Positions 1 to 50,961 of a DNA stretch of 50,961 nt are shown here, piece by piece. Position numbers and translations under genes: made by a program. Origin of the DNA: Candidatus Micrarchaeum sp. GTDB taxonomy: Archaea; Micrarchaeota; Micrarchaeia; CABMEP01. The notes under the pieces were generated by a model. The model did no database searches, had not been told where the DNA came from, and saw only the letters and a program-made list of their open reading frames with translations. Every line of letters begins with the position of its first letter. Position 1 is the stretch's first letter. The stretch spans positions 1 through 50,961 of the forward strand of contig DYJP01000006.1 in assembly GCA_020723065.1 (NCBI GenBank), given 5' to 3'.

Positions 1-3000
1 CACGGGGATCTTTCTTCAGATATATTGTCCAGCATGCGAGAATATGCTGACGAAGGCGCAATGTCGATGCTGATTCCTTCGTTTAACAATGTTACGGTTA
101 CAATCAGCTCTGCGGTTTTCACCCCGCCGGAGTCGTCAATACCTGCGGGAAGCACGATTACTATAACGAACAAGGACGTAATAAGCCATACTGTTAATAT
201 AACTAAGAATACTAGCGGGATTATAAGTATGAACTTCAGTTCGCTTTTGCCATTAGACTCGTATCAAACCTCTAATACACCTAAAAACACTACATTCTAC
301 CTACACGACCAGGAATCAAATCTCAACGGCAACATTACAATCGTTGCTTACGATGCCAATATAGGGGTTTCTTCCACACCGGTCTCCCCCCAGATGGGGA
401 TGGTGGCTGTCGGTGGGCCGGTTAAGTTTAACAATTACGACGCCACCTCCGTATTTAACATAGACATTTCATTGACGACTACAATTGGAGAGAAGAAAAG
501 CTATTCGTTGTCCGTTCCAAAATACACTTCCGGGCTTCCGGGCCAGGCAGTATGGATACCTGACTCTGCCGGCGATGCAACATATGTAGTTAAAAATTCA
601 TCAAATATAATCGGTTCCGGCAACATAACTGTAAGGAATTCTATAATCAATGTTTCGATGACTGGCGGAAAATTCGAATTCGACTCTCTTGCGATTGATC
701 ATGAAAGCCAGGTCTGCTTCCTTTCCGATTCAGTCAGGACGATTTCAATAACCAATCTAGATACAACCCAAAAGATAGCTTCAGTAAAGCTTATTCCGTC
801 TGGGTCATCGGTTTCCGGAGAAGAGATTTGCAACAAGGTATATAACTGCACCACCAAACCGGCGGTTTCTTCGGAAGTTCAGTGCGGCGGAATAATAAAT
901 GAATCAGACGATTTGACCCATTGCTACTACAACATGATCAATCCTTCGCAGGTATGCAAGGTAAACACTACCTGGGCCTGCGTAGTAAATCCGACATATG
1001 CTTCCGATCTTGAATGTGCCAGCGATTACACAATAGATACTAATCCGTCTCTGGCCGGTATTCAGCCGCAGTGCTGGTTCAAGGCAAATCCAACGGGCAC
1101 TGCCTGCATGGGCGCTTCAGTAATTAAAGACGAGGCTCTTGGCTCCATAATTAATTGTTCGGTATCTACCCTTGGCGAGCTGCAATTCGGCTATTTTGCC
1201 GGAATGGAGAAAACCAGTTCTACTAATCCGTTGTGCACGGTCACTAAAATCGGTTCGTCCATCAATTGCGTGCCAACCAACACATATTCGGATATCGGAT
1301 GTACCAATGGAAGCGCAGGCGATGCCTATTGCTATTATACCCCGTCTCCATTAACTTCGGCTGAATCAGCAAATCCATATACCACGATTAACAATCGCTT
1401 CTGTAATGTTGGAATAAGTCAAAAGACTCAAATCTCATACAACAAATACCTCTGTAATCTTGGCTGGTGCTCCGCTGGCTCGTGCTGCACCTGTCCCACT
1501 TCGCAGATGTGCGGGGATCTGCCGTGCGACGGCAACCTAACACTTGGAGCGATCAGGTATTATTTTCGGCCTTGGTCTTCTTTGGGCTGTATCGAGACAT
1601 GTTCTGGCACTTCAGTTGTGCGGACTTGCGGACACAGATACGAACAATTTCGTCGCTATCAGTATAATTACTCTTACCCTGGTTTTGCTCCATTGGTTAT
1701 AGTTCCTTCCAGCCCGAGCACTTCCTGGAAAGTTTGCAAATGCTATCAAAAGGTATCATCTATTGTCAACTACGTATCTTCATGTAGCGTCAAAACTGGG
1801 GGAAGCGGTATCACTCCTTTCCCATCTAGTTGCGTTTTAGCTAATGAAAACTGCAGGTATTCTTCGCCATCCCAATATCTGTGTAGCAACGAATCCAGCT
1901 GCCCATGCCAGTTTGGTTGCGGAAAGAAAGTGAAGTATTCTGCGCTTGGCAATATAAATTGTGCCATTTTGAACGATCAATGCACGGTGATATCCAATTA
2001 TAATCAGGATGATGGAAAATACTGTCAGTATTCGTCTACCGAAGCTTGTGTTCCACAAACCGGATACGCAGACAAGGTCATGTGTGGCTACAATGGAACT
2101 GTATGTTCTATCTCTAAATCAAACGACATCGTGGATGACGGTACAAAATGCGACATCCAATTGGCATTATGTGAATCAAAATACAAAGGGGTGGACTGTA
2201 GTTATGATGCCTCATCAAATACTTGCAAGGCATTCGGAAATGAAACGTACTGCTTTACGCCCGCATCCACATATATTGTTGAAGACATAGGTAGCGGAGA
2301 CACTCTAGTTGTAGAAGGATATGACAGGTATACTCCGTTGGAGATAGATATTCAGAAATCGGAATTAACCCCTTCATCAGTGACTACTTCTCCGCTTAGC
2401 GACGTGTGCTTCGTAAGTTTGGACGGCAAGCAGCATGTGCTGACTATGCCAAGTCAGATAAATGAAGGAAATGATTTAGTCGTTAATGGGACAGCGAAAT
2501 GCCTGCAGTTCCCGTACAATACAGAGCCCTGGATTGTGAGACTTAAGGACAATCCCAATGCTGGAGCGGAGATCTCTTCTATTAAAGAGGACGTTGAAAT
2601 CATAGTCAAATCCCAACTGTTTAATCCATCTGACATCATTCTAAGACCAGGAACAACATTAACATTTGCCAACAAGGACAATATTGAGCATACATTGTTA
2701 AAGAGTTCGACATCTCTTAACGGGGCAGATATAAAATCAAGTAATGAACAATTGACATTCAGCAATATATTTACTTTGGAAGGAAAAACATCATGGATTG
2801 ACGATACAATCTGCAGAAATGATTCTGATTGCCCAAAAGGTTCATTCTGTGACCTAGGGAACAAGTGCCATCCATTAAAGTACTGCCTCACTCAAAATGA
2901 CTGTCCTATCTCTTCTGTCTGTTATAACAATATCTGTATCCTATCAAAATCATGCGGTAACGATTCAGATTGCAAGTTAGGTGATATGTGTTCTGATGGT

Positions 3001-5235
3001 AGATGTATCGCTGGTACATCCATCTGCAACACAGATGGAGATTGTCCATTAGATTCTTTATGCATGTCAGGAAATTGTACAAGATTTAAGAGTTGCTCTA
3101 ATTCTACAGACTGTCCTAGTGGAACTATATGTTTTGATGGCTTTTGTGCAGCAAATATGCAATGTTCAAATAATAGTGATTGTCCAATAAATTCAGCATG
3201 TATTAGTAACATATGCAGCGTCCCATTTGTTCCTGAATGTAATAATAACACAGAATGTCCAAACAGTTTGTCTTGTGTTCAAGTTGATGAAACAGAAGAT
3301 GGAACTCCAATCAATGCATGCGTTGGTTCAAGCTGTGATGCAAATTCTATCTGCACCAATTTATATCCAAATAAAAACATATCGTGCATGTTAAATTATA
3401 GATCCGGTGAAAGCAATTGTACATTATATGATCCATCAGTAGATTTATGCAGTAATGATAATGATTGTTTATCGGGAGCATGTATTGATGGAAAGTGTGT
3501 TATGGCAAAGAGTTGTTCATTCGATACAGACTGTCCATTGATTAATGGAATTCCAATGGCTTGTATGGGGGGTTATTGCAAGATACCTTTGAATTGCACA
3601 ACAACATCAGATTGCCCAATCAATTCTCTCTGTAACGGTGGGTATTGCAGAGCATTAGCAGAAAAATCATGCACATCTGATGAAGAGTGTGAACTTGGAG
3701 ACGTATGTTTTAACTTCAAATGCGTTTCTAAACAAAATTGTAGCTCTACAACAGATTGTAATTCGATTCAATCTGGTTCTGCATGCACAAATGAATCATC
3801 AACAACTGAGGCATTCTGCAAATCATCATTAAATTGCACTTCTGATGCTTATTGTCCAGCATTTAATCAATGCAGTTATGGCCAATGTATAAGCTATCCA
3901 AAAACAACATGTGGGTATCCTATGTATGGTACAAATGTTTCACAATTTAACTTTACTTTCAATCTTCCAGAATCAACATTCAAGATTTACATTAAATATT
4001 CATTTAATGACAATGGAAGAGTAGTTCTTAATGGCCAGGATATTGTTCCAACAACAAGAAACAGGTGCCAATATGAAACAACTGAGCTTGATAACTGGTC
4101 CGCTATAGATACATTAAGGATTCCTTTAAGTTTAATAAAGACAGGCTCAGGAGCGAACGAAGCTAACCATATGTCAATAACTGTATGCAGCTGCTCTGGC
4201 GAGAAAGGAGTGAACGCAAGTCTGTATTATCAATATGTTGATCCAGCAGGGATTTCACAAACAGATAAGATAATTTTAGAACCATCTTCAACTAAACAAA
4301 TTTCAGTTGATTCTTCGCCTATCCCACAGGAATTTGCATATATTGACGAAGATACTTTAAATGCATTGCCCGTTTCAATCAAGGAATGTTCGGGTTCTGA
4401 TCTACGTTCCATTGCATTTAGAATAAAAAGCTATGAAAGATTGGATTACGCATCTCCCGATTGCGATTCTGGAAAGCTGGAAGAATGCAAGTATTACAAT
4501 CCATACGGCCCCGCCACAGTTGCCTTTATTTCGACAGAATCTGGATTGAACCTTACCAATAGTGCGGAGCTGGCTTGTGCATTAGATCAGGCGCTAACAG
4601 TAGATACCATTTGTTCTAATTGCACCATAGTTTTGGATGTTGGCAGCGTCAATATCACAGAGCTGAACAGCATACTACGGGAGGCGAACATAACAGGCAA
4701 GCTGGACAATATAGACGTGATAGGCTATGATGTGTTCATCAACGACTATCCGACCTGCGATTTCGAGGAAATAATGAACTCTGTTGTCAACCAGTCCAAG
4801 CTCGCCCTCTACAACTACAGTAAGCCTTCCATACTGATGAGATTCGGGTTCAAGAGCGGAAATTCAGTCAATACAGCTTGCAATTGGACGGATGAATCCA
4901 TAGTTAATGCATACACCGACTTCTATGGGTTGTGGATCCCGATTCTTGCTGGCTCCGGAGTGTTGGGAACGGCCCAGTATTGCCTGACCGACCCCTGCCC
5001 ATCACTGGACTTTTACGGCTTGCTGACCGAAGGAAAGACAAACAAGGCATTCACTGACGCATGGTTCAAGGAAGGATGTGGACGGTATTACTATAATGCA
5101 GAAGGACTGTCATTCACCACATTTTCCATGAAGGAGACCAACTACTCGATGTGCGATCCTTCAAGGATGCTAGCTCTGCTCCAGACTGCCCAGTGCGCAG
5201 TGGGTAAGTATACCCTTAAATCAGGAACCGGCTGA
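1..5235 (+). CDS. Giant Cys-rich surface/secreted protein, 5'-truncated by the window: cupredoxin-like repeats, two Cys-rich arrays, C-terminal glycoside-hydrolase-like TIM-barrel segment
   Basis: Frame is open from base 1 to TGA at 5235. Contains repeats FTPPESSIPAGSTITITNKDVISHTV and FNPSDIILRPGTTLTFANKDNIEHTL, 14 C-x5-C...C...C repeats, and C-terminal IDVIGYD..KPSILMRFG..GVLG..FYGLL motifs. Confidence 0.75.
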   Translation, partial: HGDLSSDILSSMREYADEGAMSMLIPSFNNVTVTISSAVFTPPESSIPAGSTITITNKDVISHTVNITKNTSGIISMNFSSLLPLDSYQTSNTPKNTTFYLHDQESNLNGNITIVAYDANIGVSSTPVSPQMGMVAVGGPVKFNNYDATSVFNIDISLTTTIGEKKSYSLSVPKYTSGLPGQAVWIPDSAGDATYVVKNSSNIIGSGNITVRNSIINVSMTGGKFEFDSLAIDHESQVCFLSDSVRTISITNLDTTQKIASVKLIPSGSSVSGEEICNKVYNCTTKPAVSSEVQCGGIINESDDLTHCYYNMINPSQVCKVNTTWACVVNPTYASDLECASDYTIDTNPSLAGIQPQCWFKANPTGTACMGASVIKDEALGSIINCSVSTLGELQFGYFAGMEKTSSTNPLCTVTKIGSSINCVPTNTYSDIGCTNGSAGDAYCYYTPSPLTSAESANPYTTINNRFCNVGISQKTQISYNKYLCNLGWCSAGSCCTCPTSQMCGDLPCDGNLTLGAIRYYFRPWSSLGCIETCSGTSVVRTCGHRYEQFRRYQYNYSYPGFAPLVIVPSSPSTSWKVCKCYQKVSSIVNYVSSCSVKTGGSGITPFPSSCVLANENCRYSSPSQYLCSNESSCPCQFGCGKKVKYSALGNINCAILNDQCTVISNYNQDDGKYCQYSSTEACVPQTGYADKVMCGYNGTVCSISKSNDIVDDGTKCDIQLALCESKYKGVDCSYDASSNTCKAFGNETYCFTPASTYIVEDIGSGDTLVVEGYDRYTPLEIDIQKSELTPSSVTTSPLSDVCFVSLDGKQHVLTMPSQINEGNDLVVNGTAKCLQFPYNTEPWIVRLKDNPNAGAEISSIKEDVEIIVKSQLFNPSDIILRPGTTLTFANKDNIEHTLLKSSTSLNGADIKSSNEQLTFSNIFTLEGKTSWIDDTICRNDSDCPKGSFCDLGNKCHPLKYCLTQNDCPISSVCYNNICILSKSCGNDSDCKLGDMCSDGRCIAGTSICNTDGDCPLDSLCMSGNCTRFKSCSNSTDCPSGTICFDGFCAANMQCSNNSDCPINSACISNICSVPFVPECNNNTECPNSLSCVQVDETEDGTPINACVGSSCDANSICTNLYPNKNISCMLNYRSGESNCTLYDPSVDLCSNDNDCLSGACIDGKCVMAKSCSFDTDCPLINGIPMACMGGYCKIPLNCTTTSDCPINSLCNGGYCRALAEKSCTSDEECELGDVCFNFKCVSKQNCSSTTDCNSIQSGSACTNESSTTEAFCKSSLNCTSDAYCPAFNQCSYGQCISYPKTTCGYPMYGTNVSQFNFTFNLPESTFKIYIKYSFNDNGRVVLNGQDIVPTTRNRCQYETTELDNWSAIDTLRIPLSLIKTGSGANEANHMSITVCSCSGEKGVNASLYYQYVDPAGISQTDKIILEPSSTKQISVDSSPIPQEFAYIDEDTLNALPVSIKECSGSDLRSIAFRIKSYERLDYASPDCDSGKLEECKYYNPYGPATVAFISTESGLNLTNSAELACALDQALTVDTICSNCTIVLDVGSVNITELNSILREANITGKLDNIDVIGYDVFINDYPTCDFEEIMNSVVNQSKLALYNYSKPSILMRFGFKSGNSVNTACNWTDESIVNAYTDFYGLWIPILAGSGVLGTAQYCLTDPCPSLDFYGLLTEGKTNKAFTDAWFKEGCGRYYYNAEGLSFTTFSMKETNYSMCDPSRMLALLQTAQCAVGKYTLKSGTG
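2812..3891 (+). repeat. Array of 14 four-cysteine protein repeats (CxxDxDCP-type) within the giant ORF
   Basis: From CRNDSDCPKGSFCDLGNKC to CTSDAYCPAFNQCSYGQC, counted in the translation; diverged at DNA level. Confidence 0.85.
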
Positions 5236-5275
5236 TTAGACAAATATTTATATTAATCTTTTTTGTTATTTTAAC

Positions 5276-6127
5276 ATGTCAAATAGAAGTTATCGCAAAA
5301 TTATTGGTGCGGAGTTCAAAAAACAGAGCGAGATTTTTTCCAGCATCAAAACCGTAAGCTCCATACGCGATTTCAGCACAAGGGAAAGGTTTACTCATCT
5401 GACCATAGACATCCTTGAAGAGGCTGGATTTCGCGGCAAGCCTGATTCGCGTAATGCTGAAGAGTGGGAAAGGATCGCTTCTGCATATTATCTGCCTCTT
5501 TCACTTGAATATCATCTGATTAATTTTGGCGGGTATTCGATTTACGCATTAAGGGGGCTCAAATCCATAACTGGATACAAGTCCAAGGAAGGGTTCGGAG
5601 TGAACCTTGCAGTGGATCTTGCCAATTTTTCAAAGGATTCAAGGGAGCTCAGGGCCAAGTTAAGGGGAAAAGTCCTGGATTTCGGGTGCTCTGTGGGCTG
5701 GGTGTCCAAATTGCTCAGCAATCAGTTCGGTTCTGATTCATATGGAGTAGATATAGATGAGAAGGCGATAGACATTGGCAGGTTCTTCGAGGCAGGTAAG
5801 TTGTATACATCAGTAAAAATAAAAGACAATTATATTATTCCAATTCAAGACAATAAGTTTGATCTTGTTATATCCAAAGCAGCGCTTTTTGAGGCGCCTT
5901 CAAGTGGACTTGCCTCCTTTGTAGGTGAACAATTAATAGAGTTCAGGAAGACGATGGATGAAATTTATAGGGTCATAGACAAAGATGGAGTGCTTTTGAT
6001 CGAAACAGACATGAGTTTGGACATGATGTTTCCGCTTATGAACAGATATGCGTTCTACTACCTTAATACATTTCATTCCAGTTTTTCCAACAAGGAGTGG
6101 AAGCTTTTTCAAAAATACGAAGAGTAA
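5276..6127 (+). CDS. Class I SAM-dependent methyltransferase
   Basis: Motif I VLDFGCSVG, acidic GVDID, FDLVIS, EIYRVIDKDGVLLI. Confidence 0.8.
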   Translation: MSNRSYRKIIGAEFKKQSEIFSSIKTVSSIRDFSTRERFTHLTIDILEEAGFRGKPDSRNAEEWERIASAYYLPLSLEYHLINFGGYSIYALRGLKSITGYKSKEGFGVNLAVDLANFSKDSRELRAKLRGKVLDFGCSVGWVSKLLSNQFGSDSYGVDIDEKAIDIGRFFEAGKLYTSVKIKDNYIIPIQDNKFDLVISKAALFEAPSSGLASFVGEQLIEFRKTMDEIYRVIDKDGVLLIETDMSLDMMFPLMNRYAFYYLNTFHSSFSNKEWKLFQKYEE

Positions 6128-6139
6128 TCTTTTTTAATC

Positions 6140-7525
6140 TTATTGGTATTCAAAAGAATATAGCCTCAGTCTTGAGGAATTTGATTGCGCTATCTGGGTT
6201 ATCTTTATTCCTGCTATTTCTCCGAATTGGTCGGAGTAAAGGACCTTGAAGATGTTCTTCTCGCTGTCTGATCTCGGTAGTATGTACCTTTCAAAAGTAG
6301 GGCTTGTCGAGTTCAGGGCAAGAAGCCTGAATACGGATTCGTCCACTCCGTTTATTATCGCCTGGTTGCTAAGTAGGTTGCCATTGCCATCCACAGTCAA
6401 TATCATTGTATCGCCCTTTGCACTATAGAATATTTGGTAATAGTTTCCGCTCTGCTGTTGCGTTCCTGCGTATGCGAAGGTTTCAAGGGTTGCAGTGGTT
6501 CCCGCGATCTTTGCATATTCCTTGGCATTGTCCAGCACCAAAGTATCCAGAAGAAGGTAGTCGAATTTCGGTGTTTTGTTTGTGAAAATGAATATGAATG
6601 CGTCTGCGGAAGTCACTTCTCTTCCTGCTTCGACATAGGCTATGTCTGTTATGTTCTCCTTGTAGTAAGACGCCACTGCGACAGTTCCTTTGAGACTGTT
6701 AAGCTGATTGAGCATTCCTATTGTTTCGGAATCGACCCTCTGCATTGCTAAAATCTGTGACATTCCGTTCTCTACTGAGATCATTATCAGGGTTATAGTC
6801 AAGAGGTAAAGGAGGGTGTGCTTGTTTTCGAATGAAAGTATGACTATTGCTATGACCATTCCTATCAGAAGGGATAAGATAAAAGTCGCAATTGTCGGTT
6901 TTATTATTATGAGGGATATTGTGGCTGCAATGAGCCATCCCGCAAGAGCGCTTGTTATCCCTTTGTCCTTTATGTGATTTATCTTGGATATTCCGTCTGC
7001 GGTGAGCAGGAATAAGAAAGGAAGCGCCAGCAAAGGTATGAAGAAGGAAGCGATAATCGCAGCCATTCCAGTAAGAACGTAATTCATTTTGCCTTTCGCA
7101 AAAAGAAGATAAACTGAAATCAATGAAAGCGGAATAAGTGGGAGGGTTTTCCATATATTTTCAAAAGAGAATTCAGGTATCACTGCGGATCCGAAAATCG
7201 AATAGACCAAGTCGGAGACTCCTCCCTGCATGAAATTGTTTATGAATGCAGACGAGGATATCATCAGCAGGGACGCCACAAGAGCTGAAAATTCAGATTG
7301 CTTAAACATTGTTCTTGATAAAAGATACATTCCGAATGTGAATAAAAGACCGATAGTCACCGAGATAATTCCAAGATTGGCAATATTCGTTCCATTTTCT
7401 TTTAATACTGTTAGTTTTCCGTATGCTTGAAGAACTGTGCCAGGCAAAAGTGTAAGCAGGAAATATGCTGATAGAGTTACTATAATTAGATATATTATGT
7501 CAGTTTTGTTTAGGTTAGTTTGCAT
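6140..7525 (-). CDS. Multi-pass membrane protein with soluble C-terminal domain; possible degenerate STT3/AglB (GT-C) paralogue
   Basis: Multiple hydrophobic segments followed by a soluble domain with FDYLLLD...AKIAG, resembling the AglB C-terminal core; WWDYG motif absent; ATG at 7525 chosen as start. Confidence 0.5.
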   Translation of the reverse strand: MQTNLNKTDIIYLIIVTLSAYFLLTLLPGTVLQAYGKLTVLKENGTNIANLGIISVTIGLLFTFGMYLLSRTMFKQSEFSALVASLLMISSSAFINNFMQGGVSDLVYSIFGSAVIPEFSFENIWKTLPLIPLSLISVYLLFAKGKMNYVLTGMAAIIASFFIPLLALPFLFLLTADGISKINHIKDKGITSALAGWLIAATISLIIIKPTIATFILSLLIGMVIAIVILSFENKHTLLYLLTITLIMISVENGMSQILAMQRVDSETIGMLNQLNSLKGTVAVASYYKENITDIAYVEAGREVTSADAFIFIFTNKTPKFDYLLLDTLVLDNAKEYAKIAGTTATLETFAYAGTQQQSGNYYQIFYSAKGDTMILTVDGNGNLLSNQAIINGVDESVFRLLALNSTSPTFERYILPRSDSEKNIFKVLYSDQFGEIAGIKITQIAQSNSSRLRLYSFEYQ

Positions 7526-7584
7526 TCGACCATCATTTGCGCTTTTCAACTAATAATTGTTCGATGCTAAAGAATGAGTATAAA

Positions 7585-7701
7585 TGTCAGCAGCAATGAG
7601 CCTTCCCCCCTGCAAAGGGAGTACCAACAGCATCGTGAACCGGCTTAGCTTCGAAGTTCGGAATGGGTTTCGGCGTTTCCCGGTTCCTATGGCCGCTGAC
7701 A
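7585..7701 (-). rRNA. rrf: 5S rRNA (stand-alone)
   Basis: Minus strand reads TGTCAGCGGCCATAGG..CCCATTCCGAAC..GAAGCTAAG..GTACT..GGGAA..GCTGCTGACA with paired termini; 117 nt; TTTAAATA box upstream. Confidence 0.95.
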
Positions 7702-7875
7702 ACATTATATAACGAGTAATATATTTAAACCTTTCTTAATCTTTATCATTTGCCCCTGTTCTGAATTGTAATTGTCAAATTCCTATAATTGTTTTCAGGA
7801 TGTTAAAATCTGCTAATGCAAAGGGTTAAAATTGTTTTTTGAGAAGGAGAATCATACGATTTACAAGGTGGGCAT

Positions 7876-8691
7876 ATCTCTAAGATTATAAAATTTGGAA
7901 AGGATCTGGCGATAATAATTCCGGAAAATTTTGCGAAGAAGTTGGACTTAAGGCCAGATACTCCAATTCGCATTTATGAAATCACAGCCGGCACAATTGC
8001 GATAGAAAAAGTAAAACCCGCCCCACTCTCAGAGCGAGAAATCTCGCTTTTGCAGAAGCTGCTCCAGATAAAATTCGAAGACAGAATTCCTGAAAAGGTG
8101 GATTCCACCCTTTCCGCTTCCGAAAAGAAGATAGTTCTGGACCTTGTGAAGCGGCACTTACTTACTATATATTATGGTGGAAAGTATACCAAGAGTGGAG
8201 TTTATAACGTTCCGAATCTTGTATATAGGCAGATAATTGAGAGGACAAAAAATGAAATGGGAGCCAAGTCAGTTCAAGAAATAAAAATTGAAATACCAAA
8301 ACAGATGGAAAAGCAGTTCAAGAAGGAAATTAAGGAAGAGAAAAGAGAGGAGACTGATCCGTTGAAGCTTTTAAACAAGGAAGGATATATCGTTCTTCAG
8401 TCTGAAATAGAGGCAAGGGATTTATCGGACTTGCTTTTAGATAAGATCAAGAAGAACCAGGTGAGCGGTATCAGAGGATTCGATAAGAAATATTACATAG
8501 TCAAAAATTCCTTTGTCTTAAAATACCAGTCGAAGGTGAAGGCTGCGCTCAAGGAAAGCTCTAAGTCCGCAGATAAAATTGCAGAAATACTCGATATAAA
8601 GCCTGAAGGCGCAGTGGCATTGCTTACGATTCTAAGGGAAGAAGGAGATTTGATAGAAAAAAGAAAAGGAACGTTCGCACTTGCTGACTGA
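7876..8691 (+). CDS. AbrB/MazE-like swapped-hairpin domain fused to probable winged-helix domains; apparent non-canonical ATC start
   Basis: In-frame extension upstream of the TTG at 7942 reads SKIIKFGKDLAIIIPENFAKKLDLRPDTPIRI (AbrB pattern); AGGTG SD at 7866-7870; C-terminal SADKIAEILDIKPEGAVALLTILREEGDL is wHTH-like. Confidence 0.6.
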   Translation: MSKIIKFGKDLAIIIPENFAKKLDLRPDTPIRIYEITAGTIAIEKVKPAPLSEREISLLQKLLQIKFEDRIPEKVDSTLSASEKKIVLDLVKRHLLTIYYGGKYTKSGVYNVPNLVYRQIIERTKNEMGAKSVQEIKIEIPKQMEKQFKKEIKEEKREETDPLKLLNKEGYIVLQSEIEARDLSDLLLDKIKKNQVSGIRGFDKKYYIVKNSFVLKYQSKVKAALKESSKSADKIAEILDIKPEGAVALLTILREEGDLIEKRKGTFALAD

Positions 8692-8694
8692 TTC

Positions 8695-8865
8695 TTAGAT
8701 GCTTCCAGTGGTAACGTATCTGATTATTAGTATCCCTATTACGAATATTGCTGTTACAGCTATTATGAAGCCTGGCTTTATTTTGAGTCCACCGCCTTCT
8801 GCATCGTAGAATCTGAAAATTCCTGCCGATCCAGCTGGTGTGGATATTGTCTGTTTTTCTGCCAT
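8695..8865 (-). CDS. secG: Preprotein translocase subunit Sec61beta/SecG
   Basis: PAGSAGIFRFYD..GLKIKP followed by one TM helix; 56 aa from ATG 8865. Confidence 0.9.
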   Translation of the reverse strand: MAEKQTISTPAGSAGIFRFYDAEGGGLKIKPGFIIAVTAIFVIGILIIRYVTTGSI

Positions 8866-8879
8866 GATAATATATACCC

Positions 8880-8929
8880 AGTCAAATTTATTAACCCATC
8901 TATTAGTCAAATTTATTAACCCATCTATT
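8880..8929. repeat. Perfect 25-bp tandem duplication in the secG/cdc6 divergent promoter region
   Basis: AGTCAAATTTATTAACCCATCTATT at 8880-8904 and 8905-8929. Confidence 0.95.
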
Positions 8930-8941
8930 TAATTTTTTAAT

Positions 8942-10015
8942 ATGAAGTTGTTTTACGAAAGTAATTCGAAGATATTCAAGAACGAGAATGCGCTTAGCCT
9001 CGAATATCTTCCGCCAGAAATGCCAGAAAGAGAAGGACAGTTAAAAGAACTTGCATCCCTGCTTAATCCTATTTCAAAGAATCGGAGAGCGAGAAATATT
9101 CTTATAACTGGTTCAACCGGAACTGGAAAAACAAGCTGCACTAAGTATATTCTAAATCAACTTATGGATTTCACGCAGATCGGGATTCCGATATACATTA
9201 ACTGTTGGCAGTTTTCAACTTCTCATGCAGTTCTTTCTGAAATTGCGGAAAGGCTTTCTCTTCCGCTTCCAAGGAGGGGAATATCGTTCGATGAGATATT
9301 CAATAGAGTAAAAGAATATCTGATAAAGAACAATAAGATACTTGTGGTGGTTCTTGACGAGGTTGATCGTCTGATTGCGAACAGTTCAACTGAAATATTG
9401 TATTATTTAAGTAGAGGTGATGAGCTGATGAACGGCAGGTCGTCTGTAATCGTCATAAGCAATGACAACGATCTTGCAAGTAAGCTCGACGATAGGATCC
9501 GTTCTTCGTTGTTGGAATATAGGATGAAATTCGAGAAATATACAGCATTCCAGCTTAAGAGAATACTCAATGAGAGAGCAAAGCTTGCGTTCTTTACTTC
9601 TGCAATAGGGGAAGAGGCTATAGCCCTTTGTGCAGCGAACGCATCTAAGCAGAACGGGGATGCGAGAGTCGCTATTTCTTTGCTTTATCAAACCGGACTT
9701 AACGCGGAAAGAGACAATTCAAGCAGGCTCATGATCAAGCATGTCAAGATGGCGATAGAAGAAGTTAAGAAGGAGACAGATATCATATCTCGGCATTTCG
9801 ATTCTCTTTCAGACATTGAGAAGAGGATAATCAATATCCTTCTCAATGGTCCAGTCACCAGCGGAGAGCTCTATTCAAGGCTTTCGGACACAAAGCTCAG
9901 TGACAGGATGTTCCAATTCTATATAAACAAGCTTGAAGAGTCGCAGTTGATATCCTCTGAAGAAGTGAAGGTCAGGCCTAAAGGTAGGACGAAGCTTCTC
10001 TCTTTAAAGAAATAA
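8942..10015 (+). CDS. cdc6: Orc1/Cdc6 replication initiation protein
   Basis: EYLPPEMPERE, Walker A GSTGTGKT, YINC, Walker B VVLDEVD, GDAR sensor, C-terminal winged helix ending KGRT. Confidence 0.95.
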   Translation: MKLFYESNSKIFKNENALSLEYLPPEMPEREGQLKELASLLNPISKNRRARNILITGSTGTGKTSCTKYILNQLMDFTQIGIPIYINCWQFSTSHAVLSEIAERLSLPLPRRGISFDEIFNRVKEYLIKNNKILVVVLDEVDRLIANSSTEILYYLSRGDELMNGRSSVIVISNDNDLASKLDDRIRSSLLEYRMKFEKYTAFQLKRILNERAKLAFFTSAIGEEAIALCAANASKQNGDARVAISLLYQTGLNAERDNSSRLMIKHVKMAIEEVKKETDIISRHFDSLSDIEKRIINILLNGPVTSGELYSRLSDTKLSDRMFQFYINKLEESQLISSEEVKVRPKGRTKLLSLKK

Positions 10016-10023
10016 CCTATATT

Positions 10024-10038
10024 AAGAGGATTTATATA
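10024..10038 (+). promoter_or_regulatory. BRE/TATA promoter just after the cdc6 stop, reading into the non-coding region
   Basis: Purine-rich AAGAGGA followed by TTTATATA (10031-10038); predicted start near 10062. Confidence 0.6.
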
Positions 10039-10061
10039 TTTCTGAAGTCTTATCTTATATA

Positions 10062-10530
10062 TATGTACAGTCAAAGCGACGATCCGAGCCGTAATCCCAA
10101 TTGAAAGCAGAAATTCCAGTAAGATAAGGATTCGTCAGGGGAAACAAAAGCAAAGTCCCCTACAGTATATTCTATTTCTTTCAAGATTTCAAATAAAATA
10201 TCCTATTTTGAAAGCAAAACACTTCTGTTGTTTCGTTCATAGGTATGGGGGATTATCAAAAGGACTTCTTCTTATTCGGTAATTTTCGCCTTTCTGAATT
10301 TTAGGTAAAATTCCCGATATTTATTTCGTTACATTGAGGAAAAAAAATTCGTGATAATCGGAAGTGAGGTCTTTTCGATTCGAATCACCATAGTACGAAT
10401 ACGCAATGTAGAGATTAATCGATATAATTCAGACTGGCGCCGGAGCGAAAGAATTTGCCTTGAATGCGCTTGAATGGTATACCACAGATAACGTTACTGC
10501 GACCGTATGGAAGCGTCATTGACTATTTTT
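10062..10530 (+). ncRNA. Candidate large structured non-coding RNA (~460 nt), family unassigned
   Basis: Terminal pairing AGTCAA 10069-74/TTGACT 10519-24 followed by T5, plus more than 10 mutually nested helices, several with G-U pairs that form only on the + strand; no long ORF. Confidence 0.55.
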
Positions 10531-10607
10531 AAACACAAAATCACCGGAAATTACCCCTTTCGAGTTGTTTATAAATGACTTTTTTATGATTTATTTGGTG
10601 ATTTAAG

Positions 10608-10778
10608 ATGATGATAGATATAACAAACATAAGATTGGACGAAGTAAGTGTAATAATGTCTAAGATGGACAAATATGGTTTTGCCTCAAGAATTGAGAAA
10701 AAAGACGATAAATATTTACTTGTTTTGAATCAGAGACCGAAACCTTCAGTCAAAATGCCTACATTGCTGGATTGGTAA
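10608..10778 (+). CDS. Small hypothetical protein (56 aa), missing from the ORF track
   Basis: GGTGA SD at 10597-10601, ATG 10608, MMIDITNIRLDEVSVIMSKMDKYGFASRIEKKDDKYLLVLNQRPKPSVKMPTLLDW, TAA. Confidence 0.7.
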   Translation: MMIDITNIRLDEVSVIMSKMDKYGFASRIEKKDDKYLLVLNQRPKPSVKMPTLLDW

Positions 10779-10822
10779 ATAGCAGATCCCACCTCCTGCT
10801 ATTTCCATCTATTTTTATTTTT
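10777..10822 (+). terminator. Hairpin plus T-tract after the small ORF
   Basis: AAATAGCAG/CTGCTATTT 9-bp stem, loop ATCCCACCTC, then T-rich tract. Confidence 0.55.
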
Positions 10823-10890
10823 CAGATTATATTTTTCAATAATACATAAAGATTAAATACTCTTTATCACAAATCATTCGTAGTGAGATT

Positions 10891-11184
10891 ATGTACGAAT
10901 GGTTCGGAGTTATAGGGATGATCTGTATTGTTGCAGCATGGATTCCACAGACTCTTAGAACCGTAAGGACGAAAAAAGTTGGAATGGAGCCGAAATTCCT
11001 ATGGCTCTATCTTTTCGGATGCATAGGAATGGTGCTGTATTCCGTCTACATTCAAGATATAATCTTCGTCGGACTGAATAGCATATCATTTTTGCTCAAT
11101 ACAATAAATGTATACTATTATTACAGGTACAATTCGAAGAAGCAAAAAAGTGCTAAATGGTTCAGTTTCCTTTGCAGGCCTTGA
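10891..11184 (+). CDS. PQ-loop / SemiSWEET family membrane protein
   Basis: AWIPQTLRTVRTKK PQ motif, three hydrophobic helices, 97 aa. Confidence 0.85.
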   Translation: MYEWFGVIGMICIVAAWIPQTLRTVRTKKVGMEPKFLWLYLFGCIGMVLYSVYIQDIIFVGLNSISFLLNTINVYYYYRYNSKKQKSAKWFSFLCRP

Positions 11185-11287
11185 GGTTTCTCTTTATTTA
11201 GGCTTATCATAAGTATTTTTATATCTTTTCGATGAATTATATATGTCGATTTCTATTGAAATTTCAGACTAGAAAAGGATTGGTCTT

Positions 11288-11689
11288 ATGAAAATAGTTA
11301 TATCATACAAGGAAAATTCCTATCAGGTTGAACTGCCGAAAGAGAAAGAGGCGCATCTATACGGCCTTAAGATCGGCGATAAGTTAGACGGATCGTTCAT
11401 CGGAGCGGCGGGCTACTCACTGAAGATTAGCGGTGGCTCTGACAAGGACGGATTCCCGATGAAGGCGGATCTATCTGGTGGAAGCAGAAAGAGCATTCTC
11501 CTCTCTAAGGGAGTTGGTTTTCCGAAAGGAAAGAAAGGAGAAAGGGTTCGAAAATCAGTTAGAGGAAACTCTGTAAGTGAATCGATTGCCCAGCTTAATA
11601 CAATTGTAGAGCAGGCGGGACCGACATCTCTTGACCAGCTTTTCCCAAGAAAAGAGAAGAAGGAAAAGGAAGAAGAGAAAAAGGAATAA
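11288..11689 (+). CDS. rps6e: 30S ribosomal protein S6e
   Basis: GLKIGD..LKISGGSDKDGFPM..GERVRKSVRGN..IAQLN; upstream of aIF2gamma as usual. Confidence 0.97.
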   Translation: MKIVISYKENSYQVELPKEKEAHLYGLKIGDKLDGSFIGAAGYSLKISGGSDKDGFPMKADLSGGSRKSILLSKGVGFPKGKKGERVRKSVRGNSVSESIAQLNTIVEQAGPTSLDQLFPRKEKKEKEEEKKE

Positions 11690-11754
11690 AGACTTCGTAA
11701 ATCGTTTATTTTATTCATTCTTTATTTTTTTGAAACTTATCATGCGGTGTACTG

Positions 11755-12945
11755 ATGCAAGCAGAATTGAATATAGGTTTATTAGGCCATGTTGACCATG
11801 GGAAAACAAGCGTTACAAAAATGCTTACTGGAACATGGACAGATATACATAGTATGGAGATAAAGAGAGGAATCACGATCAAGCTCGGGTATGCCGAAAT
11901 GATGTCAAGTTTTTGCGAAAAGTGTGGTATTTATACGAATTCCAAAAAATGTCATAAGTGCGGTGGAGAGAGTAAGGAGTTAAGGAAAATTTCCTTTGTA
12001 GATGCTCCTGGTCATGAAACGCTCATGGCCACGGTCATTTCCGCGTCTTCAATACTCGATGGTGCTCTTCTTATAATTGCGGCTAACGAGCAATGTCCGC
12101 AGCCACAGACAAAGGAACACAAGATGGTGCTGGAAACCCTTGGTATAAAGAATATTGTAGTAGTCCAGAACAAGATAGATTTAGTATCAAAGGAAAAGGC
12201 GAAAGAGCACTATAAACAGATAAAAGAGTTTCTAAAGGGTTCAATCTATGAGAATGCTCCGATTATCCCTATTTCTGCAAATTATAATGCTAATTTAGAC
12301 ATTCTTCTAGAGGCCATAGACAAAAATATTCCTACACCAAAGAGAGATGAATCAAAAGATGCTTTATTCTTTATTGCGCGTTCTTTTGATGTTAACAAGC
12401 CTGGAATTGTCGTTGAGAAGCTTGTTGGTGGAGTGGTAGGGGGGTCGGTGGTCTCTGGTGAATTTAAGGTAGGGGATGAGATAGAGATATCGCCCGGAAT
12501 TGTAAGAATAAACAAGCAGGTTCCAGAACCAATAAAGTCGAAGATAATAGCGATGTTTGCAGGTTCCGAGAAGCTTGAGAGCGTAAAGCCAGGGGGATTG
12601 GTTGCGATCCAGACTACTTTGGATCCGTCTCTTGCAAAAGCAGATGGGCTTATAGGCAATGTTATTGGAAAAGTAGGATCTCTACCTCCTTTATACGATT
12701 CTTTGAAAGTTGAATACTCATTGCTGAACCGTGTAGATTTTGAAAATCACGGAATAAAAGAAGGCGAGACGCTCGTAGTTTCGGTCGGGACAGCTACATC
12801 CATAGGTGTTGCACAGAAAGTCAAGAAGAATAAGATGGAAATAATTCTCAAAAGGCCAGTATGCGTTCCGATTAGTTCAAAGATCGCCATCTCAAGGAAA
12901 ATAAATCAGAGATGGAGGCTTGCTGGAGCAGGCAAGATTTTATAA
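11755..12945 (+). CDS. eif2g: Translation initiation factor aIF2 gamma subunit
   Basis: GHVDHGKT, RGITIKLGYA, Zn ribbon, DAPGHE, NKID, RWRLAG. Confidence 0.97.
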   Translation: MQAELNIGLLGHVDHGKTSVTKMLTGTWTDIHSMEIKRGITIKLGYAEMMSSFCEKCGIYTNSKKCHKCGGESKELRKISFVDAPGHETLMATVISASSILDGALLIIAANEQCPQPQTKEHKMVLETLGIKNIVVVQNKIDLVSKEKAKEHYKQIKEFLKGSIYENAPIIPISANYNANLDILLEAIDKNIPTPKRDESKDALFFIARSFDVNKPGIVVEKLVGGVVGGSVVSGEFKVGDEIEISPGIVRINKQVPEPIKSKIIAMFAGSEKLESVKPGGLVAIQTTLDPSLAKADGLIGNVIGKVGSLPPLYDSLKVEYSLLNRVDFENHGIKEGETLVVSVGTATSIGVAQKVKKNKMEIILKRPVCVPISSKIAISRKINQRWRLAGAGKIL

Positions 12946-13048
12946 TCAAATACTTTTTCTTTTAAAGTTAGACAAATATACGTGCAGCTTTGCCTCTGAT
13001 TTATTTTTTAAAACAAAATAAAAAATAAAATTAAAAAATTAAGAAAGA

Positions 13049-13225
13049 TTATGCTTTCTTGGGCTTCTTCGCTCTTGTCCACTTGAATTTTGCGGGCTTT
13101 CTCTTGAGATCAAGCATGTTCTTGATGCATTTTCCGGTGTCAAAGTAGAGCAGAGTGCCGTCAGTTTTGACGTATACTAGACCCGTTCCTTTCTTTATTT
13201 CTTTGTTACAGAATGAACATTTCAT
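13049..13225 (-). CDS. rpl24e: 50S ribosomal protein L24e (58 aa; not in ORF track)
   Basis: MKCSFCNKEIKKGTGLVYVKTDGTLLYFDTGKCIKNMLDLKRKPAKFKWT; follows S28e. Confidence 0.95.
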   Translation of the reverse strand: MKCSFCNKEIKKGTGLVYVKTDGTLLYFDTGKCIKNMLDLKRKPAKFKWTRAKKPKKA

Positions 13226-13236
13226 ATATCAACACC

Positions 13237-13560
13237 TTACTTTGTCCTGATTTGCTTGGCTTCTCTTTCAGTGTCGACCAAGAGCAAAATATCGCCTTTC
13301 TTTATTTGGCCTTTGACATTTCTTCTGATGACTCTTCCTTTGTCCCTTCCGTCAAGAACTCTGCACATGACTTGCCTTACTTCGCCTCTTGTGCCTGTCT
13401 TGCCGATTAGCTCGACAACTTCTGCCCTGTAGCCATTGAATTCGTGTTCTTGTGGTTTTGTTTCTGTCTTTGCGGACTGAGAAACCTTTTCTTTTATCTG
13501 TTCCTTTGGTTGTTGTGTCGGAGCTTCTTTCTTTTTGTCTATTTTTTTGTCATCTGTCAT
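13237..13560 (-). CDS. rps28e: 30S ribosomal protein S28e with N-terminal charged extension
   Basis: [44 protein letters not shown]; GGTGA SD before ATG 13560. Confidence 0.95.
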
Positions 13561-13585
13561 TAAAATCACCTAGTTGGTTGACAGG

Positions 13586-14035
13586 TTATTCCTTCTTCTT
13601 TGGCTTTTTTTCCTTCGCCAACTTTGTCGGCTTCTTTTCTTCCTTGCTTTCCGACTTTATTTCCTTTTTCTGTGGAACCTTCTGACCGAGCTTAGTTAAG
13701 ATGTCTTCGATTTCATCTTTTGCTCCACCGAGATTCTCTATTGCTATTGCTGCGCACGTTACTGTCAAGCCGATAGCCTTTCCAAGATCAACCTTGGTTG
13801 GAACATATACGAAAGGAATTCCCTTTTCCTCGCATAAAATTGGAAGGTGCATTACGATCTCTTCTGGATTGACGTCTGCTGCAATAACAACGAGCATCGC
13901 TTTTCCGGATTCGATTGATTTTGTTGTCTCGTTTGCACCCTTTCTTATTTTTCCAGTGTCCTTCGCAACACTTATTGCGTTGATGACTCTGTCAGATATT
14001 TCCTTTGGAACTTCAAATTTCACATAGCTTGCCAT
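13586..14035 (-). CDS. rpl7ae: 50S ribosomal protein L7Ae with Lys/Glu-rich C-terminal tail
   Basis: YVKFEVP..GKIRKGANETTKSIE..VIAADVNPEEIVMHLPILCEEK. Confidence 0.97.
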   Translation of the reverse strand: MASYVKFEVPKEISDRVINAISVAKDTGKIRKGANETTKSIESGKAMLVVIAADVNPEEIVMHLPILCEEKGIPFVYVPTKVDLGKAIGLTVTCAAIAIENLGGAKDEIEDILTKLGQKVPQKKEIKSESKEEKKPTKLAKEKKPKKKE

Positions 14036-14067
14036 ACTCTCACACCTCTTATAGTTCATAGAGCATG
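14033..14067 (-). promoter_or_regulatory. K-turn in the L7Ae 5' UTR covering SD and start codon
   Basis: Minus strand: CAUGCUC-UAU-GA-AC...GU-GA-GAGUAUG, giving a 7-bp C-stem, 3-nt bulge and tandem GA/AG pairs. Confidence 0.75.
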
Positions 14068-14194
14068 CATATTGCATACTTTTATTTAATACTATAAAAT
14101 TATGTACACTGAAAATTTGTACAATTAGATAAATATATTATGTAGTAATAGTTTAAAATCTTTACTGATTCTCTAGGCCTTTGAAGATTCGGAT

Positions 14195-16138
14195 TCAAGC
14201 AAGTAGATAGACTTCCTTAACTCCGTCTATTTTTTTCATATCCTGCCTTATCTTGTTGACTTCTTCCATTGAGTTGTACCTTATAATCATGTTGATCATA
14301 ATCTTTTCGTCTTTGGTATCGGAGATATTGATCTTCTGGATGTTGACTTTGTGTTTCATGAGGTTCTTTATTACCTCTGAAAGCAGGGTCGGTCGGTCCT
14401 CAGATATTATGTTTATTTTCTGGAGGTATATGCTAGTCTTCTCTCCCCAGAATGCCGGAATCTTTCTTTTTGCTTCCGGCGAACTAGCGAATGCCTTGCA
14501 GTCCTTCTTGTGGATTGTATATTTGCCTTCCTTCGGCGGATAAGTAACTATCTCGTCGTTTATTCCCGGATTGCAGCATTTGGGTATCTTTATGTTTGGA
14601 GAGTTTATGTAAGCTATCAATTCTCCATTTTCGATCTTGGCCTTCTTTCCCTTTTCTTGTTCTACAATTTTCACTTCTCTCTGGATGTTTCTTCGCTTGC
14701 CTACCATCTTCAACGCAGCTCTTATCTTGCCTTTCGCTTTAGACGTTTTTACGATACCTAACCAGTTTATATTTGCCTTTTGTGACGGGGAGGTTATGAC
14801 TTCGACTATGTCTCCGTCCTGGATAGTGTGGTTGAATTGGACCAGATTGCCGTTTACTTTTATTTTGTCAGCATGCAACCCTATGTTGGTATGGAGTGCA
14901 AACGCAAAGTCCAGTGCAGTTGAACCTGCTGAAAGTTCTATCATATCTCCTTTCGGGGTAAAGGCGACCACCCCTCTTTCGAAGAGTTCTATTTTTATCC
15001 CATCAATGTATTCCTTCTCTTCTTTGATTTCCTTTTGCCATGAGAGCAGGTTTCTCATCCATTCTATCTTTTTGTCGTACTCTCCCTGTTCGTGTCCCTT
15101 GTATCTCCAATGGGCAGCTATTCCACTTTCAGCTATCCTGTCCATCTCTTCTGTTCTTATCTGAGCCTCGATATTTTGACCTTTCTTTGTTATGAAATTA
15201 AGATGGAGCGATTGATACATGTTTGACTTCGGGGAGGAGATGTAGTCGTCCAATGTGCCCGGAATCATTCCATACTTTTCGTTTATTATCTCTAATATCC
15301 TATAGCAGTCACTTACTCTCTTAGTTATTATTCTTATCGCAAAAAGGTCCATAAGCTGGTCGAATGTGAGTTCCTTTTTTTTCATTTTCTTATAAATAGA
15401 ATAGATGTGCTTTTCTCTGCCCTTGACCATTACATCGATGCCTCTCGATTTTAGAAGTCTTTCTATTTCAGTTCTTATTTTTTCTACTTCTCCAATTTTG
15501 TCTTTTTTCTTCTCTTCTAGTGAATTTTTTATTTGCTTATATGTTTCAGGTTCTACTACGGAAAGGTAGAGATCTTCCAGTTCGTTCTTAATTTTTGTTA
15601 TGTTGAGTTTGTGGGCGAGCGGAACGTAAATTTCAATAGTTTCTTCCACCATTCTCTTCTGTTTATATTCGGGCAGGTATCTTATGGTTCTCATATTATG
15701 CAGCCTGTCTCCAAGCTTTATGAGGATAATGCGCACGTCCTTGCTTAAGATAAGCATCATCTTTCTTATGTTTTCAACTTCCGCTTGTTCAAGCCGTAGG
15801 AAAGGTATTTTTCCTATCTTAGTGAGTCCATCCACGATCTTTGCCACATTATCTCCAAATTCCTGTTCTATAGTTTGGATCGGGATTCCTACGTCTTTGC
15901 ATACATCGTGAAGAAGAGCAGCTTGAAGTGTGGTAATATCATTCGAATATTCTGAAACAATCTCAGCTACAGCCATGCAGTGGAATATGTACGGCTCACC
16001 TGAAAGTCTGTATTGATTTTTGTGGGCCAATGCTGCAAATTCGAATGCCTTCCTTATTTGGGCTTTTTCAGGGCCTTCACTACCGATCTTTCGCATAAGT
16101 TTTTCAAATTCTTCTTCTATCTCCTTTTCGAATTGCAT
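14195..16138 (-). CDS. Long RelA/SpoT homologue (HD, synthetase, TGS, Cys/ZFD, ACT)
   Basis: HKNQYRLSGEPYIFH, LLHD, LIKLGDRLHNMRT, GREKHIYSIYKKM, YQSLH, EAQIRT, AAHWRYK, FTPKG..DFAFALHT, KCCNP..HKKDC, DRPTLLSEV. Confidence 0.95.
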   Translation of the reverse strand: MQFEKEIEEEFEKLMRKIGSEGPEKAQIRKAFEFAALAHKNQYRLSGEPYIFHCMAVAEIVSEYSNDITTLQAALLHDVCKDVGIPIQTIEQEFGDNVAKIVDGLTKIGKIPFLRLEQAEVENIRKMMLILSKDVRIILIKLGDRLHNMRTIRYLPEYKQKRMVEETIEIYVPLAHKLNITKIKNELEDLYLSVVEPETYKQIKNSLEEKKKDKIGEVEKIRTEIERLLKSRGIDVMVKGREKHIYSIYKKMKKKELTFDQLMDLFAIRIITKRVSDCYRILEIINEKYGMIPGTLDDYISSPKSNMYQSLHLNFITKKGQNIEAQIRTEEMDRIAESGIAAHWRYKGHEQGEYDKKIEWMRNLLSWQKEIKEEKEYIDGIKIELFERGVVAFTPKGDMIELSAGSTALDFAFALHTNIGLHADKIKVNGNLVQFNHTIQDGDIVEVITSPSQKANINWLGIVKTSKAKGKIRAALKMVGKRRNIQREVKIVEQEKGKKAKIENGELIAYINSPNIKIPKCCNPGINDEIVTYPPKEGKYTIHKKDCKAFASSPEAKRKIPAFWGEKTSIYLQKINIISEDRPTLLSEVIKNLMKHKVNIQKINISDTKDEKIMINMIIRYNSMEEVNKIRQDMKKIDGVKEVYLLA

Positions 16139-16166
16139 GGATCACACGTTTCTCTTTGCTTTTAGA

Positions 16167-16673
16167 TTATTCTAAAAGTTCTGCAATCTTGATTCCAAAT
16201 TTTTCTGCGGACTTTGGACCATCTGCGGTGACTATTCTACCATCTACGATCACTTCGCTTTCAATGTACTTTGCTCCTTTTGCAGAAAGATTTTTCCTTT
16301 CAGAAGGGTAGCATGTTGCATTTTTACCTTCTAGCACACCCGCATTTGCGAGAATTGATGGCGCGATACATATCGCTCCGATAACTTTGTTTAATGATTT
16401 TGCATTTTTCGCAATATTTAAAGCGGTCTTGTCATCGAAATACATCGAAGCTCCGCTTCCTCCTATGAATACGACGGCTTCATATTCATTCACATTCACA
16501 GATTCAAGACTTTTATCGATTTGTGTGGTCGCCCCGAGCATTCCTTTCGCCAGGCAGATTTCCTTTGAAGTTACTGTAACTTGAAAACCTTTTTTTTCAA
16601 AAATTTCCTTTGTTCTAAATAATTCTTCGTCTCTGAAATCGACTGGTGCAATAATCATTAGTATTTTTACCAT
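16167..16673 (-). CDS. DJ-1/PfpI family protein
   Basis: FRDEE, FIGGSG, nucleophile elbow GAICIAP, IVTADGP. Confidence 0.92.
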   Translation of the reverse strand: MVKILMIIAPVDFRDEELFRTKEIFEKKGFQVTVTSKEICLAKGMLGATTQIDKSLESVNVNEYEAVVFIGGSGASMYFDDKTALNIAKNAKSLNKVIGAICIAPSILANAGVLEGKNATCYPSERKNLSAKGAKYIESEVIVDGRIVTADGPKSAEKFGIKIAELLE

Positions 16674-16774
16674 GTATTAATAATTAAGATAAAAAATTAA
16701 AAACCAGTATATATTTTTCGCCACCTTTTAGATTCATGATTTTTAGTGATTTTTATTTCTTTCTAATATATACT

Positions 16775-17241
16775 ATGGAGAATTATCAAAAGATGTTCAT
16801 TTCTATCATGATACCTTTGGCCGTAGGGTTCATTGGATTGGCTTTCACCTCAAGTTCGCTTTCAGATTGATATTCTGATTTGGTCAAGCCAGGTTTCAAT
16901 CCGCCGAACTGGGTTTTCGCTCCAGTGTGGACCAGCCTTTACCTTCTAATGGGAACTGCAGCCTATTTAATCTGGAAAAAAGGATATTCTGAAAAAACTA
17001 AGCCGGCGTTTTTGGTTTATTTATTCAGCTTTTCCTGAATTTTTTATGGTTTGTCTTGTTCTTTGGATTAAGGAATCCGTTGTACGGGCTTTTAGAAATA
17101 GTTGTTTTTTGGTTTGTGATAGTTACAAATATATTTATGTTTTACAAGATTGATAAAGTTTCGGCTTATCTTCTGGTTCCTTATTTGCTGTGGGTGAGCT
17201 TTGCTTCGGTTCTTAATTATTTTATTTTCGTTCTTAATTAA
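16775..17241 (+). pseudogene. tspO: TspO/MBR tryptophan-rich sensory protein pseudogene
   Basis: [30 protein letters not shown] and LVPYLLWVSFASVLN; in-frame TGA at 16868-70 at the conserved Trp, plus a 1-nt frameshift near 17020. Confidence 0.9.
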
Positions 17242-17304
17242 TTTTAAAAAAATGAGGTAATAATTTTATCAAACTAAAATGTGTCAGTATCCTTTTAAAA
17301 ATAA

Positions 17305-17378
17305 TGCGGCGGCCGGGATTTGAACCCGGGTTGCAGCCTTGGCAAGGCCGCGTCCTAACCAGTCTAGACTACCGCCGC
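17305..17378 (-). tRNA. tRNA-Gly(GCC)
   Basis: GCGGCGG acceptor stem, anticodon arm CGGCC-TTGCCAA-GGCTG, T arm CCGGG-TTCAAAT-CCCGG. Confidence 0.97.
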
Positions 17379-17460
17379 TTAAGAGCGTTTAATATCTAAA
17401 ACAGTAATATCTATTATTATTAACAATTTAAAAATTATTTGATTAGTCTCGGTTATCTGG

Positions 17461-18783
17461 TTAAATTCCAAGTAGGATTGCTATCGCAATAATTGCTACC
17501 GCTCCAATTATGAAGAGTCCTACAAATATTTTGAAACTCACTGGCAGATCCTCTATGTTGCTGTATTTTTCTTCAAGGCTCTTCTCTATTTGCATCCTTT
17601 CGAACGATGCCTCTTCTATTCCGTATTCGTTTATCACTGTGTTGGGGAAAATGTACTTGACGTTCGCCATTAGTGGTGGAAGTTTAAGATTTAGTTCCCA
17701 GAGGTCGTATTTTCCACCATCTATTAGTGAAGTCTTTGAGCAGTTAATGCAATCCACAGATACCGGAGGGATAAACATCGAATTCAGGAATACTGGGTTT
17801 TCTGCAATATTTCTTATTTTAACTATTGTAGGCTGGTTTTGTTCAAGTGGAGGCTGCGGAGAGAATACTACTGTAGTTTTGATCGGATTTATTTCGGTGT
17901 AATTTATTATCTCTATTGTTGTGCTTGATTGGAGGCTTACTGTCCTAGCGTCCTTTGAAGTTGCGTTTATCGAATCTTGCAATTTGCTTATATCTGAAGA
18001 GGTCCCAGTTCTTACCCTCAAGGCGTTCAAGTTCAGGAACTGGTTGTGCGTCGGGTCTATCTCTATCCAGCCGTATTCCGGAAGGAAAGTTTCTGCCCAG
18101 GCGTGCGGAATCCATTTCCTGTCAACATATACCTGGCCTATTATTATCCTTGTCGGATACGATTTCGATCTGGCCATTGCAATGAATAAGTTTGAGAATT
18201 CGTCACAGACTCCAGTTCTACTTTGAATCACCCAGTCGGAAGGCATAGTGGTCTGAGTTATATCGCTTATCGACACGTTCGTATATGAAAGATTATATTT
18301 TACGTTATCATAAACCCATTTGGACATGTTATAAAGCTCGAGGGGAGCGGAATCTCCTGATAATTCGCGGGCGATATCTGAAATTTCATCATTTATTTTT
18401 ATGTATTCAGTATTAGTAGAATACTCTTTTTTCATTATTTCAGTTCTGTTGCTATTGATTCGGTCAATGTAATCCGTCTGGATTATGAAGTTCGCAGAGA
18501 TTCTCTTCGCCCTGATGTTGCCGAATTCAAATTTTATATTCGATTCACTGTCTGAAATAATTTTATATGGATCGGAAAAGTTCATGCTTATTATCTTCTG
18601 ATTTGCGCTTTCAGTAGGAACAGTAACTTTGAGTTCGGCATGCTCAAGAACCCCATCCGCAACCACATCCCATGTCATGGTTACATTGAGCAATGCAGTT
18701 GTAGGTCTCGCATGGATTCTAGGAAAAATTAGCATGAGTAGAATTGCCAGATAAAAGAGTATACATGAACCTTTTTTTTGCAT
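17461..18783 (-). CDS. Membrane-anchored transglutaminase-like (Cys-His-Asp) protein
   Basis: Signal peptide, GVCDEFS, HAWAE, GWIEIDPT, C-terminal TM helix. Confidence 0.9.
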   Translation of the reverse strand: MQKKGSCILFYLAILLMLIFPRIHARPTTALLNVTMTWDVVADGVLEHAELKVTVPTESANQKIISMNFSDPYKIISDSESNIKFEFGNIRAKRISANFIIQTDYIDRINSNRTEIMKKEYSTNTEYIKINDEISDIARELSGDSAPLELYNMSKWVYDNVKYNLSYTNVSISDITQTTMPSDWVIQSRTGVCDEFSNLFIAMARSKSYPTRIIIGQVYVDRKWIPHAWAETFLPEYGWIEIDPTHNQFLNLNALRVRTGTSSDISKLQDSINATSKDARTVSLQSSTTIEIINYTEINPIKTTVVFSPQPPLEQNQPTIVKIRNIAENPVFLNSMFIPPVSVDCINCSKTSLIDGGKYDLWELNLKLPPLMANVKYIFPNTVINEYGIEEASFERMQIEKSLEEKYSNIEDLPVSFKIFVGLFIIGAVAIIAIAILLGI

Positions 18784-18940
18784 ACAAAAATTTGTAATGT
18801 AAGGTTTAATTAAGTATCTTTGATTCGCAAAAATCAGTCAGTATAGTTCATTCGTTCTGCAGGCACTTTGCAGCTTATTTGATAAGTACAGCGTGCGTTT
18901 GAGATCTTAAATATGTTGTGATTTTTTTACACAGTGAAAG

Positions 18941-19013
18941 TGCCGTGGGGCGGATTTGAACCACCAACCTTTCGGTCTTCAGCCGAATGCTCTCCCAATT
19001 GAGCTACCGCGGC
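18941..19013 (-). tRNA. tRNA-Phe(GAA)
   Basis: Anticodon arm TTCGG-CTGAAGA-CCGAA, T arm GGTGG-TTCAAAT-CCGCC; C5:A68 mismatch in acceptor stem. Confidence 0.95.
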
Positions 19014-19086
19014 GCTTTATTCTTGATTAAACAAGATAAAGATGTTTATTATTATTGTCCTATATTTTAAATTCTTTCTTTTTTGT

Positions 19087-19467
19087 TCACAGCAGTTCTT
19101 CTATTCTTCTGTTTATACTAGTCATTTTCTTCTTTGTTATAGAATAAGACTTTTCGTTCTTTTCAAGTTCCTGAAGATATGCAAAATACCATCCTTCGTA
19201 AGGCATCTTCCAGGCCATAAGAGTGGTGATCCCGGTGTTTTCTTGCCAGAAGTCAAGGGCCGCGAACTTCTCGTGATCTATCGCAATTCTATCTCCGTTC
19301 CAAGCCTTGCACTCTATCGCATACTGCTTTCCTTTCTTGAAAACAAGTATGTCCGGGCTTGTGGCGTTTACTCCGCTCCCTGCCGATCTGACTATGCTAT
19401 ATCCCTTGTCTTCGAAAAGATGGATCAGTTCTCTTTCATTTCTTGCGCCCTTTCTGTAGGTGTACAT
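19087..19467 (-). CDS. hjc: Holliday junction resolvase Hjc
   Basis: YRKGARNEREL..GYSIVRSAGSG..PDIL..AIECK. Confidence 0.93.
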   Translation of the reverse strand: MYTYRKGARNERELIHLFEDKGYSIVRSAGSGVNATSPDILVFKKGKQYAIECKAWNGDRIAIDHEKFAALDFWQENTGITTLMAWKMPYEGWYFAYLQELEKNEKSYSITKKKMTSINRRIEELL

Positions 19468-19554
19468 CGTATCATTTCTATCTGATTGGAGAGGTTTATA
19501 AATCATTCAGCTAAATTAGTAATGTTTATTTATAGATAGATTGTGGTGGATATC

Positions 19555-20172
19555 ATGGCAGAAGAATCTTTCCAGAGATCAAGACCGCTTCGTGCGCTTG
19601 TAAGAATATTCAGGGGCGAGAAGCCGTCGGTGCCGCTTGACGCGGTTATGAAGAAGGGCGTTGTAGTCATTGATTCGTCTAAGTCAGCGCTCGATGCAGC
19701 CAAGCTTATGGACAAGAACAGGATCGGATCTGTAGTTGTCATTGAGAAAGGCAAGGCGATAGGCATAATAACAGAGAGGGATCTTGTCAGAAGAGTACTC
19801 TCAATGAAGAAGAAGCCTACAATAAAAGTAAAGCAGATAATGTCTTCCCCGTTAAGAGTTGCAAATCCAAATCAGGAAGTGGAAGATGCAGTCTTGGCGA
19901 TGAAGAAGTATAAGATCAAGAAGCTTGTCATAGTAGGTGAGAAGGAAAGGCTGCTTGGAATAGTGACTGATTCGGATATTACAAGGGCACTCCCAGGTAT
20001 GCTCGATCTTTTGAAGGAGATAGGAAACTATAACAGGCTGAATGAAAATACCTATACTTTGGGTGTGTGCCAGAAATGTGGAATGTATTCAGATACTCTG
20101 CAGTATGTAAACGGCGAGCTTATCTGTGAGGATTGTAGGAACCAGGAAGAAGAGCAGTACGAAACAGAGTAA
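19555..20172 (+). CDS. CBS-pair protein with C-terminal Zn-ribbon (CxxC..CxxC)
   Basis: GIITERDL, IMSSPL, GIVTDSDI; GVCQKCG..ICEDC. Confidence 0.9.
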   Translation: MAEESFQRSRPLRALVRIFRGEKPSVPLDAVMKKGVVVIDSSKSALDAAKLMDKNRIGSVVVIEKGKAIGIITERDLVRRVLSMKKKPTIKVKQIMSSPLRVANPNQEVEDAVLAMKKYKIKKLVIVGEKERLLGIVTDSDITRALPGMLDLLKEIGNYNRLNENTYTLGVCQKCGMYSDTLQYVNGELICEDCRNQEEEQYETE

Positions 20173-20344
20173 TCCTTTATTATTTTTATATTTCTCTTTT
20201 TTGTTGTTTTCAAGACTTTATTATAACCAGTAGTGAATATCGGCCCTTATAAAATCAAAAGATTTAAAAATAAGTATCACTTAATCATATCAAGTGTAAT
20301 AATAACAGTGTATGCCGGTTTGGTATATAATCAACTCAAAAATC

Positions 20345-20821
20345 ATGAGATTAAATACTGTCAGACAGAAGCTAAAAAGCCTTAAGCGGGTGCTTGATCA
20401 TCTTAAAAATGATAGAATCATCGTTCTCGTTGAAGGCAAGCGTGATATTTATGCTCTTAAAAATTCACACTTTTACGAGGGCCAAGTGTTCCAAGTGTCC
20501 ACTAGGAAGCCTTATGAATTAGCTCAGCTTTTGATTGGCAGCGACAAGATTGTAGTGATATTGACTGACTATGACAGTTATGGCGAACAGCTCATGGAGA
20601 GGTTTGCTGAAGAACTGGTCGCAAATAATATTCAGATCGACATCACCACAAGAAAGACTCTCCGCTGGATTTTGGGTTTAAGAACAATAGAGGATTTACC
20701 GGCCGCTTACGCTGATTTTGTTACACAAGTAGCCTTTGCCCAGCATGAAATCTGTTTGGGTGAGGACATATTGCAACTGTTCGATAGTAATAATGAAGTT
20801 GCAATGTATAACAGAAGGTAG
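20345..20821 (+). CDS. Small toprim-domain protein (UPF0292/RNase M5-like)
   Basis: LVEGKRD and ILTDYDSYGE toprim motifs; upstream of dnaG. Confidence 0.85.
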   Translation: MRLNTVRQKLKSLKRVLDHLKNDRIIVLVEGKRDIYALKNSHFYEGQVFQVSTRKPYELAQLLIGSDKIVVILTDYDSYGEQLMERFAEELVANNIQIDITTRKTLRWILGLRTIEDLPAAYADFVTQVAFAQHEICLGEDILQLFDSNNEVAMYNRR

Positions 20822-20888
20822 CAAGAAATTAACTTACTTGCTTCGTCTTTGCATATCAGAAAGTCAATAGAATATACAAGGTGAGATA

Positions 20889-22205
20889 ATGGGAAAAATA
20901 TATATCGATACTGTAAAATATGTGGTTCATGCTAATGTTGAAATAACAGGTCTGGTTGAGAAGCCAGATGTAGTTGGGGCGATTTTCGGCCAAACTGAAG
21001 GTCTTTTGGGTGAAGAGCTTGATTTAAGGGAACTCCAGAAGAACGGAAGGATAGGCAGGATAGAAGTCAACCTCCAGCCAAAGGGCAATAAGTCCGTGGG
21101 AATAATCGAGATTCCGTCCAGTCTTGATTTGGTCGAGACCTGCATCATAGCTTCTGCATTGGAAACTGTGGATAGGGTAGGCCCTTGTGAGGCGAACATC
21201 GTAGTCCAGCGTGTAGAAGACACTAGAAATGTCAAGAGAAAGAAAGTAATCGAGAGAGCAAAGGATCTAGTTAAGAAGATGATCACAACAGAAATTCCAG
21301 AGAGGAAAGAGCTTTCCGAATTAGTAAGATCGGAAGTTAAGACAGCTGAGATATCAACATACGGTTCAGAGAAGCTTCCAGCAGGACCAAACCTCGATGC
21401 AGCAGAAGCGATTATTCTGGTGGAGGGAAGGGCAGATGTCATCAATATGCTTAAGAACGACATAAATAACGTAATTGCAATAGGTGGTGCGAACGTTCCG
21501 AAGACAGTGGTAGATCTCTGTAAGAGAAAGGAAGTGACCCTTTTCGTAGATGGAGATAGGGGAGGAGAAATAATCATGAGGGAAGTCCTCAACAACTGCG
21601 AAGTCGATTACGTAACTAAAGCCCCTTCAGGAACTGAGGTGGAAGAACTTACAAGAAAGGAGATCCTTAAGTCCCTGCGATCGAGAGTCCCAGTTGAGCA
21701 GGCAGATTCCCTTAAAAGAAGGAGAGAGGAAGGTACTTTCGAACATCAGTACCGGTCTACGATAAGATCTGAAGCACAGAGAGAGGCGAGGGAAGCATAT
21801 AAGGAATTTTCAAGGGAATCTACTCCGGTGCAAACCGAAAAACAAGCAAGCATAGTCAAGGACATAAATGAATCAATTTCCGGAATATCGGCTCCACCTG
21901 CACCGAAGCAGCAGTCGGCGATGCCAGAGAAGATCCAGACTGAGCTTAATTCTTTGGAAGGTTCGCTCAAGGCAAGATTCTATGACGAGCAGATGAACAC
22001 GATCAATGAGGTCGCAGTCAGAGACGTCACAAGAGTCCTTCAAGATACGAAAGGAGTCTCCATAGTGGTTCTCGACGGAATAATTACTCAGAGACTAGTC
22101 GATTTGACCGAGAACATGAATATTAAGATGATAGCCGGAATAAAGATGGGCAACGTCTTTAGGAAGCCGCAGAACCTTCAGATTTTTGTTAAGCAGCAGG
22201 TCTGA
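20889..22205 (+). CDS. dnaG: Archaeal DnaG (exosome-associated primase-like protein)
   Basis: VEKPDVVGAIFGQTEGLLG..GRIGRI, VEGRADV, DGDRGG, DGIITQRL. Confidence 0.97.
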   Translation: MGKIYIDTVKYVVHANVEITGLVEKPDVVGAIFGQTEGLLGEELDLRELQKNGRIGRIEVNLQPKGNKSVGIIEIPSSLDLVETCIIASALETVDRVGPCEANIVVQRVEDTRNVKRKKVIERAKDLVKKMITTEIPERKELSELVRSEVKTAEISTYGSEKLPAGPNLDAAEAIILVEGRADVINMLKNDINNVIAIGGANVPKTVVDLCKRKEVTLFVDGDRGGEIIMREVLNNCEVDYVTKAPSGTEVEELTRKEILKSLRSRVPVEQADSLKRRREEGTFEHQYRSTIRSEAQREAREAYKEFSRESTPVQTEKQASIVKDINESISGISAPPAPKQQSAMPEKIQTELNSLEGSLKARFYDEQMNTINEVAVRDVTRVLQDTKGVSIVVLDGIITQRLVDLTENMNIKMIAGIKMGNVFRKPQNLQIFVKQQV

Positions 22206-22292
22206 TTAAGGTCTGAACTTTTATTTTTAGCTTTTTTTATTTTAATTCTTTTTTTTATTTTAAAATAAATTAGCAGCAGCATCGTGTAACAA

Positions 22293-23333
22293 TTATTTAT
22301 ACTTGAACCTAAGAATTCCTACTACCCCGCCAAGTTTGTGGAGGTTCTTCCAGGGTTCCTCGCCGGATGTAAATATTGTTATGTCAACGCCTTTAGCCTT
22401 GGCTTCATCTAGTATCTCCGGTTTCTTCCTTACGAAATCATCCAATACATAAAGTTCCGACAGTGCGCTGTAGTCGTTGGCTTCTCTGACTTCTTCTATC
22501 CCTTTGACCGCCATCCCGCTTCCCTTCCCAGCTTCGGCCATGTATCTTTCTATCTTTTCAAACTCGGTCGAGACCCGGTCCTCTTTGATGAGGCGCTTGA
22601 CGGTTCCGCTCTTGATGAGCTCATAGATCCCGCTCTTTTCTGCCGTGCTGGTGTGCTCGATAGTTATATTCTTGAGAAGCTCCGGATGCCTGTTCCTTAT
22701 ATAGTTCCTGAACGATTCTGCAGTAAAACCAGGTCCTGCGACAAGTACTTTCTTCGAATTTTGGATTATTTTGACGAGTTCTGCGAAAAATTTGACAATC
22801 TTTTCCTCGTAGGCGTCGTCTCGCTTGGAGGTCCTGCTTTCAAGCTCAAAGTCGAACTCGACTCCATATGTTTTGAGCGTCGCAACATTAGCGAGTTTGT
22901 CGTCTATGACCATTATCTTTATTATTGGGCGCTTGCTGCTCTTTTGAGCATCCTTTATTCTTTCGAAATGGTAAGTCGTCCATTTAGCCTTCTTTATCTT
23001 GTAGGAGTATCCAGGTTCGATCTCTATCGTGTGATGGCTCCCTTTCTGGACGTATTCTTCTGGGGTTCCCGCCAGTATCTTTCCCATTACCCTCAGAACG
23101 TTTGCGTTCTTGTGAAGCTCCGCTCTTTCCACTTCAAGTTCTATGGTGACTTCTTTCTTTTCTCCAGCCTCTCCCTTCTCGCCTTCGGACCTGAATCTGC
23201 GTATAGTTTTACCTATCACTATGTCTCCAGGGTTTATTATTTTCATAAGGTGCCAAAGGTCCTCGAAGTTTTCGGCTTCGAGCTTCATTTCACCGAGTCT
23301 TTGGTCGAATTTTATCATTTTCATAAGCATCAT
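22293..23333 (-). CDS. pelA: Pelota mRNA surveillance protein
   Basis: EDLWHL..GDIV, LRVMGKI..GSHHTIEIE, AGPGF, LGGVVGILRF; start may be ATG 23324. Confidence 0.95.
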   Translation of the reverse strand: MMLMKMIKFDQRLGEMKLEAENFEDLWHLMKIINPGDIVIGKTIRRFRSEGEKGEAGEKKEVTIELEVERAELHKNANVLRVMGKILAGTPEEYVQKGSHHTIEIEPGYSYKIKKAKWTTYHFERIKDAQKSSKRPIIKIMVIDDKLANVATLKTYGVEFDFELESRTSKRDDAYEEKIVKFFAELVKIIQNSKKVLVAGPGFTAESFRNYIRNRHPELLKNITIEHTSTAEKSGIYELIKSGTVKRLIKEDRVSTEFEKIERYMAEAGKGSGMAVKGIEEVREANDYSALSELYVLDDFVRKKPEILDEAKAKGVDITIFTSGEEPWKNLHKLGGVVGILRFKYK

Positions 23334-23465
23334 CTTAATAGGGTTTGGTTGCGTTTCTGTAGATGTGATCTTTGCCTATAAGCGCAATTATTTAATACTT
23401 ACTGGGTGTATTATAAGCATAATATACTTTAATAATTAAGTTTAAAAACGAATAACAGTGGTAGT

Positions 23466-24497
23466 ATGGCAAATGCGGACAAAGGGATACTTTTAGCATT
23501 AATTTTGGTATTCGGGCTCGTGATAATATCTGGCTGCACATCGAGCAAGAAATGTTCGGTAGATTCAGATTGCGCCACATGGCAGGTTTGCAACACAACA
23601 TCGACAAAATGTATGGCTGGACCAGGATTCTGCGAATCAGATTCCAATTGTCAAAATTACCAGCAGTGTAACACTAAGACACACACCTGCACGCTTAAGA
23701 CAGGAATGTGCGCGGTTGATTCCGATTGCGCGGATTGGCAGGAATGTGACCTTTTGAACAATGTATGCAAGGTTAAGCTTGGATACTGCATAGACAGCTC
23801 ATATTGTATAAAGGACTATGAAATTTGTGATTCTACCAGCCATACTTGCGTGGCCAAGGCTGGAAGATGCAATAATGATTATGATTGTGAAGGCTGGCAG
23901 CTCTGCAACTCATCCACTAACGTATGCTACCCGAGAGAAGGATACTGTTTCACAAAGCTTGACTGCAATGCATGGGAAGAGTGCAATGACAGGACAAATG
24001 AATGCAAAGTAAGGGAGGGATACTGCGGCAACGACGCAGACTGTTCATCGTGGCAGTCGTGCGACCTTTCAACTCACAGGTGCGAGGCAGGTCTGGCTTA
24101 CTGCGCTCTTGATTCTGATTGCGAAACATGGCAGTACTGCTATCCATCGACCCATAAGTGCAAGGCAAGAACTGGATATTGCAGCTCAACATCCGACTGT
24201 CCTGGCGGATACTCTGGCTATCAGACATGCGATTCATCTTCGCACACATGCGTTCTTACATTGGGTAAGTGTATTGCAGATGCAGACTGTAACTCCTGGG
24301 AATACTGCAATACTAATTATAATGTATGCGATGTGAAAACAGGGTATTGCAATTCGGAGGATGACTGTGCAACCACAGAGGGATGCGACGATTCCACCCA
24401 CAGGTGCTATACATTAAGCTGTAGGACAGACTCTGACTGCTCTTCAGGCTATAAATGCGACACCTTATTCACTTACTCCTGCCAGAAGATCCAGTAA
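23466..24497 (+). CDS. Cys-rich repeat lipoprotein (12 repeats of ~26 aa)
   Basis: Hydrophobic leader ending ISGC; repeats of CxxDxDCxxW(Q/E)xCx6CxxxxGY. Confidence 0.85.
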   Translation: MANADKGILLALILVFGLVIISGCTSSKKCSVDSDCATWQVCNTTSTKCMAGPGFCESDSNCQNYQQCNTKTHTCTLKTGMCAVDSDCADWQECDLLNNVCKVKLGYCIDSSYCIKDYEICDSTSHTCVAKAGRCNNDYDCEGWQLCNSSTNVCYPREGYCFTKLDCNAWEECNDRTNECKVREGYCGNDADCSSWQSCDLSTHRCEAGLAYCALDSDCETWQYCYPSTHKCKARTGYCSSTSDCPGGYSGYQTCDSSSHTCVLTLGKCIADADCNSWEYCNTNYNVCDVKTGYCNSEDDCATTEGCDDSTHRCYTLSCRTDSDCSSGYKCDTLFTYSCQKIQ

Positions 24498-24532
24498 TTT
24501 TTTTACATTTTTTTGGTTTTGAAGGAATTTAG

Positions 24533-25012
24533 ATGTTTGAATTCATAATTCAGGCCATAATTGAGATGCTAAACAATCCTTTGTTGGTTTCATTAATTCT
24601 TGGTGCGTTGCCAATTTCTGAAATAAGAGGGGCTTCATTTTATGCATTTTCTATCGGCCAGCCATTGCTTATCCTGCCGGCTATGTTTTCAAATATGCTT
24701 GTCTGCCCGCTCATACTTCTCTTCTGGGATCTTGTAAGGATTCCTAAGATAGCAGAGTTGATTCTGGGCAGGTCTTTGGAGCACAAGCTTCTCAAATTTG
24801 GAAAGAGCTACGAAACGCAGGGACTTCTGGCTCTAATACTTTTCATAGGGATTCCGTTTCCGCTCACTGGAGTATACACTGGCACGCTGCTGGCGAATAT
24901 ACTTGGAATAAAGAGGAAGAAAATACTATTTGCCTCTGTTCTGGGTGTGATGCTAGCGACTTTTGTAATGTTCATATTGCTTGGAGGTTTTTCAGTTTTC
25001 TTTTCTTCTTGA
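24533..25012 (+). CDS. Small multi-drug export family membrane protein
   Basis: LPISEIRG and LFIGIPFPLTGVYTG motifs. Confidence 0.8.
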   Translation: MFEFIIQAIIEMLNNPLLVSLILGALPISEIRGASFYAFSIGQPLLILPAMFSNMLVCPLILLFWDLVRIPKIAELILGRSLEHKLLKFGKSYETQGLLALILFIGIPFPLTGVYTGTLLANILGIKRKKILFASVLGVMLATFVMFILLGGFSVFFSS

Positions 25013-25077
25013 ATGTCTAAGCCGCTGGCTAAAGATCGTAAAATAAAAAAAGAGAAAAATAAAAAATAAGAAGTCGC

Positions 25078-26133
25078 TTAGCAGCTTCCTGTTGCTGCTG
25101 CCCCAGAGTTATCAAGCGTTGTGCTGCATGTGCCGGGTTGTGTGTTGAATGCTGAGCATATCGACTGCTTGTAAGACTCTGCGGTTCTTTCGCCAGAATA
25201 TTCAACGTCGTTTATAAACAACATCGGGGAACCCTGTACTCCGTACTGGATGTTGAGTTGGTATTCCTTCTCTGCATATGCAAGTGCATTCTGATCGAAG
25301 CAACTCTTCACTGTGTTAACATCTATTCCTTTCGCAGTTGCTACTCCTTCCCAGCATGTGTCTACATTCTGGTAGTTACAAGTCGTGCTTACGGTCTGTA
25401 TGTAATCCTTCCAGACGCTGTAGTTGTAGCTGTCCATTATGCACATCTGTCTGATGTCCTCATTCAGTTCTGCAATACCATGCATGGAGCAGTATGTTCC
25501 ATTTATGCAGTACGTTGATTCTTGTCCTGCATAGTATTCTGCTGGGTAAACCACATAGTGTAATTCGAAGTTCATTTTGTCTCCAAGGAGGTCGGTTACT
25601 GGCCACATCGCTTTCTCAGCCTGCTGGCCATATGGGCAGTAGCTCATGACGAAAAGTTTGACATCAGGCATTTCACTCTTTGGAATCTTTGCGGTGGTTG
25701 TCCCGCTGTTTGCAGATGGGATTTCAACTTTTTGGCTCATGTTGTAGATTGCGCCGATGACTATCATTTGCCCATCGTTTGTTGCATAGACTTCACCGGT
25801 GCTTATTGCGCTGCCATTCTGCATAATGTCTATGTTCATTATTGTGATGTCCTGAAGCTTGGTAAAGTTCTTTACCTTGGCAGTTGCACCGTAAGAACTC
25901 AGGAAGTTTGCGTCAAGATAAGCTTCAACCTTGTTTGTAAGGTTGGCGGTTGAGAAATCGACTCCTTTGTTCGCATCCGACATTTGCATGAAAGGTAAGT
26001 TTATCGAGTTTGAAATAAGAAACGCAATAGCAATGTAGCCAAAGATTAGCCCGAATATTACTCCGGTGCTGAGGCTGAATGTTACTAGTCGGTTCTTTTC
26101 AGTATTTTGTATTTTTTCCTTTATTTTTTTCAT
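25078..26133 (-). CDS. Membrane-anchored thioredoxin/DsbA-fold protein with SxxC-type site (MSYCPYG)
   Basis: N-terminal TM, LFVMSYCPYG, SMHG..E, GVQGSPMLFIN cis-Pro loop, ends GSC. Confidence 0.8.
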   Translation of the reverse strand: MKKIKEKIQNTEKNRLVTFSLSTGVIFGLIFGYIAIAFLISNSINLPFMQMSDANKGVDFSTANLTNKVEAYLDANFLSSYGATAKVKNFTKLQDITIMNIDIMQNGSAISTGEVYATNDGQMIVIGAIYNMSQKVEIPSANSGTTTAKIPKSEMPDVKLFVMSYCPYGQQAEKAMWPVTDLLGDKMNFELHYVVYPAEYYAGQESTYCINGTYCSMHGIAELNEDIRQMCIMDSYNYSVWKDYIQTVSTTCNYQNVDTCWEGVATAKGIDVNTVKSCFDQNALAYAEKEYQLNIQYGVQGSPMLFINDVEYSGERTAESYKQSICSAFNTQPGTCSTTLDNSGAAATGSC

Positions 26134-26263
26134 TACCACTGGATCACCCTTTAATAACAATATTATTTTTTGCGCTTAAAATAAGTGCGTCCCACTGTCT
26201 TACAATTGTATATTAATATTCATAAATCTTTAGGTATATCTGTCTATATCCTGGCGGGATTAA

Positions 26264-26791
26264 ATGAAAAAATCAATAAAGAAACAAAATTACATGAATA
26301 TCTATTACTATATTGTAGTTCTTTTAGCATTCAATTTCGTGATCTTTGCCGTTCCAATCCTTTCAGTCATGGGCAGCCAGATTTCAGATCCACTCTTCTC
26401 ATTCTTTTCGCTTTTTTGCCATCAGATGTTTGAACGCTCGCTGTGCATGTCCTCAAATTTCAGTATTGGCAACTGCGAGTTAGGCTCTGAATTCATTCAC
26501 CAATTTCCAGTCTGTTCAAGGGACGTGTCGTTTTATCTTTTCATGCTTTTAGGCGGATTTGTTTATGTGCTTATGGGAAAGAAGAATGAGATCAAGATTC
26601 CTTCTGTGCTTATTCTAATCCTATTCGTTCTTCCTCTTGCAATAGACGGCACAACACAGCTTTTAGGATTCAGGGAAAGCAATAACATACTTAGAATTAT
26701 AACTGGGGGTCTCGCAGGAATAATAGTCCCGTTCTTTTTGATTCCAATAATGAATAAGTTAGAATACCTAAAAAATACTGGAAAGCGGTGA
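26264..26791 (+). CDS. DUF2085-type membrane protein
   Basis: FCHQMFERS, QFPVCSRD, PLAIDGTTQLLGFRESNNILRIITG. Confidence 0.85.
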   Translation: MKKSIKKQNYMNIYYYIVVLLAFNFVIFAVPILSVMGSQISDPLFSFFSLFCHQMFERSLCMSSNFSIGNCELGSEFIHQFPVCSRDVSFYLFMLLGGFVYVLMGKKNEIKIPSVLILILFVLPLAIDGTTQLLGFRESNNILRIITGGLAGIIVPFFLIPIMNKLEYLKNTGKR

Positions 26792-26798
26792 CAGAGGA

Positions 26799-27230
26799 TC
26801 AGACATCTATTATTACTTGCGCTCTCCACCCCTTCTTTGTTTTTTCAACTTCAAATTTATGCATTGTCACTGCCTTGGCGTCGATTACTATATCATGACG
26901 TTTCGGATCGATATTTTCTCCTTTTGCCTCAACTTTCAGTAGATAATTTCCTTCCTTTTCAGTTATTTCAACCTTAAATTCGCTGAAGAACATCCGTTCT
27001 GTATCTTTCAGGAAAATTAATTCATCTAAAAAGTCGAAAAGGAGTTTACTTAGGTCCCCATCTTTTTTCTCTATTTTCTTGCTAATCTTCGGCATAATCT
27101 TTTTCGGATCTCTGACCATGGTTCCGAGAACTGCAACACCTGCGGATTCGAACATTTCTTCTGGAGTTCTGCCAGTGGCTTCGAATGCTACATCTGCATG
27201 AGTCAGTCCTTCAAGATATTTGTAAGGCAT
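26799..27230 (-). CDS. Archease
   Basis: HADVAFEATG, LLFDFLDELIF, KAVTMH, VIIDV; downstream of rtcB. Confidence 0.95.
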   Translation of the reverse strand: MPYKYLEGLTHADVAFEATGRTPEEMFESAGVAVLGTMVRDPKKIMPKISKKIEKKDGDLSKLLFDFLDELIFLKDTERMFFSEFKVEITEKEGNYLLKVEAKGENIDPKRHDIVIDAKAVTMHKFEVEKTKKGWRAQVIIDV

Positions 27231-27242
27231 GTTTATTCCCAA

Positions 27243-28703
27243 TTAACCTTTGATATTGGCTATAGGCAGGAATCTTACTGCTTTCTTTGATATTCCGGCC
27301 AAATCTATTGCTTCGATTACACTATCAATGTTCTTGTACGCAGCCCCTGCTTCTTCTGCCAATCCTGAAATGCTGTCGGTTTTGACCATTATGCCACGTT
27401 TTTCCATATCTTTCTGAAGCTGATCTCCCTTGAACTGCTGTTTCGCTGCGGCTCTTGACATTGTTCTTCCACTTCCATGAGCCGTGGATCCCCAGGTTTC
27501 TTCTTCAGCTTTCTTAGTCCCGAGTAGCAAATAACTTCCAGTTTCCATTGAACCTCCTACTATGACTGGCTGGCCTATTTCTAAGTATTCTTTCGGAATT
27601 TCTGGATTGTTTGGTCCGAACGCTCGCGTTGCTCCCTTTCTATGAACTATAACTTCCTTCCAGTTTCCTTCTATTAAGTACTTTTCAAGCTTTGCTGTGT
27701 TGTGAGTAACGTCATAAATTTGATGTAGTCCAAGCGTTTCAGCATCTGATTTGAATACCTTGCTGAAGACCTCGCGTATCCTATGCAGGATTACTTGTCT
27801 ATTTGCGAATGCCATATTCATTCCACCCTTCATTGCAGAGAAGTAGGTCTGCCCTTCCGGTGAATTGAAAGGCGCACATGCGAGTTCCTTGTCAAGTATC
27901 TTTATATTGTATTTCGATTTCATCACATTAAGGAAAGTGTTAAGTGAGTCTGTCGCGACCTGGTGTCCGAATCCCCTGCTACCGCAGTGGAACATCACCA
28001 CAACTTGGTTCGGGAATATCCCCATCTTCTTAGCAGCTTCTTTGTCGTAGATATTTTCTTCCTTCACTACCTGTATCTCTAGATAGTGGTTTCCAGATCC
28101 TAGCGTTCCTATCTGGTCGTATCCTCTTGCGATGGCTCTCTGGCTTATCTTTGAAGGGTCAGCCCCACTCATGCGACCGTGTTCTTCTGTTCTTTCTAGA
28201 TCCTCTTCCCATCCATAGCCTTTTCTGACTGCCCATTCCGCGCCGTCCTCTATTACTTTCTTAAATTCATCTTTGGTTATTTTTACGAATCCAGTTCCAC
28301 CGACCCCAGATGGGACTTGCTTGAACAGTTCCTCGATCAATTCTTTGAGTTTTGGCTTTACTTCGTCTATGGTTAAATTTGTGCGGGCAAGTCTCATTCC
28401 ACAATTTATGTCGAAGCCGACACCGCCAGGAGATATGACCCCTTCGTTCGTATCAAATGCCGCGACTCCACCTATTGGGAACCCGTATCCAGAATGTCCG
28501 TCTGGCATTACGTATGAGTGACCTTGGATTCCTGGAAGTGTAGCCACGTTGGAAGCCTGGTCGAATACTGCTAAATCCATATCATTGAGAAGCTTCTTTG
28601 TTGAGTATATCCTTACTGGGACCCTCATCCCTTCTTTAAATGAAGGGGAGATTTCCCATACGTAATCGTTTATTTTTTTGAATTCCGGTTTCTTCAAAGG
28701 CAT
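27243..28703 (-). CDS. rtcB: RNA-splicing ligase RtcB
   Basis: MPDGHSGYGFPIG, GFDINCG, GTLGSGNHYLE, HRKGAT, HGSGR, EEAGAAYK. Confidence 0.97.
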   Translation of the reverse strand: MPLKKPEFKKINDYVWEISPSFKEGMRVPVRIYSTKKLLNDMDLAVFDQASNVATLPGIQGHSYVMPDGHSGYGFPIGGVAAFDTNEGVISPGGVGFDINCGMRLARTNLTIDEVKPKLKELIEELFKQVPSGVGGTGFVKITKDEFKKVIEDGAEWAVRKGYGWEEDLERTEEHGRMSGADPSKISQRAIARGYDQIGTLGSGNHYLEIQVVKEENIYDKEAAKKMGIFPNQVVVMFHCGSRGFGHQVATDSLNTFLNVMKSKYNIKILDKELACAPFNSPEGQTYFSAMKGGMNMAFANRQVILHRIREVFSKVFKSDAETLGLHQIYDVTHNTAKLEKYLIEGNWKEVIVHRKGATRAFGPNNPEIPKEYLEIGQPVIVGGSMETGSYLLLGTKKAEEETWGSTAHGSGRTMSRAAAKQQFKGDQLQKDMEKRGIMVKTDSISGLAEEAGAAYKNIDSVIEAIDLAGISKKAVRFLPIANIKG

Positions 28704-28847
28704 ATGATCACCACGAACAATTAGAACTGCGTTAATTGATTTTCAAATCAATTATACTATTTATCTTGTCACTATTTATTAATCTTTATAATTAATTTAC
28801 TTTAGATTGTATTTGGCATCAACCAGTTAGGCTAAGGTAGTGAGCGC

Positions 28848-30263
28848 ATGCAAAAAGATGCACATCTGATTCAAAGAACAAGGACAATGAACCTTTCAAT
28901 TTTAGAAGGAAGCTTGTTTTCCTGCATGGTCGGCTTTGCCCAGTATTTCATAACTCCGTTTGCCGTATTCTTGGGCCTTTCGGATTTTTCTATCGGTCTT
29001 CTCCGTTCGTTTTCAGCTTTAAGTTCTGCAGTTGGCTATTATTTCGGACTTTGGCTTATTCAATTTGAGAAAATGAGGAAAACATTCATTTCAAAGCTTA
29101 TTTTTTACCAAGCATACCTGCTTCTTGCCTTTATTGGTCTTCAGCTTCTTCCAATAGACAAGTCGGTGCCATTAATAATACTTTATTCGGTATTTCTGAT
29201 GTTTAGTTCTGCGATTTCTCCGATTTGGACTGGGTTGATGAGGGACATTGTACTAGAAAAAAATCGTGCATCATATTTTGGGAAGAGGAACAAGGTTGCG
29301 GGATTCTTTGAGTTTGTGTCATCCTTAATCAGTGGAGCGATACTGACTTATTTTACCAATAATCCTTTTTTGGGGTTTGGAATCATTTTTCTTCTTGGTT
29401 TTTCATCAAGATTTCTGTCAGGCAAGCTCATACTTAAGCATTGGGATCCGTCTCCAAAAATCATCCCTCCAGATATTTCGCTTTCCTTTATCAATGACAA
29501 GTACTTAAACAATCTGGCGTTGCTTTCCGCAGGAATGCTTTTCGCTACAAACATAGCCGCGCCGTTTTTCGCAGTATTCATGCTCAAGGATCTCAATTTT
29601 TCTTACATGGATTTCACGATTGCAACCATTGCAAGCATATTGGGAACGCTCATAACACAGCCTTACTGGGGAAAGCTCATAGACAGATATGGCACCCGCG
29701 TGGTGCTTTTCTCAACCAGCATCCTGATTCCATTCATTCCTCTTCTCTGGATTCCCGCAGTTGATCTTTCCTACGTCATCCTAATCCAGATATATTCAGG
29801 GGCTGCTTGGGCTGGTTTCGATCTTGCGATATTTAATCTTCTTCTAAAGATAGCATCTAAACGGAACCTTGAGTCGTATTCAGCGTATCTCAATGGGATT
29901 TCTGTGTTTGGCACTTTTTTCGGAGGACTGTTAGGCAGTTTCATTGTGCTTTTAATAGAAATAGTTCCGTTCGGAATAGTGAGCAACCTACAACTTATAT
30001 TCATAATTTCAGGTTTGACAAGATTTCTGATAGTTGCGATTACAATACCAAAAATTACAAAAGACGTAAGTAAGGAATCTATACAATTCTTCATGAAGGT
30101 CATTACAATTTATCCGATGAAGGGGATTCTTTCTGAATTCGAGCAGAATTCCAACCTTGCATTCTCCATAGCCTTCAGAGGTTCCGATCTTTTATTGCAT
30201 CCGATCCGATCCCTTAGTTACACTTCAAAATCCATCCATTCGAAGTTAAAACTATTTAAATGA
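28848..30263 (+). CDS. MFS transporter
   Basis: About 12 hydrophobic helices, WGKLIDRYGTR motif A. Confidence 0.9.
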   Translation: MQKDAHLIQRTRTMNLSILEGSLFSCMVGFAQYFITPFAVFLGLSDFSIGLLRSFSALSSAVGYYFGLWLIQFEKMRKTFISKLIFYQAYLLLAFIGLQLLPIDKSVPLIILYSVFLMFSSAISPIWTGLMRDIVLEKNRASYFGKRNKVAGFFEFVSSLISGAILTYFTNNPFLGFGIIFLLGFSSRFLSGKLILKHWDPSPKIIPPDISLSFINDKYLNNLALLSAGMLFATNIAAPFFAVFMLKDLNFSYMDFTIATIASILGTLITQPYWGKLIDRYGTRVVLFSTSILIPFIPLLWIPAVDLSYVILIQIYSGAAWAGFDLAIFNLLLKIASKRNLESYSAYLNGISVFGTFFGGLLGSFIVLLIEIVPFGIVSNLQLIFIISGLTRFLIVAITIPKITKDVSKESIQFFMKVITIYPMKGILSEFEQNSNLAFSIAFRGSDLLLHPIRSLSYTSKSIHSKLKLFK

Positions 30264-30325
30264 TGCCTGAGTAATATATGTGTTAACTAAATGCCGCATA
30301 TTATGTGGTCAGAACAAGTGGTTTA

Positions 30326-30832
30326 ATGCAAGTTGTGAAGATTCCGGCCGAACGCATAGCTGTATTGAATTCGTATCTAAAACAGCTAGAGGAGAATGGG
30401 AATATCGAGCTTTTGGTATCTGCAGACGAAGGTGTTTCGATCATTTCTGAGGATCCTATTGCAGAATGGAAGGCGATAAATGTAATAAAGGCTATAGGGA
30501 GAGGTTTCGATCCCTCAATTGCAGTAAAGCTTTTCAGCGATGATTACGTTTTCAATCTTATCAACCTTAAGGATGCTTTTGATAAGGAGAAGCAGAGAGT
30601 AAGGGTAAGGTCCAGGCTAATAGGCACGAAAGGCAAGACCAGGGCAACCATAGAGGAAGTAAGCGGCGCCAGCGTATGTATTTATGGAAATACTATAGGG
30701 TTCATAGGTAAACCCGAACAGGTTGCAATCGCAGTAGAAGCTGCAAATATGATAATCAATGGAGTCAACCACACCACAGTTTACATGTTCCTGAGAAAGG
30801 AAAGGAAGAAATTAGAACAAAACCGTTTATAA
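30326..30832 (+). CDS. KH-domain rRNA processing protein Dim2/Pno1
   Basis: IPAERIA, IKAIGRGF, RLIGTKGKTR, H..VY. Confidence 0.92.
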   Translation: MQVVKIPAERIAVLNSYLKQLEENGNIELLVSADEGVSIISEDPIAEWKAINVIKAIGRGFDPSIAVKLFSDDYVFNLINLKDAFDKEKQRVRVRSRLIGTKGKTRATIEEVSGASVCIYGNTIGFIGKPEQVAIAVEAANMIINGVNHTTVYMFLRKERKKLEQNRL

Positions 30833-30953
30833 TTTTTTTCTTACAATTAGTATCAGTTAAGGACAAGGGCGACCTAAAAAATTTAAAATATAATTTGTTC
30901 TTAGAATATGAGTCCATCTCAAAGTTTATGATTATTCGACCAAAGGTGTTTAT

Positions 30954-32756
30954 ATGGAAAAAACTGAAGATTTATCTCAGGATTTAGTCAAGGGTGACGT
31001 TTCCGCGCCAATAAGCGATCAGCTTCCGAGTCAACTTAAAGTCGAGCCGCCAAAGACGCAGAGTCCGATTACAGCAGTAGGAACAAAATCTACCGCGATA
31101 ACTGCTGGGGTTCCTGCTGAAATAGACAAGATTGAAAGCAAGGAGATATTCTCGGAATTCCGAGAACATTCTGTTGCAGAATTCTTTAAGAAGAATAGAC
31201 AGATGCTTGGTTTCTCGGGAAAGATAAGATCACTGACAACTTTGGTGCATGAATATGTTACCAACAGCTTGGATGCTTGTGAAGAAGCGAAGATACTTCC
31301 TAATATTTATGTAAAGATAGAAAATCTTCCAGACCAGCATGTAAGGTTATATATAGAGGATAACGGTCCTGGAATTCCGAAGCAATTCGTAGGAAGGGCA
31401 TTGGGTCAAATGCTTGCAGGAACAAAGTTTCACAGGTTTGTACAGCAGAGAGGGCAGCAGGGTATTGGAGCAACTGGAGGAACGATGTATGCTCAGATCA
31501 CTACTGGAAAACCAGTGCATTGCAGGTCAGGAATCGGAGATAATAATATTTTCGAATGTGATATCGCAGTAGATCTCAAGACAAATTCACCTAAAATTTC
31601 GAATATGGTGGAGTACACCGGCAAGTACCGCGGTCTCACAATAGTCGGGGAGTTCAGTGAAGTTAAGTATGACAAGAGCGAATATGCTCCATTTGAATAT
31701 CTCAAGGCTACTGCATTAGCGAATCCACATGCTCAGATCACAGTAGTTGAACCCAATGGAGAGAGAACTGTTTTTGAAAGGGCACATAATGAAGTTCCGG
31801 AAAGACCAAAGCCTGCACAACCGCACCCGTTAGGAGTCACTACAGATGACCTCATCAATTATTCTCATCACTCAAAGGAAAGGAAGCTTTCATCTTTCCT
31901 TACTTCGAATTTTGCAAGAATCTCTGATTCAAAGGTTGATGAGCTCAGGAAGCTCTGTCCTTCGATCAATTTTGACAAGATGCCACGGGAACTTAAATGG
32001 GAGGAAGCTGAAGCGCTGGTAAACGCATTCAAGCAGATCAAGTGGATCGCCCCTTCCGCTGACCCGCTTAGGCCGATCGGAAAAGAACAGATAGAGAAGG
32101 CATTGAAGAACGTTCTTAAGCCAGAATTTATTTCCATTTCAGAACGGGCTCCAAAGGTTTTCAGGGGAGGAGTTCCATTCCTAGTGGAAGTTGGAATCGC
32201 ATATAAAGGAAAGTCCGGAAGAGAGAAGTCGGACGGTTTTGTCGGGCTTGATGTCAAGCGTTTCGCAAACAGGGCGCCGCTGCTTTTCGATGCAGGAGGA
32301 TGTGCAACTATGGAAGCAGTTAAGACTATCGATTGGAACAGGTATGGGCTCAAGGACATTGAGAACATGCCAGTGACGATCTTCATGAACCTTGTTTCGG
32401 TTCACGTTCCTTATACTAGTGCGGGTAAGCAGGCGATCTCTACGGAAGAAGAGATTGTCGAGGAGTTTAGATATGCGCTTATGGAGGTTGCAAGAGATCT
32501 TGACAGATACATTTCAGGAAAGATAAGGGATGAACAGAGGGAGTCTAGGAAGAAGGCGATCAAGAGATATGTAAAGCAACTTGCATCGGATTTGCCATAT
32601 CTTGCAGGAAGAGGCAATACTCCAGAGATAGAGAAGAAGCTTATATATCTAATAGAGAACAAGTATGCTAAGATTTTTGATAAGTCCACTAGGTTGACTG
32701 CAGATGAGGTGAAGGCCGCAAAGAAAGAACAGGTGGAAGCGGAAATAGAGGAGTAA
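30954..32756 (+). CDS. top6B: DNA topoisomerase VI subunit B
   Basis: SVAEFFKKN, EYVTNSLDA, DNGPG, QRGQQGIG, RFANRAPL, PYTSAGK. Confidence 0.97.
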   Translation: MEKTEDLSQDLVKGDVSAPISDQLPSQLKVEPPKTQSPITAVGTKSTAITAGVPAEIDKIESKEIFSEFREHSVAEFFKKNRQMLGFSGKIRSLTTLVHEYVTNSLDACEEAKILPNIYVKIENLPDQHVRLYIEDNGPGIPKQFVGRALGQMLAGTKFHRFVQQRGQQGIGATGGTMYAQITTGKPVHCRSGIGDNNIFECDIAVDLKTNSPKISNMVEYTGKYRGLTIVGEFSEVKYDKSEYAPFEYLKATALANPHAQITVVEPNGERTVFERAHNEVPERPKPAQPHPLGVTTDDLINYSHHSKERKLSSFLTSNFARISDSKVDELRKLCPSINFDKMPRELKWEEAEALVNAFKQIKWIAPSADPLRPIGKEQIEKALKNVLKPEFISISERAPKVFRGGVPFLVEVGIAYKGKSGREKSDGFVGLDVKRFANRAPLLFDAGGCATMEAVKTIDWNRYGLKDIENMPVTIFMNLVSVHVPYTSAGKQAISTEEEIVEEFRYALMEVARDLDRYISGKIRDEQRESRKKAIKRYVKQLASDLPYLAGRGNTPEIEKKLIYLIENKYAKIFDKSTRLTADEVKAAKKEQVEAEIEE

Positions 32757-32768
32757 TAGGTGATACTT

Positions 32769-33890
32769 ATGGTGAAAAAGTCAGACATTAAAGCAGGAAA
32801 AGATAACGCAGTGAGCAAGTTAGAATCGATGGGTAACACCCTTCTTACTGAGATAGAGAAGGAACAGTCTCCTTCTTTTGAGGCTCCGCTCCGTGGAAGG
32901 TCTAATGTTTTTCACAATGAAAAGACAGGGTGCCTTTATCTTGGAGAAAAGAAGGAGAAAAGGTTCTTTCTCAATGTGGCCCAGGCGAAGAAATTCATGC
33001 AGACAGTAGCAGTTGCGTCTAAGTGTAAGAAGTTCAAAGAAGAGAATCTCCACACTTCAATAAGAGGTTTGTTCTACCAGCTAAAATTTACTTTAGGAGA
33101 TGATATAGACGAGGAGCTTTTCGAGGAGCAGAGTGAATCAAATGAATTGGTGGAGGATCTCGAAGTGTCTCTTGCGGTGAAAAGAGAGGAGCTCAATCTT
33201 AATACTGCGAGAAAGGGAGTGGTTGCAGGTCCAATCAGGATAAAGGATAAGTTTGCTGGGGATGAGACAATAATTGACGGTACAAAGCAGGGTCGTTCTG
33301 GATGGATGATTCCTTCCGATGTGGATAATGGAATGGAGCTGCTGGATGTTGACGCGGATTATGTTCTAGTGGTGGAAAAAGATGCTATGTGGCAGAGGCT
33401 TAATGAGGACAAGTTCTGGAAGAAGGAGAATTGTATTCTTATTTCGCCTCAAGGTCAAGCATCTAGAGGATGCAGACGATTGATTAGAAGGCTTGCAGAT
33501 CTAAAGCTTCCAATTTACTGCTTTGCGGATTGTGATGCATGGGGATGGTATATCTACTGGACTATTAAAACTGGGAGTATGAATCTTGCATATCTTGGGG
33601 AGAGTATAGCGACTCCGGAAGCGAAGTTCCTTGGTGTGACAATGTCAGATATAGACACTTATGATTTTCTCAGTAAGTTGACGATTAGGGCGAAGGAAGT
33701 GGACATTAAGAGGGCGGAAGAGATGCTTACATATCCGTGGATCAATAAGCACCCTGAATGGGTTAATGAGCTCAAGACTGTTCTTGAAGTGAAGAAGAAG
33801 CTCGAACAGGACGCTCTTCAAGGTCCGAGACTCACTTTCGTAGCGGACTACGTCAGGGAGAAGATAGAAAAGAAGAAGTTCTTGCCGTAA
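32769..33890 (+). CDS. top6A: DNA topoisomerase VI subunit A
   Basis: SIRGLFYQ catalytic Tyr, VVEKDA, DCDAWG, EQDAL. Confidence 0.96.
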   Translation: MVKKSDIKAGKDNAVSKLESMGNTLLTEIEKEQSPSFEAPLRGRSNVFHNEKTGCLYLGEKKEKRFFLNVAQAKKFMQTVAVASKCKKFKEENLHTSIRGLFYQLKFTLGDDIDEELFEEQSESNELVEDLEVSLAVKREELNLNTARKGVVAGPIRIKDKFAGDETIIDGTKQGRSGWMIPSDVDNGMELLDVDADYVLVVEKDAMWQRLNEDKFWKKENCILISPQGQASRGCRRLIRRLADLKLPIYCFADCDAWGWYIYWTIKTGSMNLAYLGESIATPEAKFLGVTMSDIDTYDFLSKLTIRAKEVDIKRAEEMLTYPWINKHPEWVNELKTVLEVKKKLEQDALQGPRLTFVADYVREKIEKKKFLP

Positions 33891-34267
33891 TTCTCTTCGG
33901 CTTTTTTTCATCTTTCTTTTTTTATTTTTCTTTTTTTTCATTTTTAGTTTATTTTTTTATTTTTTAGTGTCATTTTCGATTCCAATCTCGATCTTAATTT
34001 TCGGTATGATATTTGTTTTTTGCATTTTCCGTTTTTAGCATTTTTCGTTTTTTAAATTATTGTTCGTATTTTTTTCTTAAAAAATTTCCAAATATGTGCA
34101 ATATTGTTTTTGTTCATATTTTTTTTGTCATTTCTAAACATATATACAACATATTGTGTTTTATTTTTTTATCAATTACTTCATATTGTGGAAAATTTTT
34201 CCGTCGTTTGATGAATTTTTTAGAAAATGTAGAAAGCTTTTTAAAGGTCAGACATTCTAAATATCCT

Positions 34268-35578
34268 ATGGTAACCCGCTCGTTTCGTGACTCAACCCTG
34301 CTTATTGCAGAAGCAAATAATTTTTTGGATCGTTTAGAACGACCCAAGACAGTCAAGGAGATCGAACAGAACCTGACGTCCCTCGCAAGGATAAAGGAGG
34401 AGATGATGTCCGCAGGTTTCAATGCCACTTTTCCTGAATTGATGTTTAATATTAAAGCAGAGATGATAGACGAAGAAGTCTCTTCCGACATAGGAAAGCA
34501 GCTCAAATCTCTCAGGGAATTTGCAAATCTTAAGAAGCACACTTTGAGTAGGGTCAGAATTGCAATTGCAGCGCATAATATAATGTACAATATGCTGCAG
34601 AGGGGTACAATCTACGAATTCGCCAACTATCTTCCGTTCAATGGGCAGTATCTTTATAATTTGATTTATTTAGGTGAGCCTGCTATAAGGGCATATAATG
34701 CAGTGAATGTGATTCTCTCTCAGAAAAAGGACGAGAAGGGTGGAGAATATACGGTCATACTCTCTGTTGACGGAAACAAAGAAACCCTCAAGTTGGATTC
34801 GAATCAGAATCTTGGTGACAGAGTTAAGAGAATCTACGGCGAGGGCGCTTCAATACTCAGCATCACCCGTAGAAAGACCGAGCTTCCGCTTGTAAATGGA
34901 AGGAGCAACAGGGTAGCGATTTCTGTTGCATACGCACAGCTTGCTGCGAAAAACATTTATCAGAAGCTTAGTGGAAAAGTTTCCCTTACAAATGAGAAGC
35001 ACAAGTCTTACGCTTCAGTGCTTTCAAAATACGGGCTATCTGCGGACACAAGAGTGGACCTAATAGAGGATCGTGAGGCTCTGGAGGATGAACTATATTC
35101 CAAGAAGTTGCTCTTTGAGGAAAATAATACAAAGGTTCTCGATTCTAAGATCATAGTTTCGATCACCAAGAACAGGAAGAAGTATAACAGGGAAATTGTC
35201 AAGGAGGCAGAGAGGCTTCTCGCTGAAGATGTATTCTACTTCTTCATGTCTGAGTCTAAGAAAGTGCGTACGACTTATCCGTTGTTCAAAGGAATTTCAG
35301 GAGAGATCGATGACAGATTCGTGTTCCTTAAGAATTATGAGATAGGAAAGGCAAAGGAGCTTATTATGGAAAAGACTACTCTTGAGACCCTGGTTCCGAC
35401 TTCAAGCAAGGAACTCGCCGCAGTTTTGGTGATGAATTCAGGAAAGTCGAAATCGTGGTGTATGGATAAATTCAAACTTTCGGAAGCTGAGATTGAGGAC
35501 GCAAAGATGAAGCTCACTCCATATCTTAAGAGCATTTCATCTCAGGCGAAGGAGTTCTTGGATTTCATCAAAAAATAA
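34268..35578 (+). CDS. DUF530-like conserved archaeal protein
   Basis: STLLIAEANNFLD..GF..F..KKHTLSRVRIAIAAH..YLPFNG; the ORF-track N-terminus (34013-34267) is T-rich spacer. Confidence 0.7.
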   Translation: MVTRSFRDSTLLIAEANNFLDRLERPKTVKEIEQNLTSLARIKEEMMSAGFNATFPELMFNIKAEMIDEEVSSDIGKQLKSLREFANLKKHTLSRVRIAIAAHNIMYNMLQRGTIYEFANYLPFNGQYLYNLIYLGEPAIRAYNAVNVILSQKKDEKGGEYTVILSVDGNKETLKLDSNQNLGDRVKRIYGEGASILSITRRKTELPLVNGRSNRVAISVAYAQLAAKNIYQKLSGKVSLTNEKHKSYASVLSKYGLSADTRVDLIEDREALEDELYSKKLLFEENNTKVLDSKIIVSITKNRKKYNREIVKEAERLLAEDVFYFFMSESKKVRTTYPLFKGISGEIDDRFVFLKNYEIGKAKELIMEKTTLETLVPTSSKELAAVLVMNSGKSKSWCMDKFKLSEAEIEDAKMKLTPYLKSISSQAKEFLDFIKK

Positions 35579-35597
35579 CCTAGGCATAATAAACTAC

Positions 35598-35638
35598 GTC
35601 CGGTTCGGAATTTCTGGCTGGACACTTTTTTTATTTTT
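35598..35638 (+). terminator. Stem-loop followed by T-tract
   Basis: GTCCGGT...GCTGGAC arms followed by TTTTTTTATTTTT. Confidence 0.5.
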
Positions 35639-35667
35639 AGTCATCCTAAATAAATTGCAGGGGTCGC

Positions 35668-36003
35668 ATGGACGTAATAAAGAAGAAACTTTCAATTCGT
35701 GATGTTCTTAACATATTGAACCAGCCTTATGAAGTCAAGCGTCTCAGAATGAGCCGTGGAACTTTTAATTTTCTTCCTAAGCGCGTTCTTAAATCTCTTA
35801 GTAAAATGAACATCCAAATAGACGTGATAGACCTTAAAAGGGGACCGCAGGTGAGGGTGGACAGCGACAAGATACGAATGCTCTATAAGTCTGATGTTAA
35901 TGCCTATAATATCTCAAAAAAGCTTAAGATTCCGCTTAGAACTGTTTATTATCACATTAGTAAGGTCAAGAAAGAGGATATGAGAAAGTCGAACAATAAT
36001 TAA
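35668..36003 (+). CDS. Small protein with DUF1699-like N-terminus and C-terminal HTH
   Basis: C-terminal AYNISKKLKIPLRTVYYHI helix-turn-helix preceded by RGP. Confidence 0.65.
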   Translation: MDVIKKKLSIRDVLNILNQPYEVKRLRMSRGTFNFLPKRVLKSLSKMNIQIDVIDLKRGPQVRVDSDKIRMLYKSDVNAYNISKKLKIPLRTVYYHISKVKKEDMRKSNNN

Positions 36004-36064
36004 GCTATTTAATCATATCAAAAAGAATTTAAATGTGAACATATATTATACATATGTTTTTGAT

Positions 36065-36176
36065 GCCTCGGTAGCTCAGTTGGTAGAGCGTGTGGCTGTT
36101 ACGAAATTTTCGGATTATCATAATCCGTCAATTCACAGTAACCACAAGGTCAGAAGTTCGAGTCTTCTCCGGGGCG
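36065..36176 (+). tRNA. tRNA-Asn(GTT) with 39-nt intron (36102-36140) at position 37/38
   Basis: GCCTCGG/CCGGGGC acceptor stem; bulge-helix-bulge CTGT-TA|C-GAA...TTC-ACAG-TA|A; intron hairpin CGGATTA/TAATCCG. Confidence 0.96.
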
Positions 36177-36193
36177 CTTCTTTTTATTAATAA

Positions 36194-36661
36194 TTAGTTT
36201 ACAATTTCTATTTTTTCTTTGACCGATATGTTATGAGTTTTAGAGAAATTTTCATTCAGTTCGATGGCGTACAGCGCCTTTTCCTTTGGCGAATATACTT
36301 TACAGGATACGGTCTTGCAAGGTTGCATTTCCTGTATATCTATTATCGCATTTTCTTCATTTATAAAAAGAATTTCCAATGGAATAAGAGTATTCCTCAT
36401 CCAAAAAGAGTGGTAGCCTGGCTGGTCAAAGACAAATAGCATTCCTTCGTTTTCGGAAAGATTGGAGATTCCCATTAGACCGATTTCTCTTTTCTGTTCT
36501 GTATCTGCAACTTTAACTTCTATTAGGTTATTTTCGATTCTTATTTTTTTCACTTCGTAATTTTTTTCCGTGCCATTTTCCAGCGATGCCTGGTGCAATA
36601 CGTAAAATGTGAGGATTACAACCAAAGCTGAAGTTCCTACTACTAGATAGTCAAGTGCCAT
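36194..36661 (-). CDS. DUF192 family protein
   Basis: VADT..REIGLM..EGMLFVF..SFWMRNTLIPL..YAIELN. Confidence 0.92.
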   Translation of the reverse strand: MALDYLVVGTSALVVILTFYVLHQASLENGTEKNYEVKKIRIENNLIEVKVADTEQKREIGLMGISNLSENEGMLFVFDQPGYHSFWMRNTLIPLEILFINEENAIIDIQEMQPCKTVSCKVYSPKEKALYAIELNENFSKTHNISVKEKIEIVN

Positions 36662-38208
36662 TATTCCACTTTACCGAGAATTACCTTCTGCAACTCGTAT
36701 GGAGGTATTGCTTTCGCAGTTTCTATCGCGAATGATAGCTTTGATTCACTTTCAGCCACTATCTCGTAGAGAGTATCTCCCTTATTGACCTTGTCGCCCA
36801 TCTCGCAGTGAAGAATTATTCCCGCGCCCTTGTCTTTGGGGGATCCAGCAGCCCTTGCTATCTTATTTATCAGTTTGTTGTCAACATGAGAGATCCTTCC
36901 ACTCTTTTCAGCTTCGATTTTAAATCTATACTCTCCCACTGGGATATCACTTTCCCTTACGTTTGGATTTCCACCTTGCTCCTCTATTATCTCCTTAAAC
37001 TTTTTCCACGCCTTACCATTCTTAATGAGATTAAGCGCCATATCTGCTCCGGTTCCGACTGGCGCTTTGCCTATAAGTTCGAGTATGTTTCCGGCCATGA
37101 GGCAGCTTTTTTCTCTCAATTCATTTCCATCCTTCATCTGCAATGACTTCATTACTTCCAGGCATTCCAGTCCTGGCCCTATTCCGTAGCCAATCGGATC
37201 AGATCCGTCTGTTATTAAACATCTGGTTTTTATTCCGAGCTTTTCACTTATTTGTATAAAATCGTTGGCTAATGATTTACCTTCTGTTTCGTCTTGTATT
37301 TTTGCTCCCCTTCCTATTGGTATATCCACTACTAGGTATTCTGCTCCCACTGCCTTTTTCTTTCCCAATATTGAAGAAAGAAGGAGCCCTTTCGGATCAA
37401 GGTGGAGAGAATTTCTTATTCTTATAAGTTTGTCATCTACTGGCGCGAGGTTGATTGCGCCCCCCCAGGTCATGCATCCTTTAGTTTTGAGCACTACTTT
37501 CCGCATATCTTCCAGCGGAAGAATTACGGGAGCGAAAACCTCGAATGTGTCTGCAGTTCCCGATGCAGAGCTTATTGCTCTTGAAGAAGTTTTTGGAATG
37601 TACACTCCGGCTGCAGCGAGTATGGGAACTATGAGCAAGGTGGTTCTGTTTCCAGCGACTCCTCCGATGCAGTGCTTATCTGCAATCGGTCCCTTTCCAA
37701 GGTCTAAAGTCACTCCAGTTTGTACCATTGATTTTGCAAGTGAAACCGTCTCGTTTATTCCGAAACCGTTTATGTATGCCGCGGAAATGAACGATGCAAG
37801 TTCGCCTTCGCTGAGTCTGTTTTCCACGGTTTCTTTTACTATCGTGAGTATTTCTTCTTCGCTGAGGAACCCCCTATCCATTTTCTTTCTTATGTAGTCG
37901 AGCGATTTCGGAGTTGGTATATGGACTATCTCAAGCATGTCTCCTTCCTTTGTCTTGAGCTGGTCTGCGATGTCTTTGTAGATTGCGATTTCACCACGTT
38001 TCACCATGCTTTCAGATGTGTCTACTATAGCGATTATTTCTTTCGATCCGTGCTTCATGCTTACTCTGTCTGCAAGGTAGATGTCGTTGTTGTTCGCGTC
38101 TTCTTCGTTGAAGATCGCTATGTTCTTCCCAGCTTCGATATCAAGTATCTTCGCCTTGAAAATGTTTGTTTTTTGAGGAATCTTAAGTCCGTTGTTATCT
38201 CTTTTCAT
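36661..38208 (-). CDS. AMP phosphorylase
   Basis: DKHCIGGVAGN, PKTSSRAISSASGTAD, SILGKK, ARAAGSPKDKGAG; archaeal N-terminal domain present. Confidence 0.95.
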   Translation of the reverse strand: MKRDNNGLKIPQKTNIFKAKILDIEAGKNIAIFNEEDANNNDIYLADRVSMKHGSKEIIAIVDTSESMVKRGEIAIYKDIADQLKTKEGDMLEIVHIPTPKSLDYIRKKMDRGFLSEEEILTIVKETVENRLSEGELASFISAAYINGFGINETVSLAKSMVQTGVTLDLGKGPIADKHCIGGVAGNRTTLLIVPILAAAGVYIPKTSSRAISSASGTADTFEVFAPVILPLEDMRKVVLKTKGCMTWGGAINLAPVDDKLIRIRNSLHLDPKGLLLSSILGKKKAVGAEYLVVDIPIGRGAKIQDETEGKSLANDFIQISEKLGIKTRCLITDGSDPIGYGIGPGLECLEVMKSLQMKDGNELREKSCLMAGNILELIGKAPVGTGADMALNLIKNGKAWKKFKEIIEEQGGNPNVRESDIPVGEYRFKIEAEKSGRISHVDNKLINKIARAAGSPKDKGAGIILHCEMGDKVNKGDTLYEIVAESESKLSFAIETAKAIPPYELQKVILGKVE

Positions 38209-38256
38209 AGTTTCACCATTAAATAAATCTAATCAGTCTCAACTTAAAAGAATATA

Positions 38257-39159
38257 TCAACGTTTTATGTACTCTTCCGCCACGTTAGCAACGTTCTGCG
38301 GAGGTATTATTCCAGCCTCTGTAATGTACGCTCTTATATAAAGCGGATCCGTTATGTCAAATGCAGGATTTATTACCTTCACCCCCTTTATTGGTTTAGG
38401 TAGGATTTCTTTCGGCGATCTCATTTCTATATCTGTCATTTTACCGAACCTTGTGATCGGATCGAATTTGTAGATCTGGGTTGCAGAATAGAACGGAACT
38501 CTCATGTCGTGTGCCACAGTAGCGATAGTTGAAGTTCCTATCTTGTTATAAAGCGCCCCTTCTGCAGTTACCGAATCTGCGCCAACTATCACTAAGTCAA
38601 CAGACTTCATGACGTGTTTAATTGCAGAATCCACTATCATAGTTACGTCTACACCTGCATCTGAAAGTTGTTTTGCAGTGAGGTGACCCTGGTATTTCGG
38701 TCTTGTTTCGGTACAGATGACTTTTATATTTTTGTGTTTGTGTGCACGTATAAGTATGCTATTAACTGTAGTGCTGTGGCAATGAGTAAGGATAGTCTGT
38801 CCTTCCCATATTAAGTCGGCGCCGTATTCTGTTATCTTAATAAAAGATTCTGTGAACTGTTTATCATATTTTTTCAGGGTTTCTTTTGTTATCTTTTTCA
38901 TTTCCCGGACTGTATTTCCTTTTTCAATACGGGATATGAAGTATCTTATCGTATTCCTTACCATTGGTTCTGTGGATCTTAGGCTGATAAGTTTTTCGCC
39001 CATATTTTCGATTTCCTTTAAAAATAATTTTGGATCATTTGTTTTGCTTTTCTCCACGTTTATCGTGAACGCTTTCGCGCTTGCGGCTGCAACCCTTCTC
39101 GCTCCCTGGATTTTCAGTTCCTTGATGTTCTTCATTATCACGGATACTTCGCTGGTCAT
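38257..39159 (-). CDS. Ribose-1,5-bisphosphate isomerase
   Basis: IQGA, RSTEP, LTHCHS, ETRP..QG, VGAD, NKIGT, NPAFD; adjacent to AMP phosphorylase. Confidence 0.92.
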   Translation of the reverse strand: MTSEVSVIMKNIKELKIQGARRVAAASAKAFTINVEKSKTNDPKLFLKEIENMGEKLISLRSTEPMVRNTIRYFISRIEKGNTVREMKKITKETLKKYDKQFTESFIKITEYGADLIWEGQTILTHCHSTTVNSILIRAHKHKNIKVICTETRPKYQGHLTAKQLSDAGVDVTMIVDSAIKHVMKSVDLVIVGADSVTAEGALYNKIGTSTIATVAHDMRVPFYSATQIYKFDPITRFGKMTDIEMRSPKEILPKPIKGVKVINPAFDITDPLYIRAYITEAGIIPPQNVANVAEEYIKR

Positions 39160-39324
39160 ATATCTATTTATCAATATTATTTTAAATCATATCAGTATTC
39201 ATCAGCCGGAGTCTGTATAACCGCACCTAATTAAAGTGAACATATTTATTGTTTTGTATTATATATTCAGCTATATTTGATTGTTAATAAGATTTGTAGA
39301 AAAAGATTGTTTTATCGTGATTTT

Positions 39325-40461
39325 ATGGCAGAATCCCTCAAACAGATCATAGATGTTCCATTAAAGGGCGATTTGCAGCTTAATAATTTTGAAGACATGT
39401 CTGAAGAAGATAAGGAACTTCTCCAATTTTACGAATCTACCAAACCTAAGATCTATGTTTTGGGGATGGGCGGAAGTGGAAGTAATACGGTAAACAGGCT
39501 TACGCAAATCGGAATTACGGGCGCATCTATAGTCGCAATGAATACAGATGTTCAGCATCTTCTTCACACCAAAGCTGACAAGAAAATACTTTTAGGGAAA
39601 ACAATTACCAAAGGAATCGGCGCAGGCAGTGATCCAGAAGTTGGAGAGGCTGCGGCAACTGAGTCACTGGACGAGATAAAGAAAGTTCTTACGGACGCTT
39701 CCATGGTTTTTGTAACATGCGGAATGGGCGGAGGAACAGGAACGGGTTCTGCTCCAATCGCGGCAAAGGTCGCGAAGGAATTGGGTGCGCTGGTGATAGC
39801 AGTAGTAACTATGCCGTTCACATCCGAGGGGGAAAAGAGAAGGCAAAATGCTCTTAAAGGCTTGGATAAACTCAAGAAGTCTGTTGACACCATGATAGTC
39901 ATACCTAATGATAAGCTTCTCGCAGTTGTTCCGGACCTTCCGCTAGATACAGCATTCAGGGTTTCAGATGAGGTGCTTGCCAAATCCGTTAAGGGAATTG
40001 CAGAGCTCATCACTATTTCTGGATTGATTAATCTTGATCTTGCGGATCTCAAAACAATACTTAAGGATGGCGGTTATGCTATGATAGGGGTTGGCGAATC
40101 CAGTGTAGATAGTTCTTATGATGAAAGGGCGCTTCTTGCAGCAAACACTGCATTAAACAGCCCGCTTCTTGATGTTGATATTTCCACTTCCACGCGGGCG
40201 ATAATAAATGTAGTCGGTGGAGAGGACATGACACTCAAAGAAGCAGAGCTTATAGCAAAGGAAGTTTCCAAGCATATCTCCAAGGATTCCCATATTATAT
40301 GGGGGGCAAGAGTAGACAGATCCATGAAGAGATCTCAAATCCAGGTTCTTGTTGTCTTGGTTGGGGTGAAGACCCAAGATTACAATATTCCTCCAAAAGC
40401 ATCGAAAATTGCGGAAGAGTTAGAAGAAGTGAGTTTAGATGATTTGGACCTTGCGGTCTGA
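39325..40461 (+). CDS. ftsZ: Cell division protein FtsZ
   Basis: GMGGSG, NTDVQHL, GMGGGTGTG, IPNDKL, NLDLAD. Confidence 0.98.
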   Translation: MAESLKQIIDVPLKGDLQLNNFEDMSEEDKELLQFYESTKPKIYVLGMGGSGSNTVNRLTQIGITGASIVAMNTDVQHLLHTKADKKILLGKTITKGIGAGSDPEVGEAAATESLDEIKKVLTDASMVFVTCGMGGGTGTGSAPIAAKVAKELGALVIAVVTMPFTSEGEKRRQNALKGLDKLKKSVDTMIVIPNDKLLAVVPDLPLDTAFRVSDEVLAKSVKGIAELITISGLINLDLADLKTILKDGGYAMIGVGESSVDSSYDERALLAANTALNSPLLDVDISTSTRAIINVVGGEDMTLKEAELIAKEVSKHISKDSHIIWGARVDRSMKRSQIQVLVVLVGVKTQDYNIPPKASKIAEELEEVSLDDLDLAV

Positions 40462-40614
40462 TTGAATTTTTTGATTTTAATAACTCTCAGCAGGCAATTC
40501 GGGTTTCAGATGGTTTTATTTCCTACCAGATAGCATTTTTATTTCTTTTTATTATATTATATACTATACGTAGTCTTTTTGTCACACATATGATATTTTA
40601 TTGTTAGTGGTTTT

Positions 40615-40809
40615 ATGGTAACTTTCATAAAGAACATAATAAAAGGATCAAAAGAGTTTTACGAAAAGTCATTATATGTTTGGAGATTGAGCAAAAAGCC
40701 AGATAAGTATGATCTTAGGGAGAAAGTTAAGATCGTACTTTTAGGGATGTTCGTTTTGGGATTCATCGGGTTTTTCATCTCAATAATTTTCAACCTTTTG
40801 CCTAAATAA
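40615..40809 (+). CDS. secE: Protein translocase subunit SecE/Sec61gamma
   Basis: VWRLSKKP..G..GFIGF; lies between ftsZ and spt5. Confidence 0.9.
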   Translation: MVTFIKNIIKGSKEFYEKSLYVWRLSKKPDKYDLREKVKIVLLGMFVLGFIGFFISIIFNLLPK

Positions 40810-40833
40810 AGAGATAAGTTAGGGGTGTTTTTG

Positions 40834-41280
40834 ATGATATTTGCATACAGAGTGACCGCAGGACAGGAGCATATAATAATAGATATGCTCAGCCAGAAGG
40901 CTGAGAAGATGAAGGAATCTGTAGGGAGTATAATACTTTTTCAGGAAGTCAAGGGATATCTGTTCATAGAGACAGTGGACCTTTCAACTGCAAAATCAAT
41001 TTCCCAAGGGGTTCCACACATAAAGGGAATACTTTCAAAACAGGTCGACATAAATGAGATGACAAAGCTCATAGAGGAAGGAATGCAGTCAGTTGCATTT
41101 GCGAAGGGCGACATAATTGAGTTCACAAGCGGACCATTCAAGGGAGAAAGAGGAAAAATCCTCAGGATGGATGAGACGAAGGATACTCTTACTGTAGAGC
41201 TTATGGATGTAGCAGTTTCGGTTCCGATCACTGCTAAAATAAATACAGTTAAGATAATTCAGAAATCGGAAGAGGAATAA
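40834..41280 (+). CDS. spt5: Transcription elongation factor Spt5/NusG
   Basis: VTAGQE, KGYLFIE, KOW GDIIEFTSGPFKGE. Confidence 0.96.
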   Translation: MIFAYRVTAGQEHIIIDMLSQKAEKMKESVGSIILFQEVKGYLFIETVDLSTAKSISQGVPHIKGILSKQVDINEMTKLIEEGMQSVAFAKGDIIEFTSGPFKGERGKILRMDETKDTLTVELMDVAVSVPITAKINTVKIIQKSEEE

Positions 41281-41345
41281 TTTTAATCAAAGATTAAATT
41301 TGAAAAAAGGATGGCTTAAAAAAATTGAAATCTAGGTGAGTTTAT

Positions 41346-41837
41346 ATGGCAGAAATTACAGTTTCATTGCTTGTTGAAGGGGGCAAAGCGTCAGGAGGAC
41401 CGCCTCTTGCAACATCTATCGGGCCTTTGGGGGTCAATGTCAACAATATAGTAAAAGAAATAAATGACAAGACAAAGGACTTCGCAGGAGTTACGGTTCC
41501 GGTCAAGGTCATAGTGGACAAGGACTCGAAGTCGTTCAAGATCGAGATCGGAATGCCTGCAGTGGCATCCCTCATAAAGAAGGAAATAGGAATAGAGAAA
41601 GGAGCAAAGGCGGAGCCTGGTATGAAACCCTCTCCAGTCGGCGATATCTCTATTGATAAAGTAGTAAAGATTGCAAAGATAAAGATTGCATCTACAAATG
41701 CGACAGACCTCAAATCCGCAGTTTTGTCTGTTCTCGGTACATGTTTGAGCATTGGAGTAACCTGTGAAGGTCAGGATCCGCGCGTCATAGTGAAGAAGGT
41801 GAAGAAGGGAGAATTCGATGCGAGCATCAAGCAATAA
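41346..41837 (+). CDS. rpl11: 50S ribosomal protein L11
   Basis: LVEGGKASGGPPL..GPLG..GTCLSIGV. Confidence 0.97.
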   Translation: MAEITVSLLVEGGKASGGPPLATSIGPLGVNVNNIVKEINDKTKDFAGVTVPVKVIVDKDSKSFKIEIGMPAVASLIKKEIGIEKGAKAEPGMKPSPVGDISIDKVVKIAKIKIASTNATDLKSAVLSVLGTCLSIGVTCEGQDPRVIVKKVKKGEFDASIKQ

Positions 41838-43461
41838 ATTAGTCTTTTTTATTTTTTCATTTTTCTTATTCTCATTATTAGCTTCATATCCTATTCAGAT
41901 AAAGTGGAACGTCCAGACAACTGAGACGTCCGCAGGGCCAGTGTTGGGCGGGGACACCTTGTTCTCCGTTTCAAACAAAGGAGAAATAACTGCGATGAGC
42001 AGGCTTGACGGAAGAATCTCTTGGGTGGCGAATCTAAATAAGAAAGTGGAATTTTCCTCGTTATTCCACAATAACGTATTTTATGTTGGAACTGAAGATG
42101 GGCTTTATGCTTTTAATTCTGCAGGGACCCTTGTAGGAAATATTTCATTCAATTCATCAGTATCAGGTCCTCCGTTCCTTTTTGACAGCAATATCATAGT
42201 GATAACGAGAGACGGCACCATATACGTTGTTTTCCCTTCCGCATCTCTGTCCAGATCAAACATAATAAGGACAATTAAGCTTTCAGGAGAGACAGAATCT
42301 TCTGTCTATCTCTATAATAAAAAATTGTATATTTCGCTTATTAACGGAAAAATATTTTCAGTAGACCCTGCGACAGGATCCGTAGTTTCGCTTTACGATC
42401 TTGGATTCTCAGTATGGAGATCCTCTCCAGTTGTGGCTAACAACACCTTGTACGTGGCGAGTGAGCATAGCATCTTTGGGCTTACTTTGCAGGGTAAGCT
42501 GATTATGACAAAGCAGATTTCAAACGGGAACTTGAACTCAATATCTACCGATGGGGAAAAGCTTTACGTAGGTTCCGATGATGGCTACCTTTATGCTGTC
42601 AATCTGGATGGTTCGGTTGAATGGAAATACAAGACAAACAACTCAGTCAAGACAAAGCCGCTGCTGATCGGCGATTCCATTTATTTCGGTTCAAGGGACA
42701 ATAATGTTTACAGTATTTTCAAGAATGGTTCCCTGAGATGGAACATCACACTTTCGGATTGGCCAAGCGAATTGGTTTATTATAATGGAGTGCTTTATAC
42801 AACTTCTTACGATGGAAAAGTGAATGCAATTTCCACTTTAGGCTGTGAAATAATCAATCCAGAGGAGAACAGCACTGTTTTTGCAAGGCTTTCTATTGCG
42901 GGAAAAGCGATTGCAGACAGCGGCATAAAGAGCGTGGAAGTCAGAACACTTCCTGGTGAATGGCAGACGGTTTCAACTTCCGAAAGCTGGTCAAATATAA
43001 TACAGATAACTGGATTCTCGGAAGGCCCGATTTCTGTTCAGTGCAGAGTCATTGATTCCGCAGGTAACAGCGAAATTTCTCCTTACGACACTAGGTCTTA
43101 TAGCTTCGTTTTTTCTGAAGAGAAGCTTCCTAAGATAAACGTTTCATACCCCTCTTCAGTCAATGTCAAGCAGCCCATTGTGTTCCAGTTCTTTAATGAG
43201 CAGGGCACAGTGATTACAGATATCGCGGTGACTATAGACGGGGAGAAGTTCAAAGTAACAGACCCATCTGGCCAGTTCACATACATTCCACAGGACGAAG
43301 GCGTGCTTTCAGTATTTATTGAAAAGTCTAATTATCAGTCAAGGCAGCTTGAGATAAAAGTCACAAAGTCCCTAGTACAACCTATTTATATCGCCGTGTT
43401 ATTGATTGTCGCAATCATAGTGGTTGTTTATACATCTATGAGAAAAGGAACCTGGAGATAA
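41818..43461 (+). CDS. Secreted PQQ-like (BamB-type) beta-propeller protein with Ig-like domains and C-terminal TM anchor
   Basis: LYVGSDDGYLYAVNLDGSVEWKY-type repeats; signal peptide; TM followed by RKGTWR. Confidence 0.85.
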   Translation: MRASSNKLVFFIFSFFLFSLLASYPIQIKWNVQTTETSAGPVLGGDTLFSVSNKGEITAMSRLDGRISWVANLNKKVEFSSLFHNNVFYVGTEDGLYAFNSAGTLVGNISFNSSVSGPPFLFDSNIIVITRDGTIYVVFPSASLSRSNIIRTIKLSGETESSVYLYNKKLYISLINGKIFSVDPATGSVVSLYDLGFSVWRSSPVVANNTLYVASEHSIFGLTLQGKLIMTKQISNGNLNSISTDGEKLYVGSDDGYLYAVNLDGSVEWKYKTNNSVKTKPLLIGDSIYFGSRDNNVYSIFKNGSLRWNITLSDWPSELVYYNGVLYTTSYDGKVNAISTLGCEIINPEENSTVFARLSIAGKAIADSGIKSVEVRTLPGEWQTVSTSESWSNIIQITGFSEGPISVQCRVIDSAGNSEISPYDTRSYSFVFSEEKLPKINVSYPSSVNVKQPIVFQFFNEQGTVITDIAVTIDGEKFKVTDPSGQFTYIPQDEGVLSVFIEKSNYQSRQLEIKVTKSLVQPIYIAVLLIVAIIVVVYTSMRKGTWR

Positions 43462-44041
43462 GCTCAATCCTAATCGGACTTTTCCTTTTCTTTCCATAAT
43501 ACCAAACTATCCCTATTGATGTGAAGGTGAGAATCAGAGTAAAAAGTGCGATGATAGGCATATTTTCATTTGGTATTATTGGATGTGTTCCGATCACATA
43601 ATCGGCGTAGTCATTAAGTAGATAGAAGAATCCGATCAGTGCCAAATCCGCTTTGTTTAATTTGTATATTCCACTGAGTAAGAGCCCTTCGGTTAAAAGT
43701 CCTAGATGTGCCAAGAACAGGAAGGCATACATTTCCCACTGATTTCCGGAAAGGAAGTGTTCGGCGTAGAATAGTATGACAAACATCGTCCAGATTCCGT
43801 ATTTTATAGCGCCGGCTGCCCCAAACTTTGTCATGAATTGGAAGACATACCCCTTTCTTTCAGAGATTGCGCTCAAGAGAAAAAGCATTCCCACAATTAA
43901 TGCCTGAATTGGGCAATCGATTATCAGTATCCAGAAAAGAAGACTCCATTCGCTTAGCTGGCCAGAATAGTAGTATACTCCGTATACGAATCCGATCAGG
44001 TTTGCAACTGCAATCAAAAAAATCAGGGATTTATCGTTCAT
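43436..44041 (-). CDS. DUF1405-type membrane protein
   Basis: NLIG..G..YY..QL, DCP, KYGIWT, ND..DY..GTHP. Confidence 0.8.
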   Translation of the reverse strand: MNDKSLIFLIAVANLIGFVYGVYYYSGQLSEWSLLFWILIIDCPIQALIVGMLFLLSAISERKGYVFQFMTKFGAAGAIKYGIWTMFVILFYAEHFLSGNQWEMYAFLFLAHLGLLTEGLLLSGIYKLNKADLALIGFFYLLNDYADYVIGTHPIIPNENMPIIALFTLILTFTSIGIVWYYGKKRKSPIRIELISRFLFS

Positions 44042-44045
44042 TCGT

Positions 44046-44543
44046 TCACTTTTTGATTCTTTTTATTGTCTTAATCGGTACTCCACCAGCAAATTCATTT
44101 TTCTTTACGTCTTTGTTAACAAGAGACATCGCGGAGACTTTGGCTCCCTCGCCTATATTTACACCGGGAAGGATAGTGCTGTTTGCACCTATCATGGAGT
44201 CCTTTCCAATAATTACTTTTCCGATCCTGAGTTTTTCCTGCAAAAATTCGTGAGCCAAGATCGTGGTATTAAATCCTATTATTGCGTTATCGTCTATCTG
44301 GATGAGTTCAGGGAAGAAAACATCTATTGTAACTCCGAGGCCTACTGCAACACGCTTTCCTATCTTCATCCCAGTCATTCTGTAGAGTATTCGCTTGATT
44401 AGAAGTGAAGGCACGTATTTTGCAAGGTATATAAGAATGAAATTGTATATTAAAATAAGAGGATTCTTTGCTTTGTGCCAGTAGAGGAGAGAGTTATTTT
44501 TTTCTTTAGATCTGTTGAATTTTATTGATTTCAGTTTTCTCAT
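44046..44543 (-). CDS. Hexapeptide-repeat acyltransferase
   Basis: GMKIG, IGANSTILPGVNIG, SLVNKDV..GGVP. Confidence 0.9.
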   Translation of the reverse strand: MRKLKSIKFNRSKEKNNSLLYWHKAKNPLILIYNFILIYLAKYVPSLLIKRILYRMTGMKIGKRVAVGLGVTIDVFFPELIQIDDNAIIGFNTTILAHEFLQEKLRIGKVIIGKDSMIGANSTILPGVNIGEGAKVSAMSLVNKDVKKNEFAGGVPIKTIKRIKK

Positions 44544-44650
44544 GTTTTTCCCGTGAAATCCTTAACCATAAAAATGTTTTTAAATGATAGTGTTGTAATA
44601 TATACATTATTCTATATTTAGAGTAACGCACAGATCATATACTATCTGTT

Positions 44651-44681
44651 GCCCGTATCTACCGCAACACTGCGGGAGGGT
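44651..44681 (+). promoter_or_regulatory. Putative L1-binding autoregulatory site overlapping the L1 SD
   Basis: GCCC/GGGU stem, asymmetric loop GUAUCUA/GA, CCGCA/UGCGG stem; ends 6 nt before ATG 44688. Confidence 0.55.
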
Positions 44682-44687
44682 GTTTAT

Positions 44688-45317
44688 ATGATAAACGATG
44701 AAAAATTAGTAGAGGCTATTAATAAAGCCCTAGAGGAAAAAGGTTCAAGAAAGTTCGTGCAGTCCGTTGAGATGGCAGTGAATTTCAAGAACATAGATAT
44801 GACAAAGCAGGAGAACAAGCTCAATCTCGAGGTTCTCCTTCCGAAGGGAAGGGGCAAGAAAATAAATCTTATAGTCTTCGCAGACGGTAACATCGCAGCA
44901 GATGCCAAAGCGGCAGGGGCCGACTATGTCATCTCAAGTGAGGAGATACCGAAATACAACAAGAATTCTCTTAAGAAACTTGTAAGAAACTCTGAATTTT
45001 TTGCACAGCCGCAGCTCATGATGATGGTAGGTAAGACTTTCGGACAGCTTTTGGGAGGAAGAGGAAAGATCCCCAAACCAATTGTCGGAAACATAGCCTC
45101 TATACTCAAGAATGCAAAGAATACCGTTAAGCTTAAGTCCAAGGGCAAATTCCTTCCAGTGGTGCACTGCCCGATAGGTGTGGAAAGCATGTCTACGGAA
45201 GATCTCAGCGAAAACGCAAAGGCTGTACTGTCGTCGGTCAGCAACAAAGTTGGAGACGCTTCGATCAAGTCCGTGATAATTAAGCTGTCTATGGGCAAAC
45301 CTGTGAAAGTAGAGTAA
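44688..45317 (+). CDS. rpl1: 50S ribosomal protein L1
   Basis: RKFVQSVEMAVN, LPKGRG, LGGRGKIPKP, KLSMG. Confidence 0.97.
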   Translation: MINDEKLVEAINKALEEKGSRKFVQSVEMAVNFKNIDMTKQENKLNLEVLLPKGRGKKINLIVFADGNIAADAKAAGADYVISSEEIPKYNKNSLKKLVRNSEFFAQPQLMMMVGKTFGQLLGGRGKIPKPIVGNIASILKNAKNTVKLKSKGKFLPVVHCPIGVESMSTEDLSENAKAVLSSVSNKVGDASIKSVIIKLSMGKPVKVE

Positions 45318-45327
45318 GGTGATATTC

Positions 45328-46152
45328 ATGGTTAACGCAATCGAACTTAAGAAACAGATCGTCAAGAAGGTGTCAGAAGACCTCAAAGCAGCCAAGGTAG
45401 TGGCAGTCATTGACCTCCACACTTTGCCAAACGCGCTGCTTCACCAGATAAGGAAGGAACTCAAGAGTGATGCAAAGGTCTTGATATATAAGACCTCTTT
45501 GCTTAAGAGAGCGCTCAAAAATGCTAAATTAGATTCATTGCTTCCTGTCATGACAGGTGAGAAGGCACTGCTCGTGACCTCGTTGGATCCGTTCAAGCTT
45601 TACAAGAAGATGAACTCCAATCCGTTGAAGGTTTATGCAAAAGCAGGCCAGATCGCCCCTTATGATATAGTCGTTCCTGCGGGAGAGACGCAGCTTCCTC
45701 CTGGACCGATCCTTACCGAATTGAAGACTGCGGGAATAGACGCAAGGATTCAGGGAGGAAAGGTGGCAGTAGGAAAGGATTCAGTGGTTGCAAAGAAGGG
45801 TGAGGTCATCAAGGACGCGGTCGCCAAGGCTTTGCAGAAGTTAGATATAAGGCCTTTCGAAGTTAAGGTTCACGTTCCTCTCGCATCTGAGAGCGGACTC
45901 ATATACGCTGAAGAGCTTCTCAATGTTGATGAGAAGAAGATGATGGAGAATATGGTTTCTGGCTTCTATAATGCGAGAACAGTTGCTATTGAGATCGGAT
46001 ACGTAACAAAGGAGACTCTGGAAATGATGATCCAGAAGGCCTTCCGTGGAGCCAAGTACATAAGCGAGGAAAAGAAGATTCTAATGGAAGAATCAGGTAA
46101 CAATGCAGAGGGATCCCAGAATGTCGATGTCGCTGGGGGAGTTTCGGCATAA
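45328..46152 (+). CDS. rpl10: 50S ribosomal protein L10 (aP0)
   Basis: QIRKEL, AKAGQIAPYDIVVPAGET..PGP, LQKLDIRP. Confidence 0.96.
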   Translation: MVNAIELKKQIVKKVSEDLKAAKVVAVIDLHTLPNALLHQIRKELKSDAKVLIYKTSLLKRALKNAKLDSLLPVMTGEKALLVTSLDPFKLYKKMNSNPLKVYAKAGQIAPYDIVVPAGETQLPPGPILTELKTAGIDARIQGGKVAVGKDSVVAKKGEVIKDAVAKALQKLDIRPFEVKVHVPLASESGLIYAEELLNVDEKKMMENMVSGFYNARTVAIEIGYVTKETLEMMIQKAFRGAKYISEEKKILMEESGNNAEGSQNVDVAGGVSA

Positions 46153-46184
46153 GGCCTGGTTTGATTTTGTTTTGAGGTGAATTT

Positions 46185-46481
46185 ATGGAATATATATATG
46201 CCGCACTTTTACTGCACTCCGCTAAGAAAGACATAAGCGAAGATGCATTGAACGCGACAATTAAGGCCGCTGGCCTCACACCAGATCCAGCAAAGGCCAA
46301 GATGGTGGTCTCTGCACTGCAGGGTGCAAACATTGAGGAAATGTTGAAGAACGCAGCTATGCCGGTCGCAGTAGCCGCACCAGCTGGAGGAAGCGCACCT
46401 GCCGCGAAGAAGGAAGAGCCAAAGGAAGAGAAGAAATCTGAGGAAGAAGCTGCAGCAGGATTGGGTAGCCTGTTCGGTTGA
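46185..46481 (+). CDS. rpl12: 50S ribosomal protein L12 (aP1)
   Basis: [11 protein letters not shown] ... [13 protein letters not shown]. Confidence 0.98.
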
Positions 46482-46569
46482 TTTCCTTTTTCATCTTTTC
46501 TTTTTATTTCTTTTTTCTATTTTTTCTTTTAATTCGAAATCTAGCTTCTGCTAGGTTTTTTTTCTGTTT

Positions 46570-47301
46570 TCAAAACGAGCTATTCCTTTTAGCTTCGAGC
46601 TCCCCGTACTGTTCGAGTTTCGGTTTGTGGAACATATGGTGGAACCTGCAGAGCAACCTGTTGTAGTTTATCTCAGTCTGCGATTTTTGGATTCCTATCG
46701 CTTTGCTCAGTCCCTTCTTTATGTATTTCCTGAACTCCTCCAGGTCGTATGCTTCGGCAAAGGTGTATACGGAGCCTATCTCCCTCACGTGGTGTGCGTC
46801 GCTTCCTCCAATCTGGCCTGTTTTCTTATTAAATGCCAGCTCCATGCTTTTTGCATTCTGTATTGCGCTGCATCTTCCGTTTATGGTTTCTATCGCATCT
46901 ATTTTTATCCTATGTTTGAAAACGTAGTCGGTTATCTTCTGCACCCTGATCGAATCGCCAACAGGGTGCGGTATCCCAACTATTCCGTCTTGTTCCTTTA
47001 TCTCATCTATTATCTCTTCGAGATTGTCAAGCGTGTTATTAGCCTTTGTGTCTTCATTCATAAAAAGGGCAAGTATCTCTCCGTACTTTTCCTTGCCTTT
47101 CCAGATTGCTATCTCCTTTCCTGGGACGAAAAGCATGCGGAGTTCCTTTGCCGCCTCTGCCGCCCTTTTCCAGCCACCGATTTTGTTGTGGTCTGTGATT
47201 GCAAATCCGTGAAGACCTACAGCCTTTGCCCTTGATGCTATCTCTTCTGGGCTGCAGCACCCGTCCGAATATGTGGAATGTATGTGGAGGTCTATTTTCA
47301 T
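46570..47301 (-). CDS. PHP-domain metal-dependent phosphoesterase
   Basis: DLHIHSTYSDG, AITDHN, PHP, GGSDAH. Confidence 0.92.
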   Translation of the reverse strand: MKIDLHIHSTYSDGCCSPEEIASRAKAVGLHGFAITDHNKIGGWKRAAEAAKELRMLFVPGKEIAIWKGKEKYGEILALFMNEDTKANNTLDNLEEIIDEIKEQDGIVGIPHPVGDSIRVQKITDYVFKHRIKIDAIETINGRCSAIQNAKSMELAFNKKTGQIGGSDAHHVREIGSVYTFAEAYDLEEFRKYIKKGLSKAIGIQKSQTEINYNRLLCRFHHMFHKPKLEQYGELEAKRNSSF

Positions 47302-47352
47302 TAGCTATATATCGAGTGATAGGATTTTATATCTTTTTTAACAAATTATCCT

Positions 47353-47843
47353 ATGGAGACCAACGTTTCGGATGAGAAATACTTTTTATCCTGGGATAAG
47401 ATAGAGCAGATGTGCATTCACATATCTAATGATATTAAGGCAAAGAATGTTAAAATAGACAAGATAATAGCTGTAAGCAGGGGCGGGCTCATTCCGGCCA
47501 GGATCCTTTCAGGTCTCCTTGACAATAAAACCTTTTCACTATCAGAGTTACATTTTACACTAAGCCAGGAGTAACAAAAGACAGGCTGCACCTTGCAGAA
47601 GACTTGTCTACTGATGTTACAGATAAAAATGTCTTGGTGATAGATGACGTTGTAGAATCAAGTAAGACACTCGCCCTTGCTCTAAATTACTTGAAAGAAA
47701 GGGGCGCAAAGAAGGTATTTACCGCCGTATTGCTGGACAAGTATGTAGATGGCAAGGAAAAGGCGGTAGTTCCGGACTTCTTTTCAGAGAAGATAAGCAA
47801 TAAGTGGATAGTATACCCGTGGGAAAAATTTGAGACCAATTAA
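47353..47843 (+). pseudogene. Purine (hypoxanthine/guanine/xanthine) phosphoribosyltransferase split by a frameshift
   Basis: IIAVSRGGLIPA in one frame; VLVIDDVVES..T and WIVYPWE in another; one extra A in the run at 47527-47530 restores KNLFTIRVTFYTKPG. Confidence 0.8.
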
Positions 47844-47921
47844 TCAGATGCAGTGTACGGGGTAACCTATATTAATTCTTTTTGTGTATATTCTCTTGTC
47901 GATAGTTTTTATGGTGATTTT

Positions 47922-48110
47922 GTGAAATGCATAATCAATGAAAAGCCGCGGAGTATTAAGTTCAAGGGCACGGTCAAAGAGCTGCTTGGCAAGCTGGGGC
48001 TGAACGAGCAGATAGTCCTAGTCAAGCTCAATGGAACCATAGTCACGGAGCTGGATGAAGTGAGCGACAAGGACACTGTGGAGATACAGAAGGTAATATT
48101 GGGCGGATAA
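47922..48110 (+). CDS. Ubiquitin-like sulfur carrier (ThiS/MoaD/SAMP)
   Basis: GGTGA SD with GTG start; beta-grasp pattern ending ILGG; directly before the thiolase. Confidence 0.9.
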   Translation: MKCIINEKPRSIKFKGTVKELLGKLGLNEQIVLVKLNGTIVTELDEVSDKDTVEIQKVILGG

Positions 48111-48140
48111 TCTTTCCGTATAGCGCATTAGGTGAATTAT

Positions 48141-49091
48141 TTGGTAAAGTGTTCATTTTGTAATAAACAGGCTGTAATACATCTGACTTATTCCAATTCG
48201 AATCTTTGCATTAAGCATTTTGTCTATTCAGTGGAAAGAAGGGTCAAGCGAACAATAAGAGAATACGACATGCTCAAGGGCGCGAAGCACATTGGAGTCG
48301 CAATGTCCGGTGGAAAGGACAGTCAAGTAATGCTTTATCTTCTTAACAAGATAACCAAACCGATGAAAATCAAGCTTACTGCGATACTCGTAGATGAAGG
48401 AATAAACGGATACAGGGACAAAATAATCCCGGAAGCAAAGAAGCTCACATCTGAGCTGGGTATTCCATTGCATATAGTGACTTTTAAGGATCTCGTAGGT
48501 CATTCTTTAGACGAAATAATGAGTATGGATAAGAAGGATAGAATAGAGTCTTCCTGTACTTATTGTGGGGTCTTTAGACGTTATGCCTTAAACAATGCAG
48601 CAAAGAAATTGGGTGTTGACCGTCTTGCAATTGGTCATAATCTTGATGACATGATTCAGGGATACATGATGAATATGATGAGGAATGAAAATCTTTTATT
48701 CAGATTTAAGCCAACTGGAGGAGCGGTGGAAGACGACAGATTCATAATGAGGATCAGACCGCTCTTCAAGATTCCTGAGAAGGAGCTCGCTCTTTATGCA
48801 GTTCTTAAGGGTTTCAAATCCGTGTTCGTAGAATGCCCCTATGTCGGAGAAGGGTTCAGACCGCTTGTCAGGGATTTTATCAATTCGACAGAATCAAAAT
48901 ATCCCGGAACTAAGTTTAAGATGCTTCAGAATTATATAGAAACTGGCAAAAAGGTGTCAGAGAGTTTCGCAGCTTCTAATTCCACTGAAAAAAAAATAAA
49001 TTCTTGTGAGAAATGCGGAGAGCCTACTTCGGGTAAGATATGCAAGTCATGCAGGCTAATCGACCAGTTAAGAATAAAAAGAAAAGTTTAG
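48141..49091 (+). CDS. tRNA 2-thiolation protein NcsA/TtuA/Ncs6 family
   Basis: N-terminal Zn finger, SGGKDS PP-loop, CTYCGVFRR, GHNLDD, CPY, C-terminal Zn finger. Confidence 0.93.
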   Translation: MVKCSFCNKQAVIHLTYSNSNLCIKHFVYSVERRVKRTIREYDMLKGAKHIGVAMSGGKDSQVMLYLLNKITKPMKIKLTAILVDEGINGYRDKIIPEAKKLTSELGIPLHIVTFKDLVGHSLDEIMSMDKKDRIESSCTYCGVFRRYALNNAAKKLGVDRLAIGHNLDDMIQGYMMNMMRNENLLFRFKPTGGAVEDDRFIMRIRPLFKIPEKELALYAVLKGFKSVFVECPYVGEGFRPLVRDFINSTESKYPGTKFKMLQNYIETGKKVSESFAASNSTEKKINSCEKCGEPTSGKICKSCRLIDQLRIKRKV

Positions 49092-49159
49092 GATTAAGGA
49101 AGGGTTGAGAAGAAAAATTGAGAATTTAAGGTTTCTTTAAGCTCGATTTTTTAAGTTCT

Positions 49160-49924
49160 TTAATCTTCCTGTTCCTTTGAATTTATCTTGATTATTATTT
49201 TTGGAAGTGTACTTAGATCTTCCACCAGGTAGTCCGTCTTTTCCCCCTTTATGTTTTCGGCAGAGCATTTTCTACTCAGGTGCACAGTCCAGATTCCTGC
49301 ATTTTTGGAGGGCTCGATATCATTGTGATAGCTGTCGCCGACCATTATAACTTCATTAGGATTTCTTCCTATCTTTTGAAGTATCCAGTCAAAGAATTCT
49401 CTGTTTTTAAGTTCTATTGATTGAATCGTTCCCGTTTCAGTGATGTATTGTTGCGTTACGAATATCAGGTCTATGTTGTTTGTCAGGTGAGCCCATTCGA
49501 CCTTATCAATTTGCTTGTGGGTTTTTCCCGCAGTAGCGAGGCATATCTGAAGCCCGGCTTCTTTCAATGAATGTAAGGTTTCGATTACTTCTTCATAAAG
49601 GAATGCAAAATATGCGTTCTTTATCATATGGTGGCCACTTATTCCTGCAGTAGCGATCATATCTATTTGGACTTGGTCCGTTATGCCCAAGCTCTTGCAT
49701 ACAAATGCCGCTGTCTCATCGAGTATTTTGTCGTAGTTTGATGTTTTTTCCTTCCTTATGGAATCTATAGTTTCGTCCAAAAGTTTTCTCGGTATTTTTG
49801 TCTTGAATCTGTCCATTGCTTCGGTTTGCATCCTTATGATGCTGGCCTGTTTGGAAAGCTCCTTGAATTCGTCAGTTTTGATCAGTGTGTAATCCAAATC
49901 AAATAAAATAGTTTTGATTACCAT
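49160..49924 (-). CDS. HAD-family hydrolase
   Basis: LFDLDYTL, MVGDSYHNDIEPSKNAG. Confidence 0.88.
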   Translation of the reverse strand: MVIKTILFDLDYTLIKTDEFKELSKQASIIRMQTEAMDRFKTKIPRKLLDETIDSIRKEKTSNYDKILDETAAFVCKSLGITDQVQIDMIATAGISGHHMIKNAYFAFLYEEVIETLHSLKEAGLQICLATAGKTHKQIDKVEWAHLTNNIDLIFVTQQYITETGTIQSIELKNREFFDWILQKIGRNPNEVIMVGDSYHNDIEPSKNAGIWTVHLSRKCSAENIKGEKTDYLVEDLSTLPKIIIKINSKEQED

Positions 49925-50001
49925 ACTAGTTTTAAACAATAGAGGTATAAATATATTTCGATGCAACTTTATATTGATAATTCGATATAAATGGTGTGAC
50001 A

Positions 50002-50700
50002 ATGGCAGTTTTAAAGAAATTTAGAAAACAATGTATAAAAGCAGTAATCTTCGATATGGATAATACTTTGTTAGACCTTAATGTTGATTGGAAGAAGCTT
50101 ACGGAAGAGATAGATACTGATTATTTTGATGGCAAGTATAGCTATTTAACTCCGCACAAGTTCTTTGTTGCATTTTTCTCAAAACTGCTTAACAAACTTA
50201 CGTCAAAGCAAAGAGAAGAAATAAGGCAGAAAAGATTAGAGAAAGAGGTCACAGGAATTGTAACTGGAACGTGTTTTCCTTATAGAGGAATAATTTCTTC
50301 CATGAGTAAGAAGTACAAGCTTGGAGTCGTTTCCGGGAACTATCGGCTCACCGTAATTAAGGCGCTGCAAAGATGCGGTTTCAGGAAATATATAAAGGCG
50401 GTCGTCACGATAGACGACGTTCCCGTTTCAAAGCCCTCTCCTCTTCCTCTTCTTTCGGTTTTGAAGAAGCTCAGAGTTAAGCCTTCGAATGCGGTCTACG
50501 TGGGCGACCATCCTGACGACATAAAGGCAGCAAAGAATGCCGGAATGTATTCGATTGGAGTTCTTACATATAAACGAAAATATGATCCGCTTCAGCAGGA
50601 AACTCCTGATTTTATAATAAATAACATCTTTGAGCTGGAAAAAGCGCTGGATTCGTTGGAACACAAGATTTCTGAAAGTAAAAATATGAGAGCTTTATGA
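50002..50700 (+). CDS. HAD-family hydrolase (phosphoglycolate phosphatase-like)
   Basis: IFDMDNTL, KPSP, YVGDHPDDIKAAKNAG. Confidence 0.9.
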   Translation: MAVLKKFRKQCIKAVIFDMDNTLLDLNVDWKKLTEEIDTDYFDGKYSYLTPHKFFVAFFSKLLNKLTSKQREEIRQKRLEKEVTGIVTGTCFPYRGIISSMSKKYKLGVVSGNYRLTVIKALQRCGFRKYIKAVVTIDDVPVSKPSPLPLLSVLKKLRVKPSNAVYVGDHPDDIKAAKNAGMYSIGVLTYKRKYDPLQQETPDFIINNIFELEKALDSLEHKISESKNMRAL

Positions 50701-50751
50701 TTTTTGCTTGAAATGAAAACAAGAGAATCAAATCTATTGACTAAAAATAGA

Positions 50752-50796
50752 TGAAATTAAAATCGCAATTCCCTAGGAATCACAATCTTAATTTCA
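50752..50796 (-). other. 21-bp RNA hairpin on the minus strand
   Basis: UGAAAUUAAGAUUGUGAUUCC-UAG-GGAAUUGCGAUUUUAAUUUCA, fully paired with four G-U pairs. Confidence 0.75.
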
Positions 50797-50846
50797 CCAA
50801 AAATCCAACAAATTTTAAATTTTTTCAAATCCAAAATTTATATGGA

Positions 50847-50927
50847 TTATCTTTTCTTTTTAGCAGCCTTTTTCTTGACTATTTTTTTCTTGGCTGGTTT
50901 TTTTCCTTTTTTTGAAATTTTTTTCAT
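50847..50927 (-). CDS. 26-aa Lys-rich peptide (histone H1-tail-like)
   Basis: MKKISKKGKKPAKKKIVKKKAAKKKR*, with TTTATAAA box upstream (leaderless spacing). Confidence 0.55.
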   Translation of the reverse strand: MKKISKKGKKPAKKKIVKKKAAKKKR

Positions 50928-50961
50928 AATTGTTTTTATAAAAATATATTTATAAACTTAT

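Follow-up and report, generated by a model that had tools for sequence, protein, structure and literature searches.

Among the closest described relatives of the protein analysed here are the Rel proteins of Bacillota and RelA of E. coli. Two motifs mark bifunctional (HS) Rel/SpoT enzymes, HDxxED in the hydrolase domain and, in the synthetase, RxKD (Sajish 2009, PMC2666561); monofunctional (hS) RelA is recognised by a degenerate pseudo-hydrolase. A synthetase is reported to be toxic to bacteria that have no hydrolase (PMC3153485), and human MESH1 is described as losing its catalytic activity with the E65A change (preprint 10.1101/325266). A histidine of the TGS domain (H420 in B. subtilis, H432 in E. 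coli) is described as stacking on the CCA end of the tRNA, and the same paper reports that in B. subtilis Rel stable tRNA binding is obtained with a TGS-Helical fragment, not with TGS alone (PMC7797070). RelA/SpoT genes acquired from bacteria are already in print for DPANN archaea (Li et al. 2021, PMC8407392); the sentence concerned names Diapherotrites, Woesearchaeota, Pacearchaeota and Nanoarchaeota, and not Micrarchaeota. The premise of the initial annotation of this DNA, that an archaeal RSH is a rarity, is thus dated, and public records already annotate the genes in question as RelA/SpoT family.

We analysed a window of 50,961 nucleotides (contig DYJP01000006.1) from a Micrarchaeia (DPANN) assembly of 652 kb, 92% complete and with a contamination of 0.15%. 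An open reading frame of the reverse strand, 14195..16138, encodes a 647-aa protein, RSH, whose neighbours L7Ae, S28e, L24e and aIF2-gamma indicate an archaeal host. It scores 611.7 bits with the NCBIfam model TIGR00691 (spoT_relA), above the cut-off of 499.2, and is therefore a long RSH. The subfamily check suggested with the initial annotation places it in neither equivalog, the score being below the cut-off for RelA (NF008124, 391.3 against 728 bits) as well as for SpoT (NF008303, 466.4 against 947 bits). Its nearest homologues bear the names Candidatus Micrarchaeia or Micrarchaeota, the nearest non-archaeal ones are Bacillota Rel proteins (44-49% identity), and among solved structures B. 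subtilis Rel (PDB 6yxa, E 1.4e-126) matches best. The gene and the parts of its product are as follows.

14195..16138, minus strand: long RSH gene, 647 aa (open reading frame; TIGR00691; best solved relative 6yxa)
15599..16048, minus strand: HD (hydrolase) domain, residues 31-180 (Pfam HD_4, E 1.3e-41)
15893..15910, minus strand: HDVCKD motif, residues 77-82, Lys81 for the Glu of HDxxED (alignment counts)
15089..15421, minus strand: synthetase domain, residues 240-350 (Pfam RelA_SpoT, E 1e-38; catalytic residues invariant)
15245..15256, minus strand: TLDD at the RxKD/ExDD position, residues 295-298 (alignments)
14792..14965, minus strand: TGS domain, residues 392-449 (Pfam TGS, E 5.8e-14)
14639..14791, minus strand: remnant of the helical domain, residues 450-500 (about 65-75 residues fewer than in bacterial homologues)
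14447..14638, minus strand: zinc-finger domain, residues 501-564 (C521, C522, H543 and C547 conserved)
14207..14431, minus strand: ACT/RRM domain, residues 570-644 (Pfam ACT_4, E 2.4e-8)

An intact, bacterial-type long RSH with HD, synthetase, TGS, zinc-finger and ACT domains had been proposed for this archaeal genome, and the Pfam matches, the TIGR00691 score and the conservation of the zinc ligands bear this out. Indeed, C521, C522 and H543 are invariant in a 59-sequence alignment and C547 is conserved at 90% or more, and in the structure model the ACT/RRM domain has a beta-alpha-beta-beta-alpha-beta fold. The helical region between TGS and zinc finger is shortened, as had also been noticed: about 50 residues are left, and they are modelled as short helices at 459-492, with a pLDDT below 50 at 479-496. 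Pfam PF19296 was not detected in RSH and is absent from the precomputed domain lists of its clade, while it is present in the bacterial hits. When the N-terminal half of the model was superposed on S. aureus Rel (7oiw_A), a TM score of 0.93 and an rmsd of 1.8 Å were obtained over 336 columns; with the whole chain, the top Foldseek match was E. coli RelA (5iqr).

The synthetase motifs, described as intact in the initial annotation, are so: R241, K243, D264, Y308, H312, E324 and Q326 are all invariant among the 59 aligned sequences. TLDD aligns with RFKD of B. subtilis Rel and with EFDD of E. coli RelA; T/S-LDD is found in 22/22 clade members, and R295 together with K297 in all 95 bacterial hits. 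RSH thus departs from RxKD and, relative to the ExDD of RelA, has the Asp-Asp pair with Thr/Ser as first residue instead of Glu. Calling this motif RelA-like was right insofar as it is real and fixed in the clade, but taken alone it is no sign of a monofunctional enzyme: among the xxDD sequences outside the clade, 13 of 15 keep an intact HDxxED. We therefore discarded TLDD as a stand-alone monofunctional marker, and for the same reason it is no argument against bifunctionality.

In the HD domain, the replacement of the conserved Glu by Lys was confirmed. The alignment to B. subtilis Rel (6yxa) is ungapped at HDVCKD and Lys81 faces Glu81; position 81 is Lys or Arg in the 21 clade members out of 21, and Glu in each of the 240 non-clade long RSHs in which the motif was found and in each of the 95 bacterial hits. 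Thr83 is replaced clade-wide too. The rest of the site is maintained in the 59-sequence alignment (R44, H53, H77, D144 and N148 invariant, D78 and D82 conserved at 90% or more), so that RSH has neither the HDxxED of bifunctional Rel/SpoT nor the degenerate pseudo-hydrolase of monofunctional RelA. One clade member, P0022, carries D78G and D82N on top of the change at position 81. For unsaturated pairs, dN/dS is 0.046-0.10 over the whole gene and 0.013-0.13 over HD, which indicates strong purifying selection, and the identity within the clade is 73% for HD, 69% for SYNTH and 75% for TGS. Such conservation and selection would be expected of a functioning hydrolase and of a regulatory pocket alike. 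In the 92%-complete genome to which RSH belongs, we found no other HD_4 or RelA_SpoT gene and no Ppx/GppA or Ham1, and the only candidate alternative degraders are two Nudix open reading frames. Of the synthesis bias advanced in the initial annotation, the two motif changes are confirmed; because the other HD residues are conserved and our search of the genome gave no second RSH hydrolase, we go no further than to call it plausible that (p)ppGpp hydrolysis may have been lost.

Considering the identity of the gene, its domains, its motifs, its inheritance and the selection acting on it, we favour, with a probability of about 0.6, a vertically inherited long RSH that is a (p)ppGpp synthetase with a crippled or re-purposed hydrolase and that stands apart from the L7Ae operon. 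As for activity and product, we infer that RSH most likely acts as an ATP:GTP/GDP 3'-pyrophosphotransferase making (p)ppGpp. The change of the HDxxED Glu to Lys/Arg would have crippled or re-purposed the hydrolase site, and the remaining HD pocket is retained, probably to bind nucleotides or to control the synthetase allosterically. TGS, zinc finger and ACT, all retained, would be expected to mediate the regulation of RSH. RSH falls among bacterial-type long RSHs that are devoid of most of the helical domain, a group at least part of which is in DPANN archaea.

We also considered that RSH might be an ordinary bifunctional Rel in which Lys/Arg81 is tolerated, (p)ppGpp being made and broken as in Bacillota. 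We find this doubtful, even though the metal-binding and the other catalytic HD residues are all kept, HD evolves under the low dN/dS given above with a within-clade identity that equals that of SYNTH, and 13 other sequences combine xxDD with an intact HDxxED; moreover, a hydrolase would be needed since the genome has no other RSH hydrolase that we could find. Against it speak the invariance of Glu81 outside the clade, the reported inactivity of MESH1 E65A (E65 presumably being the same motif position as Glu81), the concomitant replacement of Thr83 and P0022, whose further loss of D78 and D82 is expected once catalysis is unimportant.

The initial annotation had proposed ribosome-linked alarmone signalling, the RSH gene lying directly upstream of the L7Ae-S28e-L24e genes on the same strand. 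The position is correct. The neighbouring features are the following.

16167..16673, minus strand: DJ-1/PfpI gene directly upstream of RSH (Pfam, E 7e-39)
14151..14167, minus strand: BRE/TATA-like element in the RSH-L7Ae spacer (conserved block in the spacers of 8 genomes)
14037..14066, minus strand: K-turn-like L7Ae leader (nearly invariant in 8 genomes)
13049..14035, minus strand: L7Ae-S28e-L24e genes (Pfam, E 8.4e-28, 2.1e-24 and 5.3e-17)

L7Ae is listed at 13586-14077 (its likely start is at 14035), S28e at 13237-13569 and L24e at 13049-13225. The element at 14151..14167 is a putative archaeal promoter, going by the BRE/TATA consensus. The K-turn-like leader overlaps the Shine-Dalgarno sequence, abuts the L7Ae start codon at 14035 and can form a stem-loop of -14 kcal/mol (z -1.74); an Rfam scan of 12900-16900 gave no match at E up to 1. 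Autoregulation of L7Ae via K-turn leaders has been published (PMC5539422, PMC6298567). On the other side, the RSH start codon is found 28 bp after DJ-1/PfpI, and in 6 of the 7 relatives the distance to the upstream DJ-1/PfpI is 10-25 nt. Membership of RSH in the L7Ae operon is thus unlikely, L7Ae having its own promoter-like element and leader; judging from these distances, DJ-1/PfpI is the probable co-transcription partner, and RSH would be transcribed with it. That RSH sits next to ribosomal protein genes seems to reflect an inherited gene order.

These data bear on another possibility, namely that RSH is a ribosome-dependent stringent factor, which would bind to the archaeal ribosome, sense deacylated tRNA in the A site with His416 and be co-expressed with L7Ae-S28e-L24e. 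His416 of TGS is invariant and aligns with the CCA-stacking His420 of B. subtilis Rel, the zinc-finger ligands and ACT/RRM are likewise retained under purifying selection, and the adjacency to L7Ae is kept in 7/7 relatives. However, the helical domain, the expected partner of TGS in binding A-site tRNA, is shorter by about 65-75 residues, and TGS of B. subtilis binds tRNA unstably when alone (PMC7797070). In addition, the TGS motif GAKVNG reads KIKVNG in RSH and the zinc-finger loop 532-539 departs from the bacterial consensus, both being unlike 95/95 bacterial sequences. The other short-form RSH loci have neighbours that differ from the L7Ae context, and G007, a genome of the same family, has L7Ae without an RSH gene upstream. 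The link to the ribosome drawn from gene order is weak because the promoter-like element and the K-turn-like leader separate RSH from L7Ae; we consider a stringent factor of this kind unlikely, and RSH probably no longer clamps A-site tRNA in the classical bacterial manner.

More speculative, and in our opinion improbable, is the idea that the hydrolase pocket has been turned into a (p)ppGpp-binding control site, in which the basic residue 81 would hold the 3'-diphosphate rather than assist in its cleavage and make the synthetase self-limiting, with TGS, zinc finger and ACT adapted either to the archaeal ribosome or to some small-molecule signal. If it were true, this would be an archaeal alarmone circuit built unlike both RelA and Rel, in a 650-kb genome without an RSH hydrolase.

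Vertical inheritance, on which the preferred reading of a synthetase with a crippled or re-purposed hydrolase draws, was examined by synteny and phylogeny. The order transglutaminase - (DJ-1) - RSH - L7Ae recurs in 7/7 same-family relatives, with RSH identities of 64-73%. This recurrence rules out a chimeric contig, a check that the initial annotation had called for; bacterial contamination, which the Bacillota Rel proteins as nearest non-archaeal homologues could recall, has a negligible probability in view of the same order in 7 other genomes, of the archaeal ribosomal and aIF2-gamma genes that flank RSH on either side, of an even composition across the window and of the low contamination of the genome. 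TIGR00691 was above its cut-off in 6 of the 401 genomes of the phylum, all from the same family. Two unrooted trees were built, with FastTree on 174 rows and with IQ-TREE on 51 rows, and in both RSH groups with other short-form long RSHs having a truncated helical domain. In the FastTree tree, the clade of this family (support 100) is inside a 23-row clade (support 97) made exclusively of 629-657-aa forms; in the IQ-TREE tree, 17 short forms are on one side of a branch with an SH-aLRT of 98. Among the short-form relatives, clear archaeal gene markers were seen at one annotated locus, that of a relative 60% identical to P0034 and flanked by PTH2, L37ae, Pcc1 and prefoldin genes. A profile search of contigs with the short-form alignment kept 80 loci with bacterial or unclassified record titles and none with an archaeal one; its patterns were generic and it returned mostly full-length genes.

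Overall, the sequence observation of the initial annotation is confirmed and its interpretation is partly supported. Since DPANN genomes carry intact and strongly selected long RSH genes, archaeal alarmone signalling becomes directly testable on a defined protein. RelA/SpoT in DPANN being published, the Lys/Arg81 variant is the undescribed part: we found no description of it in the alarmone literature on Micrarchaeota, DPANN or Diapherotrites, the supplements of PMC8407392, which may list Micrarchaeota, set aside. In this family, nature provides a hydrolase site that differs by a single residue, Glu81 having become Lys/Arg while all else is kept; it is a clean probe of the role of this Glu and also of the way in which a cell manages a synthetase when it has no second RSH hydrolase.

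Compared with known systems, RSH shares with Bacillota Rel (B. subtilis 6yxa/8acu, S. aureus 7oiw, RelSeq 1vj7) the order HD-SYNTH-TGS-ZFD-ACT, all the synthetase residues, most of the hydrolase residues and the N-terminal fold. It differs from them by Glu81 to Lys, Thr83 to Val, RFKD to TLDD and GAKVNG to KIKVNG, by the missing helical residues, by the altered zinc-finger loop and by its archaeal host. With E. coli RelA (monofunctional, 5iqr) it has in common the Asp-Asp at motif positions 3-4 and possibly an activity restricted to synthesis. However, RelA is reported to have lost the whole HDxxED and other HD residues (PMC8012599) whereas RSH has lost only Glu81, and the first residue at the ExDD position is Thr in RSH and not Glu. 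Also similar are the short forms P0034, P0057, P0066, P0124, P0126, P0138 and P0262, which have the truncated helical domain and a length of 629-657 aa and fall in one tree group; unlike RSH, most of them keep HDxxED and RFKD, and the sister sequence P0262 combines EFDD with a degenerate HD site (D144C).

The minus-strand ORF at 14195-16138 encodes a long RelA/SpoT homologue (RSH) of 647 residues, with the following Pfam domains:

residues 31-180, HD_4
residues 240-350, RelA_SpoT
residues 392-449, TGS
residues 570-644, ACT_4

With 611.7 bits the protein passes NCBIfam TIGR00691 (spoT_relA, cut-off 499.2), but it scores far under the equivalog cut-offs for E. coli SpoT (466 against 947) and RelA (391 against 728). 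Among solved structures, B. subtilis Rel (6yxa, E 1.4e-126) is its top relative. AlphaFold2, run on a 59-sequence alignment (mean pLDDT 78.6), predicts the hydrolase (HD) and synthetase (SYNTH) domains, a low-confidence linker (344-388), TGS, a stretch of two or three small helices (459-492), a domain resembling a zinc finger (501-564) and, last, ACT/RRM (571-646). For the whole chain, Foldseek ranked E. coli RelA on the ribosome (5iqr) first, and the N-terminal half matches S. aureus Rel (7oiw_A) with a TM of 0.93 and an rmsd of 1.8 Å over 336 columns. About 65-75 fewer residues separate TGS from the zinc finger than in bacterial homologues. According to Pfam, NCBIfam and the alignment to B. 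subtilis Rel, the initial annotation had described domains and motifs correctly on every point.

The window is a complete contig of a 652-kb genome (22 contigs, 92% complete, contamination 0.15%). The RSH gene has archaeal neighbours downstream (L7Ae, S28e and L24e, with aIF2-gamma on the opposite strand), and upstream lie DJ-1/PfpI and these features:

16880-17241, plus strand: two short adjoining ORFs of 52 and 61 aa, flanked by the DJ-1 and transglutaminase-like genes
17461-18783, minus strand: transglutaminase-like membrane protein, upstream of the RSH locus in 7/7 relatives

We fetched the locus from seven same-family relatives carrying the gene, whose RSH proteins are 64-73% identical to that of the window. 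L7Ae follows RSH in all seven; S28e, L24e and aIF2-gamma come next in six, the seventh contig stopping after L7Ae. DJ-1 is upstream in 6/7 (the exception is G008) and the transglutaminase-like gene is present in every one. Contig chimerism is excluded by this gene order, kept across 7/7 relatives. The nearest homologues (51-86% identity, 647-654 aa) belong, where named, to Candidatus Micrarchaeia or Micrarchaeota. The presence of the RSH gene in an archaeal genome is confirmed; the interpretation first attached to it is partly supported. The transglutaminase-like gene and RSH form no visible operon, a plus-strand gene lying between them. The 52- and 61-aa ORFs resemble the halves of a single small membrane protein, pointing to a frameshift or gene split.

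The RSH protein and B. subtilis Rel share one numbering, since they align without gaps through residue 347. Residues 77-82 read HDVCKD, where Rel enzymes have Glu at the position of Lys81, and residues 295-298 read TLDD, the counterpart of RFKD in B. subtilis Rel and EFDD in E. coli RelA. In the 59-sequence alignment, synthetase residues R241, K243, D264, Y308, H312, E324 and Q326 and hydrolase residues R44, H53, H77, D144 and N148 are invariant, with D78 and D82 conserved to at least 90%. We observed that position 81 is Lys (n=6) or Arg (n=15) in all 21 proteins of the f1 clade (the RSHs of the window's own family, f1) that include the N-terminus, whereas outside the clade it is Glu in 95/95 aligned bacterial hits and in 240/240 sequences in which a pattern search found the motif (247 examined). 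Thr83 is also substituted in 21/21 clade proteins, and [TS]LDD occurs in 22/22. We found no description in the literature of this f1-specific state, that is Lys/Arg81 in an otherwise intact hydrolase pocket together with [TS]LDD.

These residues suggest, with a probability of about 0.6, an impaired hydrolase activity and a pocket retained for binding or allosteric coupling. Indeed, the clade member P0022 has lost D78 and D82 as well, and P0262, sister of the clade, combines D144C with EFDD. For human MESH1, a small hydrolase from this superfamily, a preprint (10.1101/325266) describes the E65A change as severely compromised or catalytically inactive; E65 probably corresponds to the Glu of HDxxED. 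A hydrolase working despite Lys/Arg81 is less likely, but several observations favour it. The remaining catalytic residues are kept, and within the clade HD is conserved (73% identity) on a par with SYNTH (69%) and TGS (75%). For three unsaturated pairs, dN/dS is 0.013-0.13 in HD and 0.046-0.10 over the whole gene. No second HD_4 or RelA_SpoT gene was found in the window's genome (92% complete), where two Nudix ORFs are the only possible alternative degraders and no Ham1 match was found. Finally, TLDD alone is not diagnostic: outside the clade, 13/15 sequences with xxDD keep HDxxED. Intact HDxxED together with E/Q/T-x-DD at the RxKD position was seen in 13 long RSH representatives (P0154, P0155, P0161, P0170, P0175, P0178, P0182, P0190, P0197, P0226, P0227, P0261 and P0126), so this charge-reversal motif is not limited to hydrolase-dead RelA-type enzymes. 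The motif at this position is reported to set the Mg2+ response and GTP/GDP preference (Sajish et al., PMC2666561). The bias towards synthesis proposed initially keeps its basis in Lys/Arg81 and [TS]LDD, which are real and clade-wide, but is weakened by a motif that is not diagnostic and by an HD domain otherwise conserved under purifying selection.

Atkinson et al. 2011 (PMC3153485) state that no long RSH was found in archaea. Li et al. 2021 (PMC8407392) give carrier frequencies for RelA/SpoT of 69% (Diapherotrites), 41.7% (Woesearchaeota), 21.3% (Pacearchaeota) and 19% (Nanoarchaeota), with a predicted bacterial origin; their sentence listing the carriers does not include Micrarchaeota. In public records the homologues are already named RelA/SpoT family. 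We found the synthetase domain (PF04607) in 25/61 genomes of the class, including 6/6 other genomes of the genus and 7/8 of the family. The full-length model TIGR00691 is over its cut-off in only 6/401 genomes sampled from the phylum, all in family f1; the sample takes in one unpublished genome, G067, with a weak match only. Many other Micrarchaeia have far more divergent pieces, including HD-only ORFs and proteins of about 500 aa in which RelA_SpoT is the only detectable domain. At loci L029-L038, from other families, proteins of 416-678 aa show only RelA_SpoT at about residues 230-510 (e.g. L029:7203-8711, L031:7153-8754, L038:7409-8875), one with a faint HD_4 match, and a RelA_SpoT-only protein is present in 9/9 genomes searched of family f6. 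In G001, of the same genus, a 397-aa ORF (L028:7521-8714) carries Ham1/ITPase (E 8.5e-35) behind an N-terminus weakly similar to RelA_SpoT (E 5e-7). Two f12 genomes have ORFs some 450 aa long (L046 in G380, L047 in G363) that align with positions 16-463 of TIGR00691 (E 9e-46 and 3.5e-39), an HD and SYNTH form lacking the C-terminal domains; in G380 two stop codons interrupt the reading frame. In G007, of the window's family, the available sequence upstream of L7Ae, only about 800 bp, holds not RSH but an ORF that we named chorismate-mutase-like from its sequence.

The closest full-length hits are Bacillota Rel proteins (44-49% identity). Searched against representatives clustered at 50% identity, the f1 clade forms one cluster, and no other sequence exceeds 41% identity. 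FastTree (174 sequences) places the clade (12 rows, support 100) within a 23-row clade (support 97), the rest of which are all 629-657 aa and have the helical-domain deletion in common. IQ-TREE (LG+C20 PMSF, quick search, 51 rows) separates the 34 other sequences from the short forms by a branch with SH-aLRT 98 and joins f1 with P0262 (support 95); both trees are unrooted. One short-form relative, L155, with 60% identity to P0034, is found on a 922-kb contig of 30% GC in an archaeal context of PTH2, L37ae, Pcc1, prefoldin and UPF0147 genes. From this context and the tree grouping, the RSH gene is best read as belonging to a short-form group that occurs, at least in part, in DPANN archaea, and not as a recent Bacillota import.

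The RSH stop and L7Ae are 117 bp apart, or about 160 bp if L7Ae starts, as is likely, at 14035. The spacer holds a block conserved in 8/8 genomes that looks like an archaeal BRE/TATA element, and the following leader:

14037-14066, minus strand: K-turn-like L7Ae leader, nearly invariant in eight genomes (the window and relatives' loci L021-L027)

This leader, matched by no Rfam family, combines a C-stem and a 3-nt bulge with tandem G-A/A-G at the Shine-Dalgarno sequence; folded as a K-turn-like stem-loop, it can cover that sequence and the start codon. RSH itself starts 28 bp after the DJ-1/PfpI stop (10-25 nt in six genus relatives), and the neighbours of other short-form RSH loci are different. 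Since L7Ae appears to have its own promoter and leader, RSH lies close behind DJ-1 and other short forms differ in neighbours, the adjacency to ribosomal protein genes would reflect a gene order passed down by descent; nothing in the sequence points to a common transcript.

The TGS domain keeps His416, which aligns with His420, the CCA-stacking His of B. subtilis Rel (PMC7797070), and the zinc ligands are kept. The f1 proteins depart from 95/95 bacterial sequences at the TGS motif GAKVNG and in the zinc-finger loop. Specific tRNA binding by B. subtilis Rel is reported to need the helical domain and TGS together (PMC7797070), and the helical domain is truncated here. Ribosome-linked signalling, as first proposed, has the conserved residues and the kept adjacency in its favour, but the truncated helical domain stands against it and gene order makes a weak link. 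The L7Ae leader is similar in arrangement to published autoregulatory leaders; archaeal L7Ae is reported to control its own mRNA via a K-turn leader (PMC5539422, PMC6298567).
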